Below are positions 1 through 64,000 of a stretch of 64,000 nt of DNA, in pieces; position 1 is the stretch's first letter; each line of letters starts with the position of its first letter. A model generated the notes under the pieces. The model saw nothing but the letters and a program-made list of their open reading frames with translations. It ran no database searches and was not told the origin of the DNA. A program made the translations under genes and the position numbers. The stretch is from Oscillospiraceae bacterium (GTDB taxonomy: Bacteria > Bacteroidota > Bacteroidia > Bacteroidales > Bacteroidaceae), in NCBI GenBank assembly GCA_963610435.1, contig CAVDNW010000001.1:47105-111104 (forward strand), read 5' to 3'.

Positions 1-562
1 CTAGGGTGCTCCTTGATGCAAAGACGGTCACCTTTTCGGGCGACAGTTGTGTATGGGAGAGATAGTAGTTTTTGGCGGGTACTACGTTGCCTGTTAGCTT
101 CACGGCAATGGAGCGCCGCTCTCCGTAGTTGAAGTTGAAGCTAAGTCCGTCTGTCTTGATGCTTGTGATGACCGACGAGGAGTACAGCTGCTGCCGCACA
201 AGCTTCTGTATGTCGGCGGCAGACACCTGTCCGTGGCCGGTCTGCTTGTTGGCGTAGGTGTTGAAATTAAGGGTGATGAGTTTGGGTTCGTGGCTCGACA
301 TATAGGAGACGAGCATGAAACCTTTGTCGCGCACGGTGACGCGTACGGTGTCGGTGAGGTCGGTGGTCATCACCACATTGCCGGGGACTCCAGTGAGGCG
401 GACGGGTACTGGCAGCTCTTTCTCGTAGGTCTCATTGAGCGTCATCATAAGCCAGAAGATGCCGCTCAGCACGAGAAAGAACAGAAAAATCAGAAACTCC
501 TTGTTCATCCAACTGAACAGGGAGCTCCTGACCACTTGATATATCTTCTTCAGATTATGCAT
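1..562 (-). CDS. YbbR-like domain protein, 5' part only (continues past left edge)
   Basis: Absent from the ORF track because it has no stop in the window. Hand translation of the minus strand from ATG 562 gives MHNLKKIYQVVRSSLFSWMNKEFLIFLFFLVLSGIFWLMMTLNETYEKELPVPVRLTGVPGNVVMTTDLTDTVRVTVRDKGF..., one TM helix followed by a beta-rich YbbR-like pattern. The start overlaps the yajC stop. Position after nusB-yajC is typical of Bacteroidales. Alternative start at ATG 508. Confidence 0.55.
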   Translation of the reverse strand, partial: MHNLKKIYQVVRSSLFSWMNKEFLIFLFFLVLSGIFWLMMTLNETYEKELPVPVRLTGVPGNVVMTTDLTDTVRVTVRDKGFMLVSYMSSHEPKLITLNFNTYANKQTGHGQVSAADIQKLVRQQLYSSSVITSIKTDGLSFNFNYGERRSIAVKLTGNVVPAKNYYLSHTQLSPEKVTVFASRSTL

Positions 563-878
563 TCGGTTGCTGCTGGGCAACGTCTGCGAAGACATAGCCC
601 TTGTCCACGGTGACGACAACGCCATGTGCCACTTCCACGTCGACCGTGTTCTTCGCCTGGTCGATGCGCTTCACTGTGCCGTAGATGCCACCGCCGAGTA
701 CAACCTTGGCACCTTCCTGCAGGGCGTTTTGGAACTCACGGATTTTCTTTTGGCGCTTCTGCTGAGGGCGAATCATGAAAAACCACATGATGGCAAAGAT
801 GGCCACCATCATAATCAGCATGCCGCCCATGCCGCCGCCTTTTTGTGCTGCCTGTGCAGCCAGTACGAGTGTTGTCAT
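555..878 (-). CDS. yajC: preprotein translocase subunit YajC
   Basis: 107 aa with one TM segment (MLIMMVAIFAIMWFFMIRPQQKRQKK) followed by the conserved GGIYGTV..D motif. Confidence 0.9.
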   Translation of the reverse strand: MTTLVLAAQAAQKGGGMGGMLIMMVAIFAIMWFFMIRPQQKRQKKIREFQNALQEGAKVVLGGGIYGTVKRIDQAKNTVDVEVAHGVVVTVDKGYVFADVAQQQPNA

Positions 879-904
879 TGTTTAATATTCTTCGTTGTTA
901 TTGA

Positions 905-2032
905 TTATTCGCTGTCTTTGGTCTCGGCGTTGCCAGTCACGGATGCCGTCTCGTTGCCGGGAATCGCCTCGGGGAAGTCGTTCTCCTGAGCTTTTGTGGT
1001 CTGCTGCTCTTCGCTAGCCTTGGGCTTGTGGACAAATCTCACGCGGCCCGTCGGAACATTGTCGCTGCCGTTGGCGGTGTCCTGCTGCTTGGTGCGTGGC
1101 TCAGGCAGGTCTTTCAGCATCTTGCCCGTAGTGACCAGGTAACGCGCGATGGTGTCGAGCATGCCGTTGACGTAGCTGCTGCTGCGGGGCGTGCTGTAGA
1201 GCTTGGCCAGCTCCACAAACTCGTTGATGGTGACCTGGGCGGGAATACCGGGGAAGGTGAGCAGCTCGGCAATGGCTATCTGCATGATGACCACGTCCAT
1301 GTAGGCAAGGCGGGAGAAGTCCCAGTTGCGCGATGCCTCGCTCATGTAGTGCTGGTAGGTGTCGGCATTGAGGATGGTGGCACGGAAAAGCTTGCGCGCA
1401 AACTCCTTGTCTTCCTCGTCCTTGTATTCGGGGAGGAGCTCTTGCTTGCTGTTGTTCTTGGGGTCGAAGCGCTTGATGGTCTTCAATACAAAGGTGTCGA
1501 TGACTTCCTTGTCGTCGTTCCAGTAGAGGCTTTTCTCCTCCAGCAGAGCTTCGATGTCGGGGTTGTCCTGTATGAGCTGTTTGTACAGCTTGCGCCATAC
1601 CTCGCGGTCGTCCTCATAGGAGTCGGCGCTGGCATCGGACATATAGTCCTGGTAGGTTTGGCTTTGTTCTATTTGGTTGCAGAGCTTGCGCACAAACTCA
1701 ATGTCGTTGTCCCATGTCAATTTCTTCATCTCGATGAAGTCGTTGAGCATGTTGTTTACCTCCAGCTGGGTGGCGAACTTGTTGTTGACGAACTTCGGCG
1801 ACGGACGGTCGCTGCCTTCGCGCTCGGCGCGCTGGGTAAGGATGTCGTTGCGGTGACGCTCCTCGCGCGTGACAGCCACAATCAGCTCAAGAAGGAAGTT
1901 ATAGAGATCATAAGCCTTTGACAAGCTGAACAACAGCTCCTTCTCGGCGTTGTCCATGTTTTTGTTACCGTTCTGATAGTATGCGTAGGTTAACTGGACT
2001 ATCTTAATGCGAATGAGTTCACGATTGATCAT
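905..2032 (-). CDS. nusB: transcription antitermination factor NusB (long Bacteroidota form with low-complexity C-terminal tail)
   Basis: 375 aa. The C-terminal NusB core is recognisable (RLAYMDVVIMQIAIAELLTFPGIPAQVTINEFVELAKLYSTPRSSSYVNGMLD). Lies immediately upstream of yajC. Confidence 0.85.
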   Translation of the reverse strand: MINRELIRIKIVQLTYAYYQNGNKNMDNAEKELLFSLSKAYDLYNFLLELIVAVTREERHRNDILTQRAEREGSDRPSPKFVNNKFATQLEVNNMLNDFIEMKKLTWDNDIEFVRKLCNQIEQSQTYQDYMSDASADSYEDDREVWRKLYKQLIQDNPDIEALLEEKSLYWNDDKEVIDTFVLKTIKRFDPKNNSKQELLPEYKDEEDKEFARKLFRATILNADTYQHYMSEASRNWDFSRLAYMDVVIMQIAIAELLTFPGIPAQVTINEFVELAKLYSTPRSSSYVNGMLDTIARYLVTTGKMLKDLPEPRTKQQDTANGSDNVPTGRVRFVHKPKASEEQQTTKAQENDFPEAIPGNETASVTGNAETKDSE

Positions 2033-2165
2033 TACTCTTACCCTTTTCGTTCTAGTGAATTAGACTTAATGATGCAAAATTACTTAAAAAACTATATATA
2101 CCCAAAAGAAGGGATATAAAACTTTGTTTTTTTAAGGAAACTTTGCGCATTCCAATAAAAAGTAG

Positions 2166-2173
2166 TAACTTTG
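2166..2173 (+). promoter_or_regulatory. Bacteroidota -7 promoter box TAACTTTG (rplY)
   Basis: Exact TAnnTTTG match 121 nt upstream of the rplY ATG. Confidence 0.5.
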
Positions 2174-2293
2174 CACCGCTTTTCAGATTGGAAAAGGGTG
2201 TCGGCAGCCGTAAGTGGGCCGTCCGGATGCTTTCCTTTGCAGTCCAGTGTGATGGCGAATTAATTTACAAATTTAATTTAGAGTAACACAATT

Positions 2294-2911
2294 ATGAAAG
2301 AAATCAGTATCGTAGGTAAGAAGCGTGAAGCCATCGGCAAGAAAGCTTCTAAGGCCCTCCGCAAGGAAGGCTATGTCCCTTGTAACCTTTATGGTGAGAA
2401 GAAGGTTGACGGCAAGCCCGTGGCTTTGTCATTCGCCATTGCTTTCTCTGAGCTCCGCAAGCTTATCTATACTCCTCACATTTATGTGATCAGCCTCGAT
2501 ATCGAGGGCGAGAAGCACACGGCTATTATGAAGGAGATTCAGTTCCATCCCGTGACAGACGCTCCTCTGCACGTTGATTTCTACGAGGTCAATGACCAGA
2601 AGCCTATCACCATCGGTATCCCCGTCAAGCTCAACGGCCTGGCCCAGGGTGTGCGTGACGGTGGCCGCATGAACCTCTCTATCCGCAAAATCAACGTCAC
2701 CGCTCCTTACCAGCAGATTCCCGAGCACCTTGACGTCGATGTCACGGCTCTTCGCATCGGCAAGAGCATCAAGGTGGGCGAGCTCTCATTCGAGGGCCTC
2801 GAGATGGCTACAAGCAAGGATGTTGTGGTCTGCTCCATCAAGATGACACGTAACGCCATGGCTGCCGCTGCCGCTGCTGCCGACGCTGAAAACGGTTCTG
2901 CTGCCGAATAA
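2294..2911 (+). CDS. rplY: 50S ribosomal protein L25/general stress protein Ctc
   Basis: 205 aa. N-terminus GKKREAIGKKASKALRKEGYVPCNLYG is typical of L25/Ctc. Ala-rich C-terminal tail. Followed by pth, as in many bacteria. Confidence 0.9.
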   Translation: MKEISIVGKKREAIGKKASKALRKEGYVPCNLYGEKKVDGKPVALSFAIAFSELRKLIYTPHIYVISLDIEGEKHTAIMKEIQFHPVTDAPLHVDFYEVNDQKPITIGIPVKLNGLAQGVRDGGRMNLSIRKINVTAPYQQIPEHLDVDVTALRIGKSIKVGELSFEGLEMATSKDVVVCSIKMTRNAMAAAAAAADAENGSAAE

Positions 2912-2942
2912 GGCAAAGACGGACAAAGTATCAATCCGTTAG

Positions 2943-3518
2943 ATGGACAAATACTTGATTTGTGGCCTTGGAAATCCTGGCGATGAATATGCCGGAACCC
3001 GCCACAACACAGGATTTATGGTATTGGACGCTTTCGCTAAAGCGTCCAATATTTGTTTTGAAGACAAGCGATATGGCTTCGTGGCGGAGACTTCACTCAA
3101 GGGCCGAAAGATCATTCTGCTGAAGCCTACCACCTTCATGAATCTGAGCGGAAACGCAGTGCGCTATTGGCTCAACAAGGAGAATATCGACCAGCAACGC
3201 CTGATGGTCGTCAGCGATGATGTGGCGTTGCCGTTGGGCGAGTTCCGTCTGAAGGCCAATGGCAGTAACGGAGGGCACAACGGTTTGGGCCATATCATCC
3301 AGCTTATCGGGCAGGATTTTGCGAGGCTTCGCGTGGGAATAGGCAACGATTATCCGCGCGGCGGACAGATAGACTGGGTGCTTGGCAGCTATTCGACACA
3401 GGACTTGGAGGTTTTGCAGCCCACCATCGACACGGCGGTGGACATCATCAGAAGCTTTGTCCTGCAGGGCATCGGCAATACCATGAACCAGTTCAACAAG
3501 CTGGGGAAAAGGAAATAA
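2943..3518 (+). CDS. pth: peptidyl-tRNA hydrolase
   Basis: 191 aa with the GLGNPG..Y..TRHNTGF signature. Confidence 0.95.
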   Translation: MDKYLICGLGNPGDEYAGTRHNTGFMVLDAFAKASNICFEDKRYGFVAETSLKGRKIILLKPTTFMNLSGNAVRYWLNKENIDQQRLMVVSDDVALPLGEFRLKANGSNGGHNGLGHIIQLIGQDFARLRVGIGNDYPRGGQIDWVLGSYSTQDLEVLQPTIDTAVDIIRSFVLQGIGNTMNQFNKLGKRK

Positions 3519-3521
3519 GGA

Positions 3522-3983
3522 ATGGAAAAGATGAAGCAAGAACGGCTCCCCAAGGTTAGCGAGAGTGCCCGCATCGACAAGTGGCTGTGGGCGGTGCGCA
3601 TCTTCAAGACGCGTTCGGTGGCTGCTGATGCCATCAAGAACAGCCGTGTGACAATCGGCAACAACAACGTGAAGCCTAGCCATGTCATCAAGGTGGGCGA
3701 CATCATCAACGTGAAGAAGCCGCCTGTCACTTATTCCTTCAAGGTGTTGGCCTGCATCGAACAGCGCGTGGGCGCCAAACTGATTCCCCAGGTCTATGAG
3801 AACGTCACCGACCCCAAGCAGTATGAGCTGTTGGAGATGAGCCGAATCAGTGGCTTTGTAGACCGTGCCCGTGGCACGGGACGCCCCACTAAGAAAGACC
3901 GCCGGGCTATCGATGCCTTTGTGGAACCCGCCCTGTTCGGATTCGATGATGATGACGACTGGGAGGATGACGGGCAAGCGTGA
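3522..3983 (+). CDS. hslR: S4-domain RNA-binding heat shock protein 15
   Basis: 153 aa. RIDKWLWAVRIFKTRSVAADAIKNSRV is the S4/Hsp15 motif. Acidic C-terminal tail. Confidence 0.85.
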   Translation: MEKMKQERLPKVSESARIDKWLWAVRIFKTRSVAADAIKNSRVTIGNNNVKPSHVIKVGDIINVKKPPVTYSFKVLACIEQRVGAKLIPQVYENVTDPKQYELLEMSRISGFVDRARGTGRPTKKDRRAIDAFVEPALFGFDDDDDWEDDGQA

Positions 3984-3993
3984 CTGACGGCAT

Positions 3994-4055
3994 CCCCTAC
4001 ATAACGAACGAACCCCAACGCTGGAATGCGTTGGGGTTCGTTCGTTATGTAGGGG
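3994..4055. terminator. 27-bp perfect hairpin between convergent hslR and OMP genes (bidirectional terminator candidate)
   Basis: cccctacataacgaacgaaccccaacg (3994-4020) pairs perfectly with cgttggggttcgttcgttatgtagggg (4029-4055). Loop is 8 nt. Confidence 0.7.
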
Positions 4056-4113
4056 TGCGTGTCATGCCTTTTCCCCATTTCGCTTGGCCGGTTTCACGTC
4101 GAGTTCGCTTGCC

Positions 4114-7074
4114 TTATCTCGGTCCGCCGAAACCGCCTCCGGGAGGCGGCCCTGGGCGGAAGCCGCCGCGGCCCGGTCTACCGTCTCTCGGTCCGTCTTC
4201 ACGACCACCCATGCCGCGCCGTGCTTCTCGGCTACCAAAAAGGTTGAGGCGGTAGTTGACGTGCAGCATTACGTAGCTGTTGATGGCATTGTATTCCGTG
4301 TCGGTCCTTTGGCTGGCGCTGAGCGAGCGTGAGAAGTTGCTTTGATTGTGCAGAATGTCGTAGAACTGAAGCATCACGGTCAGCGGCTTGCCTTTGAGGA
4401 AGCTTTGCGAGAGCTGTGCGTTCCATACGAACTCATTGGTGTTGAGCGATGCGTCGCTGTATCCGCGGCGGCTGCTCATGTGGAGGTCGGTGGCGATGGT
4501 CGTTCCCCAAGGTGCTCTGACATTGAAGTTAAGGCCATAGGAGAACTGCCAGGTGTCAAGGTTCGACGAGGCTTGCAGTTCGTTGCGTGAGTGGCGGTAG
4601 CCCAGCGAGCCGTCAAACTCTACCTCAAACCAGTCGTTCCGGTAGCTGGCGGACAGCCGTTCGTTGATGTTCATATCCTTCGTCGTATTTTTCAGCGAGC
4701 TTTGGTTTTTCCCCAAGGTCACGTATCCAACGTTGTTGTTAAAGCTGAGGTCGGTGAAGGTGTTTACGTTCCAGTTGCCGGCTGAGTCGAGCGGCGTGTT
4801 GAACATCAGGGCGGAGTTGATGCTCCAGTCGCCATTGATGTTTTCGGGTCGTGTGATGCGCCCGCCTGTCTGCTCATTGTAGGTTACAGCTTGGCTGATG
4901 GAGTTGCTGGTGGTGTTAAATCCGAAGTTGGCCATAACGGCTTGTTTCGTCTTCTGGAAGTAGCTGTTGTAGAAGACCGAGAACCGCTGTGTGAACGAAG
5001 GCTTCAGTCCCGGGTTACCCGTGGAGATGTTGAGCGGGTTTGAGTCATCGTAGATGTCGAGCAGGTCGGTGATGCTGGGCTGCGTTGTAGAGGCGCGGTA
5101 GTTGACCCTGAGGTTGCTCACTTTGTTGAAGCGATAGCGGAAATCGAAGGTTGGCGAGATGTTGAAGACGTTGCGGGTGGTGTCGACGCTCACTCCCTGG
5201 TAGTCCTGTATGTAGTGGGATTTCTGCGGTTGTGCCAGCACACCGGCGTTCATCTGCCATTTGGTTTGTATCATGCGGAACATCAGTTCGATGCTGTGCG
5301 TGTAGTTCTTGTACTCCGAGTATCTGCTCAGGTCGGTGTCGAGGTAGTCGGTGTAGGGCTTGTCGAGGCGTCCCAGGTAATTGTCCCAAAGACGATAGCC
5401 CGATTTCAGACCGCTGAAGAAGTCCTCGCCGAGGTTGGAGAAGTCGTAGGTGTTGCGGTCGCTTTTGTTGTAACTGTAATTGAAACGATAGCGAAGTTGC
5501 AGGAAGGCACCTTTCCATAGCGGTTCGCTATAGGTGGCCTGCAGGGTGTAGTTCCACTTTTTGCCGGGCGTCAGCGTGTAGCGGTTGGTCTGGTAGGTGG
5601 AATCGTTTCCGTAGCTGTCCTTGAGTTGGTAGAGGTGGACGTTGTTCATCGACAGGCTGTTGGACTGCGAGTCGCTGTAGTTGGCATCTGCCCTCAACGT
5701 TACGTTGCGTCCTTTGTTGTTGAGCTTTCGGTTGACCTGTAGCATGCCTCCGAAGCTCTTGTTTTTGCTGTAGCTCATGGATGAGCGCTGGCTGGAGTTG
5801 ACCACGATGCTGTCTTCACTCAGTTCTCTCAGCGATTCCAAGGCAAGCGGGTCTATGACATACTTGTATGGGTCTTCGTTGAACGATGCCGACTGGCTTG
5901 CAGACAGTCCGTCGCTGGTGCTATAGCTCATTGTCGGCCGGAACATGATGTTGGTCATGCTGTCCGGTGTCCATTCCACCCGGAACTGAGCGTTCCAGCT
6001 GTTGCTCCTCGAATAGTTTTGGTTGATACTGTTGGAGAATGAGCCGACGGTGCTTACAAAGTTCTCTGATGATGTCTTGCTGTATGCATCGCCGTCGCTG
6101 TGGTTCCATCTGACGCTACCGTCCACCTTGAGTGTGTCCTTTTTCTCGTAGTTGATGTTGACGCCTGCCATCTTGGAGGCGTTGAGGCCGTTGCGTCCGC
6201 GTCCGAAGCCTCCGCCTCTTCCGCCAAACCCCATGTCATTGACGTTGTTGGCGTTGGCCATGCCGAAGACACGCCAGTCGCTGTTGAAGTATCCTCCGAA
6301 GAGTCTTGAGGAGTATCGGTCCTTGGTGCCTGCGCCCACGTCGACATTTGCCATGAGCCCCTTGTTGCTTCCGGGCTTGGTGCCGAAGTCGAGTACGGTC
6401 TGCTCATCTCCATCGTCGATGCCGGTGACGCGGGCCAGGTCGCTCTTCTGGTCGTAAGCCTTCACCTTGCTGATGATGGATGTCGGTATGTTCTTCATGG
6501 CTGTCTTTGTGTCTCCAGTCATAAATTCCTTTCCGTCCACGAGTATTTTCTTCACTTCCTTGCCGTTGATGGTGATCTTCCCGTCATCGTCAACCTTGGC
6601 TCCTGGGAGCCTTTTGACCAGTTCCTCGATGGTCGATCCCTCAGGCGTGCGATAGGCTGCGCTATTATAAATAAAGGTGTCTTCCTTAACGGTTACCTTC
6701 AGTGCCTGCGCCTTGACCACCGCTTCCTTGAGCAGGGTGGAGTTGGCCATTACTTGCAGCAGACCCATGTTGAGATTGTGGTCATCCTGCATCTGTATGC
6801 GCTTGACGGCCGGGACGTATCCCACGCTGGTCACTTTGAGCAGATATTTGTCGTTGGCTGGGGCCTGGATGACAAACTTTCCGCTGTCGTTGGACAATGC
6901 TCCGCTGATGAACGTGGAGTCCATCTTGAGCAACTGCACGGTGGCAAGCGACAGAGGCTCCTTCGACTCACTGTCGACCAGGAGCCCTGAAATTTCTCTT
7001 TTTTGGGCGAAAGCTATTGTTGTCATCAACAATAGGATGGCCAAGAGGAAGCTTTTTCTCATAGATAGTGGCAT
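4114..7074 (-). CDS. outer membrane beta-barrel receptor with N-terminal CarboxypepD_reg-like domain and plug (TonB-dependent-receptor-like)
   Basis: 986 aa. Has a signal peptide (LLAILLLMTTIAFAQ), a GLLVDSESKEPLSLATVQLL carboxypeptidase-regulatory-like fold, a plug-like INGKEVKKILVDGKEF segment and a long alternating-strand barrel ending in YRLNLF. A 40-aa Arg/Gly/Pro tail follows. The start may be ATG 7062. Confidence 0.8.
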   Translation of the reverse strand: MPLSMRKSFLLAILLLMTTIAFAQKREISGLLVDSESKEPLSLATVQLLKMDSTFISGALSNDSGKFVIQAPANDKYLLKVTSVGYVPAVKRIQMQDDHNLNMGLLQVMANSTLLKEAVVKAQALKVTVKEDTFIYNSAAYRTPEGSTIEELVKRLPGAKVDDDGKITINGKEVKKILVDGKEFMTGDTKTAMKNIPTSIISKVKAYDQKSDLARVTGIDDGDEQTVLDFGTKPGSNKGLMANVDVGAGTKDRYSSRLFGGYFNSDWRVFGMANANNVNDMGFGGRGGGFGRGRNGLNASKMAGVNINYEKKDTLKVDGSVRWNHSDGDAYSKTSSENFVSTVGSFSNSINQNYSRSNSWNAQFRVEWTPDSMTNIMFRPTMSYSTSDGLSASQSASFNEDPYKYVIDPLALESLRELSEDSIVVNSSQRSSMSYSKNKSFGGMLQVNRKLNNKGRNVTLRADANYSDSQSNSLSMNNVHLYQLKDSYGNDSTYQTNRYTLTPGKKWNYTLQATYSEPLWKGAFLQLRYRFNYSYNKSDRNTYDFSNLGEDFFSGLKSGYRLWDNYLGRLDKPYTDYLDTDLSRYSEYKNYTHSIELMFRMIQTKWQMNAGVLAQPQKSHYIQDYQGVSVDTTRNVFNISPTFDFRYRFNKVSNLRVNYRASTTQPSITDLLDIYDDSNPLNISTGNPGLKPSFTQRFSVFYNSYFQKTKQAVMANFGFNTTSNSISQAVTYNEQTGGRITRPENINGDWSINSALMFNTPLDSAGNWNVNTFTDLSFNNNVGYVTLGKNQSSLKNTTKDMNINERLSASYRNDWFEVEFDGSLGYRHSRNELQASSNLDTWQFSYGLNFNVRAPWGTTIATDLHMSSRRGYSDASLNTNEFVWNAQLSQSFLKGKPLTVMLQFYDILHNQSNFSRSLSASQRTDTEYNAINSYVMLHVNYRLNLFGSREARRGMGGREDGPRDGRPGRGGFRPGPPPGGGFGGPR

Positions 7075-7290
7075 TTGTGTAGATAGCCTTTCAAACTATC
7101 ATTGTTAGTATTTGTTCTATATGAATAGACGCAAAGTGTAAGAATAAGTTTAAACTCTACACCAAAAAAATAAAAAAAACACTCAGTTTGTTTGCACATT
7201 TGTAGCCGGGAATGCGCAAGATGGTGCCTGATACGCTTAAAAAGTCTTAATTTGTTAGGTGGGGTGGGGCGGTTCCTGTCATTTTATCAT

Positions 7291-7298
7291 TATATTTG
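7291..7298 (+). promoter_or_regulatory. -7 promoter box TATATTTG (aroB)
   Basis: TAnnTTTG match 20 nt upstream of ATG 7318. Confidence 0.5.
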
Positions 7299-7317
7299 TA
7301 ACACGAGAAAACATAGT

Positions 7318-8385
7318 ATGCTTATGAATCAGAGAGTCATCATATCCAAAAATTTGGAAACCGAGTTGGCCATTGCCATATCTGAGTGTGAGCACGACCG
7401 TCTTTTTGTGCTCACCGATGAGGTGACACACGAGCAGTGTCTCCCTCTTGTGAAGGATTTCTTTTGTCTGAAGGGTGCGCAGATTATCACGATAGGCGCT
7501 ACGGATGTCCACAAGGACCTGCAGTCGTTGACGCATGTGTGGCAGGCTCTTGATGAAGGCGGTGCTGATCGGCACAGTTGCCTCATCAATCTGGGTGGAG
7601 GCATGGTGACCGACTTGGGCGGTTTTGCGGCTTCCACTTTCAAGCGCGGCATCGATTTCATCAACATCCCGACGACGCTGCTGTCGATGGTCGACGCGTC
7701 GGTGGGTGGCAAGACTGGCATCAATTTCAATGGCTTGAAGAACGAGGTCGGCGTGTTCAATGACTCGCGGTTTGTTATCCTCGATACCCGTTTCCTCCGC
7801 ACGTTGGACGACCAGAACATGCGTTCGGGTTATGCCGAGATGCTGAAGCACGGTTTGATTTCGGATCAGTCGACCTGGGCGGAGCTGTTGCAGTTTGACC
7901 TATCTTGCCCCGACCTGTCCTCTCTACAGGCCATGGTGGCCAAATCGGTGCAGGTGAAGGAGGACGTGGTGAAGCGCGATCCTCATGAGAAGGGCATCCG
8001 GAAGGCCCTCAACTACGGGCACACCTTTGGTCACGCCTTCGAGAGTTTTTCGCTGAAGCACCACCGTGAAGACGAGGCTCCCATCCTTCATGGCTATGCC
8101 GTGGCCTATGGCATGATATGCGAGTTGTATCTGTCGGTGGTCAAGGCCGGCTTCCCCTCTGAGCAGATGCGGCAGACGGTTAACTTTATCCGCGACAACT
8201 ATGGGCGTTTTTCCATCACGTGCGACGACTATGATGAGCTACTCGCACTGATGCGCCACGACAAGAAAAACACATCGGGCATCATCAACTTCACTCTGCT
8301 CGATGCTATAGGCGACGTGCTTATCAACCAGACGGCCACCGATGAGGAAATCCGCGAGGCTCTCGATTTCTTCCGTGAAGGCTAG
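7318..8385 (+). CDS. aroB: 3-dehydroquinate synthase
   Basis: Track ORF 7192-8385 begins at a non-ATG codon. The first ATG, 7318 (MLMNQRVII), follows the promoter box. Motifs GGGMVTDLGGFAASTFKRGI and VDASVGGKTGIN are present. Confidence 0.9.
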   Translation: MLMNQRVIISKNLETELAIAISECEHDRLFVLTDEVTHEQCLPLVKDFFCLKGAQIITIGATDVHKDLQSLTHVWQALDEGGADRHSCLINLGGGMVTDLGGFAASTFKRGIDFINIPTTLLSMVDASVGGKTGINFNGLKNEVGVFNDSRFVILDTRFLRTLDDQNMRSGYAEMLKHGLISDQSTWAELLQFDLSCPDLSSLQAMVAKSVQVKEDVVKRDPHEKGIRKALNYGHTFGHAFESFSLKHHREDEAPILHGYAVAYGMICELYLSVVKAGFPSEQMRQTVNFIRDNYGRFSITCDDYDELLALMRHDKKNTSGIINFTLLDAIGDVLINQTATDEEIREALDFFREG

Positions 8386-8490
8386 GCAGCGGTAAAAAGG
8401 CGGCCTTGCGCAATATGGAGGATGAAGAATTTGCGGGCGCTTTCCCGGTCGGATGAGCTCCGTCAAATGATATGGGGCGCAGGATGTGGA

Positions 8491-8543
8491 AAACCGAAAA
8501 AGCAGGATTGCACGTACATCGTGCAATCCTGCTTTTTCGGTTT
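8491..8543. terminator. 24-bp perfect hairpin between convergent aroB and thioesterase genes
   Basis: aaaccgaaaaagcaggattgcacg (8491-8514) pairs perfectly with cgtgcaatcctgctttttcggttt (8520-8543). Loop is 5 nt. A-run and T-run arms would allow termination in both directions. Confidence 0.75.
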
Positions 8544-8567
8544 CATGCGCCATTGTCCGGGAGAGTC

Positions 8568-8999
8568 TCACTTCTCGCCGGTCTGCTTTTGTGACACGTG
8601 TATGATGTAGTTGGTGACATGGACAGTAGACACCAGTTCGCCTTTCCGGTTCTTGATGTCGACCTGCCATTCATGGAGTGTTCTTCCCTTGTATTGCAGT
8701 TTGGCGTAGGCCGTCACCACATCGCCTTCCCGCACTGCTCTGACATGGTTTCCGCTGACGTTGATACCGACACAGATGCGTTCGGGGCATAGTGCCATGG
8801 ATCCCACGCCCGCCGTGTTTTCGGCCAGAGCCAGCGATGCTCCGCCTGACAGAAAGCCGAACGGCTGCCGGTTGAGCTTGTCCACTTTCATGCGGGCCAT
8901 CAGCGTGTCGGGCTCGGGGGTGGAAACAAACTCCATGCCGAGCGTGTTTGACAGTCCGTCTTGTTTCTTGATGATTTCTATTTGTTTCTCGATGTTCAT
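8568..8999 (-). CDS. PaaI-family hotdog-fold thioesterase
   Basis: 143 aa. NTLGMEF...NRQPFGFLSGGASLALAENTAGVGS is typical of PaaI/DHNA-CoA thioesterases. Confidence 0.8.
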   Translation of the reverse strand: MNIEKQIEIIKKQDGLSNTLGMEFVSTPEPDTLMARMKVDKLNRQPFGFLSGGASLALAENTAGVGSMALCPERICVGINVSGNHVRAVREGDVVTAYAKLQYKGRTLHEWQVDIKNRKGELVSTVHVTNYIIHVSQKQTGEK

Positions 9000-9026
9000 G
9001 GCGGTAAAGCGTTTGTGATATTGGTT

Positions 9027-9063
9027 GAAAAAGCAGAGGCCTGGCCGTTGGCCAAACCTCTGC
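9027..9063 (-). terminator. rho-independent terminator after the T9SS glycosidase gene
   Basis: Stem gcagagg (9033-9039) pairs with cctctgc (9057-9063) and has an inner GC-rich part. On the minus strand a T-run follows (plus-strand gaaaaa, 9027-9032). Confidence 0.6.
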
Positions 9064-9090
9064 CGGTAGGGTGTAGCTTCAGATGCTTGT

Positions 9091-11856
9091 CTATTTCTTC
9101 ATCACCTTGCGTGTGTAGCCGTTCTCCCTGACGATGTAGATGCCCGAAGGAAGTTCGTCGAGGTTCTTTCCTGTCAGTATGCCGTTGATGGTGTAGACGG
9201 CCTTTGTGCCTGTAGCAGTCTTATGGTCGGTGATGCCCTTGATGGCCGTCACATGCGAGTAGTCCTCGCTGATGGTAATCCATCCCAGGCGCTCTTCCCA
9301 CGGATTGTTGCGCGAAGGTGCAGTTTCGGTGCTGGTGTCGTCTACCTGCAGGCGGATACGCGTGCCTGTGGAGTCGGTGGTCTGGTAGAGGCTGAGCGGC
9401 CGTGTGCGCAGCACGGCCAGTGCCGGGTTGTTGAGCGTCTGCATTTGGATGAGGAAGGCTGCGTCTTTCAGCTTTTCTCCAAATGCGATGTCTGTGCCGA
9501 GTGTGCTCTTCGATGTGAAGCTTACGGTGGTATCCTTCACGGTGATGAGCTTTCCAGTCTCGTCTTTCGTTTGTCCCTTCTCGAAGGCGACATACGAGAA
9601 CTTCACAGTGCGCTTGATGGCGTTGCTTTCGTTGAGCGCCTGCTGACGTTGCAGCACCACCTTGCAGCCGCTTGTCGTGACATCGAAGACACGTGGCAGA
9701 ACCGGGTAGCGCTCCGTAGTGGAGATGGCCATGATGGGAGAAGCGAGCACCACGGGTGCTTCTGCAAACTCTTGCGTGAAGGTCACGTCTACGGTGTCGT
9801 TGGCTGCGCAGTTGTCTGATACGCCTGCCTCATAGCTGAGGTTGCCGATTTTTCCGGTTCCGGCCTTGGCCACCAGGTAAGAGGTGTAGTCGGTGTAGTC
9901 GTTGTAGAAGTCGGTCTTGGTGCTTGAGCTCTTGACTTGGTTGAAGGGGTAGATGCTGTAGCGGAAATAGGAATACTTGCGTTCGCCCGAGTCGTCCTTC
10001 ACGGTGTAGATGTTGGAGACGCGCTCCAGCGGCATCATGCTGGCCGTGCGGTTGCTGAGGCTTCCGAAGACGATGGCCGGCTGTTCGGTGAATGAGTCGG
10101 CGAAATAGAGGAAGGCCTCGTTCGAGGAACCTGTCGTGACGGTGCCATACTGGAGCGAGCCGCGTTGCCCGTCCTTGCCCACTGAGGTCGTTCCGGCAAT
10201 GTTGTTGACCACCTCGTTGGTGTAGAGCAGCCGGTTGTTGAACGTGCGGATGGCCACCCGGTAAGTGTAGTAGCCCGAAGTGGCGATTGTGTCTTGGAAG
10301 GTGTAGCTGGCAGCGTCGTCTTTGAGGTCCACGCCCTTGTAGTATTCAAACACAGCGTTCTTGTCGGTTCCCACTCTGCGCTCAATCCACATCGAGTCGT
10401 TGAGCTCGCCGTTCTTGTCGCTCCAGATGAGCGTAGCGATGCTCTTGTCGGCTCTGAAGGAGAGTTCGAGGTTTGTGGGAGCATAGGTGCGTGGGTTGGA
10501 CGGCACGTATGTAGCCACGCTGCTGTTGTAGGCCAGTCCGGGCTGCATGGCTGCGTAGCGTTTTCCGGCCTCTGTCAGTGCGCCGTTTTTGTAGAGTCGC
10601 GACGGGTCGCGCTCGCTGTTCCAGTAGGCGTACCGCTCCACGTAGTTCCAATTGTTCATGAGGTTGCAGATATTCATCACGTTGTCAGCGTTCTGCTCTT
10701 CTGTGACTCCTGATGCGAAGGCTCCGTTCTTGTTCCAGCTGGCACCCCAGCACCATTCGGTGACCCAGATGGGCCTGCGTGCGTTGTTGTGCAGTCCTTG
10801 CAGGCTATAGAACGACCCAGTGGCCCAATAGGCGTGTATGTCGAGGATGTCGCATCGCCAGCCGCGTGCGTCGATGGAGTCGAGGAACTGCTGGTTGAAC
10901 GAGTAGCTGCCGTCCCACGATGACGGAGTGCAGAGGCGTTGTCCGGTGCGCATGAGCGACTCCCAGTTGTTGAGTATCTCGTCGAGTGTCTGCGGGTGGT
11001 CATCGGCCGTGTTGCGCGGTTCGTTGTTGGTTTTCATGTTGGGCGACGAGGTGGTGTAGTTCACGCTTCCGCAAGCCGCTGCGTTGGGCCAGTCCTCATA
11101 GATATGGTGCGGCACGCACTCGCGGTCGATGCCCGTGTTTTCGCCCAGTCCGAAGCTGTAGCACCATTGGGTGTTGAGCGCGTCGTTGGCTTCCAGTCCG
11201 GTGTTGTTTGCCAGTCCGGCCTTTGATACGTCGTTCCAGCGGAAGAGGCGGTAGGAAGAGATGCGGTGCTGCATGAGTGTGGGCAGGTTGACCTCGATGT
11301 CGGCTTTGTCGGCCACGAAGCATCGGCTGTATCCGCGTCCGCCGTCTTTGAGGGCGAAGGTCACCATGTATCCGCGCTTAAGGCGGAAGCTCATGATGCG
11401 GTTGTTGAGCTGTTCTGCGGTGAGTGTCTGCATGAAGCCTCCCGAACTGTTGGTGTTGAAGTCGTTGCAGCTCTCGCCTTTGAAGTCGGCTTCGGCATAG
11501 ACGGTAAGGGGCTTGAAGTTGGCGTCGTAGGGCATGATGATGGCTCCGCGGTTGTAGATCTTCACTTGGCAGTTTTTCCCGTCGACGGCCTGCTCTCCGT
11601 TAATGCTGATGAAGGCCAGCTGGTTGAGCGCAAGCGATGGCTTCAGGGCGTCGAAGATGATGACGGCATGGTCGGTGTTGGTGAGGTTGATGCTGCCCGT
11701 GCTGGTGAAGGGCGTGTCGGATGTGATATGGTAGTCCACATCCTTGTCGAGTGTCACGGCATCGGTCACTTGCGTCACCGTCTGTGTGGTGTTGTCGGCT
11801 AGCGAGGGCAGGCAGGCTGCCATCAGCGACAACGCTAATGTAGTAAGTCGTTTCAT
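9091..11856 (-). CDS. secreted multidomain glycoside hydrolase (Glyco_hydro_cc-like catalytic core) with T9SS C-terminal sorting domain
   Basis: Start set at ATG 11856 (MKRLTTLALSLMAACLPSLA signal); the track ORF starts at 11892. The catalytic-core pattern is NNEPRN...DILDIHAYW...PIWVTEWCW. An Fn3-like module and repeated lectin-like modules follow. The last ~70 aa (AVYTINGILTGKNLDELPSGIYIVRENGYTRKVMKK) resemble a Por/T9SS CTD. Confidence 0.75.
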   Translation of the reverse strand: MKRLTTLALSLMAACLPSLADNTTQTVTQVTDAVTLDKDVDYHITSDTPFTSTGSINLTNTDHAVIIFDALKPSLALNQLAFISINGEQAVDGKNCQVKIYNRGAIIMPYDANFKPLTVYAEADFKGESCNDFNTNSSGGFMQTLTAEQLNNRIMSFRLKRGYMVTFALKDGGRGYSRCFVADKADIEVNLPTLMQHRISSYRLFRWNDVSKAGLANNTGLEANDALNTQWCYSFGLGENTGIDRECVPHHIYEDWPNAAACGSVNYTTSSPNMKTNNEPRNTADDHPQTLDEILNNWESLMRTGQRLCTPSSWDGSYSFNQQFLDSIDARGWRCDILDIHAYWATGSFYSLQGLHNNARRPIWVTEWCWGASWNKNGAFASGVTEEQNADNVMNICNLMNNWNYVERYAYWNSERDPSRLYKNGALTEAGKRYAAMQPGLAYNSSVATYVPSNPRTYAPTNLELSFRADKSIATLIWSDKNGELNDSMWIERRVGTDKNAVFEYYKGVDLKDDAASYTFQDTIATSGYYTYRVAIRTFNNRLLYTNEVVNNIAGTTSVGKDGQRGSLQYGTVTTGSSNEAFLYFADSFTEQPAIVFGSLSNRTASMMPLERVSNIYTVKDDSGERKYSYFRYSIYPFNQVKSSSTKTDFYNDYTDYTSYLVAKAGTGKIGNLSYEAGVSDNCAANDTVDVTFTQEFAEAPVVLASPIMAISTTERYPVLPRVFDVTTSGCKVVLQRQQALNESNAIKRTVKFSYVAFEKGQTKDETGKLITVKDTTVSFTSKSTLGTDIAFGEKLKDAAFLIQMQTLNNPALAVLRTRPLSLYQTTDSTGTRIRLQVDDTSTETAPSRNNPWEERLGWITISEDYSHVTAIKGITDHKTATGTKAVYTINGILTGKNLDELPSGIYIVRENGYTRKVMKK

Positions 11857-12077
11857 ATGCAATGTTTGGTTATTAGCAATTTCTGTCTGCAAAGATAGCG
11901 ATTTCCCATTATATTCTAAAAGAAAATATAGTTAAATCCCACTCTCTAGGGGGTAAAATTATCCGTTACCTAAATTATAAGTAGTATTAGTCGGTTTCAA
12001 ATCGCTATAAAAACAATTATTTAGCTATCATTTTGCAATTTTTGCACACGAAAGCTTGTCAATTAGCTATAATTCTG

Positions 12078-12085
12078 TATCTTTG
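12078..12085 (+). promoter_or_regulatory. -7 promoter box TATCTTTG (asnA)
   Basis: TAnnTTTG match 57 nt upstream of ATG 12142. Confidence 0.5.
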
Positions 12086-12141
12086 CAAATGGCTTTTCAA
12101 GCTGTGTACCCCACGGAACAAACAAAAACAACATAAAGACA

Positions 12142-13179
12142 ATGAGCAAACTAATAAAGCCCCAGGGCTACCAAGCCCTTTTGGACATGTGCCAGACTGA
12201 GCTGGGCATCAAGCAGATCAAGGAGTTTTTCCAGCAGAACCTTTCCACCGAGTTGCGTCTCCGTCGCGTGACCGCACCCCTCTTCGTGTTGCAGGGTCTG
12301 GGCATCAACGACGACCTCAACGGCGTGGAACGCCCCGTGACGTTTCCTATCAAGGATATGGGTGAGGCCAAGGCCGAGGTGGTGCACTCGCTGGCCAAGT
12401 GGAAGCGTCTGACGCTGGCCGAGTATAAGGTGAAACCAGGCTACGGCATCTACACCGACATGAACGCCATCCGTGCCGATGAGGAGCTCGACAATCTCCA
12501 CTCGCTCTATGTTGACCAGTGGGACTGGGAGGCCGTCATCACAGAGGACGACCACACGCTGGCCTTCCTGGAGAATGTGGTGCGCCGCATTTACGCCGCC
12601 ATCCTGCGCACGGAGTATCTGACGTGTGAGACCTTCCCGCAGATCAAGCCTTTCCTTCCGCGCGACATCCATTTCGTTCATAGCCAGGATTTGCTTGACA
12701 TGTATCCCGATCTGACCCCGAAGGAGCGCGAGGACGCCATCTGCAAGAAGTATGGTGCCGTGTTTGTGGAGGGCATAGGCGGTCGCCTGAGCGATGGCAA
12801 GAAGCACGACGGACGCGCCCCTGACTACGACGACTGGTCGACGGTTGCCGAGAATGGCCGGGCGGGTCTCAATGGTGATATCCTCATCTGGTATCCCGTC
12901 TTGGGGCGTTCGTTTGAGTTGAGCTCCATGGGCATCCGTGTGGACAAGGCCGCCCTGTTGCGCCAGCTCAAGACCGAGGGCGAGGAAGGGCGCGAGAAGC
13001 TCTACTTCCACCAGCAGCTGTTGAACGGCAAACTGCCTCTCAGCATCGGTGGCGGCATCGGCCAGAGCCGCCTCTGCATGGTGATGCTTCACAAGGCCCA
13101 CATCGGTGAGATACAGGCGAGCATCTGGCCCGAGGATATGCGCCGTGAGAGTGCGGCCATGGGCATGCAGCTTATTTGA
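12142..13179 (+). CDS. asnA: aspartate--ammonia ligase (asparagine synthetase A)
   Basis: 345 aa. The AsnA pattern runs the full length (TELGIKQIKEFF...RVTAPLFV...LHSLYVDQWDWE...GGGIGQSRLCM). Confidence 0.95.
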   Translation: MSKLIKPQGYQALLDMCQTELGIKQIKEFFQQNLSTELRLRRVTAPLFVLQGLGINDDLNGVERPVTFPIKDMGEAKAEVVHSLAKWKRLTLAEYKVKPGYGIYTDMNAIRADEELDNLHSLYVDQWDWEAVITEDDHTLAFLENVVRRIYAAILRTEYLTCETFPQIKPFLPRDIHFVHSQDLLDMYPDLTPKEREDAICKKYGAVFVEGIGGRLSDGKKHDGRAPDYDDWSTVAENGRAGLNGDILIWYPVLGRSFELSSMGIRVDKAALLRQLKTEGEEGREKLYFHQQLLNGKLPLSIGGGIGQSRLCMVMLHKAHIGEIQASIWPEDMRRESAAMGMQLI

Positions 13180-13224
13180 GCCACTAACCAGTTGTGGCAG
13201 ACGCCATTAGCCACTTTTTAGGGG

Positions 13225-13277
13225 AATCGGTTATTTGCGGGCAACGAGCAGGTTGGTCGCGAATAACCGATTTTTTG
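13225..13277 (+). terminator. rho-independent terminator of asnA
   Basis: aatcggttatttgcg (13225-13239) pairs with cgcgaataaccgatt (13258-13272) with one mismatch, then TTTTTT. Confidence 0.7.
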
Positions 13278-13847
13278 GGTTGGTTCTTGCTTGTTATATT
13301 GTACTAAAAAATAAGGACAAAAAGTCTTTGGAGAATTGCTTGAAATCAATCACGGCTACTTTTTGTCGCAAATACGCGATTTCTGACGGTTTTACGCAAA
13401 TGGTTGACAATTAGGGTGATAAGTCAAAACGGGTTTCTGGAAAGCGTTTTGAACGCCTAAAGCTTTGGAAGAACGTGTCGTATCGTGCCTCAATAGGTAT
13501 CGAATCGTCTCCCGATTCAATATGAGTCGTCCTTTGATTAGGCCTCAATCGTGTCACGATCAGACACCTTCTTTCAAATCATAACGGGCAAATTGACCTT
13601 CATCCAGACTTTTGGTGTAATTTAATCGGACAAAACCTGTTTTCCCTTCTGTAGAATGTCTGCCCCAAAAGTGCTGGATTCTTCAGAAAATACAAGACAA
13701 AACCATGTGGTGCCATTGCTGAAAAGGAGTCAAGAAGCAGAAAATGGATTCTTACACCCTTGACTTCCTGTCGTATACATTTGCAAGTGAAAAATAAATA
13801 GTGATAAAAAAGTGGTCGGAAAATTTGCAGGTTGGCAAGTTTTTGTA

Positions 13848-13855
13848 TAAGTTTG
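13848..13855 (+). promoter_or_regulatory. orphan -7 promoter box TAAGTTTG inside the AT-rich island
   Basis: TAnnTTTG match 290 nt upstream of the RHS-remnant ATG. No convincing ORF lies in between. Confidence 0.35.
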
Positions 13856-14144
13856 CAGCGCATCATTACTAATGCGCGCTATTAATCAGAAAACCTTTAC
13901 ATTAGCAGCCTATGAAACGAAGAGAAACCAAATGGTTCGCCATGCCACATCGCATCTCAAGATGCGCTTATTGCTTGTGGCATTGCTTGGTTCAAGTGAT
14001 GACTATTTAGTGGTAATGAATTACCAAGCGATAATCGCAATCCGGATAGGATGAACGAGCTGTCTAGTTATTTTGAAAGAAATCTGATATTATTTATGGA
14101 TAAATTTAGTGACCGTTAAAAAATAACTTAGTACGATTTCTAAA

Positions 14145-14627
14145 ATGAAACAAGCAGTAATCCCTGTCGTTATTCTGTTTGGTGCCTCGCCTGTTGTCTT
14201 GGCCCAGAGCGTCTCGCAAAACTATGTGCAGACGCAGACGATGCTGAATGCCCGTGGCGAGTATATGGTGACAGAGGTGCAGTATCACGATGGTCTTGGC
14301 CGTCCTGAGATTCAAGTGACGACAGGCTTGGGGACATCTGGAAACTCCACGAAATATGTCTATGATGCCGACGGCACGAAGTTGAAAGTGACTTGGAAGA
14401 CAAAGGCGACGAATGCACTCTACAGCATGGCCGCAGCGGAAGAAACAGGTGCTGAAGCTGAGGCCGATGACAGGCTTCTGTCTGCCCAATCTGGTGAATC
14501 ATCCGTATGGGTGGAGAATAGCCGTGAGTATGCGGGGCCGTTCGTCTTTACTGATGGAAAATTGGACAGGGCACGAAGGCATATGAAGACCGAGTTTGAT
14601 CATGCAATGGATGACATTGGCAACTAG
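14145..14627 (+). pseudogene. collapsed remnant of an RHS/YD-repeat protein (N-terminal DUF6443-like start fused to late YD repeats)
   Basis: 160 aa. Signal peptide, then SQNYVQTQTML...VQYHDGLGRPEIQV, the usual opening of Bacteroidota RHS proteins. It then passes directly to YVYDADGTKLKV and REYAGPFVFTDGKLDR YD-like repeats and stops. Intact family members are more than 1000 aa. Confidence 0.5.
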
Positions 14628-14662
14628 GGTGTAAAGTTTTCGGTACATCAAACTTTACACCC
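14627..14662 (+). terminator. hairpin after the RHS remnant
   Basis: gggtgtaaagttt (14627-14639) pairs with aaactttacaccc (14650-14662); T-rich sequence follows. Confidence 0.6.
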
Positions 14663-14756
14663 TATTTGGCTTTTCGTAGTAACTGTCTGACAAAATATCG
14701 GAGAGAATGAAACAACAAATGCCACAATCAGAAAGGCCCAGGTTTGAGATTTTTTC

Positions 14757-14764
14757 TATCTTTG
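14757..14764 (+). promoter_or_regulatory. -7 promoter box TATCTTTG (GH127)
   Basis: TAnnTTTG match 46 nt upstream of ATG 14810. Confidence 0.5.
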
Positions 14765-14809
14765 CAACCGAGAAAACCTATACACAACAATATTCATCAT
14801 TTACATACC

Positions 14810-17800
14810 ATGAACCCACGACACCTGTTGCTCTCCGGCCTGTCCGCCCTCTGCGTAGTGACGGCCGCCCCTGCCCAAAGCAGTCTCTATCCCCACCATT
14901 TCGACCTCTCGGAAGTGACGCTCCTCGACAGTCCCTTCAAGACCGCTATGGACCTCAATATCAAGAACCTTCTGGACTATGATGCCGACCGCCTGCTGAC
15001 ACCGTTTGTCCGCCAGGCTGGTCTTGTCACAGGCCAATATGCCGGCTGGACCACCCTTCATCCCATTTTCACCAACTGGGGCGATGCCTCATTTGACCTT
15101 TCAGGCCATGTCGGCGGACACTACCTCTCCGCTCTCGCCTTGGCCTATGCGGCCTGTCATGACAGTGCCACGAAGGCACAGGTCAAGACTCGCCTCGACC
15201 ACATGCTCGCCGTGCTCGCCGATTGTCAGAAGGCCTTCGACGACGACAAGACGGGTCTCTACGGATATATTGGCGGACAACCTCTCAATGAGGACTGGCA
15301 GAAAATGTTCGCAGGCGATATCTCCGCCTTCCGCAACCATCGCGGATGGGTGCCGTTCTACTGTGAGCACAAGGTGCTTGCCGGACTGCGCGATGCCTAC
15401 CTCTATGCCGGGAGCGAGGAAGCGCGCACGATGTTCCGCAAGCTCTGCGACTGGGGTGTCAATTTGGTCGCCAAGCTATCCGATGCCACCATGCAGACGG
15501 TGCTCGACACCGAGCATGGAGGCATGAACGAGGTTTTGGCCGATGCCTATGCGCTCTTCGGTGACACCAAATATCTGGAGGCCGCCCGAAAATACAGCCA
15601 CAAGACCATGGTCGACGGTATGCAGACGGTTAGCAAGACCTTTCTTGACGGCAAGCACGCCAACACGCAGGTGCCGAAGTATATCGGCTTTGAGCGTATC
15701 TACGACACCGATGCCACACAGGCTGCCTATGCCAAGGCTGCTGAGAATTTCTGGGCTGATGTGGCGAACAACAGGACCGTGTGCATCGGAGGCAACAGCG
15801 TGAACGAGCATTTCCTGGCTGCAGCCAACAGCAACCGCTATATCGATGAGCCCGACGGACCGGAGAGCTGCAACTCCAATAATATGCTCAAACTCTCGGA
15901 GTTGCTGGCCGACCGCACCCACGACGCGCGCTATGCAGACTTCTACGAGTATACCATGCTCAATCATATCCTTTCCACGCAGGATCCTGCAACTGGTGGA
16001 TATGTCTATTTCACGACGCTCCGGCCCCAAGGCTACCGCATATACTCGCAGGTCAACAAAGGCATGTGGTGCTGTGTGGGTACAGGCATGGAGAACCATA
16101 GCAAGTACGGCCACTTCTGCTATACGCACGACGCCGACTCCGTGCTCTATGTCAACCTCTTCACGGCCAGTAGGCTTGCCAATGCTACCTTCGCCGTGAC
16201 CCAGCGCACTCAATATCCTTATGCCCAGACCTCGCAAATTACCATTGACAAAGGAGGGCGCTTCACCATTGCCGTGCGCCATCCGGCATGGACGGCCGAC
16301 GGCTATGCCATCGCTGTCAATGGAGAGCCGCAGGCCGTCTCCGTGACTGCGGGCACCGCTTCTTATGCCCGAATCACGCGTCAGTGGAAAGCGGGTGACA
16401 TCATCACCGTCACCCTGCCCATGGCTCTGCGCTATGAGGCTTGTCCCAACTACGACGATTACATAGCCTTTGAGTACGGACCGTTGCTTCTGGCTGCACA
16501 GACCACAGCCTGTAATCAGGCCGAAGCCGACACCACACATCTCAAGGCTGAGACCCTGCAGAACGAGTATGGCGGCGAGGGCCGCATGGATCATGCACCC
16601 GGTAGCAGGGCGCTTGCCAGGAGTCTCGTCGATGCTCCGATGCTCATCGGCAACCGTTCCGATGTGCTCTCGCGAGTGTCAGTCAAGGATTCCGCAAAGC
16701 TTGAGTTCTTCATCGATGCCTCGCGGCGGGATGTGGCGGGCTATACTTGGTCGCAGCTGACGTTGAAGCCTTTCTACGCAATTCACCATGCGCGTTACAT
16801 GTGTTACTGGTATCAGCAGACGGCAGACAATTACGCCCACAGCGACATGGCCGCCACGGAGCAGGCGCGGCAGGCCCTCGAGTCGCGCACCATCGATTTC
16901 GTGGCTACGGGCGAGCAGCAGAGCGAGGCCGGTCACGAGTACAGCTACAGCGATGACTCGTCGACGGGTATGTACAACGGCGAGAATTACCGCGATGCCC
17001 GCGCCGGAGGCTACGTACAGTTCTCACTCTCCAACACTGCCGGTAAGACCGACAGCCTCTCGGTCTTGTGCCGCTTTACCACTGCCGACCACGGGCGCAA
17101 GGCTTCCCTGCTGGTCGATGGGGAGAAAATAGCCGACATCACCATCCCGACAACCTACAAAGACGCTGTCAATGGGTTCTTCAACGTGGAGTTCCCCATT
17201 CCCGTCTCGTTGATGACAGACGCCGCTGGCAAGGCCAAGCCGAAGTTTACTGTGCGTCTCTCCGCTTCCGAAGGTACGTTGTTGCCTGGCCTCTACTATC
17301 TCAGGCTCATGAGCGGCTACGCAGGGGTGGACAACCCCTACCATTTCGTGGCGTCGGAGTGGACAACGGGTGATGCAGGTCGCCTGCAAGTCTCCGGCAT
17401 CACCTACGATACCTCTGAAAATACCATCCATGTGGCCAGCAGGGGCAACAACAACGTGTGCCTCATGCTGGATTACAACCATACCGACTATGCCATCACG
17501 CCGCATCAGAAATATCTCGTTGTCGTGGGACAGAACTTGAGCCTTGCCGACGGAGCATCGTACCTCTGGTGGCTCAACGGTTGCAACCGGGGCTCGCAGG
17601 TGAATCCCGACGTGGCGCGTGAGGTGGCGGTGGATGGCGTCCGCTGTCAGGTAATCGCCTGGGATATGACACAGAGCGGCATTGCCGACAACCTCTCCGC
17701 CATGGGCACCACAGATATCACCCGTGGACAGACCATCTTCGGTCTGACGTCGACCACAGGGCAGTCGGTCATCCGCAACATCACGTTCGCTGAGAATGTC

Positions 17801-17941
17801 GACTATGTACTTGCGGCGATTGATGCGGTGAGGATCAGTGGAGATCGGGACGGTGCCATTTGCATGGTGGACGGGAAAAAAGTGTCCCACTCAGTCCGCG
17901 GAATCAACATCGTGCACGGCAGGAAGTTTCTGGAGAACTGA
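14810..17941 (+). CDS. glycoside hydrolase family 127 (beta-L-arabinofuranosidase-like) with long C-terminal extension
   Basis: Start set at ATG 14810 (MNPRHLLLSGLSALCVVTAAPAQS signal); track ORF is 14744-17941. GH127/DUF1680 motifs are HVGGHYLSALALAY, EHGGMNEVLADAY, ESCNSNNMLKL and GMWCCVGTGMENHSKYG. About 400 extra C-terminal residues. Confidence 0.85.
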   Translation: MNPRHLLLSGLSALCVVTAAPAQSSLYPHHFDLSEVTLLDSPFKTAMDLNIKNLLDYDADRLLTPFVRQAGLVTGQYAGWTTLHPIFTNWGDASFDLSGHVGGHYLSALALAYAACHDSATKAQVKTRLDHMLAVLADCQKAFDDDKTGLYGYIGGQPLNEDWQKMFAGDISAFRNHRGWVPFYCEHKVLAGLRDAYLYAGSEEARTMFRKLCDWGVNLVAKLSDATMQTVLDTEHGGMNEVLADAYALFGDTKYLEAARKYSHKTMVDGMQTVSKTFLDGKHANTQVPKYIGFERIYDTDATQAAYAKAAENFWADVANNRTVCIGGNSVNEHFLAAANSNRYIDEPDGPESCNSNNMLKLSELLADRTHDARYADFYEYTMLNHILSTQDPATGGYVYFTTLRPQGYRIYSQVNKGMWCCVGTGMENHSKYGHFCYTHDADSVLYVNLFTASRLANATFAVTQRTQYPYAQTSQITIDKGGRFTIAVRHPAWTADGYAIAVNGEPQAVSVTAGTASYARITRQWKAGDIITVTLPMALRYEACPNYDDYIAFEYGPLLLAAQTTACNQAEADTTHLKAETLQNEYGGEGRMDHAPGSRALARSLVDAPMLIGNRSDVLSRVSVKDSAKLEFFIDASRRDVAGYTWSQLTLKPFYAIHHARYMCYWYQQTADNYAHSDMAATEQARQALESRTIDFVATGEQQSEAGHEYSYSDDSSTGMYNGENYRDARAGGYVQFSLSNTAGKTDSLSVLCRFTTADHGRKASLLVDGEKIADITIPTTYKDAVNGFFNVEFPIPVSLMTDAAGKAKPKFTVRLSASEGTLLPGLYYLRLMSGYAGVDNPYHFVASEWTTGDAGRLQVSGITYDTSENTIHVASRGNNNVCLMLDYNHTDYAITPHQKYLVVVGQNLSLADGASYLWWLNGCNRGSQVNPDVAREVAVDGVRCQVIAWDMTQSGIADNLSAMGTTDITRGQTIFGLTSTTGQSVIRNITFAENVDYVLAAIDAVRISGDRDGAICMVDGKKVSHSVRGINIVHGRKFLEN

Positions 17942-17957
17942 CATGCCGCTTGAAGCC

Positions 17958-18002
17958 ATCGCCCCCGTGACCTTCCATGATGCGGAAAGTCACGGGGGCG
18001 AT
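17958..18002. terminator. 14-bp hairpin between convergent GH127 and dnaX
   Basis: atcgcccccgtgac (17958-17971) pairs perfectly with gtcacgggggcgat (17989-18002). Confidence 0.7.
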
Positions 18003-18049
18003 GATGTCAGGTCCGAAGAAGACGGGAGGGAAGGGGATATGCTGCCGGC

Positions 18050-19885
18050 TTAGGCAAGTTCTAGGCCCAGTGCGGCCCTCAGCTTTTCTATGGCTGGATT
18101 GGTCTGTCTGAGGTGGTCGAAGAGCTCGCGCTTGGTGTAGGCCCGCTTCATCTCCGACGGCTCGGCCAGTCGTAGGGTCAGTTCGATGTTGTTGTTGTGG
18201 AGCGTCTTGCGCATGGTGGCGCGTATGTTGCCCCGTATCTCGTTCACCTGTTGCAGCAGAATCTCGTTGTCGATCGCAGCTTCGATGTTGGGGTAGGTGG
18301 TGATGTGCGGCGTGATGTTCTTCAGTCGGGCCGCCAGTCCCACGAATTGTTGGGGCATGCGGTTGCACATTAGGGTCCATTCCATGCCGAGTTCCTCCTC
18401 GGTGAAAGGCTTTCCTGCCAGTGTCTCCTTGGCACCCTTGTCGTCTTCAGGCATGGCTGTCTTGAGGTAGTCGGGCTGTTTGGGTGCGCTCCTCAGGTCG
18501 CTGAAGGTGATGTTGCCCGCTCCCTTGATGTTGAAGCGCATTGTGCCCAGCGCTCCACTTGGCTTGGGAGGGGCGGACTGTGCAACTGGTGTCTTGGGCG
18601 CCCCGCCGCCGGTTGGCTGTGGCTGTGGCGCGTGTTGAGAGGGGACGGTTGCCTGGCGAGCCGCCCTTGCGAGAGTCTTCCCGGCCCCGGCCACCTGCGC
18701 TGCCGTTGAGGGTCGGGATTTCATGATGTTCTTGAACAGGGATTTCAGACGCTTAGGGCTACGCCCCGCACTGTCAGCGTCATCGTCGGGCTGCGTGATT
18801 TGCGCCACGCGGATGAGCGTCAGCTCCACCAGCAGGCGCTTGTTGCTGCTCTGCCGATAGTTCACGTCACACTCGTTCATGATGCGCAGAGCCTTGTAGA
18901 GAAAAGGCAGCTGACACTTCTTCGCCTGCTCCTGATAACGCAAGCGCTGGGAGTCGCTAGTCTCCAGCAAGGGAAGGGTCTGCGCGTCGCGTGCCATCAT
19001 CACGTTGCGCACGTGGGATGCCAGCCCGTTGATGAGGTTGCCGCCGTCGAAGCCCTTGGCGATGATGTTGTTGAGCAACACCATGATGTCGCTTGCCTTG
19101 TTGTCCAGCGCCAAATCGATGATGCGGAAATAGTTGTCAGCATCGAGCACGTTGAGGTCCTCAATCACCTTGTCATAGGTGATGTTGCCTTGGCAGAAAC
19201 TGCTCACCTGGTCGAAGATTGACAGAGCGTCGCGCATGCCGCCGTCGGCTTTCTCGGCGATGATATTGAGCGCCTCCTCCTCGTAGGTGATACTCTCCTT
19301 GGCCGCCACCATCTTCAGGTGGGCGATGATCTTGGATACCGTCATGCGCTCAAAGTCATATATCTGGCACCGAGAGAGGATGGTGGGCAGAATCTTGTGC
19401 TTCTCCGTTGTAGCCAGGATGAAGATGACGTGTTGTGGAGGTTCCTCCAGAGTCTTCAGGAATGCGTTGAAGGCCGCCTGCGAAAGCATGTGGACCTCGT
19501 CGATGATAAACACCTTGTATTTGCCCACCTGGGGTGGTATCAAGGTCTGTTCCATCAGGGTCTTGATGTTTTCCACCGAGTTGTTGCTGGCGGCGTCGAG
19601 TTCAAAGATGTTCATCGAGCGACCCTCATTGAAGGCTTTGCAGTTCTCGCACTCGTTGCAGGCCTCGCCCTCGGCCGATGGCGACGAGCAGTTGATTGCT
19701 TTGGCGAAGATGCGGGCGCAAGTGGTCTTGCCGACTCCTCGCGGACCGCAGAATAGGTATGCGTGGGCCAGTTTGCCGCTCTTCACGGCGTTCTTCAGCG
19801 TGGTGGTCAGGGCTTCTTGTCCCACCACCGACGAGAACGTCATTGGGCGGTATTTGCGGGCCGAAACAATGTAGTTGTCAGTCAT
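18050..19885 (-). CDS. dnaX: DNA polymerase III subunit gamma/tau
   Basis: Start set at ATG 19885 (MTDNYIVSARKYRPMTF). Motifs include Walker A GPRGVGKTT, the Zn module CNECENC and DEVHML. Pro/Ala-rich linker and tau C-terminus are present. Confidence 0.9.
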   Translation of the reverse strand: MTDNYIVSARKYRPMTFSSVVGQEALTTTLKNAVKSGKLAHAYLFCGPRGVGKTTCARIFAKAINCSSPSAEGEACNECENCKAFNEGRSMNIFELDAASNNSVENIKTLMEQTLIPPQVGKYKVFIIDEVHMLSQAAFNAFLKTLEEPPQHVIFILATTEKHKILPTILSRCQIYDFERMTVSKIIAHLKMVAAKESITYEEEALNIIAEKADGGMRDALSIFDQVSSFCQGNITYDKVIEDLNVLDADNYFRIIDLALDNKASDIMVLLNNIIAKGFDGGNLINGLASHVRNVMMARDAQTLPLLETSDSQRLRYQEQAKKCQLPFLYKALRIMNECDVNYRQSSNKRLLVELTLIRVAQITQPDDDADSAGRSPKRLKSLFKNIMKSRPSTAAQVAGAGKTLARAARQATVPSQHAPQPQPTGGGAPKTPVAQSAPPKPSGALGTMRFNIKGAGNITFSDLRSAPKQPDYLKTAMPEDDKGAKETLAGKPFTEEELGMEWTLMCNRMPQQFVGLAARLKNITPHITTYPNIEAAIDNEILLQQVNEIRGNIRATMRKTLHNNNIELTLRLAEPSEMKRAYTKRELFDHLRQTNPAIEKLRAALGLELA

Positions 19886-19909
19886 GTGTAGTCTGGTGGT
19901 TTCTACTTG

Positions 19910-19917
19910 CAAAGTTA
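19910..19917 (-). promoter_or_regulatory. -7 promoter box TAACTTTG (dnaX, minus strand)
   Basis: Plus-strand caaagtta, 25 nt upstream of ATG 19885. Divergent from the ftsB-like promoter. Confidence 0.5.
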
Positions 19918-19982
19918 GTGCAAATTGCAGGAAGGGCAAAACAAAAAACATGATTTCTTTTGCTTTTTCCACTGATTTGCAT

Positions 19983-19990
19983 TAACTTTG
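19983..19990 (+). promoter_or_regulatory. -7 promoter box TAACTTTG (ftsB-like)
   Basis: TAnnTTTG match 22 nt upstream of ATG 20012. Confidence 0.5.
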
Positions 19991-20011
19991 CAATATCTTA
20001 TAGTAAAGAGA

Positions 20012-20371
20012 ATGAGCGCCAAGATTAACCTCGTTTTGAGTCTCCTGTCCCGCTACAAATACATTATTACGATTGTGGTGGGTGTGGCTGTTGTCGGCTT
20101 TATTGATGACAACAGCCTGTTGCGCCGCTTCAAATATGACTTGCAAATCAGTGAACTGAGGGACGAAATCAAGGCTTACAGACAGAAGAATGAGGCTATC
20201 GTCAGGCAGTTGCGCGCCGTGCAGCGCAATCCCAAGGCAATCGAGAAGATTGCGCGCGAGCGATATTTTATGAAGGCCGACGACGAGGATATTTTTGTGC
20301 TCAGCACTGATCGCCAGCCCGATGCCGGTGACCAGCCCGATAACAGCGACTACGATGAAACAGCTCAGTAA
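20012..20371 (+). CDS. septum formation initiator (FtsB/DivIC family)
   Basis: Start at ATG 20012 (MSAKINLV). One TM segment, then a coiled coil (ISELRDEIKAYRQKNEAIVRQLRAV) and the ARERYFMKADDEDIF motif. Confidence 0.75.
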   Translation: MSAKINLVLSLLSRYKYIITIVVGVAVVGFIDDNSLLRRFKYDLQISELRDEIKAYRQKNEAIVRQLRAVQRNPKAIEKIARERYFMKADDEDIFVLSTDRQPDAGDQPDNSDYDETAQ

Positions 20372-20771
20372 AATCCAAACTCTTGTTTTTCTTCTAGGCG
20401 GTGCGCTGATGGTTATTGGCGCAGGATGCTTTGCCTTTATGTGGCAGCAGCCGACCGTCTGTTGGGTGTTCCTCGCGGGCACAGTCCTTTTTTCCGTCAT
20501 GCAGATGATGCAGACTTATGAGGGCACGGAACTGGCCGTCAAGCGCCTGAAGCACATCCAGAACCTGGCCGACATCCTCTTTGTGGTGGCCGGCATTCTG
20601 ATGGTCGACACAGCGTGGGGATTCTTCAGACCACTGTTCTCGGATGTCTTCACCTATTTTAATTATGTTTATAACAAGTGGGTCGTCGTGTTGCTCATTG
20701 CCGCTGTGGTGGAGGTTTACACCATGCACAGGCTCGACCATGAACTTTCCAAAAAAAACATAAAAGATTAG
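20355..20771 (+). CDS. small integral membrane protein, unknown function
   Basis: Start set at ATG 20355 (MKQLSKIQTLVFLLGGALMVIGAG), overlapping the ftsB-like end by 17 nt. About 4 predicted TM helices. Confidence 0.55.
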   Translation: MKQLSKIQTLVFLLGGALMVIGAGCFAFMWQQPTVCWVFLAGTVLFSVMQMMQTYEGTELAVKRLKHIQNLADILFVVAGILMVDTAWGFFRPLFSDVFTYFNYVYNKWVVVLLIAAVVEVYTMHRLDHELSKKNIKD

Positions 20772-20822
20772 GCAATACATTTAAATTGCATAAATTTTTT
20801 TTCGCACCTCGCAAATACATAG

Positions 20823-20830
20823 TATCTTTG
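20823..20830 (+). promoter_or_regulatory. -7 promoter box TATCTTTG
   Basis: TAnnTTTG match 24 nt upstream of ATG 20854. Confidence 0.5.
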
Positions 20831-20853
20831 TGTTGCTTGAACAGAATGTTTTT

Positions 20854-21669
20854 ATGAAAAAATTCTTGTATGCGATAGCCAGCATATTGGCTCTCAACTC
20901 TTGTGCCAACACTTTCGACATCACGGGCACGACGAACGTGTCAACGCTTGATGGGCAGAAGCTGTACTTGAAAGTGTTCAAGGACACAACTCTGAAGAAC
21001 CTGGACTCGTGCGACGTGGTGCACGGGCATTTCCAGTTTGCGGGCTCCATCGACTCCGTGCGGGTGGCCACCATCTTTCTCAACGAGAGCAGCGGACTGC
21101 CCGTGGTGCTCGAAGGCGGCGACATACAGGTCAAGATTGATAACATGCAGGAGAGTGTCACGGGCACTCCGCTCAATGACGCGCTCTCGGCATTCAGAAG
21201 CCAGTTCACACAGCTCGCCAACCAAAGGGTGGAGCTCGTGCACAAGCACGATCAAGCCATCATGAACGGAAGCGACATGAACGTCGTCAACGTACGGCTG
21301 GCGAGAGAGAATGAGGAAATCAGTGCCAAGATGGACAAACTCGTCACATCCTTTGTCACTGAAAATTTTGATAATGTGCTGGGGCCATACGTGTTCATCA
21401 ATACCTGCGTCAACCGCTATGAGGTACCTATGCTCGATGCATGGATAGAGGATATCATGAGCAAGGCTACCGAAAACTTCAAGAACAACCCACAAGTAAA
21501 GGAGTATTATCAGACTGCCCAGGAGAACCAGAACATCATGAACGGCATGAAGGACATACCCGCTCAGACCCCTGTTCAGCAGGTGGCACCCCCGCAAGAC
21601 GGTCCCACGCCCAACCAGATGGCAGCTCCAGCGGGACGGCCGGGCGGAACCCCCGCGCAGGCTGAATAA
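20854..21669 (+). CDS. lipoprotein with DUF4369-like N-terminal domain and Pro/Gln-rich tail
   Basis: Start at ATG 20854 (MKKFLYAIASILALNSC lipobox). The pattern GQKLYLKVF...VHGHFQFAGSID...GGDIQVKIDN resembles DUF4369. No thioredoxin domain follows. Confidence 0.55.
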   Translation: MKKFLYAIASILALNSCANTFDITGTTNVSTLDGQKLYLKVFKDTTLKNLDSCDVVHGHFQFAGSIDSVRVATIFLNESSGLPVVLEGGDIQVKIDNMQESVTGTPLNDALSAFRSQFTQLANQRVELVHKHDQAIMNGSDMNVVNVRLARENEEISAKMDKLVTSFVTENFDNVLGPYVFINTCVNRYEVPMLDAWIEDIMSKATENFKNNPQVKEYYQTAQENQNIMNGMKDIPAQTPVQQVAPPQDGPTPNQMAAPAGRPGGTPAQAE

Positions 21670-21757
21670 ATCATTCATGGCGGCCCTCGCCTGGCTCGCA
21701 TGGTGGCAAACCATGCTGAGAGAACGCTGGCGGGGGTGCACAAATCCATTTCAGACG

Positions 21758-23146
21758 ATGAGAACAATCATTGAGGGAGGACAGGTCGTCAATGAGGGCG
21801 AGGCTTTCAACGGTTCAGTAATCATTGAGAACGACCGCATCGCCGAGGTCGTGAAAGGAAAGGAAACACCCCGTGGCATCTTCGACAACCGACTGGATGC
21901 CACGGGGTGTTTCGTGTTACCTGGCATTATCGACTGTCATGTGCACTTTCGCGAACCTGGACTGACCGCCAAGGCCGACATCGACAGTGAGTCGCGCGCA
22001 GCGGCCTACGGAGGAGTTACGTCGTTTTTCGACATGCCCAACACCAATCCGCAGACCACAACGCTTGAAGCGTGGCGCGACAAGATGCAACGCGGACAGC
22101 AGGAGAGCCATGTCAACTACGCCTTCTTTTACGGTGCGACCAACGACAACGCTGCTACCTTTGCCCAGCTCGACAAGACATGCGTGCCGGGCATCAAACT
22201 GTTCATGGGCGCTTCTACAGGCAACATGCTTGTGGACAGGCTGGGATCGCTTATCGATGTCTTCAAGACCTGCGCCGCGCTCGGCCTCCCTCTGATGAGC
22301 CACTGCGAGGACTCGACAGTCATCGAAGAGAATATGAAGCGCATGAAGGAGGCCTATGGCGACGACCCTCCCGTCATGCTGCACCCGCTCATACGCTCGG
22401 AAGCGGCCTGCTACGAGAGTTCGGCGCTCGCCGTCAACCTCGCCAGGCAGTTTGGCACACGGTTGCATGTGGCCCATGTCACGACAGAGAAGGAGCTGCA
22501 GTTGTTTGACCCGGTAAGCGACGCACTCGATGCGGCCTTGCCGACCATCACTGCGGAGGCTGTCATCGCACATTTGTGGTTCTCCAATCTCGACTACGTG
22601 GAGAAAGGTGCGCTCATCAAGTGCAATCCCGCCGTCAAGCGGCCCGAGGACCGTGAGGCGTTGCGGAAGGCTCTTGCCGACGGCCATATAGCAACCGTCG
22701 GAACAGACCATGCGCCCCATCAGCTCAAGGACAAGCAGGGCGGATGCGCCAAGGCTGCATCGGGCATGCCCATGTTGCAGTTCTCGCTGGTGTCGATGCT
22801 GGCACTTGTCGACCAGGGTGTCTTGACCATCCAGCAACTGGTGAGACTCATGTGCCACAATCCCGCACGCCTGTTTGATATCAGCCAGCGCGGATTCCTG
22901 CGCCCCGGTTACAAGGCCGATGTGGCCATTGTCAGGCCCCATGCGCCATGGACCGTCACCGAAGACCTCATACAGAGCAAATGCGGATGGAGCCCCATGA
23001 CGGGGCAGCACTACGACTGGCGCGTCGCCAAGACACTCTGCAACGGACACGTGGTGTTCGACGAGGGAGTGTTCGACAATTGTTATCATGGCGAACCCGT
23101 CCGCTTCCGACTCCCTGAGGATGGGGAGGGAAAGGCTGAAGCATGA
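21758..23146 (+). CDS. pyrC: dihydroorotase (cyclic amidohydrolase family)
   Basis: Start set at ATG 21758 (MRTIIEGGQVVNEG). Metal-binding GIIDCHVHFREPG, GGVTSFFDMPNT and VGTDHAPH are present. Confidence 0.75.
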   Translation: MRTIIEGGQVVNEGEAFNGSVIIENDRIAEVVKGKETPRGIFDNRLDATGCFVLPGIIDCHVHFREPGLTAKADIDSESRAAAYGGVTSFFDMPNTNPQTTTLEAWRDKMQRGQQESHVNYAFFYGATNDNAATFAQLDKTCVPGIKLFMGASTGNMLVDRLGSLIDVFKTCAALGLPLMSHCEDSTVIEENMKRMKEAYGDDPPVMLHPLIRSEAACYESSALAVNLARQFGTRLHVAHVTTEKELQLFDPVSDALDAALPTITAEAVIAHLWFSNLDYVEKGALIKCNPAVKRPEDREALRKALADGHIATVGTDHAPHQLKDKQGGCAKAASGMPMLQFSLVSMLALVDQGVLTIQQLVRLMCHNPARLFDISQRGFLRPGYKADVAIVRPHAPWTVTEDLIQSKCGWSPMTGQHYDWRVAKTLCNGHVVFDEGVFDNCYHGEPVRFRLPEDGEGKAEA

Positions 23147-23952
23147 AACTCGCTTATAGCATACGCGAAGTGCGCCCCTACATCAACTGGATTTACTTTT
23201 TCCACGCATGGGGAATGAACGGAAAACCAAAGGATCAGCAGGTGCGGCTCCAGGATGATGCCAACCGTGTGCTCGACCGATGGGAGACGTGCTACCGCAC
23301 CCTTGCCGTGTTTGACATCATGGATGCCAACAGCGACGGTGACGACCTCATTATGGGCGGCATCCGCATCCCCATGTTGAGGCAGCAGCGCCCGTCCGCC
23401 GAAGGCCAACCCACGCTGTGTCTGGCCGACTTTGTGCGCCCGCTATCCTCAGGGCAGCCAGACAGGGTAGGGGCTTTTGCCACCACCGTGGAGCCCAGTA
23501 TGGAGCACGAGGGGCATGACGATGTCTATCAGCGCATGCTTACACAGGTGCTCGCAGACAGGCTGGCCGAGGCTACGGCGGAACTGATGCATCTGCAGGT
23601 GCGGCGCCAATACTGGGGCTATGCGCCCAATGAACAACTGTCGATGAACGACATCCATGCCGAGCGATATCAAGGCATACGTCCGGCTGTGGGCTATCCC
23701 TCACTGCCCGATACCAGTGTCAATTTCCTGCTTTCAGACCTCATCGGCATGAAACAGATAGGCATACACCTCACCGAGGCAGGCATGATGCAGCCCCATG
23801 CATCGGTGTCGGGTTTCATGTTTGCCCATCCACAGGCGCGGTACTTCGACCTCGGGAAGATTGGCGAGGACCAGTTGATCGACTATGCGAGCCGCCGTGG
23901 CGTCCCCGTCGAACTCATGCGCCGCTTCCTGGCATCCAGTTTGCTGAAGTGA
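23143..23952 (+). CDS. stand-alone methionine synthase (MetH) AdoMet-binding reactivation domain protein
   Basis: 269 aa. Colinear with the C-terminal Met_synt_B12 domain of MetH (YINWIYFFHAWG...LADF...RPAVGYPSLPD...LTEAGMMQPHASVSGFMFAHPQARYF). The ATG overlaps the dihydroorotase stop (ATGA). Confidence 0.75.
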   Translation: MKLAYSIREVRPYINWIYFFHAWGMNGKPKDQQVRLQDDANRVLDRWETCYRTLAVFDIMDANSDGDDLIMGGIRIPMLRQQRPSAEGQPTLCLADFVRPLSSGQPDRVGAFATTVEPSMEHEGHDDVYQRMLTQVLADRLAEATAELMHLQVRRQYWGYAPNEQLSMNDIHAERYQGIRPAVGYPSLPDTSVNFLLSDLIGMKQIGIHLTEAGMMQPHASVSGFMFAHPQARYFDLGKIGEDQLIDYASRRGVPVELMRRFLASSLLK

Positions 23953-23999
23953 TGTTGACAACAATTTTGAAAGATATGCATTGACACGCACCGTCCCTT

Positions 24000-25163
24000 A
24001 TGATAGCACGACTCTTCATACCCATCATCTTGGCCATTGTGTTGCCCGACCTATACATCGACTGGCGCCACTGGTGTCACCGCCGCGGTTATGGCTGGTG
24101 GCAAAGGGCGCTGTGGTGGGCGCCGGGGGTGGTGATGCTGGTCTACACCGTGTCACTGGCCACCATCCGCAATTTTGTGCCCGACGACCTGACGTGGGTC
24201 AACGTTTACATGATACTCATGGGACTGGTAGTGGTGCCCAAGGCCCTGTTCATGGTCTGTTCGGGATTGGGAAATCTGTTTTGCCGGCTCAGTGGCGGTC
24301 ACCGCAACTGGGGAAATTATTTGGCATGGGTGCTCATCGTGTGCAACTGGTATGTGCTGGTTTGCGGCTTTCTGGTTGGCATCGACAGGTTCGAAGTGAA
24401 GCGCATTGACCTCTTTTTTGATGATCTGCCGTCCGCTTTCGACGGATACCGCATCGTGCATTTCACCGATGCTCATGTGGGAACACTGGAAACGCGGAAC
24501 ATAGGTTTGCTGAAGCGCGACATCGACAGTATCAACGCCCAGCATGCCGACCTCATCGCCTTTACCGGCGACTTGCAAAACATACGTCCGCAGGAGATAC
24601 GGGCTGCACAGGGAATGTTGTCTTCGCTAAGGGCACGTGACGGTGTCGTTTCAGTCCTGGGCAATCACGACTACAGCAAGTATGTGCACGAAGGGGCTGC
24701 CGTCGAAGCTGCCAACAGGGCAGAGACCATTGCCCGCGAGCGGCAATGCGGCTGGCGGTTGTTGCTCAACGAGCATATTGCCATCCGGCGGGGGAAAGAC
24801 TCCATCGTGATTGCTGGCGAACAAAACTTTGGCGACCCCGACAGTGCCGACTTCCAGAAGACCATGTGTGGAGTGGGCGAGCAGGCCTTTACCATCATGT
24901 TGCAGCACAATCCCGCGGCGTGGGACAAGACCATCGTGCCAACAGGCCGTGTGGCGCTCACGCTCAGCGGACACACGCATGGCGGCCAGATGTCCGTCTT
25001 CGGCTGGCGGCCCACCCGTCTGACCTACGCCGAGGATTATGGGCACTACGTCAAGGGAAAAAGCCAGCTCGTCGTGTCGTCGGGATTGGGTGGACTGGTG
25101 CCCTTCCGCTTCGGCATACCGCCCGAAATAGTAGTGATAACCTTACATAAAATCCGAAAATGA
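24000..25163 (+). CDS. membrane-anchored metallophosphoesterase
   Basis: 387 aa. N-terminal TM helices, then HFTDAHVG, FTGDLQN, LGNHDY and SGHTHGGQ motifs. Confidence 0.85.
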   Translation: MIARLFIPIILAIVLPDLYIDWRHWCHRRGYGWWQRALWWAPGVVMLVYTVSLATIRNFVPDDLTWVNVYMILMGLVVVPKALFMVCSGLGNLFCRLSGGHRNWGNYLAWVLIVCNWYVLVCGFLVGIDRFEVKRIDLFFDDLPSAFDGYRIVHFTDAHVGTLETRNIGLLKRDIDSINAQHADLIAFTGDLQNIRPQEIRAAQGMLSSLRARDGVVSVLGNHDYSKYVHEGAAVEAANRAETIARERQCGWRLLLNEHIAIRRGKDSIVIAGEQNFGDPDSADFQKTMCGVGEQAFTIMLQHNPAAWDKTIVPTGRVALTLSGHTHGGQMSVFGWRPTRLTYAEDYGHYVKGKSQLVVSSGLGGLVPFRFGIPPEIVVITLHKIRK

Positions 25164-25918
25164 AATTCCTTTATCGTCTTTATCAGCTTTGCGTCGTGCT
25201 GCCTCTCTTCCTGTTGGCATCAGTCGTAACGGCCCTGACAACAGTTGTCGGATGCCTTGTGGGTAACGGACATTTCTGGGGCTATTACCCAGGGAAGTAT
25301 TGGTCGCGCCTGATAGTGCGTCTGCTGTTTCTGCCTGTCAAGGTGGAAGGACGTGAAAATCTGAGCGACGGGCAGTCGTATGTCTTTGTGGCCAATCATC
25401 AGGGAGCGTTCGACATCTTCTTGATTTATGGTTTTCTGAACCGTAACTTCAAGTGGATGATGAAGCGGTCATTGCGCAATGTGCCCCTCGTGGGCATGGC
25501 CTGTGCGTATGCCCACCATATATTTGTGGACCGAAGTGGCGTGTCGAAAATCAAGGCTACCTACGACGAGGCGCGCGCCGTGCTGCGCGACGGCATGTCG
25601 TTGGTGGTCTTTCCCGAGGGTGCCCGTACGTTCACGGGACATATGGGCAAGTTCCGCCGTGGCGCGTTCATGCTTGCCGATGAGCTGCAGTTGCCCGTCT
25701 GCCCGCTGACCATCAACGGTTCCTTCAATGTCATGCCGCGCACACGCGACTGGCATTGGGTGACGTGGCATCCACTCACGCTCACCATCCACAAGCCCAT
25801 CGAACAGAAAGGAAAGGGGCGCGAGTTTGAGAAGGAAGTCGAGGCGACAAGCTATCAGACCATTATGGACGGGCTTGTGCCCGAATACCAGGGGTATGTC
25901 GAAAACAAAGACCAATAA
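25160..25918 (+). CDS. 1-acyl-sn-glycerol-3-phosphate acyltransferase family protein
   Basis: 252 aa with NHQGAFD (HX4D) and FPEGARTF motifs. Start overlaps the previous stop (ATGA). Confidence 0.85.
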   Translation: MKFLYRLYQLCVVLPLFLLASVVTALTTVVGCLVGNGHFWGYYPGKYWSRLIVRLLFLPVKVEGRENLSDGQSYVFVANHQGAFDIFLIYGFLNRNFKWMMKRSLRNVPLVGMACAYAHHIFVDRSGVSKIKATYDEARAVLRDGMSLVVFPEGARTFTGHMGKFRRGAFMLADELQLPVCPLTINGSFNVMPRTRDWHWVTWHPLTLTIHKPIEQKGKGREFEKEVEATSYQTIMDGLVPEYQGYVENKDQ

Positions 25919-26047
25919 TCCCGTGTTGCCATGAAGTGTCGGAGAAGAATGCAAGCCATATCAGAGACAGGCCATGTCGCACTGGAGATTTCCCGACAAT
26001 ATCCCTATTTTGTGATGAAAAGATTTGGCAATTCCTCCATTATTTTA

Positions 26048-26055
26048 TAATTTTG
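26048..26055 (+). promoter_or_regulatory. -7 promoter box TAATTTTG
   Basis: TAnnTTTG match 56 nt upstream of ATG 26111. Confidence 0.5.
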
Positions 26056-26110
26056 CAAGAAAAGGAGTGCCTGCTGACGGGCACATTCACGAATAAACCT
26101 ACAATTTACT

Positions 26111-26860
26111 ATGCATGAAAGTGATTCGATAGTTATCATTCCCACATACAACGAGAAAGAGAACATGGAGAAAATCATCCGTGCGGTCTTCTCGTTGGAC
26201 AAGTGCTTCCACATCCTGGTCATTGATGACGGCAGTCCCGACGGCACCGCTGACATTGTGAAAAGACTGATGCACCACGAATTTGCCGATCGGCTGTTTC
26301 TCGTGGAGCGTTCTGGCAAGCAAGGGCTCGGTACCGCTTACATCACGGGGTTTAAGTGGGCATTGGATCGCCAGTATGAATATGTCTTTGAGATGGACGC
26401 CGATTTCAGCCACAATCCCAACGACTTGCCGCGTCTTTATGCCGCTTGCCATGATGAGGGAGCCGATGTGGCAGTGGGATCACGCTACATCACGGGCGTG
26501 AACGTGGTCAACTGGCCGATGGGCCGCGTGCTGATGAGCTATTTTGCATCACAGTATGTGCGCTTTGTGACAGGCATCAACGTACACGATACCACTGCCG
26601 GCTTCGTGTGTTATCGCCGTCGGGTGCTTGAGACTATCGAGCTCGACAAGATCCGTTTCAAGGGTTACGCGTTCCAGATCGAAATGAAATATACCGCCTA
26701 TCGCATCGGTTTCAAAATCAAGGAGGTGTCGGTGGTCTTCGTCAACCGCAAGGAAGGCACCAGCAAGATGAGCGGAGGTATCTTCAGCGAAGCGCTTTTC
26801 GGTGTCATGAGACTGAGGCTTGACGGTTGGTTCCGCAACTATCCAAAGATAAAGAATTGA
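26111..26860 (+). CDS. GT2 polyprenol-phosphate mannosyltransferase-like glycosyltransferase
   Basis: 249 aa. VIIPTYNEKEN, VIDDGSPDGT and EMDADFSH motifs match Dpm1-like enzymes. Confidence 0.85.
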   Translation: MHESDSIVIIPTYNEKENMEKIIRAVFSLDKCFHILVIDDGSPDGTADIVKRLMHHEFADRLFLVERSGKQGLGTAYITGFKWALDRQYEYVFEMDADFSHNPNDLPRLYAACHDEGADVAVGSRYITGVNVVNWPMGRVLMSYFASQYVRFVTGINVHDTTAGFVCYRRRVLETIELDKIRFKGYAFQIEMKYTAYRIGFKIKEVSVVFVNRKEGTSKMSGGIFSEALFGVMRLRLDGWFRNYPKIKN

Positions 26861-29800
26861 ATTTAGACGACGTTCAGAAACTCTATGGCACCTTGCCCCA
26901 GGCAGGTGCCATGCTTCATTTGCTGGAAGACAGATCGGTGAGAGACGTTTTCCTGCATGGGCTATTGGCCTCTTCCGCCCCCATGCTTTTTGGTGCGGTG
27001 GCCCGGCGTTTGCGCCGCGACGTGGTGTTTGTGTTGGCTGATGCTGATGAGGCAGGCTACTTTTACAATGATCTCAACGGTCAGTCGGCCAGTGGTGCAC
27101 AACCGTCGGAGGCCACGCTCACCCAACCTTATGAACCCCTGTTCTTTCCTTCCAGTTATCGCCGGGCCGTAAAATATGGCCAGCGCGACGCCGCCAACGG
27201 CATTCTGCGCACTGAGGTACTGGCCAAGGTGGCGGCACACGCCTCGTCAGCGACGGCTGTCCCGCATGAGGAACGTCGCCCGCTGTTCATAGTGACCTAT
27301 CCCGAAGCACTGGCCGAGCTGGTCGTGTCGCAGACGCACCTCGATGAGCGGCGCGTGTCGCTGAAGGTACAGCAGACCATCGGCATCACAGATCTGGAGC
27401 ATCGTTTGCGCGATTTGGGCTTCAAGGAGGTCGACTATGTTTATGAACCCGGACAGTTTGCCGTGCGCGGAAGCATACTCGACATCTACTCATTCTCCAG
27501 CGAATTGCCGTTCCGTATCGATTTCTTTGGCGATGAGGTGGATACTATCCGCACGTTTACGGTCGAGGACCAGTTGTCGAAAGACCGCAAGACAGAAATC
27601 GAAATAGTGCCAGAGCTGGCATCGACGGCTACCCAAAAAGTACCCTTCCTGGAGTTTTTGCCCGACGATGCCGTGCTCGCGCTGAAAGACATGGACTTTG
27701 TTCGCGAGACCGTTGAGCGCATCTACAACGAGGGCTTTTCCTCACAGGCACTCACCGAACGTCTCGAAGGGGCTACCGAGATGGAGCAGGAGCAGATACG
27801 CCGCGACATGACACGCGACATGAACCTTTGCCCGTCGGCCCGTTTCATGCGCGATGCCGAGCGTTTCCAACACGTCTTTTTCGGTCCTTCAGTGACCGTC
27901 AGTCAGTCTTCGTCTGACACCAAGACCTTCACGGACAGCCGTGAAAGTGTGCACGTCAGCTTTCACACCACTCCCCAACCCCTGTTCCACAAGAACTTCG
28001 ACCTTCTCCGACAGGCCCTTGAGGACTATCTTCTCCAGGGATACAAAATCTATATTCTGGCTGACAGCGCGAAGCAACATGAGCGCTTGAAAGACATCTT
28101 CGACGAGACGGGTGCCGATCCGGAGCGTTCCGTCTCCAACGCCCAACGCTCGCACATCACGTTTACGCCCGTCGGCAAGACGGTGCACGAGGGATTTGCC
28201 GACAACGACCTGCGAGCCTGTTTCTTCACTGATCACCAGATCTTTGACCGTTTCCACAAGTACAACCTCAAGTCAGACAGTGCCCGGGCAGGCAAGATGG
28301 CCCTCACGATGAAGGAGCTGCAGGAGATGGAACCAGGCGACTACATCGTGCATGTGGACCTCGGCATCGGCAAGTTTGGCGGTTTGGTGCGTGTGCCCAC
28401 GTCCGACGGCACCTATCAGGAGGTCATCCGCATCATCTACCAGAACAATGACAAGGTAGACGTCTCCATCCATTCGCTCTACAAGATATCCAAGTACAGG
28501 CGCAGCGACACTGGCGAGCCGCCCCGCCTGAGCACGCTCGGCACCGGTGCGTGGGAACGCCTGAAGGAGAAGACCAAGAAGAAGATCAAGGATATCGCCC
28601 GGGACCTTATCCGTCTCTACGCCAAGCGCCGCCATGAGAAAGGATACGCCTTCTCGCCCGACAACTTCATGCAGCACGAGCTTGAGGCCAGCTTTCTCTA
28701 TGAAGACACGCCCGACCAGCTCCGCACAACACAGGAGGTGAAAGCCGACATGGAGCGTGCCCAGCCCATGGACCGGCTGGTCTGCGGTGACGTGGGCTTC
28801 GGAAAGACCGAGATAGCGGTGCGTGCCGCGTTCAAGGCCGCATGCGATTCCAAGCAGGTAGCGCTCCTGGTGCCCACCACGGTACTGGCCTACCAGCACT
28901 ACCAGACGTTCCGGTCCCGCCTGAAGGACTTTCCTGTCAGGGTCGATTACCTGTCGCGTGCCCGCTCCGCCAAGCAGACCAAGCAGGTGATGTGTGACCT
29001 GGAGGCGGGAAGGGTGGACATCATCGTGGGTACGCACAAGCTCTTGGGCAAGAACGTGAAATGGCACGACTTGGGACTGCTCATCATCGACGAAGAGCAG
29101 AAATTCGGCGTGTCGACCAAGGAAAAGCTCCGTAAACTGAAGACCAATATCGACACGCTCACCATGTCGGCCACTCCCATCCCGCGCACCTTGCAGTTCT
29201 CTCTCATGGGTGCCCGTGACATGAGCATCATCCGCACCCCGCCCCCCAACCGATATCCCATCCACACTGAGATCTGCACCTTCGAGGGAAGCGTCATCGC
29301 CGATGCCATCAACTTCGAGATGAGCCGCAATGGTCAGGTCTACTTCGTGAGCGACCGCATAGCCGGTCTACAGCACATCGCTGAGGTAATCCACAAATAT
29401 GTGCCCGATGCCCGTGTGGCAATCGGACACGGGCAGATGCCTCCCGAAAAGCTGGAAGAGATTATCATGGGCTTCATCAACTACGATTATGATGTGCTGC
29501 TCTCTACTACCATCGTGGAGAATGGCATCGACATCTCCAACGCCAACACCATCATCATCAACGATGCCCACCACTTCGGCCTCTCCGACCTGCACCAGAT
29601 GCGCGGCCGTGTGGGCCGCAGCAACCGCAAGGCGTTCTGCTACCTCATGGCACCACCCCGTAGCGTGCTCACGCCCGAGGCCCGACGGCGCCTTGAGGCT
29701 TTGGAAACCTTCTCCGAATTGGGCAGCGGATTCAATCTGGCCATGCAAGACCTTGACATCCGTGGAGCAGGCAACCTCTTGGGCGCAGAACAGAGCGGAT

Positions 29801-30393
29801 TCATGGAGGACTTGGGATATGAGACCTACCAGAAGATACTTAACCAGGCCGTGACAGAGCTGAAGAACGATGAGTTCTCTGACATTTACGCCCAAGACAT
29901 CGCCCAGGGCAAGGAGGTGACGGGCGATGAGTTTGTGGAGGACTGTGCGGTCGACAGCGACCTGCAGATGTATTTCCCCGAGACCTATGTCCCCGGAAGC
30001 GCAGAGCGCATGCTGCTCTACCGCGAGCTCGACAGCATCGACCGCGACGAGGCGCTCGATGCCTACCGCAAACGGTTGGAAGACCGCTTCGGACCTGTGC
30101 CACAAGAGGGTGAGGAACTGATGCAGGTGGTGACGCTCCGGCGTGTAGGCAAGCGGCTGGGCTGCGAGAAAATCGTATTGCGCCACGGCCTTATGAACCT
30201 TCAGTTTGTCTCCCGGCAAGACAGTCCGTTCTATCAGAGCAAGGCTTTCGGCCGCATCATACACTACGTGATGGACAACCCCCGCCGTTGCCAGTTCAAG
30301 GATACGCATGGTCATCGCCTCATTCAGGTGAAGGAGGTGCCCTCAGTGGCCGACGGCGTGGCCCTGCTTCGCCAAATGGAAAAACAAGAATGA
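26827..30393 (+). CDS. mfd: transcription-repair coupling factor
   Basis: About 1160-1188 aa. Has a UvrB-homology N-terminus, a CarD-like domain (GDYIVHVDLGIGKFGGL), helicase motifs GDVGFGKTE, DEEQKFG and QMRGRVGRS, and a TRCF C-terminus. The true start is uncertain (TTG 26857 or ATG 26911); the track ORF overlaps the GT2 end. Confidence 0.9.
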   Translation: MVPQLSKDKELNLDDVQKLYGTLPQAGAMLHLLEDRSVRDVFLHGLLASSAPMLFGAVARRLRRDVVFVLADADEAGYFYNDLNGQSASGAQPSEATLTQPYEPLFFPSSYRRAVKYGQRDAANGILRTEVLAKVAAHASSATAVPHEERRPLFIVTYPEALAELVVSQTHLDERRVSLKVQQTIGITDLEHRLRDLGFKEVDYVYEPGQFAVRGSILDIYSFSSELPFRIDFFGDEVDTIRTFTVEDQLSKDRKTEIEIVPELASTATQKVPFLEFLPDDAVLALKDMDFVRETVERIYNEGFSSQALTERLEGATEMEQEQIRRDMTRDMNLCPSARFMRDAERFQHVFFGPSVTVSQSSSDTKTFTDSRESVHVSFHTTPQPLFHKNFDLLRQALEDYLLQGYKIYILADSAKQHERLKDIFDETGADPERSVSNAQRSHITFTPVGKTVHEGFADNDLRACFFTDHQIFDRFHKYNLKSDSARAGKMALTMKELQEMEPGDYIVHVDLGIGKFGGLVRVPTSDGTYQEVIRIIYQNNDKVDVSIHSLYKISKYRRSDTGEPPRLSTLGTGAWERLKEKTKKKIKDIARDLIRLYAKRRHEKGYAFSPDNFMQHELEASFLYEDTPDQLRTTQEVKADMERAQPMDRLVCGDVGFGKTEIAVRAAFKAACDSKQVALLVPTTVLAYQHYQTFRSRLKDFPVRVDYLSRARSAKQTKQVMCDLEAGRVDIIVGTHKLLGKNVKWHDLGLLIIDEEQKFGVSTKEKLRKLKTNIDTLTMSATPIPRTLQFSLMGARDMSIIRTPPPNRYPIHTEICTFEGSVIADAINFEMSRNGQVYFVSDRIAGLQHIAEVIHKYVPDARVAIGHGQMPPEKLEEIIMGFINYDYDVLLSTTIVENGIDISNANTIIINDAHHFGLSDLHQMRGRVGRSNRKAFCYLMAPPRSVLTPEARRRLEALETFSELGSGFNLAMQDLDIRGAGNLLGAEQSGFMEDLGYETYQKILNQAVTELKNDEFSDIYAQDIAQGKEVTGDEFVEDCAVDSDLQMYFPETYVPGSAERMLLYRELDSIDRDEALDAYRKRLEDRFGPVPQEGEELMQVVTLRRVGKRLGCEKIVLRHGLMNLQFVSRQDSPFYQSKAFGRIIHYVMDNPRRCQFKDTHGHRLIQVKEVPSVADGVALLRQMEKQE

Positions 30394-30398
30394 ACACA

Positions 30399-30433
30399 GG
30401 CCCTGCGGCTATGGCAGCCGCAGGGCCTTTTTT
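30399..30433 (+). terminator. rho-independent terminator of mfd
   Basis: ggccctgcggc (30399-30409) pairs with gccgcagggcc (30417-30427), then TTTTTT. Confidence 0.8.
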
Positions 30434-30448
30434 AAACCATCCATCGTT

Positions 30449-31873
30449 ATGGACATACTTCTGACGGTTGTCATTTATTTCTTTGCGTTGTTTGTCGTGA
30501 GCCGGCTCACCACCCGGCACTCGAGCAACGACGCTTTCTATCGGGCCAACCGGTGCTCGCCCTGGTATATGGTGGCGTTCGGCATGGTGGGGGCGTCCAT
30601 CTCGGGTGTCACCTTCGTGTCTGTGCCCGGCATGGTGTTGAAGACGCAGATGACCTATATGCAGACCTGTTTGGGCTTCATAGTGGGATATTTTGCCGTG
30701 GCGTTTCTCTTGCTGCCCGTCTACTACAAGTTGAACCTGACCACCATCTACACCTATCTGGGCCGCCGTCTTGGACGAAGGTCCTACAAGACGGGCGCAT
30801 GGTTCTTTCTCGTGTCGAAGATGACGGGGGCCGCAGTGCGTTTCTATGTGGTCTGCATCATTCTGCAGCGTTTCGTGCTCGACGGTTGGGGTGTTCCCTT
30901 TCCGCTGACGGTGGTCGTCATGGTGGCGCTCATCTGGCTCTACACCCGTCGGGGAGGTGTGAAGACGTTGGTCTGGACCGACACCTTTCAGACCCTTTGC
31001 ATGTTTGCCGCGCTGCTGCTCATCATCATCCATGTGGTGGAAGCCCTGGGTATGACGGTGCCTGAGGCGCTCTCGGCCGTGGCAGCCGACAGCCATTCGC
31101 GGATGTTTGTGATGGACGACTGGGTGTCGAAGCAGAACTTCTGGAAGCAGTTTCTCAGTGGCGTGTTCATCGTGATTGTGATGACGGGCCTCGACCAGGA
31201 CATGATGCAGAAGAATCTGACGTGCAAGACTTTGCGTGAGGCGCAGAAAGACATGTGTACCTATGGGTTCGCCTTTGTGCCGGCCAACCTGCTGTTCATG
31301 TGCCTGGGCGTGTTGCTGGTGCTTTTGGCGCAGCGTCAGGGCGTGGCGCTTCCTTCGTCGGGCGATGAGCTGCTGCCGCTCTTTGCCGCTACAGGGCGGC
31401 TGGGATCGGCGGTGGTGGTGCTCTTCACGGTGGGCATCGTGGCCGCCTCGTTCAGCAGTGCCGACTCTGCGCTGACCTCGCTTACCACCAGTTATTGCGT
31501 CGACATCTGCGGACGCCATGACGACGAACGTCTCCGCAAACGGGCCCATGTGGGCGTGGCGGTGGTCTTCGTCTTGTTTATCCTGGCCTTCCGTGCCATC
31601 AATTCCACCAGCGTCATCGATGCCATCTACATCCTTTGTTCTTACACCTATGGTCCGTTGCTGGGTCTGTTCGCCTATGGTCTGCTCACAAAAAGAGGCG
31701 TCAACGACCGGGTCGTGCCCTATGTCGCTGTCGCCTCTCCTGTGTTGTGCTATGTGCTCAATGATGTCGTGGGTCGCACCACGGGCTATCAGTTTGGCTA
31801 TGAGCTGCTGATGCTCAACGGCTCACTGACCTTCGCGGGACTGTGGATGAGCCGGTGGGCCAAACGGCGCTGA
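30449..31873 (+). CDS. sodium:solute symporter family transporter
   Basis: 474 aa, about 12-13 TM helices, SSF-like N-terminus (FYRANRCSPWYMVAFGMVGASISGVTFVSVPG). Confidence 0.8.
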   Translation: MDILLTVVIYFFALFVVSRLTTRHSSNDAFYRANRCSPWYMVAFGMVGASISGVTFVSVPGMVLKTQMTYMQTCLGFIVGYFAVAFLLLPVYYKLNLTTIYTYLGRRLGRRSYKTGAWFFLVSKMTGAAVRFYVVCIILQRFVLDGWGVPFPLTVVVMVALIWLYTRRGGVKTLVWTDTFQTLCMFAALLLIIIHVVEALGMTVPEALSAVAADSHSRMFVMDDWVSKQNFWKQFLSGVFIVIVMTGLDQDMMQKNLTCKTLREAQKDMCTYGFAFVPANLLFMCLGVLLVLLAQRQGVALPSSGDELLPLFAATGRLGSAVVVLFTVGIVAASFSSADSALTSLTTSYCVDICGRHDDERLRKRAHVGVAVVFVLFILAFRAINSTSVIDAIYILCSYTYGPLLGLFAYGLLTKRGVNDRVVPYVAVASPVLCYVLNDVVGRTTGYQFGYELLMLNGSLTFAGLWMSRWAKRR

Positions 31874-31882
31874 CCGTCTGGG

Positions 31883-32812
31883 CTATCGGTTGAGGAACCA
31901 CTCGGCCTCCAGGGCTGCCTTGCAGCCCGATGCTGCGGCCACGATGGCCTGCCGGTAGGACGGGTCGGCGCAGTCGCCGGCCGCAAAGACCCCCGCCACA
32001 CTGGTGCGTGGCGATGCGCCCTCAGTCTTGATGTATCCCACCTCGTCCATGTCTACCTTGCCTCGGAAGATGTCGGTGTTGGGCTTGTGGCCGATGGCCA
32101 GGAAGAAACCGTCGATGGGCAGGTCGTACTGCTTCTCGTCTGCTTCGCCCTTGCGCCATACCACATGGGCTCCCTCCACGCCGTTGTCACCATAGAGGCC
32201 CTGTGTGTTGGTCTCGTAGAGTATTTCGATTTTTGGATTTTCTTCCACACGCTTGCGCATGATGTCAGATGCGCGCAGGTAGGGCTTGCGCACGATCATG
32301 TATACCTTCTTGCACAGTCCGGCCAGATAGGTGGCCTCCTCGCAGGCTGTGTCGCCGCCGCCCACGACGGCCACCACTTTCTTGCGATAGAAAAATCCGT
32401 CGCAGGTGGCGCAGGCCGAGACGCCCTGTCCGTTGTATTTCTTCTCGTCGGCCAGTCCCAGGTACTTGGCTGAGGCGCCTGTGGCGATGATGATGGTGTC
32501 TGCCTCTACCTGGTCGCCGCGGTCGGTGGTGACCACATAGGGACGCTTCGTGAGGTCAACGTCGGTGATGATGCCGTCGCGTATGTCGGCACCGAAGCGC
32601 TCTGCCTGCTGCCTGATTTCCATCATCATCTGGTTGGCGTCGATGCCTTCAGGGTATCCGGGGAAGTTCTCTACGATGGTGGTCTGGGTCAGTTGGCCGC
32701 CTGTCTGTATGCCACAATACTCGATGGGGCTGAGGTTGGCCCGTCCGGCATAGATGGCTGCCGTGTATCCGGCGGGGCCGCTGCCGATGATAAGACACTT
32801 GGTGTGTTCCAT
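31883..32812 (-). CDS. trxB: thioredoxin-disulfide reductase
   Basis: 309 aa with GSGPAGYTAA, redox CATCDG and GGGDTACEEA motifs. Confidence 0.95.
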   Translation of the reverse strand: MEHTKCLIIGSGPAGYTAAIYAGRANLSPIEYCGIQTGGQLTQTTIVENFPGYPEGIDANQMMMEIRQQAERFGADIRDGIITDVDLTKRPYVVTTDRGDQVEADTIIIATGASAKYLGLADEKKYNGQGVSACATCDGFFYRKKVVAVVGGGDTACEEATYLAGLCKKVYMIVRKPYLRASDIMRKRVEENPKIEILYETNTQGLYGDNGVEGAHVVWRKGEADEKQYDLPIDGFFLAIGHKPNTDIFRGKVDMDEVGYIKTEGASPRTSVAGVFAAGDCADPSYRQAIVAAASGCKAALEAEWFLNR

Positions 32813-32838
32813 GTTCTTTAGGGATAGGCGGTTGATGG

Positions 32839-33390
32839 TTAGGCCAGGAGCTCCTCTATGTCCTTGGCGATATTCTCGATATTCTCGGTGGGCTCATAGC
32901 GCTTCACGACCTGTCCCTTCTTGTTGACGAGGAACTTGGTGAAGTTCCACTTGATGTCGGGCGTATCGCGCCAGTCGGGTGTGGCCTTGTCGAGCAGGTC
33001 CACCAGCACGGGAGCTGTCGGATGGGTCATGTCGAAGCCTGCAAAGCCCTTCTGCTCCTTGAGAAACTGGAACAGGGGGTCGGCGTCGGGACCGTTGACC
33101 TTTACCTTCTTGAACCGTGGGAATTCGGTGCCGTAGGTGAGCTTGCAGAACTCGTGGATCTTTTCGTCGGTGCCCGGCGCCTGTTGGCCAAACTGGTTGC
33201 AGGGGAAATCGAGAATCTCGAATCCTTGTGAGTGATACTTCTCATAGAGCGCCTCCAGCTCCGTGTAGGTGGGGGTGAAACCGCACTTTGTGGCAGTGTT
33301 GACAATGAGGAGCACCTCATTGGAATATTCCTTGAGTGAAACGTTGCCACCTTTGCGGTCTTTGACCGAAAACTCGTAAACAGTTCTCAT
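32839..33390 (-). CDS. glutathione peroxidase
   Basis: 183 aa with LIVNTATKCGFT and FPCNQFGQQAPG motifs. Confidence 0.9.
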   Translation of the reverse strand: MRTVYEFSVKDRKGGNVSLKEYSNEVLLIVNTATKCGFTPTYTELEALYEKYHSQGFEILDFPCNQFGQQAPGTDEKIHEFCKLTYGTEFPRFKKVKVNGPDADPLFQFLKEQKGFAGFDMTHPTAPVLVDLLDKATPDWRDTPDIKWNFTKFLVNKKGQVVKRYEPTENIENIAKDIEELLA

Positions 33391-33613
33391 TTTTTGTTTT
33401 GTTGGTTTGTTATGTTGTGAAATTTGTATGCAAAAATACGAAAATAGGAGGAGAATAAAGTTTTTGCGGTGATGGTTTTTTCAAGAATTAATGATATTTA
33501 TGGATGCAAACCATGAGTGTGTGCCACTGCGTAGGCGTGTTTCCCCATTACGGGATAGGGATTTTCCCCGCAAGAATAGGAACATGACGCTTGCAGGAGC
33601 GGAGAAGAATGAC

Positions 33614-33621
33614 TATTTTTG
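33614..33621 (+). promoter_or_regulatory. -7 promoter box TATTTTTG
   Basis: TAnnTTTG match 38 nt upstream of ATG 33659. Confidence 0.5.
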
Positions 33622-33658
33622 CAGTAGAGAACATTAAAAACACTTAAAGGCCGTGATT

Positions 33659-34216
33659 ATGAAAAAGATTTCTACCCTGATAACGATGACTTTTGTGGCC
33701 TTGATGGCCTTGTCGCTCACCTCGTGTGACGAGGATTCGGGCATAGCCTATACGCTCGAGGGCACCTGGCGGGGCAACATGTATGTCAGTTCTGCCTACA
33801 ACGGGCGCACTTACAATGCCACTTACACGGAGTTGTGCTTCCTGCGCGACCCCTTTCGCTTCAGTTCGGGCAAGGGCTACTGGATAGACCACTAGGCCAG
33901 TGATGCTCCCTGGCGATACGTGGCCAACCACACGGAGTGGACCGTGCGCAACGGCGTGATCCGCATTTATCTGGTGGAGGAGGACAGCTATGTGGAGATA
34001 GCCAACTATAGTCTTGACGACAACTACTTTGACGGCAGCATCTTCTATGGCAACACGGTGGTCGACTTCCAGATGAACCACGTGTCGTCGCCCAACTGGA
34101 ACAACTACTACTATGGTTATGACTACTGGATCGGCTACTACGCCAAGCCTGCCGACGCGACACGCTCGGTAAATGATGGCGACCGTCCGGTGAGGATCTT
34201 CGGAAACGGCAAGTGA
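33659..34216 (+). pseudogene. lipoprotein gene interrupted by an in-frame TAG (33893-33895); paralog of the next gene
   Basis: Track ORFs 33653-33895 and 33920-34216 are in the same frame. The read-through sequence ...GKGYWIDH*ASDAPWRYVANHTEWTVRNGVIRIYL... aligns across the stop with the downstream paralog (GTGTQYDYEI...FTRNFTWYIDPNNGTIYL). Lipobox is MALSLTSC. Confidence 0.6.
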
Positions 34217-34263
34217 GCGGGCGGAGATGGAGTGAAACAAAAACGACAAGGAATTTTTAAAAC

Positions 34264-34935
34264 ATGAGACGAAATATGAAAACAATGAAGATGATGTGGG
34301 CTCTGCTGCTCCTGGCAGTGCCCGTGATGTTGACAAGTTGTGACGATAGAGACCCCTACTGGTATGACCATTACGACTATGGTGGGAACTACCGTGGCGA
34401 CGACCAGCACGGCAATACCGACGATGAGGATTTCTGTGTCAGCATGGCACAGACATTGGCCGGACAATGGCGCGGAGAGCTCGTGGCTTATGAGCTCGAC
34501 ACGGCCGGTGTGGTTCTGGACAGCCTTCTCTACAGCACCGACATCGAGTTCAAGCAGTATAACAGCAAGAGCATCAGCGGCACGGGAACGCAGTATGACT
34601 ATGAGATTACCACCGATGCCGAGGGCAAACAGCACATTGCTGTGGAGCCCTTCACGCGGAACTTCACATGGTATATCGATCCCAACAATGGTACCATCTA
34701 CTTGACCTATAAGGAACAGCACAGTGACGGCACGACGAACGACTACGTGATGACGATTGCCTATGACGACCTGAACCTTAACGACCGCACGTTCACAGGA
34801 TATCTTTGGTCGGCCGACGGGGCAGAGGTAGACGATTTCTGGTTCGACCGATATACGGGCGAAAGCAATGCGAAGAGTGCACAGCCCGCGGCCGATGACC
34901 ACAAGGTGGTGAAGTTGAAGCTCGTGATGCGCTGA
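34264..34935 (+). CDS. lipoprotein of unknown function (intact paralog)
   Basis: 223 aa. Lipobox VMLTSCDD. Shares LxGxWRGxxxx, W.I/V..NG.I.L and the DDxNxxDxxFxG block with 33659-34216. Confidence 0.65.
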   Translation: MRRNMKTMKMMWALLLLAVPVMLTSCDDRDPYWYDHYDYGGNYRGDDQHGNTDDEDFCVSMAQTLAGQWRGELVAYELDTAGVVLDSLLYSTDIEFKQYNSKSISGTGTQYDYEITTDAEGKQHIAVEPFTRNFTWYIDPNNGTIYLTYKEQHSDGTTNDYVMTIAYDDLNLNDRTFTGYLWSADGAEVDDFWFDRYTGESNAKSAQPAADDHKVVKLKLVMR

Positions 34936-34960
34936 CATCTGGCAAAGACCACAACCCGGA

Positions 34961-34997
34961 GCGGGGCTCAAGGAGGCAATGCCTTCTTGAGCCCCGC
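34961..34997 (+). terminator. hairpin terminator after the lipoprotein pair
   Basis: gcggggctcaag (34961-34972) pairs with cttgagccccgc (34986-34997), then TTT. Confidence 0.65.
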
Positions 34998-35159
34998 TTT
35001 CGTGTAGTCTGTCATGTCTTTGTTGCTGACCAATTCGCCGGGGAAATCCCCCGCAGTAAAAATACGGAAAAACGCATTGCGCATGGTTGCCTGAAAAACC
35101 ATGCATGTTTTGGCCCCAACTTTTTTGTATAAACTGATGCGTAATTCGCCTTTTTTATG

Positions 35160-35167
35160 TAAGTTTG
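35160..35167 (+). promoter_or_regulatory. -7 promoter box TAAGTTTG (AraC-type regulator)
   Basis: TAnnTTTG match 30 nt upstream of ATG 35197. Confidence 0.5.
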
Positions 35168-35196
35168 CAATTGGGTAGACTGTGCCCTCCTCATTT

Positions 35197-36345
35197 ATGC
35201 TGATATTTCTGTATAACCTCCTGACCGCCTACATTATTCCAGGCATGATGCTTGCCTACGGAATCTGCCTTTTCTGCCTTTCCATTCCTGAAAGGGAAAA
35301 GCTCAAGAACTATGTGTTCGCCCGAAAGGTGATGGGGGCAACATTTCTTGTCTATTGTGTGGCACTCATCTGCGAGGCCGTGACGCGCGAACCGTTCTCG
35401 GGCGACTTGCTCAACAGTATGATTGTGATAGCCATCGCTGTGACCCAGGCTTTTCTTTTCACCTTCTCGCTCATTTCGCTGCTCGACACCGACACGATAA
35501 CCAAGCGCTTGGCTGTGCGTGAGACTTCGTTTGTGGCGACCGGCCTTGTGGCAGCCTTCGTTGCGTTTGCGTTCTGTCCGCAGGGTTGCCGCCTTCTGGT
35601 CTTCACATGCTTCTCGCTTGTCTACATGATGCAGATGATGCGCTATGTGGTCATTTTTCGCCGCTATCACAGACGCTATCTCCTGTTGATGGACAACTAT
35701 TTCTCGGACGATGAGCGCCAACGGCTCCACTGGGTGCCGGTGGCCTTCTATAGTGCGCTGGGTGTAGGCATTGTGGCCCTGTTGTTCGCTTGGCTGATAA
35801 CGCCGTTCACACAGTTGCTGTTCATGCTCTCGGCCACGGTCTATTACTCAGTGTTTGCTGTGAGGTTCATCAACTATGTGGACGTGTTTCCCAAAATCAA
35901 GGAACCGCTCAAAGACCACGTCATGGAAGCGACCGTTGGTTGTGGCGAAGAGTCGGACGTGGAGCCGGGAAGTCAGACGGCTACGGAGGAGCCGACGGCA
36001 GATGACGAGGCTCTGATGAGGCAAATTGAACAACAGGTGCGAGAACGGTCCCTGTTCAAGGCCCCCGACTTGTCGATAGCCCATGTGGCTGCCCTTATCG
36101 GCAAAAGCCACCGCCTCGTCTCGCTGGCCATCAATCATTGTCGTGGAGTCAATTTCAAGACCTATATCAACGAGTATCGCGTGGCCGAGGCTGTCAGGCT
36201 CATTGAGGAGGGGTGGCTCAGGCAGCACACGCTCGACTCCCTTGCCTCAGAAACGGGTTTCGCAAGCAGGGTGAACCTCTATCGTGCATTCAAACGTAAG
36301 ACGGGTGTGGCGCCAACCGACTGGGAGGCGAGAGAGAAACCGTGA
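35197..36345 (+). CDS. membrane-embedded AraC-family transcriptional regulator (about 7 TM helices + C-terminal HTH)
   Basis: The N-terminal 230 aa are hydrophobic helices. After an acidic linker comes the AraC HTH pair (LSIAHVAALIGKSHRLVSLAINHCRGVNFKTYINEYRVAEAVRLI...LASETGFASRVNLYRAFKRKTGVAPTDW). The track ORF starts at GTG 35182. Confidence 0.8.
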   Translation: MLIFLYNLLTAYIIPGMMLAYGICLFCLSIPEREKLKNYVFARKVMGATFLVYCVALICEAVTREPFSGDLLNSMIVIAIAVTQAFLFTFSLISLLDTDTITKRLAVRETSFVATGLVAAFVAFAFCPQGCRLLVFTCFSLVYMMQMMRYVVIFRRYHRRYLLLMDNYFSDDERQRLHWVPVAFYSALGVGIVALLFAWLITPFTQLLFMLSATVYYSVFAVRFINYVDVFPKIKEPLKDHVMEATVGCGEESDVEPGSQTATEEPTADDEALMRQIEQQVRERSLFKAPDLSIAHVAALIGKSHRLVSLAINHCRGVNFKTYINEYRVAEAVRLIEEGWLRQHTLDSLASETGFASRVNLYRAFKRKTGVAPTDWEAREKP

Positions 36346-36544
36346 CTTTCCGCTGCTATGGATGTGAAAACTCTACAAGAAAACGGACAATGTATATAGG
36401 AAAACGTGCATTGTTTCCGACGGAGAAATATTTTGGTGGAAATACGCAAAAATACAGCAGCTTTTATAGCTCGGTGATAATTACGCTGTTATAGGAACTT
36501 GAGTTTTGTTTCACCCGAAAAGCAAACATTTTTCACGAAAGAAC

Positions 36545-36635
36545 ACGGTCTATCGCGTTACGAAAGACGGTGTTTTACGTTGCGATAGATACCTGATTGC
36601 GCCATGATAGACGGTCTATCGTAACATAAAACACC
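36545..36635. repeat. nested inverted/direct repeat cluster built on CGATAGA heptamers
   Basis: The 21-nt arm ggtgttttacgttgcgataga (36569-36589) and tctatcgtaacataaaacacc (36615-36635) are reverse complements with 2 mismatches. There is an 11-nt direct repeat acggtctatcg at 36545-36555 and 36611-36621, and a palindrome gatagacNgtctatc at 36606-20. The heptamer (C/T)GATAGA occurs 4 times in alternating orientation. Confidence 0.8.
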
Positions 36636-36961
36636 CTTTACCGCAAAGTTACCCTACGTAAATCTTCGGGCGATGAGTCCGGAACGTCATTTTTGAGCTC
36701 TATTTCAATCGAAATCGGTGATCAACTTTTTGACCAAAATACCTGACAACGCAAGCAGCGCGAACACTTGCCTTGAAAACAAGGAAAGAAGGCTCTCCCC
36801 TTGGCGGAAGGCACGAAGGCGGCTTGACGGCTTCGTGTCCCGAATTGAGGTTGCTGCTCTGTCCTGGTTGTTAACCGATGGAATGGTGGCTTTTGGTTAC
36901 ATTTTACGTTTTATGTAACCACCAGATTGTTTTTCCCGCTTAAGAATTCTTAGTATTCGTT

Positions 36962-36969
36962 TAAATTTG
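36962..36969 (+). promoter_or_regulatory. -7 promoter box TAAATTTG (giant gene)
   Basis: TAnnTTTG match 90 nt upstream of ATG 37059. Confidence 0.45.
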
Positions 36970-46808: not shown

Positions 46809-47714
46809 TTACAAGCCCCACCAGTTGAGGTCGAGCTTCGACTCGACCGTAGTCTCCGTGTCGTCAGGTAGATTGCAGAAGAAATCTATGCCCGTGAGCT
46901 GCTCCAACCGGTCGATGGTGACGGCGTAAGAACGAAGGTTGGTGTCGCGGTTTGCCTTGTGCTCAAACCACAACCCGAGGGCGTGATACTGTCCGTTCTT
47001 TACGGCCAGGACGGCGGTGAAGAAATATTTGGGGACGATGAGATGGCTATTGCTTGTGTAGCCGGCAATCAGACTGCTCTTGTCGATGGTGCCGCCCTTG
47101 CAGACGTAGAGCACGTCTCGGTAGGTGCTGGTGTTCCACTTGTTGCGCAGGGTGTTTTCCATGGTGAGCCACACGCCAGTGTTGAAGCCGTTGATTTGCG
47201 GCTGCATGTTGCTCAGGTAGTAGGTCTGTTCGTTGACTTCCTTTGAGTAGAGGCGGTCGGCTGAGGGGCAGATGTGTCCGCGGTCATAGCCCGAGCCGCG
47301 ATAGTCGGTGAGGGTGGTGCGGTATTGCTCGGGTATGTCGGGGTCTTCTTGGAAGGGGTCTCCGTGCCATTCGGTGTTGTCCCAGTTGTCGCGGTTCCAG
47401 TTGCTATGGCTGGTGAAGGCGTTCATCTGGTAGCATGTCCAGCGCTGGGCCTTCTTGTCACAGTCCCATTCCACAGCGAAATTGACGCCGTAGTTGGCCA
47501 CGGAGTGCACCAGTACGAGGTTGTTGCCGTCGGATTTCAAGTGCGGAAATTCCAAACGGCCGTAGTTGGTGTTGGCGGTGGTAGGGTTGGCGTTTGTGTT
47601 GGTGCCTGTCTCGGTGTCGTTTTTCTTGCTGGGAAGGATGTCGTTTTCTTGGCAGGAGAAGCATACTAGACCGATGGGTAGCAGTGCAAGGGTTATGCGA
47701 TGGATTAGTTTCAT
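46809..47714 (-). CDS. DNA/RNA non-specific endonuclease (Serratia NucA/DRGH family), lipoprotein/secreted
   Basis: Start set at ATG 47714 (MKLIHRITLALLPIGLVCFSC). The catalytic motif is RGSGYDRGHICPSADR, followed by SNMQPQ and the NTGVW pattern. Confidence 0.85.
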   Translation of the reverse strand: MKLIHRITLALLPIGLVCFSCQENDILPSKKNDTETGTNTNANPTTANTNYGRLEFPHLKSDGNNLVLVHSVANYGVNFAVEWDCDKKAQRWTCYQMNAFTSHSNWNRDNWDNTEWHGDPFQEDPDIPEQYRTTLTDYRGSGYDRGHICPSADRLYSKEVNEQTYYLSNMQPQINGFNTGVWLTMENTLRNKWNTSTYRDVLYVCKGGTIDKSSLIAGYTSNSHLIVPKYFFTAVLAVKNGQYHALGLWFEHKANRDTNLRSYAVTIDRLEQLTGIDFFCNLPDDTETTVESKLDLNWWGL

Positions 47715-47836
47715 GGTGTCAATTCGGAACGGGGTTAACGAGATAAACATGAAAAAAGTGCGGCGGAACGCATATGCAACTACGTTCGACCGCACTTTCT
47801 TAATGCTTTATACCGTATGTAATTGTATGTCGAGTA

Positions 47837-48088
47837 TTACTTCTTCAACTTACCGTAACGGTTCATGAAGCGGTCAACGCGACCAGCTGTGTCGACAAGC
47901 TTGCTCTTGCCTGTGTAGAACGGGTGAGAGGTGCTTGAGATTTCGACCTTTACCACGGGGTAAGTCTCGCCTTCAAACTCTACTGTGTCATTGGTCTTGC
48001 ATGTAGACTTTGTAAGGAACATATCGCCGTTGGACATGTCCTTGAACACGACGGGGCGATAGTTTTCTGGATGAATACCTTTTTTCAT
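47837..48088 (-). CDS. rpmE2: 50S ribosomal protein L31, type B (no Cys zinc ribbon)
   Basis: 83 aa, [17 protein letters not shown]...[11 protein letters not shown]. Lacks the CxxC pairs. Confidence 0.9.
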
Positions 48089-48139
48089 TTTGATGATTGT
48101 TGTGATGATGAATAATATGCGCTATGCAATTAGCGGGTG

Positions 48140-48147
48140 CAAAATTA
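48140..48147 (-). promoter_or_regulatory. -7 promoter box TAATTTTG (rpmE2, minus strand)
   Basis: Plus-strand caaaatta, 52 nt upstream of ATG 48088. Embedded in an imperfect hairpin that could terminate the upstream lipoprotein operon. Confidence 0.45.
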
Positions 48148-48200
48148 CGAAGAATTCTGCAACCCGCCAAAGATTTGTGTAGCTTTTTGCTAAGTCTTTT

Positions 48201-49658
48201 TTACTTTACTTCCACATTCTTAATCCGCCATGTGGGCGCGGCCTCGCTGGTGCTGGTGTACTGGAAGGCCACGTAGACCGTCTTTTTGTCGGCAAAGGAG
48301 CTCAGGTCGCAAGTGGTGCTGGTGAAGTCCCAACTGTTGCCGTCGGGGTAGGCCGATGGAGTGAGCTTGGTCCAGTTGGTGCCATCGGTCGAGGCAAGCA
48401 CTTGCAGTTCGTCAGCAGTGTTTTTCATGTACTTGGCTGCCTGGTCGAAGGTCAGTGTGGCCTTGGTCAGTCCCTCAAGGCTGAAGGCTGGAGAGATAAT
48501 CATGCTCTTAGCTGCAAGATTGGTCTTGTTGACATATGCTGAGGCAGACATGCAATTGTAGGTGTCATTGTGCTGCCAGACGAAAGACAGGCCTTCGCTG
48601 AGAGAGATGTTGTTGGTGGTGAAGCCGTCGCTGCCCGAGGCAAAGGAGGCGTTGAGTCCCGTGGTGGTTGTCTCCTGTCCGTCACCGCTGATAGAGATGA
48701 TGGTGCTGCTCTTGTCCATCTCATTCTGTCCTTGGTAGTTCTTAAGCGTGCCTTTCACCACTACGGTTTGGCCCACCTTCAGGTCGTTCTTTGAGCTGAA
48801 GTCGGTACCGTTGATGCCCTTTCCTGAGTAAATCTGCAGGGCGTTGGTGGAGGTTCCGTCATCGGAAATGTAATAAGAGAGGCTCTTGTAGGTCTCGTTG
48901 TAGTAGTCGACCGATGAGATGATGCCCTTGACGTACGCTTGGCCGCTGAGAGCGTTGCCGCTATTGTCGGCAATCTTCTGGATGGCCTCGGCCACTGTCC
49001 ATGCCGTTTCGGGCGTGTTGAGGTCGCTGCTGGGCGTGGGATCGTCACCGCCGGTCTCGTCTACTTTGCCTTCTTTCAGTATGAGGTTCTTTACCTCGAT
49101 GGTCGAGGAGGATGTGGTGCATGAGTACATCAGTGCCACTACCACGTCGCCCTTTCCTATGAAGGCTTCCGGAAGGTTCTTCTTGTAGGTGGAGAACGTG
49201 TTCCAGTCGCTGCCCTCAGTCAGGGTGCCGGTGATGTCGGTCCATGACGTAGTGGTGGGATCGCCCGTATAGTTGTCGGTGACGAGCACCTTGTTCTGGT
49301 TTTGGGTTGTGTTCACATAGCGCAGTATGTAGTCGAACTGCAAGTAGGCACCTGTGCTCTTCGACAGGTCGACGGCTGACGAGACGAGGTATGCCTCCGA
49401 CTCGGTTGTCTTCTGTGCGCTATTGTCGTAGCCCGTGGCTTTGGCTGTGCTGTAGTCGATGACCCATGGCGTACCTTTCACGGTGAATGTGGTGAACTTG
49501 CCGAAATTGCTGGCAAATGTCTCGTCGAGGTAGATACCGTCGGTCGATGTGCTGTCTTGACTGTTGTTGGGATCGTCGTATGGCATGGGCACGTCAGAGC
49601 AAGCCGCGAAGGTGCAGGCGGCCAGCAGAGCCATGACGGATTTGATAATCGCTTTCAT
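48201..49658 (-). CDS. surface lipoprotein with two choice-of-anchor-J/MAM-like domains and a central OB-fold-like module
   Basis: 485 aa. Lipobox LLAACTFAACSD. Each end carries a jelly-roll-like block (FASNFGKFTTFTVKG...AYLQFDY and FASGSDGFTTNN...VYVAFQYTS...WRIKNVEVK). The middle part, YVKGIISSVDYYNETYKSLSYYISDDG...QIYSGKG...VGQTVVVKGTLKNYQG, looks OB-like. Confidence 0.55.
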   Translation of the reverse strand: MKAIIKSVMALLAACTFAACSDVPMPYDDPNNSQDSTSTDGIYLDETFASNFGKFTTFTVKGTPWVIDYSTAKATGYDNSAQKTTESEAYLVSSAVDLSKSTGAYLQFDYILRYVNTTQNQNKVLVTDNYTGDPTTTSWTDITGTLTEGSDWNTFSTYKKNLPEAFIGKGDVVVALMYSCTTSSSTIEVKNLILKEGKVDETGGDDPTPSSDLNTPETAWTVAEAIQKIADNSGNALSGQAYVKGIISSVDYYNETYKSLSYYISDDGTSTNALQIYSGKGINGTDFSSKNDLKVGQTVVVKGTLKNYQGQNEMDKSSTIISISGDGQETTTTGLNASFASGSDGFTTNNISLSEGLSFVWQHNDTYNCMSASAYVNKTNLAAKSMIISPAFSLEGLTKATLTFDQAAKYMKNTADELQVLASTDGTNWTKLTPSAYPDGNSWDFTSTTCDLSSFADKKTVYVAFQYTSTSEAAPTWRIKNVEVK

Positions 49659-49706
49659 GTTATTGATTTTCTTGTTGATGTGTTCTGTTATATGATATCT
49701 CGTAAA

Positions 49707-50555
49707 CTATTTCGCGGTCTTGATGTCGCTAGTCTTTCGGATGAGGATTTGCCACGTGTTGTTGTAGCGAGTGGCGATGCCGGTGATGTCGACGGCCAGT
49801 GGCTTGTGCTCGACAGTGTCGTAGGGCAGCGTGACGGCTGCAAACTCTGCGTAGGTGCTGGTACGAATCACAACGTCCGACCCCATTCCGGTGAGCTCTT
49901 GGTTGACGGCATTGCCGGAGGCTGTGCCTGTTGTGAAGGTGTTCTTGCCGTCGGCGTTCTTGAACGTGACGCCTTTCAGAGTGATGAGTTTGGCACAGTT
50001 TTCGTCCATGTTGTCCTTGACGGTGTTGAAGTCGACCGCCTTGATGACCGTGGTGTCGATGTCGCCCACAATCTTGAAGTGCTGGTCCCAGATGTCCTTC
50101 TGCATGCGTCCGATGCTGTTGCCGTTGTAGGGGGCGCCTATCTCGGGCTGCTTGCGGTAGCCGCCGATGTAGAGGTCCTTGAGGTCTACGAGAATTTCCG
50201 AACCTTCTGCGAGGTAACCGTTGAGGCCGCCGGCGTTGATGGCGATGATGATGGCACCCGTGGCGTCCTGCAGCATCACTTGCTTGTAGATGTTGCGCCC
50301 GATGTCGTTGCCGGTGATGCGGCCCTTAATCTGGATGTCTTCGGTAATCTTGGTGTTCTGGTCAGTGCCCGCGAAGACGTTGGGGTATCGTTTGATGAGC
50401 TCGCGGACTGAGATAACGTTGTGCTCCGTGATGCTGTTGTTGCCGAAAGGAGCGCCGTCGTCGAAGTTGGGCTCGTCCCAGTCGCCGTCCATGCAGCTTG
50501 TGAAAAGGCCGCATACTAGGGCGATGAGGAAAAGGTATGTTGCTTTTATTTTCAT
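49707..50555 (-). CDS. surface lipoprotein, DUF5689-like (OB-fold-like core)
   Basis: 282 aa. Lipobox GLFTSCMD. The pattern IQIKGRITGNDIGRNIYKQVMLQDATGAIIIAI...EILVDLKDLYIGGY...ITLKGVTF...VVIRTSTYAEFA...ITGIATRYNNTWQILIRKTSDI matches my memory of DUF5689. Confidence 0.55.
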   Translation of the reverse strand: MKIKATYLFLIALVCGLFTSCMDGDWDEPNFDDGAPFGNNSITEHNVISVRELIKRYPNVFAGTDQNTKITEDIQIKGRITGNDIGRNIYKQVMLQDATGAIIIAINAGGLNGYLAEGSEILVDLKDLYIGGYRKQPEIGAPYNGNSIGRMQKDIWDQHFKIVGDIDTTVIKAVDFNTVKDNMDENCAKLITLKGVTFKNADGKNTFTTGTASGNAVNQELTGMGSDVVIRTSTYAEFAAVTLPYDTVEHKPLAVDITGIATRYNNTWQILIRKTSDIKTAK

Positions 50556-50569
50556 GTCGTTCTCCTTCC

Positions 50570-53125
50570 TTAGAATTTATAAGTGACGATAATCATGCCG
50601 TTGATGCCGTTGGCGTAGAATTTCTTCGGGTTATTGAGGAAATTGTAGGTGCGGATGGTTTCACCGCTTTCGTCATAGGTCTGTCGGTTCTGTTCCATAC
50701 CGCCTGTGACGAGCTTGCGGTTGTTGAGCACGTTGGTCAGCGTCAGGTTGATGGAGAGTGAGTTCTTGCCCACGTAGATGCTCTTGCCGATGGAGGCGTC
50801 GAGCATAAATCCTCCGTGGCCCTTGGCCTGCGAGGGGGTCTTGCTGATGTCGTGCATGGCCTCATTGTTCTCGTCCATGATGATGTTGCCGCTTTCGTCC
50901 TTCAGTGTGGGAAGGTTCTTGTAGTAGCGTGTTACGGGCGTGTAGTAGAGGTAGATGCGGTCATAGTAGTTGCCGATGAGGTCGATGAACCAGCCGCCTG
51001 AGTGGTAGGACAGGTCGACGGAATAGGCAGAGAGGGGCGTGCCGCCCTCGCGCATATTCTTGTTGACCACGATGTCGTTGTAGTATTTGCCATCGTTGGA
51101 GAGCATGTAGATGGCCCTGGCGTTGTTGGCATACTTGGCTTCGCTGACGGTGGCCAGCGTGTTGATGCTGAATGTGGACGACAACTTGAAATCGAGGCCC
51201 AGCTCCACTCCGTAATACTGCTTGTTGATGCCTGAGAGCGATACGTAGGAGAAGGAGTTGCTGGTGTCGTAGTAGTACATGCTATACTCGGTGACATCGG
51301 CCAGACGGCTGAAATAGCCTTGGATGTTGGCACGCAACCAACTGTTTTGGAACTGGTAGCCCAGTTCGGTGGAGAAAATCTTCTCCGTGCACAGGCCCTC
51401 CACGAAGTCGTTGTTGATTTGTGGCGATGCGAAGGCCACGCGGGCGTTAGGTGCCTTCCATTCATAGCCCACTCCGAGCGACAGCGTGTTGCCGTTGCCC
51501 AACCGGATGTTGGCGCCGCCCTTGGCGCCGCCATCGAGGAAGTAGGCTGTTCCGCTCTTTCCGAGCGAGTTGTTGATGGCCAGGCCGTTCTGCATCTTGC
51601 CTTCACGCTGCAGCGATGTACCTGCGATGTTGCCGCTGATGAAGAGCCGTGCCCACTTGATCTCGGCCTGATAGTTGGCCCAGGCTTGTGCGCGGTTCAC
51701 GAAGATATTGTAGTCGTAACCGAAGCGGTCGCCCTCTCGTACCAGCTTGTTGCCGTCGCGCACGTCGTAAAGGGCGCGCGGGTCGGAGATGGAGTAGGTG
51801 CCCAAGACGTAGTAGTTGGTATTGTGGAACTGCTTGGCACCGAGCAAGTCTTCCATTGTCTGATAGTGCATGCCCTTGTTGGTGCTTAGGTTGACGCCGG
51901 CGTTGAGGAAGCTGGATGCCGTCAGGTCCTTGTGCAGGATGGACGAGAGCGTCAGCGCGAGCTGGTCGTCGTGGTAGGCCTGCTGGTAATACATCGCGTC
52001 GGCACCTTGCGCGGAGGCCGTCTTGTTTGCATAGTAGAGCTTGTCCCAGTCGATTTGCCGGTTGGCCTTTGATGCCTTGAAGAAATTCACGGCAGACTGC
52101 CAGGCCTCCAGGTCAGAGGAACTTGAAGAGCCGCTTCCGCCCCATACGTCGTAGAAGTAGCTCGGCATGAGGCTGTAGTAGTCGGGTGCGGGGTTGGTGG
52201 CGTTGTTGTAGTTCAGGCGTGTGCTGCTGTACATGGAATACTTGCCGAGCAGCGATGTGGTGAGTTTCGTCTGGTCGTCAATCTTGAAGTCCCAGGTCAG
52301 CAGAGCGGCTGGGGCGAAGTCGTGGACCACGCGGCTGTTGCGTCGCTTGCCGTCCTGGTATCCCCAGTTGGGGTTGTAGTTGTAGTTGTTGGCCAGCCAG
52401 TACATCTCGTCGGTCGATGCACTTTGTGTGGCGCGCTCCGTAGGGTTGCCCCATGTGACCAGCGAGAGGGAGTGCTGGGCGTCGAACACCTTTTCCACTC
52501 CGAGGAAATAGGAGAGCGAGTTATAGAAAGTTCCCTCCACATATCCGCGGTTGGCCCATCTGTAGGTGAGTGCGGCCGACCATGCCCATCCGTTCTCGCT
52601 GAGGCCGGAGTTGTAGGAGTACATGGCGCGGGCTGTATAGTTGCGGTTGGCAGCGGCCAGCGAGATGCGCTGGCCGACAGGCATGGCCGACGGCCGGAAG
52701 TTGTAGTTGTTGCTGCCGCCCAGTCCTGTCATGGCGAAATTGTTTGTCTCAAAGGGCAGCGCCGACTCCACGCTGCGTGTCTGGTTGTTCAGTCCTCCGA
52801 CAAAAGAGTATCGGAACTCGCCGCGCTCAAGGTCGTTTACCGGGTTTCCGTTGATGTAGATGTCGTTGTACTTGGCGTTATACGCCCTGTACTTGAACCT
52901 CATCGGGCTCCACCTGTAGCCCACCTGACTGGCATAGGCATTGGTGCTGGACGAGATGATCGACACGCTCTGTGTCACATTCTCATCCTCGCCCAGTTGA
53001 GCTTCGGTGAACGTGAATGCCTGCTCGCCGATGGAGATGGGTGGTTGGCCGATGGAGTCAGACTGTCCCCAGGCCTGATGAGCCACTCCCATGGCTACCA
53101 GTGCAAATAGAAGCTTTTTCTGCAT
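50570..53125 (-). CDS. TonB-dependent outer membrane receptor (no SusD partner)
   Basis: 851 aa. Signal peptide ending in AWGQ, a plug-like YINGNPVNDLERGEF segment, a long beta-barrel and a C-terminal aromatic residue (IIVTYKF). Lies 14 nt upstream of the DUF5689-like gene. Confidence 0.75.
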   Translation of the reverse strand: MQKKLLFALVAMGVAHQAWGQSDSIGQPPISIGEQAFTFTEAQLGEDENVTQSVSIISSSTNAYASQVGYRWSPMRFKYRAYNAKYNDIYINGNPVNDLERGEFRYSFVGGLNNQTRSVESALPFETNNFAMTGLGGSNNYNFRPSAMPVGQRISLAAANRNYTARAMYSYNSGLSENGWAWSAALTYRWANRGYVEGTFYNSLSYFLGVEKVFDAQHSLSLVTWGNPTERATQSASTDEMYWLANNYNYNPNWGYQDGKRRNSRVVHDFAPAALLTWDFKIDDQTKLTTSLLGKYSMYSSTRLNYNNATNPAPDYYSLMPSYFYDVWGGSGSSSSSDLEAWQSAVNFFKASKANRQIDWDKLYYANKTASAQGADAMYYQQAYHDDQLALTLSSILHKDLTASSFLNAGVNLSTNKGMHYQTMEDLLGAKQFHNTNYYVLGTYSISDPRALYDVRDGNKLVREGDRFGYDYNIFVNRAQAWANYQAEIKWARLFISGNIAGTSLQREGKMQNGLAINNSLGKSGTAYFLDGGAKGGANIRLGNGNTLSLGVGYEWKAPNARVAFASPQINNDFVEGLCTEKIFSTELGYQFQNSWLRANIQGYFSRLADVTEYSMYYYDTSNSFSYVSLSGINKQYYGVELGLDFKLSSTFSINTLATVSEAKYANNARAIYMLSNDGKYYNDIVVNKNMREGGTPLSAYSVDLSYHSGGWFIDLIGNYYDRIYLYYTPVTRYYKNLPTLKDESGNIIMDENNEAMHDISKTPSQAKGHGGFMLDASIGKSIYVGKNSLSINLTLTNVLNNRKLVTGGMEQNRQTYDESGETIRTYNFLNNPKKFYANGINGMIIVTYKF

Positions 53126-53278
53126 AGTTGATGGATGTAATGTTGAATGCGTAATAATAAATATTGCAAAGTAACGAAATATATTCCAAATACAGAAGTC
53201 TTTTTTATTAATTTTTTGCGAAATATGACGTTTGTTTGGATATTAATTGCGATATTTGCAGAAAAATTACAGATTAGG

Positions 53279-54442
53279 ATGAAAAGACAATTGTTTGCTT
53301 TGTTTGCCGTGTTGGTGTTGCTCCTTCCGGCATCGGCACAAAAGAAGTTCTCGGTCTATGCCGTTGGCTTCTACAACCAGGAGAACTTGTTTGACACGTG
53401 TCACGATGTGGGCAAGAACGATTACCAATATCTTCCTAATGGTTCCAACCATTGGAACGGCTTGAAATACAGTCATAAGCTCCACAACATGTCGACTGCC
53501 CTCAGCGACATGGCCACCACCACGCTGCCCGGTGTGGGCTGCGCGGCCATTGGCCTGAGCGAGGTGGAGAACGCTAAGGTGCTCGCAGACCTCTGTGACC
53601 AGCCAGCTCTGAAGGCCCGTGGCTACCAGTTCTGTCATATCGAGGGGCCCGACCATCGCGGCATCGATTGTGCGCTGCTCTATCAGCCGTCCCTTTTCAC
53701 GGTGAAGGACATGAAGCTCTATCCCTATATCCCCACCGAGAAGCAGGACTCCAACTTCCGCACCCGCGGCTTTCTGGCCGTGAGTGGCGTGATGGCGGGC
53801 GAGCATGTCGTGATCATTGTCAACCACCTGCCCAGCCGTTTCAGCGGGTCCTACTACCGTGAGGTGGGCGCAGCGCAGATCAAGGCGCTGAAGGAACGCA
53901 TTCAGGCCAAGACACCAGACTGCAAGATTGTCGTCATGGGTGATATGAATGATGACCCGAACAACAAGAGCATGTATGACATCCTGTCGGCCAAGGAGGA
54001 TATCGACAAGGTGGGAAAGGACGATATGTACAACCCATGGTACAACGTCCTCACCAAGCAGGGTACGGGGACGCTGATGTACCAGGGTTCCTGGAATCTT
54101 TTCGACCAGATTATTCTCTCTCCCAATATGCTCAACAAGAAAGGCAACAAAGCCGCCCCGTCGCTCAAATACTGGAAGTGCGAGATTCAGCGCATGCCCT
54201 ATCTCTTCCAGACGGAAGGCAAATACAAAGGCGGCACCAAACGCACCACAGCCGGCGGCGTGTGGCTCGACGGCTACTCGGACCATCTGCCGACCGTGGT
54301 CTACCTCATGAAGGAGCAAGGTGTGAAGACCAAGGATGCCGGCGACTGCCTGTTGCCCGACTTCACGGAGGCTGAGAAAAGAAACATCGCAGAGTGTGAG
54401 CTGGAGAAGCAAGAGCGCATAGCGAAGGACGACAGCAAGTGA
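53279..54442 (+). CDS. secreted endonuclease/exonuclease/phosphatase (EEP) family nuclease
   Basis: Start set at ATG 53279 (MKRQLFALFAVLVLLLPASAQ); the track ORF starts at 53147. Motifs YNQENLFD, GLSEVEN, GDMNDDP and YSDHLP are present. Confidence 0.85.
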   Translation: MKRQLFALFAVLVLLLPASAQKKFSVYAVGFYNQENLFDTCHDVGKNDYQYLPNGSNHWNGLKYSHKLHNMSTALSDMATTTLPGVGCAAIGLSEVENAKVLADLCDQPALKARGYQFCHIEGPDHRGIDCALLYQPSLFTVKDMKLYPYIPTEKQDSNFRTRGFLAVSGVMAGEHVVIIVNHLPSRFSGSYYREVGAAQIKALKERIQAKTPDCKIVVMGDMNDDPNNKSMYDILSAKEDIDKVGKDDMYNPWYNVLTKQGTGTLMYQGSWNLFDQIILSPNMLNKKGNKAAPSLKYWKCEIQRMPYLFQTEGKYKGGTKRTTAGGVWLDGYSDHLPTVVYLMKEQGVKTKDAGDCLLPDFTEAEKRNIAECELEKQERIAKDDSK

Positions 54443-54544
54443 TCCGGGAGGGCGCAGGGCCTGACGGAATTATCCGACTGTCGCGAAGGTGACGGCTCCG
54501 CAGTCTCATGACGGACGTAGATGCTCCGTAATATAAGGCATGGC

Positions 54545-55195
54545 ATGAAGAAAAAGGCATCCGAAAACGCATTGTCCTCAAGGGATGAGGCTCCTGTGGA
54601 GACCCATCCCTTTGAGCCTTTCCTGCCTTCTGGTGCCCGCTTGCTCATGCTGGGGACGTTTCCGCCAGCTCCCAAGCGATGGTGCATGGACTGGTATTAC
54701 CCCAACTATACCAACGACATGTGGCGCATCCTGGGGATCTGTTTCTTTGGCGACAAACTGCGTTTTGTCGATGAGGCGCACAAGACTTACCGTCTGGACG
54801 AGCTCAAGCGTTTTCTGGATGAGGTGGGTATTGCCATCTTCGACACTTGCCTCCGTGTGCGCCGCACCACAGGAACGGCCTCTGACAAGGATCTCGAGGT
54901 GGTGGAGCGTACCGACCTCGATGGCCTGTTGCGTAGCTTGCTGCAGTGCAGGGGTGTGGTGGCAGCCGGACAACTGGCTACCAACCTGTTCACCGGACAC
55001 TATGGTATAGACGCCCGCACGATGCGGATGGGCGACCATCGTGACTTTACCTTTGACGGACGGACCATCAGCCTCTACCGCCAGCCCAGTTCGAGCCGTG
55101 CCTTCCCCATGCGGTTGGAGCAGAAGGCCGCTTACTATAAGAGCATGTTCGAAGACTTGGGGCTCATGGCATCATGGCACCCGGACATCCTATAA
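54545..55195 (+). CDS. UDG-superfamily DNA glycosylase (deoxyinosine/hypoxanthine glycosylase-like)
   Basis: Start set at ATG 54545. HPFEPFLPSGARLLMLGTFPPAPKRWCMDWYYPNYTNDMWRILG resembles the family-6 UDG motif (GSFPS...YY.hp.N.FW). Confidence 0.6.
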   Translation: MKKKASENALSSRDEAPVETHPFEPFLPSGARLLMLGTFPPAPKRWCMDWYYPNYTNDMWRILGICFFGDKLRFVDEAHKTYRLDELKRFLDEVGIAIFDTCLRVRRTTGTASDKDLEVVERTDLDGLLRSLLQCRGVVAAGQLATNLFTGHYGIDARTMRMGDHRDFTFDGRTISLYRQPSSSRAFPMRLEQKAAYYKSMFEDLGLMASWHPDIL

Positions 55196-55214
55196 TCAAG
55201 AAAAAACGAAAGAA

Positions 55215-55841
55215 ATGGAAAATAAAGTGACCATTATCGGCATAGCCGGCGGCACGGGGTCGGGAAAGACCACGGTCGTGAAGAAGATTGTGGAGGCGCT
55301 TCCGCCTCATTATGTGGCCGTCGTTCCGCTCGACAGTTACTACAATGACACCACAGACCTGACGCCCGACGAGCGCAAGGCCATCAATTTCGACCATCCC
55401 GATGCGTTCGACTGGAAGCTGCTCACCAAGCAAGTCAACGAATTGCGGCAAGGCCATGCCATCGAACAGCCCACTTACTCCTATATCCTAAGCAACCGTT
55501 TGCCTGAGACCATCCATGTGGAGCCGAAGCCTGTCATCATCATCGAGGGCATCATGACGCTCATCAACAAGCGCCTGCGCGACATTATGGATCTGAAGAT
55601 CTTTGTGGACTGCGACCCTGACGAACGTCTGATCCGCAATATCCAGCGCGATACCATCGACCGCGGCCGCACGGTGTCGATGGTTGTCGACCGCTACCTG
55701 GAGGTGCTCAAGCCCATGCACGAGCAGTTTATCGAGCCTACGAAGCGCTATGCCGACGTGATTATCCCTCAGGGAGGGGAGAACGTCAAGGGCATCGGCA
55801 TGCTCACCAACTACATCAAGACGCTTATTCCCACGGAGTAG
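55215..55841 (+). CDS. udk: uridine kinase
   Basis: Start at ATG 55215 (MENKVTIIGIAGGTGSGKTT). Udk pattern runs the full length (NFDHPDAFD...YSY...DRGR). Confidence 0.95.
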   Translation: MENKVTIIGIAGGTGSGKTTVVKKIVEALPPHYVAVVPLDSYYNDTTDLTPDERKAINFDHPDAFDWKLLTKQVNELRQGHAIEQPTYSYILSNRLPETIHVEPKPVIIIEGIMTLINKRLRDIMDLKIFVDCDPDERLIRNIQRDTIDRGRTVSMVVDRYLEVLKPMHEQFIEPTKRYADVIIPQGGENVKGIGMLTNYIKTLIPTE

Positions 55842-55919
55842 CGGGCGGACTTCCGGCATGAGAGCGGGACCTTTCCTGAAGCGAAGCGTTGGGGTAGCCA
55901 CATAGCGGCCGCACGCAAG

Positions 55920-55965
55920 CAGAAGGCCCAAAGACATCCGTGAAGGAATGTTTTTGGGCCTTCTG
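55920..55965. terminator. 13-bp hairpin between convergent udk and DUF308 genes
   Basis: cagaaggcccaaa (55920-55932) pairs with tttgggccttctg (55953-55965); the A/T runs allow termination in both directions. Confidence 0.7.
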
Positions 55966-56043
55966 TGCACTTGTTGCCTGCGTTGCCGCTTGGCGTCAAG
56001 AAGCGTGCGTGCTGTCGATGGCAAGCCGCGCTGAGGTGGGCAA

Positions 56044-56694
56044 TTATTGATCTGTCTGCCCATCGGTTATCTCTTCCGCCACAACGGTTGAGTCGTCCTT
56101 TACACCTTGCTGCGATTTCTCGAACGCCTTGCGGCACTGGTGGATTTTGATGGCATCGACCAGGTCTATCATGCCATAGGCCATCATGCCCCAGCCGATG
56201 ATGAAGAGTGGAGCGGATGCAATGACGCTGGGCTTCACCAAGGCCACGATACCCACGAGAAAGATGATGACGGGAAACACCCACCACACGTAACCGATGC
56301 GCGAGAACTTGGTGGCGACCGCAAGGTTGAAGAACAAGTTGAGGGCGCCGAGAATCAAGATGGCTGACAGAATGAACATCAGTCCGTCGACAAACGAGTT
56401 GGGAAGCATGGCGAGCAAGGCACCCAGAATGATAGAGCCGACCCCCACGATGGGGAAGGCGGGCTTGGGACGTGTCAGCCGGTTGCCGTTGGCGTCGAAG
56501 ATGTCGATGCCGTCGGCTGTGGCTTGCCGTCTGGCAGAGAAATAGGCCACCACGCTGATGACGCCCGAGACAAAGAACATGACACCGATGGCAACGGTAA
56601 TCCATGTCACCGTCTGTTCGCGATACTTGACGAGCAGGGCTCCTACGACAATGGCGCAGATAGCCCTGAAGATGCTGCTTTGGAATACTTTCAT
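56044..56694 (-). CDS. HdeD/DUF308 family membrane protein
   Basis: Start set at ATG 56694 (MKVFQSSIFRAICAIVVGALLV). Six hydrophobic helices in the paired DUF308 pattern. Confidence 0.7.
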   Translation of the reverse strand: MKVFQSSIFRAICAIVVGALLVKYREQTVTWITVAIGVMFFVSGVISVVAYFSARRQATADGIDIFDANGNRLTRPKPAFPIVGVGSIILGALLAMLPNSFVDGLMFILSAILILGALNLFFNLAVATKFSRIGYVWWVFPVIIFLVGIVALVKPSVIASAPLFIIGWGMMAYGMIDLVDAIKIHQCRKAFEKSQQGVKDDSTVVAEEITDGQTDQ

Positions 56695-56698
56695 GCCG

Positions 56699-56706
56699 CA
56701 AAGATA
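56699..56706 (-). promoter_or_regulatory. -7 promoter box TATCTTTG only 5 nt from the ATG (leaderless candidate)
   Basis: Plus-strand caaagata (56699-56706). The ATG is at 56694. Confidence 0.4.
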
Positions 56707-56789
56707 ATAAAAAGTCGGGAGCGACGCTTGTTTGACGATGTGTTTTTGCGGCGCAGGTGTGCGAAAAAATCTTAATGACAAGTTATCTT

Positions 56790-57296
56790 ATGACCACGTT
56801 GTACTTAGTGCGCCACGGCGAGACCGTGGACAACAAGGCCCAGATCATGCAAGGACAGACCGATGGCCAACTCAACGAGACCGGCCGTGTGCAGGCGCGT
56901 GCCGTGCGCGACAAGATGGCCCATGTGCCCATCGATTCCTTTGTGGCGAGCGACCTGCACCGCGCAGTGGAGACCTGCGAGATCATCGCTGCGCCACACG
57001 GCAAACCGGTGGTGACCACCCCGCTGCTTCGCGAGCGCGACTGGGGCAGTTTCACGGGCATGTTCATTCCTGACCTGAAGGGACGAACGTGGCCCGACGA
57101 CATTGAGACTCTCGACGGCCTGAAGCGCCGCGCAGGCGAGTTTCTGGCCTGGGTGAAGGATACCTATCCTGGCCAGACCGTGCTTGCCGTGGGCCACGGT
57201 ATCATCAACAAGGCCATACAGAGCGTCTTTTTCGACAAACCCATGAACGAGGTGGCGAAGATGGCCAATGCCGAGGTGCGCCTCTTGCGTCTCTGA
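56790..57296 (+). CDS. histidine phosphatase (phosphoglycerate mutase) family protein
   Basis: Start at ATG 56790 (MTTLYLVRHGETVDN). RHG and the later H of the HP superfamily (VGHG) are present. Confidence 0.85.
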   Translation: MTTLYLVRHGETVDNKAQIMQGQTDGQLNETGRVQARAVRDKMAHVPIDSFVASDLHRAVETCEIIAAPHGKPVVTTPLLRERDWGSFTGMFIPDLKGRTWPDDIETLDGLKRRAGEFLAWVKDTYPGQTVLAVGHGIINKAIQSVFFDKPMNEVAKMANAEVRLLRL

Positions 57297-57343
57297 CGCC
57301 AAACCGAGGCCCGATAGCTATTCGGTGGTCGGCAAACATAAAA

Positions 57344-57380
57344 GTAGGAGATAAACCTATGAAAAGTGTTTACCTCCTAC
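57344..57380. terminator. 13-bp hairpin between convergent genes
   Basis: gtaggagataaac (57344-57356) pairs with gtttacctcctac (57368-57380) with one mismatch. Confidence 0.65.
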
Positions 57381-57472
57381 CTGATTATTACTCTCTAGTG
57401 TTGTTGTCCTGAATCAATCTCTGTTTTTTCAGTGCCTATTATTTCTTCAAAAAATAGTTATTGATGCTTAGT

Positions 57473-58447
57473 TTATTTTCTCCCAAAGTGACCGCCGGTC
57501 GAACGGGTGGCACCGCCGTTGTTGCCGCCGCCGAAGCTTCTTGAGACACCGCCCGACTGGCTGGGTGCGCTGAAGCTGCGTGTTGGGGCCGACTGTCTGA
57601 CCGAGCTGTTGCCGAAGCTGCGCGTGGCAGTAGACTGGCGTTGGCTGGTGCTGGGCGTGAAGGTGTTGCTGGGCTTTGTCGTTGACGTGTTGCCGCGGCC
57701 GAAGGTGCGTTGGCTGTTGCTGGGCTGTGTCACCGTGGTGCGCGTGCTGCTCTGGCGCATGGCGCCACCAAAGGTGCGTGTGGTGCCGTTAGTGGTCTGT
57801 GTGTTGCGCTGGTTGCCGCCGAAAGTGCGCTGGTTGTTGGCCGTCTGGTTGTTGGCGAAGCGTGTGCCGTTGCCAAACTGGCGTGTGCCATGATTGTCGG
57901 CAAGCTGCTGCCCGCGTCCGAAGTCGCCTCGGTCGAAGCCGTCGCGCATGCCCATGCGCCGTCCGCCGTCGGGTCTTGGTCCGCCCCATGTGCGGCCGTG
58001 GTACCAGCTGGCTCCGCCGTTCATCCTCCAGCTGTGTCCGCCGCGATAGCTCACGTAGAATGCCGGCCGGCCGAAGTAGAAGTAGTCGCGGTGTGGGTAG
58101 CGGGCGTAGATGCGGAAGTGCCAGAAGCCTGCGTCCCAGTAGAGCGGACGGTAGAAATAGGCTGCATCCACGAATGCGCGGTATTGCCAGTCGAGCAGGA
58201 TGTAGCTCAAGTCGAGATTGCGGTGTGTCCAATAGTTGCCGTAGAGGTCATTGCGACTGTTGATGCCCATGAGATAGTCGAGGTTGATTTCGTAGGCAGC
58301 CTCGTACTGGTCATCGGTGAGGTTGAGCTCGTATGCCATCTTGTCGGTGAGAAAGAGGGCTTGGTCGCGGGCCTGCTCGTAACTCATGGCTGATGCCTGG
58401 ACTGTCATTGTGATCAGTGCAACAAGCGTTAACATAAACTTTTTCAT
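57473..58447 (-). CDS. secreted protein with aromatic-rich N-domain and R-[TS]-F-G repeat tail
   Basis: 324 aa. Signal peptide ending in VQASA. Trp/Tyr/Phe-rich domain. The C-terminal ~170 aa carry at least 7 copies of the R(T/S/Q)FG(G/N/R) motif in an Asn/Gln/Thr/Ser-rich context. Confidence 0.6.
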   Translation of the reverse strand: MKKFMLTLVALITMTVQASAMSYEQARDQALFLTDKMAYELNLTDDQYEAAYEINLDYLMGINSRNDLYGNYWTHRNLDLSYILLDWQYRAFVDAAYFYRPLYWDAGFWHFRIYARYPHRDYFYFGRPAFYVSYRGGHSWRMNGGASWYHGRTWGGPRPDGGRRMGMRDGFDRGDFGRGQQLADNHGTRQFGNGTRFANNQTANNQRTFGGNQRNTQTTNGTTRTFGGAMRQSSTRTTVTQPSNSQRTFGRGNTSTTKPSNTFTPSTSQRQSTATRSFGNSSVRQSAPTRSFSAPSQSGGVSRSFGGGNNGGATRSTGGHFGRK

Positions 58448-58623
58448 ATCTCTGACTATTAGAGGTTCGACATGTTCTGAAGATGTTCTTTCATCTTTTC
58501 ACGTTGCAAAAATACGCCAATAATTCGGGCTTCCAAAAGGTTTTTCCCTACATCGGGAGGGAAAATCCCTATGTTGGGCTTCTTTTTGTGGGCCATTAGG
58601 TCTTTGCCCTCACGAAAATCATG

Positions 58624-58631
58624 TATCTTTG
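58624..58631 (+). promoter_or_regulatory. -7 promoter box TATCTTTG (wzi-like)
   Basis: TAnnTTTG match 59 nt upstream of ATG 58690. Confidence 0.5.
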
Positions 58632-58689
58632 CATATTATATATAGGTGGGGGCTTAAGCCTTCCATCCGAACCCAGAAAACAACAACAG

Positions 58690-60261
58690 ATGAAACGACC
58701 TGTCCTTATCCTTGCGGCGCTGATGTCGGCAGCCCCCCTGCTGGCGCAGTATGCCTGGCAGTATGACGCCGTTCCGGGCAAGTTGCGCCTGGGCGACGGC
58801 ATCCACTATGAGGCGGAAGCGCAAGGCTCGTTCTCGAAAGGCAAGACACCCTTGTGGCTCAATGCCAACAAGTATGGCCTGTCGTCGCTCGACAAGACCA
58901 ATGGCTATGTGCGCGCATCGGCCATCCGCCCGCTCGCCAACGACTCCGCTCGCCGCTGGGGTGTTGGCTATGGTGTCGATGTGGCCGCTGCGCTCCACTA
59001 CACCAGCAACGTTGTGGTGCAGCAGGCCTTCGTCGAGGGCCGTTGGCTCCACGGCACACTGACTGTCGGAGCCAAGGAGGAGCCTATGGAACTGAAGAAC
59101 AACCGGTTGAGCAGCGGTTCACAGACGCTGGGCATCAACGCCCGACCCGTGCCGCAGGTGCGGTTGGCGCTGCCCCGCTATTGGACCATCCCTGCCCTGG
59201 GCCGTTGGCTCCAGTTGAAGGGACACATCGCCTATGGCATGATGACCGACGATGGTTGGCAGCACTCGTTCACCGACAGGAAAAGCAAGTATGCCGACCG
59301 TGTGCTCTATCACAGCAAGGCCGGCTACCTGAAGATCGGCAGCGAAGACCGCTTTCTGCCTTGGTCGCTGGAGCTCGGCCTGGAGCAGGCTACCCTCTTC
59401 GGCGGCACCTCCTACGTGCCCGACGGAAGCGGCGGCATGCGTGTCATCGAGAACGACAAAGGGCTCTCCAGTTTCTGGCACGCTTTCATCCCAGCCGGCG
59501 GCGACAAACCCAGCGAGGGTACAGTCTATCGCAACAAGGAGGGAAACGTGTTGGGCAGTTGGCTCGTGCGTCTCAACTATGACGGCGACAACATGGCGTT
59601 CCACCTTTATGCCGACAAGTACTATGAGGACCTGTCGTCGATGTTCCAGCTCGACTATGACGGCTACGGTGAGGGAACCGAATGGAACACGAAGAAAAAG
59701 ACCCGTTTCTTCCTTTACGACTTCAAGGACTGGATGCTCGGAGCCGAACTCAACCTGAAGTATGGCACGTGGCTGCGCAGTGTGGTGTTTGAGTATCTCT
59801 ATACCGAATACCAGAGTGGCCCCGTCTACCACGACCACTCGTCGGGACGCAGTGACCATGTGGGCGGACGCGATGAATTCTATAACCACTATCTCTATGC
59901 CGGATGGCAACACTGGGGACAGGCCATCGGCAATCCGCTCTACCGCTCGCCCATCTACAACGACAATGGTTCCATCCGCTTTGAAGACAACCGCTTCATG
60001 GCCTTCCATCTCGGCTTCGACGGCCAACCCACCGAACGTCTCGACTATCGTGTGCTGGCCACCTACCAGGAAGGCCTCGGCACCTATGAGACGCCCTACA
60101 CCAAGAAGCACCACAATGTGAGCTTCATGGTCGAAGCGGGTTATCAGTTGCCTCGTGGCTGGCGGGTGCGTGGTGCCTATGGCATGGACTTCGGCCACAT
60201 ACTCGGCTCAAACGCCGGTTTCCAACTTACCGTTTCCAAATCAGGAGTATTCAATCTATGA
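58690..60261 (+). CDS. capsule assembly Wzi-family outer membrane protein
   Basis: Start at ATG 58690 (MKRPVLILAALMSAAPLLAQ). The GKTPLWLNANKYGLSSL opening and the long barrel resemble Wzi-family proteins. Confidence 0.7.
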   Translation: MKRPVLILAALMSAAPLLAQYAWQYDAVPGKLRLGDGIHYEAEAQGSFSKGKTPLWLNANKYGLSSLDKTNGYVRASAIRPLANDSARRWGVGYGVDVAAALHYTSNVVVQQAFVEGRWLHGTLTVGAKEEPMELKNNRLSSGSQTLGINARPVPQVRLALPRYWTIPALGRWLQLKGHIAYGMMTDDGWQHSFTDRKSKYADRVLYHSKAGYLKIGSEDRFLPWSLELGLEQATLFGGTSYVPDGSGGMRVIENDKGLSSFWHAFIPAGGDKPSEGTVYRNKEGNVLGSWLVRLNYDGDNMAFHLYADKYYEDLSSMFQLDYDGYGEGTEWNTKKKTRFFLYDFKDWMLGAELNLKYGTWLRSVVFEYLYTEYQSGPVYHDHSSGRSDHVGGRDEFYNHYLYAGWQHWGQAIGNPLYRSPIYNDNGSIRFEDNRFMAFHLGFDGQPTERLDYRVLATYQEGLGTYETPYTKKHHNVSFMVEAGYQLPRGWRVRGAYGMDFGHILGSNAGFQLTVSKSGVFNL

Positions 60262-60698
60262 AAAAGATATTTCTCTTTGCCGCTGGCCTTGTTTTGACCA
60301 CGTCGTGCGGCGATCTATTAGAAACATCGGACAATGGCGACCTTGACGGCTATTGGCAGCTGGCCCGGGTCGACACGCTGGCCACGGGAGCTACGAAAGA
60401 CATGACCAGCAGCAAGGTGTTCTGGGGCGTGCAGGGCAAGTTTCTCGATGTGCTCGACACCCATAAGTCGCCCACATATGGTTACATGTTTCGGTTCCAG
60501 CACACGGCCGACTCGCTGTGGCTCTCCGATGCCCGCGTGAACAACCGCGAAGTGTCCGACTCGCTGCTGACCGACGTGTCGCCGCTGCGCCCCTTGGGCG
60601 TCAACGAGCTGGCTGAGCACTTCCTCGTGGAGCGGCTCACGGGCAGCCGCATGGTGCTGCGTGGCAAGGTCATCCGCCTGCACTTCCGTAAGTTCTGA
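60258..60698 (+). CDS. lipocalin-like lipoprotein
   Basis: 146 aa. Lipobox LTTSCGD. GYWQL motif. Start overlaps the wzi stop (ATGA). Confidence 0.6.
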   Translation: MKKIFLFAAGLVLTTSCGDLLETSDNGDLDGYWQLARVDTLATGATKDMTSSKVFWGVQGKFLDVLDTHKSPTYGYMFRFQHTADSLWLSDARVNNREVSDSLLTDVSPLRPLGVNELAEHFLVERLTGSRMVLRGKVIRLHFRKF

Positions 60699-60808
60699 CC
60701 CGCTGTGGCCTGCATCTACGCAACGCGCCCTGCCACTTGATACTGGTGGCAGGGCGCGTTGTGCTTGTGGGCGGCAGGCTTCGCTCGTGCGGAGTGTGTG
60801 TGGAAGCA

Positions 60809-61477
60809 TTAGAATTTCTTGCCCTTCACGATGTTGAGGAAAGTCATGAAGAGGATTTTCATCTCAAACCACCAACTGCGGTGCTCGAGGTAGTAGAGGT
60901 CGAACTCCAGACGGCGGAGCATCTTCTCCAGCGTGTCGCAATAGCCATTGTAGAGCGTGGCGTAGGAGGTGACGCCCGGACGGATTTGGTAGAGGTTCTG
61001 GTAGCGCGGGTCGCGCTTCATGATTTGCTTGATGTAGTATTCGCGCTCGGGGCGCGGGCCGATGAAGGCCATGTCGCCGACAAGCACGTTGTAGAGCTGG
61101 GGCAACTCGTCGAGGTGATGGGCACGAAGGAAACGGCCCACGCGTGTCAGGCGGCAGTCGTCCTCATGTGCGGTGAGCTGCGGCCCGTTCTGCTCGGCGT
61201 TGAGCTTCATGCTGCGGAACTTGTAGATAAAGAACGGACGCCCATATCGCCCGATGCGCTCCTGTTTGTAGATGGCGGGACCGCCGTCCTCACGCCTCAC
61301 GGCGATGTAGCAGAAGAGAAACAGGGGGGAGAAGACGATGAGGCAGATGAGCGCCACGCAGAAGTCGAAGCAACGCTTCAGGTCGCGGCCCGCCTCGGTC
61401 ATGCCGTCCTCGACGTAGTCTTCTTCGCTGAGCAGGGATATGGATTGTAGATATTCGCTGGAGGGATTGGTCATCAT
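60809..61477 (-). CDS. undecaprenyl-phosphate sugar phosphotransferase (Bac_transf family), copy 1
   Basis: 222 aa. KRCFDF...SPLFLFCYIAVRREDGGPAIYKQERIGRYGRPFFIYKFRSM...DELPQLYNVLVGDMAFIGPRPER. Confidence 0.9.
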   Translation of the reverse strand: MMTNPSSEYLQSISLLSEEDYVEDGMTEAGRDLKRCFDFCVALICLIVFSPLFLFCYIAVRREDGGPAIYKQERIGRYGRPFFIYKFRSMKLNAEQNGPQLTAHEDDCRLTRVGRFLRAHHLDELPQLYNVLVGDMAFIGPRPEREYYIKQIMKRDPRYQNLYQIRPGVTSYATLYNGYCDTLEKMLRRLEFDLYYLEHRSWWFEMKILFMTFLNIVKGKKF

Positions 61478-62025
61478 AAGTCTTAGTTCTCGTTGGTTAT
61501 TAGGATAACGAAAGCGGATGCAGGTTTATTATACTTTGTTCACAAATATTTTTGATACAATGTATAACACAAGCTTTGAACTAGGAAAAAAACAGACAAG
61601 GCTCTTGCGCAGCAGTCAGCAACAGGCTAGCGTGTGAGCTGTGGCGCAAAAACGACGGATTTTGTAAATTTCTTGCAACTTGCAGAATGTCAGCGCTTTG
61701 CAAGTTTCTTTATTTCCCCGCCGTTCGGAGTGGTGGCCGGTGCCCGATGATAGGTGCCGTATCGGGCCGCGACAGATGCCATATCGAGGTGCGGCTAGTG
61801 GTGTATCGGGTCTCGATAGATGGCATACTGCATCACGATAGGTGCCAAACTTTGGGCGGAGGCTTGGCAATCCCCGGGAATACGGAGGAAAAACGAAGGT
61901 GTGAGGATTTGCGGAGCGAAGAATCGGTCCTGCCTGTCTGCTGGAAAGAGAGGCCGGCAGGAATGTTTTTTTGTCAGTTTGCGTTACAAAAAAAGCTGTG
62001 TAGGCAAAGATTCTGCACCTGCCGC

Positions 62026-62700
62026 TTAGAATATCTTTCCGAACATGATGTTGATGAATGTCTTGACGAGAATCTTGGCGTCGAGCCACCAGCTGCGGTG
62101 CTCGAGGTAGTAGAGGTCGAGTTCGAGGCGGCGGAGCATCTTCTCCATGGTGTCGGTGTAGCCGTTGTAGAGCGTGGCATAGGAAGTCACGCCGGGACGT
62201 ATCTGGTAGAGATAGACGTAGCGCGGGTCGTGCTGGATGATCTGGTCGATGTAGAACTTGCGCTCGGGCCGCGGACCGATGAAGGCCATGTCGCCCTTCA
62301 CCACATTCCACAGCTGGGGCAGTTCGTCGAGATGGTGCAAGCGAAGGAAGTGGCCCACACGGGTCATGCGCGTGTCGTGCTCATGCTGGTAGAGGGCTGG
62401 CCCGTCTTTCTCGGCGTCGACGCGCATGCTGCGGAACTTGTAAATCTTGAACGGGCGGCCAAACCGCCCGATGCGCTCCTGACTGAAGATGGCTGGCCCG
62501 CCGTCCTCGCGCTTCACGGCGATGTAGCAGATCAGGAAAAGGGGAGAGAACACTACCAGGGCGACAGAGGCTATGAGGAAATCGCCGATACGCTTGATGT
62601 TGCGTTCCACTTCGTTCATGCCGTCGGCGATGAAGCGGGGATTATCTATGTCGTCGTTCCTTTTGATGTATGGAGGTATGCGTCTTTCTTGTTGCTGCAT
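62026..62700 (-). CDS. undecaprenyl-phosphate sugar phosphotransferase (Bac_transf family), copy 2
   Basis: Start set at ATG 62700 (MQQQERRIPPY), which gives the same length as copy 1. The track ORF begins at a TTG inside the promoter box. Has the same motifs as copy 1. Confidence 0.85.
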   Translation of the reverse strand: MQQQERRIPPYIKRNDDIDNPRFIADGMNEVERNIKRIGDFLIASVALVVFSPLFLICYIAVKREDGGPAIFSQERIGRFGRPFKIYKFRSMRVDAEKDGPALYQHEHDTRMTRVGHFLRLHHLDELPQLWNVVKGDMAFIGPRPERKFYIDQIIQHDPRYVYLYQIRPGVTSYATLYNGYTDTMEKMLRRLELDLYYLEHRSWWLDAKILVKTFINIMFGKIF

Positions 62701-62811
62701 GTCTTTTTGTTTTTGGAGCAGATAGTGCACAAGCCAAATTCGTAACTTACATTTGCCACCAAACTGCGATAAACACTCAGGGTATGTTCTGTCCTGTTTG
62801 TTTTCATTTTG

Positions 62812-62819
62812 CAAAGGTA
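62812..62819 (-). promoter_or_regulatory. -7 promoter box TACCTTTG (sugar transferase copy 2, minus strand)
   Basis: Plus-strand caaaggta, 112 nt upstream of ATG 62700. Confidence 0.45.
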
Positions 62820-62915
62820 GACATTATTCTTGACTGTGCCAATAATAAACTTTAAAAAGAAGAGGAGAGGAAAGAATTTTGCTCTATTCTGCTTGCATAT
62901 TTGTTTTAAATCCAT

Positions 62916-62923
62916 TACTTTTG
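62916..62923 (+). promoter_or_regulatory. -7 promoter box TACTTTTG (GH16)
   Basis: TAnnTTTG match 72 nt upstream of ATG 62995. Confidence 0.45.
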
Positions 62924-62994
62924 TAGGACTCTGCTTTACGGTTTCAAGGAAACAAAAGTAGAAAATGGTTTAGAACAAAGGCAAGTTAGACAAG

Positions 62995-63861
62995 ATGAGA
63001 AGAATATCGGCGGTAGCATTTGCTGCCATTGTGTTGGCTTTGATTATGTGCTCTTTCGTACGGAAAGGTAAGAAACGTGTAACAGGTCAGATGGAGAACA
63101 CTGAATATCATTTGGTGTTCAGTGACGAATTCAATCTGCAAGATGATGCTCAGCCTAACCCTAAGGTGTGGTCACGAAGCGTTCGCGGTACGTCGAGGTG
63201 GAACCGGTGGATCAGTCAGTCGTCTGAGGTGGTTTTCATCAGAGATGGAAAACTTGTTTGTCGAGCTATTCCCAACATCAAGGATCATTCTGATACCGCA
63301 ACGATGTTGACAGGGGCTGTAGACACGCGCTTGTCTTTTGCTTTCCAATATGGTAAGATAGAAATACGCATGCGTACGAACATGCAACCAGGTAATTTTC
63401 CTGCAGCTTGGCTGTTGCCAAAACAGCCAGCTCCGCCTCATCCTTATAGTGGTGAGATAGACATTATGGAGTCTTACGGCTTGAACCCGAACACATACCA
63501 TACTGCCCACTCTTACTGGACAACGGACGCTAAACAAGCTATGACCCCTTGCCATCAGTTTCACGAAAAGGTAGACTTCACACAGTGGCACGTCTACGGG
63601 CTGGAATGGACTAAGGACCAAATGACGTGGACCGTGGACGGCAATGTCGTTGGAACTTATAAGCGTCTGAACACAAAAAAAGCGCGTAAGGGATTGCAAT
63701 GGCCTTACACTCGCCCGTTTTATATCATCTTGAACCAAAGCGTGGGAGACGAGACTTGGAATCGAACTTTGGCAAAAGCTCCCAAACTCAACACTACATA
63801 TGAGACAGAGTTTGACTGGGTGAGAGTCTATTCGCTTAGTAAAGAAAAAAAGACGAAATAA
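62995..63861 (+). CDS. membrane-anchored glycoside hydrolase family 16 (beta-glucanase-like)
   Basis: 288 aa. N-terminal TM anchor. FSDEFN and the catalytic GEIDIMES (ExDxxE) motif. WHVYGLEWT. Confidence 0.85.
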   Translation: MRRISAVAFAAIVLALIMCSFVRKGKKRVTGQMENTEYHLVFSDEFNLQDDAQPNPKVWSRSVRGTSRWNRWISQSSEVVFIRDGKLVCRAIPNIKDHSDTATMLTGAVDTRLSFAFQYGKIEIRMRTNMQPGNFPAAWLLPKQPAPPHPYSGEIDIMESYGLNPNTYHTAHSYWTTDAKQAMTPCHQFHEKVDFTQWHVYGLEWTKDQMTWTVDGNVVGTYKRLNTKKARKGLQWPYTRPFYIILNQSVGDETWNRTLAKAPKLNTTYETEFDWVRVYSLSKEKKTK

Positions 63862-63923
63862 TAGTGAAACTCATACACTGTTTAATATAACCTTCGCATT
63901 ATAAAAAACTAACAGTAGCCTAT

Positions 63924-64000
63924 ATGCACAACGATTTGGTGTCTATAATCATGCCTATGCACAACTCCGCCAAGTATGTCGGTGAAGCAATACAATCTGT
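63924..64000 (+). CDS. GT2 glycosyltransferase, first 25 codons only
   Basis: Hand translation gives MHNDLVSIIMPMHNSAKYVGEAIQS, matching the GT2 N-terminal pattern (VSIIxPxxN...I.E.I.S). Runs off the right edge. Confidence 0.5.
   Translation, partial: MHNDLVSIIMPMHNSAKYVGEAIQS

Follow-up and report, generated by a model that had tools for sequence, protein, structure and literature searches.

Results

Organization of the locus

The window, i.e. the whole stretch of 64,000 nucleotides that was analyzed, contains two divergent gene groups, which are described herein with reference to the ddbABCDEF locus of Bacteroides thetaiotaomicron (BT3558-3563; Sharan et al., PNAS 2025, PMC12478041). On the minus strand, the gene encoding an 851-aa DdbC-like barrel (50570-53125), recognized through homologues carrying Plug or CarboxypepD_reg domains, is followed after 14 nt by the gene for a DdbD-like DUF5689 lipoprotein (49707-50555; PF18942, E = 1.6e-61) and, after another 48 nt, by the gene for a choice-of-anchor-J lipoprotein in the DdbE position (48201-49658; NCBIfam choice_anch_J, E = 1.7e-22). 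The same strand then carries rpmE2, encoding a type B, zinc-independent L31 protein (47837-48088; Ribosomal_L31; NF002462, E = 1.9e-38), and the gene for an Endonuclease_NS lipoprotein (46809-47714; Pfam PF01223, E = 4.8e-45). On the plus strand, the gene for a DdbB-like EEP nuclease (Exo_endo_phos_3; 53279-54442; PF19580, E = 4.6e-86) is followed by a UDG-like gene (54521-55195) and the uridine kinase gene udk (55215-55841; NF004018, E = 3.7e-84). The barrel and EEP operons are separated by an AT-rich intergenic region (53126-53278), presumably the promoter region, in which no sigma-70-type consensus match was observed using a scan that does not cover Bacteroidota promoters. Neither Rfam families nor tRNAs were detected in the window.

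All of the genes listed in a preliminary description of this DNA were present, and the coordinates and both gaps agreed with the ORF list. The domain assignments were borne out for seven of the eight genes and failed for the barrel, which matched no Pfam or NCBIfam model. The description of a receptor lacking SusD was upheld, as no SusD-like gene adjoins the barrel in the Pfam and NCBIfam search and its neighbors are the DUF5689 and anchor-J genes.

The barrel and its homologues

Searched alone, the barrel showed no Pfam, NCBIfam, or PDB sequence match, and the SusC, TonB_dep_Rec, and Plug models were all silent; the TonB_dep_Rec or Plug match expected beforehand was thus not obtained, and the protein is assigned to a divergent, SusD-less family of TonB-dependent transporters exclusively through its homologues. 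More than 3500 homologues were observed, and 1673 clusters at 50% identity. Among 47 diverse members of the family, CarboxypepD_reg was detected in 21 and Plug in 13, and the Plug matches of these 13 relatives map onto residues 37-137 of the window barrel. The P. massiliensis barrel, which matches the window barrel with a phmmer E value of 1.3e-39, has a bona fide Plug domain (E = 8.3e-13), and the B. finegoldii TBDR is 33% identical to the window barrel (BLASTP, E = 6e-122). A barrel profile searched against the PDB yielded a marginal match to OprC (E = 0.034).

The protein carries an SPI signal peptide and ends with Phe, and its plug-like region spans approximately residues 37-137. The N-terminal CarboxypepD_reg domain is missing, and the plug-like region is preceded by 39 residues, compared with about 110-120 in family members carrying this domain. 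The motif AFTFTEAQLGED (residues 36-48) is highly conserved and lies where a TonB box would be expected; it matches no defined TonB box consensus. The window barrel is homologous to CarboxypepD_reg barrels followed by DUF5689 (and DUF5017) proteins, and the evidence from other Bacteroidota homologues indirectly places it in the family of DdbC and RA0C_RS04915, the latter from Riemerella anatipestifer.

Lipoproteins

The DUF5689 gene lies directly downstream of the barrel gene and was present in all 79 Prevotellaceae loci and all six distant lineages compared. The protein is 29% identical to the DUF5689 protein of B. finegoldii (BLASTP, E = 1e-32) and is a putative substrate-binding partner of the barrel. 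Its structure model, built from a shallow alignment and of low confidence (pLDDT 55.7), matched solely OB and HIN domains (LysRS OB, the HIN domains of IFI16, p202, AIM2, and p204, and POT1; E = 4e-3 to 3e-2), and these fold matches are only suggestive because of the poor model. Using hhalign, the two halves of the protein matched significantly neither each other nor the OB domain of the anchor-J protein (P = 0.006 for the latter).

The anchor-J protein comprises three domains: a jelly roll (approximately residues 40-205), an OB fold (approximately 212-328), and a choice-of-anchor-J jelly roll (approximately 332-485). PF01336 (OB) matched the window protein with E = 0.0034; it also matched 28 of 33 relatives, the best of them with E = 4.7e-6. 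In the AF2 model (pLDDT 81.9), the flanking domains matched reelin, MAM, CBM22, and SGBP-B in Foldseek and are CBM/MAM-like beta-sandwiches; the two jelly rolls dominated the whole-chain search, and therefore the OB domain was not scored by structure. Thus, the suggestion that both lipoproteins have OB-like central blocks held for the anchor-J protein and depends on the low-confidence model for DUF5689, and a resemblance to carbohydrate-binding modules, named beforehand as counterevidence, was observed in the anchor-J flanks, yet the center of this protein is an OB fold. The presence of a central OB fold in the DdbE position is new here and points to a second, candidate nucleic-acid receptor.

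All three lipoproteins (Endonuclease_NS, anchor-J, and DUF5689) have lipobox-like N-termini, and the strict lipoprotein export motif C(x/xx)(D/E)(D/E) was found in none of them. The DUF5689 and anchor-J proteins are acidic, with pI values of 5.05 and 4.43, respectively, and 4.55 for the OB domain. This is a caveat for DNA binding, as such values are unusual among non-specific DNA binders.

Nucleases and linked genes

Both nuclease types of a ddb locus, an SPII surface enzyme and an SPI enzyme, are represented in the window by predicted proteins with intact catalytic residues. The lipobox of the Endonuclease_NS protein reads ...VCFS|C, followed by QEND; DRGH, with the catalytic His, is located at residues 144-147 and the Mg-binding Asn is N169, and the 56 orthologues compared all retain G146-H147, N169, and E186. 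By analogy with the SPII nucleases DdbA and DdbF, this enzyme is predicted to act at the cell surface or on OMVs. The 73 orthologues of the EEP nuclease likewise all retain E95, E97, H183, D222, N224, and D335-H336, so that the metal-binding Glu, the catalytic Asp/Asn, and the His of the C-terminal SDH expected for this superfamily are in place. The EEP nuclease has an SPI signal peptide, and only 7 of the 73 orthologues have a lipobox-like N-terminus; the analogy with DdbB makes a periplasmic or released location more probable than anchoring at the surface. Thus, the placement of both nucleases at the surface is favored by the lipobox of Endonuclease_NS and disfavored by the signal peptide of EEP.

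Downstream of the EEP gene, the UDG-like gene was observed in 40 of 66 Prevotellaceae loci, and this linkage was found only within the family. The encoded protein had no Pfam match; the early assignment to the UDG superfamily proved weak, with TIGR04274 below cutoff (E = 2.2e-8) and the orthologue profile matching PDB 2l3f (E = 2.8e-6), and the protein may be described as cytoplasmic and UDG-superfamily-like, resembling hypoxanthine-DNA glycosylase. The nucleoside salvage gene udk is co-directional with the EEP gene and was present in 49 of 66 loci. The rpmE2 gene, located between the anchor-J and Endonuclease_NS genes in 50 of 67 Prevotellaceae loci and missing from the versions of the cluster outside this family, is a passenger gene. 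The local linkage to udk, the UDG-like gene, and rpmE2 is new here.

Conservation of the gene cluster

A genome scan with a 14-sequence barrel alignment returned only Prevotellaceae, from which 80 species were retrieved. Across these species, the conserved order was an EEP gene divergent from the barrel gene, followed on the barrel side by DUF5689, anchor-J/OB, optionally L31B, and Endonuclease_NS. The EEP gene was divergent from the barrel in 71 of 76 loci, the anchor-J gene was present in 64 of 71, and Endonuclease_NS was downstream of the barrel in 54 of 67 and also in distant loci. The five-gene module was also observed with different flanking genes in a lineage with 41-43% identity in the barrel. 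The survey of neighborhoods for a TBDR, DUF5689, and a nuclease was therefore strongly positive in these 80 species and in other lineages.

The core of barrel and DUF5689 recurs in Bacteroides, Alistipes, Cytophagales, and further lineages, where nucleases of at least three families adjoin it (Endonuclease_1, Endonuclease_NS, EEP, and a T9SS-tailed PLD-type protein). The clusters used for comparison came from PLSDB records of B. finegoldii, P. massiliensis, Aureibacter, and Flammeovirga. The B. finegoldii cluster is TBDR-DUF5689-EEP, and its EEP protein is 43% identical to that of the window (BLASTP, E = 1e-93); the Aureibacter cluster is barrel-DUF5689-DUF5689-endonuclease-EEP-EEP, and the Flammeovirga cluster is EEP-EEP-TBDR-DUF6359-endonuclease. 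OB and DUF6359 domains occur in the lipoproteins, and deoC adjoins the core in one relative. An arrangement maintained across 80 species and recurring in other lineages reflects more than chance. Moreover, the core of barrel and DUF5689 is invariant and it is the nuclease families that are exchanged, which argues that the conserved function is nucleic-acid transport and binding.

Discussion

Comparison with known systems

The gene cluster described herein is real and coherent; it is not new in kind, and both the type of system and its mechanism have previously been published. The ddbABCDEF locus is needed for DNA depletion and for the production of uracil and xanthine in B. thetaiotaomicron, and DdbC and DdbD have been modeled as a complex in which DdbD resembles the p202 HIN domain (PMC12478041). 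BT3560-3563 were studied earlier (Béchon et al., PNAS 2022, PMC8851478), and synteny of BT3560-3564 was reported as far as Prevotella (PMC8851478); the text of the 2025 study on DNA utilization makes no mention of Prevotella (PMC12478041). By architecture and homology to Bacteroides, Phocaeicola, and Cytophagales clusters, the window locus groups with the ddb-type loci: in both, a TonB-type barrel lacking a SusD partner directly precedes a DUF5689 protein and another SPII lipoprotein, the barrel has an SPI nuclease beside it, at least one nuclease is an SPII (surface) enzyme, and PUL-like logic is applied to DNA. The differences are that the window has two nucleases (EEP and Endonuclease_NS) rather than three, that its EEP gene is divergent rather than co-directional, that rpmE2 is inserted, and that its barrel lacks CarboxypepD_reg. 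In the published scheme, a ddb subtype requires identity above 50% and coverage above 75% relative to one of the DdbC queries Bt1, Bt2, Pv1, and Pv2 (WP_008762511.1, WP_055220680.1, WP_005843284.1, and WP_117829583.1). The window barrel was compared with the B. finegoldii homologue rather than with these queries and, at 33% identity, probably falls outside the four subtypes; identities of 33% and 26% to the Bacteroides and Phocaeicola homologues retrieved suggest a separate Prevotellaceae subtype.

A resemblance to SusC/SusD PULs is also apparent, as hydrolases at the surface and in the periplasm are combined with a TonB-dependent barrel and with lipoproteins that bind substrate at the surface; however, the window has no SusD-like protein, the hydrolases are nucleases, and the SusC, TonB_dep_Rec, and Plug models miss the barrel.

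A proposed model of DNA capture and import

Taken together, we consider it probable that this gene cluster belongs to the ddb-type DNA-utilization loci of Bacteroidota, as their representative in the Prevotellaceae. The genes present, their catalytic residues and types of signal peptide, the conservation of the locus, and its homology to clusters of Bacteroides and Cytophagales are observed; substrate binding, TonB dependence, transport direction, and physiological output are inferred from experiments in B. thetaiotaomicron and Riemerella. According to this proposal, the lipid-anchored, sugar-non-specific Endonuclease_NS would cleave DNA, and probably also RNA, outside the cell, either at its surface or on vesicles. 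The DUF5689 lipoprotein, with tandem OB/HIN-like domains, and the jelly-roll/OB/jelly-roll lipoprotein would capture the polymer, or pieces of it, where the plugged barrel opens to the outside, and import into the periplasm would be powered by TonB. The SPI-exported EEP nuclease, divergently transcribed and perhaps in part released, would trim the imported fragments, and the products might enter nucleoside salvage or catabolism, for which udk adjoins the window locus and deoC a related one. The preliminary proposal of nucleic-acid capture and import was essentially right because it agrees with the experimentally supported ddbABCDEF model (PMC12478041), although the accompanying view that no oligonucleotide TBDR module had been characterized is superseded by the same system.

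The closest competing interpretation is natural transformation, in which the barrel and lipoproteins would take up DNA across the outer membrane and deliver it intact to ComEC/DprA rather than as a nutrient. In R. anatipestifer, the CarboxypepD_reg barrel RA0C_RS04915 and RA0C_RS04920, a DUF5689 plus choice-of-anchor J/DUF5017 protein, are essential for transformation (Huang et al. 2021, PMC8459023), and the ddb and Riemerella systems are considered evolutionarily related by Sharan et al. (PMC12478041), who also describe a nuclease neighboring the Riemerella genes. A relative of the window barrel (E = 4.1e-117) is followed by a fused DUF5689+DUF5017 protein, which matches both window lipoproteins (2.7e-16 and 9.5e-16), the latter value reflecting the match of the anchor-J jelly rolls to its C-terminal half. 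The two lipoprotein modules, fused in a single protein in Riemerella, are split over two genes in the window with an OB domain added, the window barrel lacks the CarboxypepD_reg domain of its Riemerella counterpart, and the role demonstrated in Riemerella is transformation, not catabolism. The M949_1556 lipoprotein family (NCBIfam), considered as a Riemerella link, gave a partial match of 81.8 bits against a cutoff of 475 and was rejected. A surface non-specific endonuclease together with operon-linked EEP and udk genes suits degradation and salvage, as does deoC beside the core in a relative; transformation assays in gut Bacteroidales have given inconsistent results, and no competence genes were found among the window ORFs scanned. 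We therefore regard a primary role in transformation as unlikely. Transformation and DNA-nutrient roles are not mutually exclusive.

It is very unlikely that the nucleases serve mainly as colonization or virulence factors acting on biofilm eDNA or NETs, with the barrel and lipoproteins secondary or unrelated. P. intermedia NucA (EEP, SPI, 357 aa) and NucD (Endonuclease_NS) are indeed secreted and degrade NETs (PMC5516193; PMC12568770), and they resemble the window enzymes at the level of enzyme families within the same genus (Doke et al. 2016, PMC5516193). However, in strain 17 the genes (PIN17_A1415 and PIN17_0064) are apparently not adjacent, with no transporter context described (PMC5516193), the pair of barrel and DUF5689 is constant across changes of nuclease family, and many of the loci come from rumen and gut commensals; such effects are compatible with DNA import as a side effect. 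That the barrel imports a glycan, metal complex, or other non-nucleic-acid substrate beside nucleases retained by inherited synteny is highly improbable. The resemblance of the anchor-J flanks to CBM22, SGBP-B, and MAM, the acidity of both lipoproteins, and the automatically annotated NCBI GO terms for siderophore transport on a homologue would fit such a substrate, but three or four unrelated nuclease families lie beside the core across Bacteroidota classes with unrelated flanks, OB and DUF6359 domains are found in the lipoproteins, and the genetic evidence from B. thetaiotaomicron and Riemerella (PMC12478041; PMC8459023) concerns DNA.

Implications for the Prevotellaceae

As the only source of C, N, or P, DNA served B. 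thetaiotaomicron poorly, and the output measured in this species was uracil and xanthine rather than growth (PMC12478041). A more speculative, and in our judgment quite unlikely, extension of the DNA-utilization model is that the ddb-type importer of the Prevotellaceae has a dedicated downstream pathway, to which it is coupled by the EEP/UDG-like/udk operon and in which the UDG-like protein and uridine kinase process the imported material. If so, the UDG-like protein would act on damaged nucleotides or on short oligonucleotides that have been imported, freeing deaminated bases, and uridine kinase would recapture ribonucleosides; the two would be some of the "unidentified downstream enzymes" of Sharan et al., leading from DNA import to deaminated-base release, and the Prevotellaceae barrel clade would represent a fifth ddb subtype, one whose DdbE-type receptor has an OB fold.

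The advance is incremental, and the Prevotellaceae version of the locus is of modest novelty. Prevotella and Segatella are dominant bacteria of the gut, the rumen, and the mouth, and the presence of the locus in 80 Prevotellaceae species widens the reach of a recently described nutrient and nucleobase pathway to include their family. Moreover, the pair of EEP and Endonuclease_NS enzymes, known from NET degradation by oral Prevotella, gains a possible import context.

Results

All eight ORF positions in the preliminary description were reproduced exactly, and its assignments of Endonuclease_NS, choice-of-anchor J, DUF5689, EEP, L31 and uridine kinase were confirmed by Pfam/NCBIfam. The minus strand encodes a 301-aa Endonuclease_NS lipoprotein (46809-47714, E = 4.8e-45), rpmE2 for the type B L31 protein (47837-48088), a 485-aa choice-of-anchor-J lipoprotein (48201-49658, E = 1.7e-22), a 282-aa DUF5689 lipoprotein (49707-50555, E = 1.6e-61) and an 851-aa outer-membrane protein, the barrel, called as an ORF (50570-53125); the spacings reported for this run, 14 and 48 nt, are correct. 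Divergent from the barrel, on the plus strand, are a 387-aa signal-peptide protein with an Exo_endo_phos_3 domain (the EEP nuclease, 53279-54442, E = 4.6e-86), a 224-aa UDG-like ORF (54521-55195) and udk for uridine kinase (55215-55841), which form a co-directional string (53279-55841) whose intergenic spacings measure 78 and 19 nt. The reading of the 224-aa ORF as a UDG held in part: it matches the DNA-deoxyinosine glycosylase model TIGR04274 at E = 2.2e-8, below the threshold of that model, and a profile of 13 orthologues matches PDB 2l3f at E = 2.8e-6, an entry titled 'uncharacterized protein' that we take to be a putative archaeal UDG.

The TonB-receptor domain expected in the barrel was not found, as no Pfam or NCBIfam model matched it up to E = 10, and no match was obtained among PDB sequences. 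Barrel homologues number in the thousands (1673 clusters at 50% identity), some titled 'TonB-dependent receptor [Prevotella sp.]', and among diverse family members an N-terminal CarboxypepD_reg domain, absent from the window barrel, was detected in 21/47, a Plug in 13/47 and a TonB_dep_Rec barrel in 1/47, the Plug matches aligning to residues ~37-137 of the window barrel. In a Phocaeicola massiliensis homologue (phmmer E = 1.3e-39), Plug is clearly recognised (E = 8.3e-13, 49 bits), and the family profile gave a marginal match to the TBDT OprC (E = 0.034). The window barrel has an SPI signal peptide at its start and Phe as its last residue; the AFTFTEAQLGED motif, strongly conserved just upstream of the plug-like region, is a candidate TonB box. 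Because of the transitive homology to relatives bearing Plug and CarboxypepD_reg domains, we conclude that the barrel is a putative divergent transporter of the TonB-dependent type.

The preliminary description also proposed OB-like cores in the two lipoproteins encoded beside the barrel, which was supported for the anchor-J protein, while for the DUF5689 protein it depends on a poor model (pLDDT 55.7). The anchor-J model (pLDDT 81.9) has three domains: the central one (~212-328), which is an OB fold, lies between two mutually related beta-sandwiches (hhalign E = 9e-5) that resemble reelin, MAM, CBM22 and SGBP-B folds. The PF01336 match is weak in the window protein and present in 28/33 relatives; in some relatives the central domain matches PF13742 or DUF6359. 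The top PDB matches of the low-confidence DUF5689 model are all nucleic-acid-binding OB or HIN domains (LysRS, IFI16, p202, AIM2, p204 and POT1; E = 4e-3 to 3e-2). In a fused DUF5689+DUF5017 protein, whose architecture is that published for Riemerella RA0C_RS04920 (PMC8459023), the N-terminal half aligns with the window DUF5689 protein and the C-terminal half with the jelly rolls of the anchor-J protein; thus, judging by these alignments, the window pair is a split and expanded version of the fused type. Both putative nucleic-acid-binding lipoproteins (48201-50555, minus strand) are acidic, with mature pI values of 5.05 and 4.43 (orthologue medians 5.0 and 4.6) and a pI of 4.55 for the OB domain; such acidity would not be anticipated in proteins that bind DNA non-specifically, and may point to binding that is bridged by cations or confined to local patches.

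In both nucleases, catalytic residues are invariant among orthologues (G146-H147, N169 and E186 in Endonuclease_NS; E95, E97, H183, D222, N224 and D335-H336 in EEP). Lipobox-like N-termini were observed in 76/80, 64/65 and 46/56 orthologues of the three lipoproteins, and the EEP nuclease is predicted to be an SPI protein because only 7/73 of its orthologues have one. The strict lipoprotein export motif of Sharan et al. was absent from the window proteins.

When one genome per species was scanned, 80 loci were recovered, every one from Prevotellaceae, with barrel identities of 47-95%; for the nearest species representatives, DNA-level identity is only ~82-85%, which places the window in a Prevotella species distinct from them. 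Counting only loci with enough flanking sequence, DUF5689 follows the barrel in 79/79, the EEP nuclease is divergent upstream in 71/76, the anchor-J protein comes next in 64/71, and Endonuclease_NS lies downstream in 54/67, with udk present in 49/66 and the UDG-like gene in 40/66. The type B, zinc-independent L31 gene, located inside the nuclease/transporter cluster, keeps its position by Endonuclease_NS in 50/67 Prevotellaceae loci and is absent from the versions outside this family; its retention may reflect plain synteny or shared regulation.

The combination of barrel, DUF5689 and nuclease, for which a neighbourhood survey had been suggested, recurs across Bacteroidota. A non-Prevotellaceae lineage with 41-43% barrel identity has the same five genes without rpmE2 and with other flanks. 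Gene orders elsewhere include deoC, EEP, barrel, fused DUF5689+DUF6359 protein and Endonuclease_1 (locus L086); Endonuclease_NS, two DUF4493+Endonuclease_1 proteins, barrel, DUF5689 and DUF6359 (Alistipes); TBDR-DUF5689-EEP (B. finegoldii); barrel-DUF5689-DUF5689-endonuclease-EEP-EEP (Aureibacter); and EEP-EEP-TBDR-DUF6359-endonuclease (Flammeovirga). In further relatives, DUF5689+DUF5017 comes after the barrel, or EEP occurs along with a PLD-type protein that has a T9SS tail. The EEP / UDG-like / udk string is kept in Prevotellaceae and deoC lies beside EEP instead in L086, suggesting a recurring link of the putative importer with nucleoside salvage and catabolism genes.

Very different nuclease sets were seen in L092 (4515-7925, minus strand), L088 (5393-7968 and 13240-15961) and L097 (4606-6591 and 12639-14834), comprising the T9SS-tailed PLD-type protein, DUF4493+Endonuclease_1 fusions and a double EEP; this variety around a constant barrel+DUF5689/DUF6359 core is non-orthologous replacement. 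In L098 (8638-12985, plus strand), the Plug-bearing P. massiliensis homologue is followed by a DUF5017 protein, and its upstream neighbours (ABC-F ATPase, MFS transporter and PanB) include no nuclease, reminiscent of the nuclease-poor Pv2 subtype of Sharan et al.

Several other window genes were recorded. Adjoining the endonuclease gene is a 3177-aa ORF (37059-46592, plus strand) with a signal-peptide-like N-terminus and a single faint Pfam match (CarboxypepD_reg, residues 3043-3102), also found in the two closest relatives (L001 and L002). After udk come a DUF308 membrane protein (56044-56781, minus strand) and an RHG-motif, histidine-phosphatase-like ORF (56757-57296, plus strand); both keep this synteny in many Prevotellaceae loci. 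The minus-strand ORF at 57473-58447 encodes a 324-aa protein that has a signal peptide and no Pfam match; its N-terminal half is rich in Tyr/Trp, and its long C-terminal half is of low complexity and rich in Gly/Arg/Thr/Ser/Asn/Gln. A second SusD-less outer-membrane barrel (986 aa, 4114-7074, minus strand) has CarboxypepD_reg and OMP_b-brl_3 domains and no Plug match.

Discussion

The nuclease/lipoprotein/barrel gene set noticed in the preliminary description as a candidate nucleic-acid capture and import system is real, and the mechanism proposed for it is essentially the published ddb model, so the finding is not novel. Besides three nucleases, ddbABCDEF of B. thetaiotaomicron encodes a transporter (DdbC), a DUF5689 protein (DdbD) and an SPII protein (DdbE); the locus is needed for depletion of exogenous DNA and production of uracil and xanthine in vitro and in mice (Sharan et al. 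2025, PMC12478041). In the same study, DdbC-DdbD was modelled as a complex, DdbD was similar to the p202 HIN domain, with which the OB/HIN matches of our DUF5689 model agree, and the PUL-like ddb loci were divided into subtypes and related to Riemerella transformation genes (PMC12478041). Synteny of BT3560-3563 reaches Prevotella (Béchon et al., PMC8851478). The window locus shares with ddb-type loci the DUF5689 adjacency, the nuclease content and, indirectly, the barrel family; we therefore file it as a member of the ddb-type DNA-utilisation loci, probably as a separate Prevotellaceae subtype.

We consider it likely that the lipoprotein endonuclease would cleave at the cell surface, the two OB-containing lipoproteins would capture the substrate, the barrel would import it in a TonB-driven manner, and EEP would trim it in the periplasm for salvage. 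The main rival, uptake for natural transformation, is rather unlikely as the chief role and does not exclude this mechanism; in Riemerella, natural transformation depends on RA0C_RS04915 and RA0C_RS04920, a barrel and DUF5689/DUF5017 pair, both essential (Huang et al. 2021, PMC8459023). P. intermedia secretes NucA (EEP, SPI) and NucD (Endonuclease_NS), both of which degrade NETs (Doke et al. 2016, PMC5516193), and a primarily biofilm or NET role is less probable still. Least probable, and very much so, is that the barrel carries a substrate other than nucleic acid, since the constant barrel+DUF5689 core with swapping nuclease families points to nucleic acid and is the strongest computational argument for that substrate.

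Beyond the cleavage, capture and import mechanism favoured here, the locus offers modestly interesting new points, namely an OB fold at the DdbE position, a barrel without the CarboxypepD_reg domain, a Prevotellaceae-specific linkage to rpmE2, and the EEP / UDG-like / udk string.
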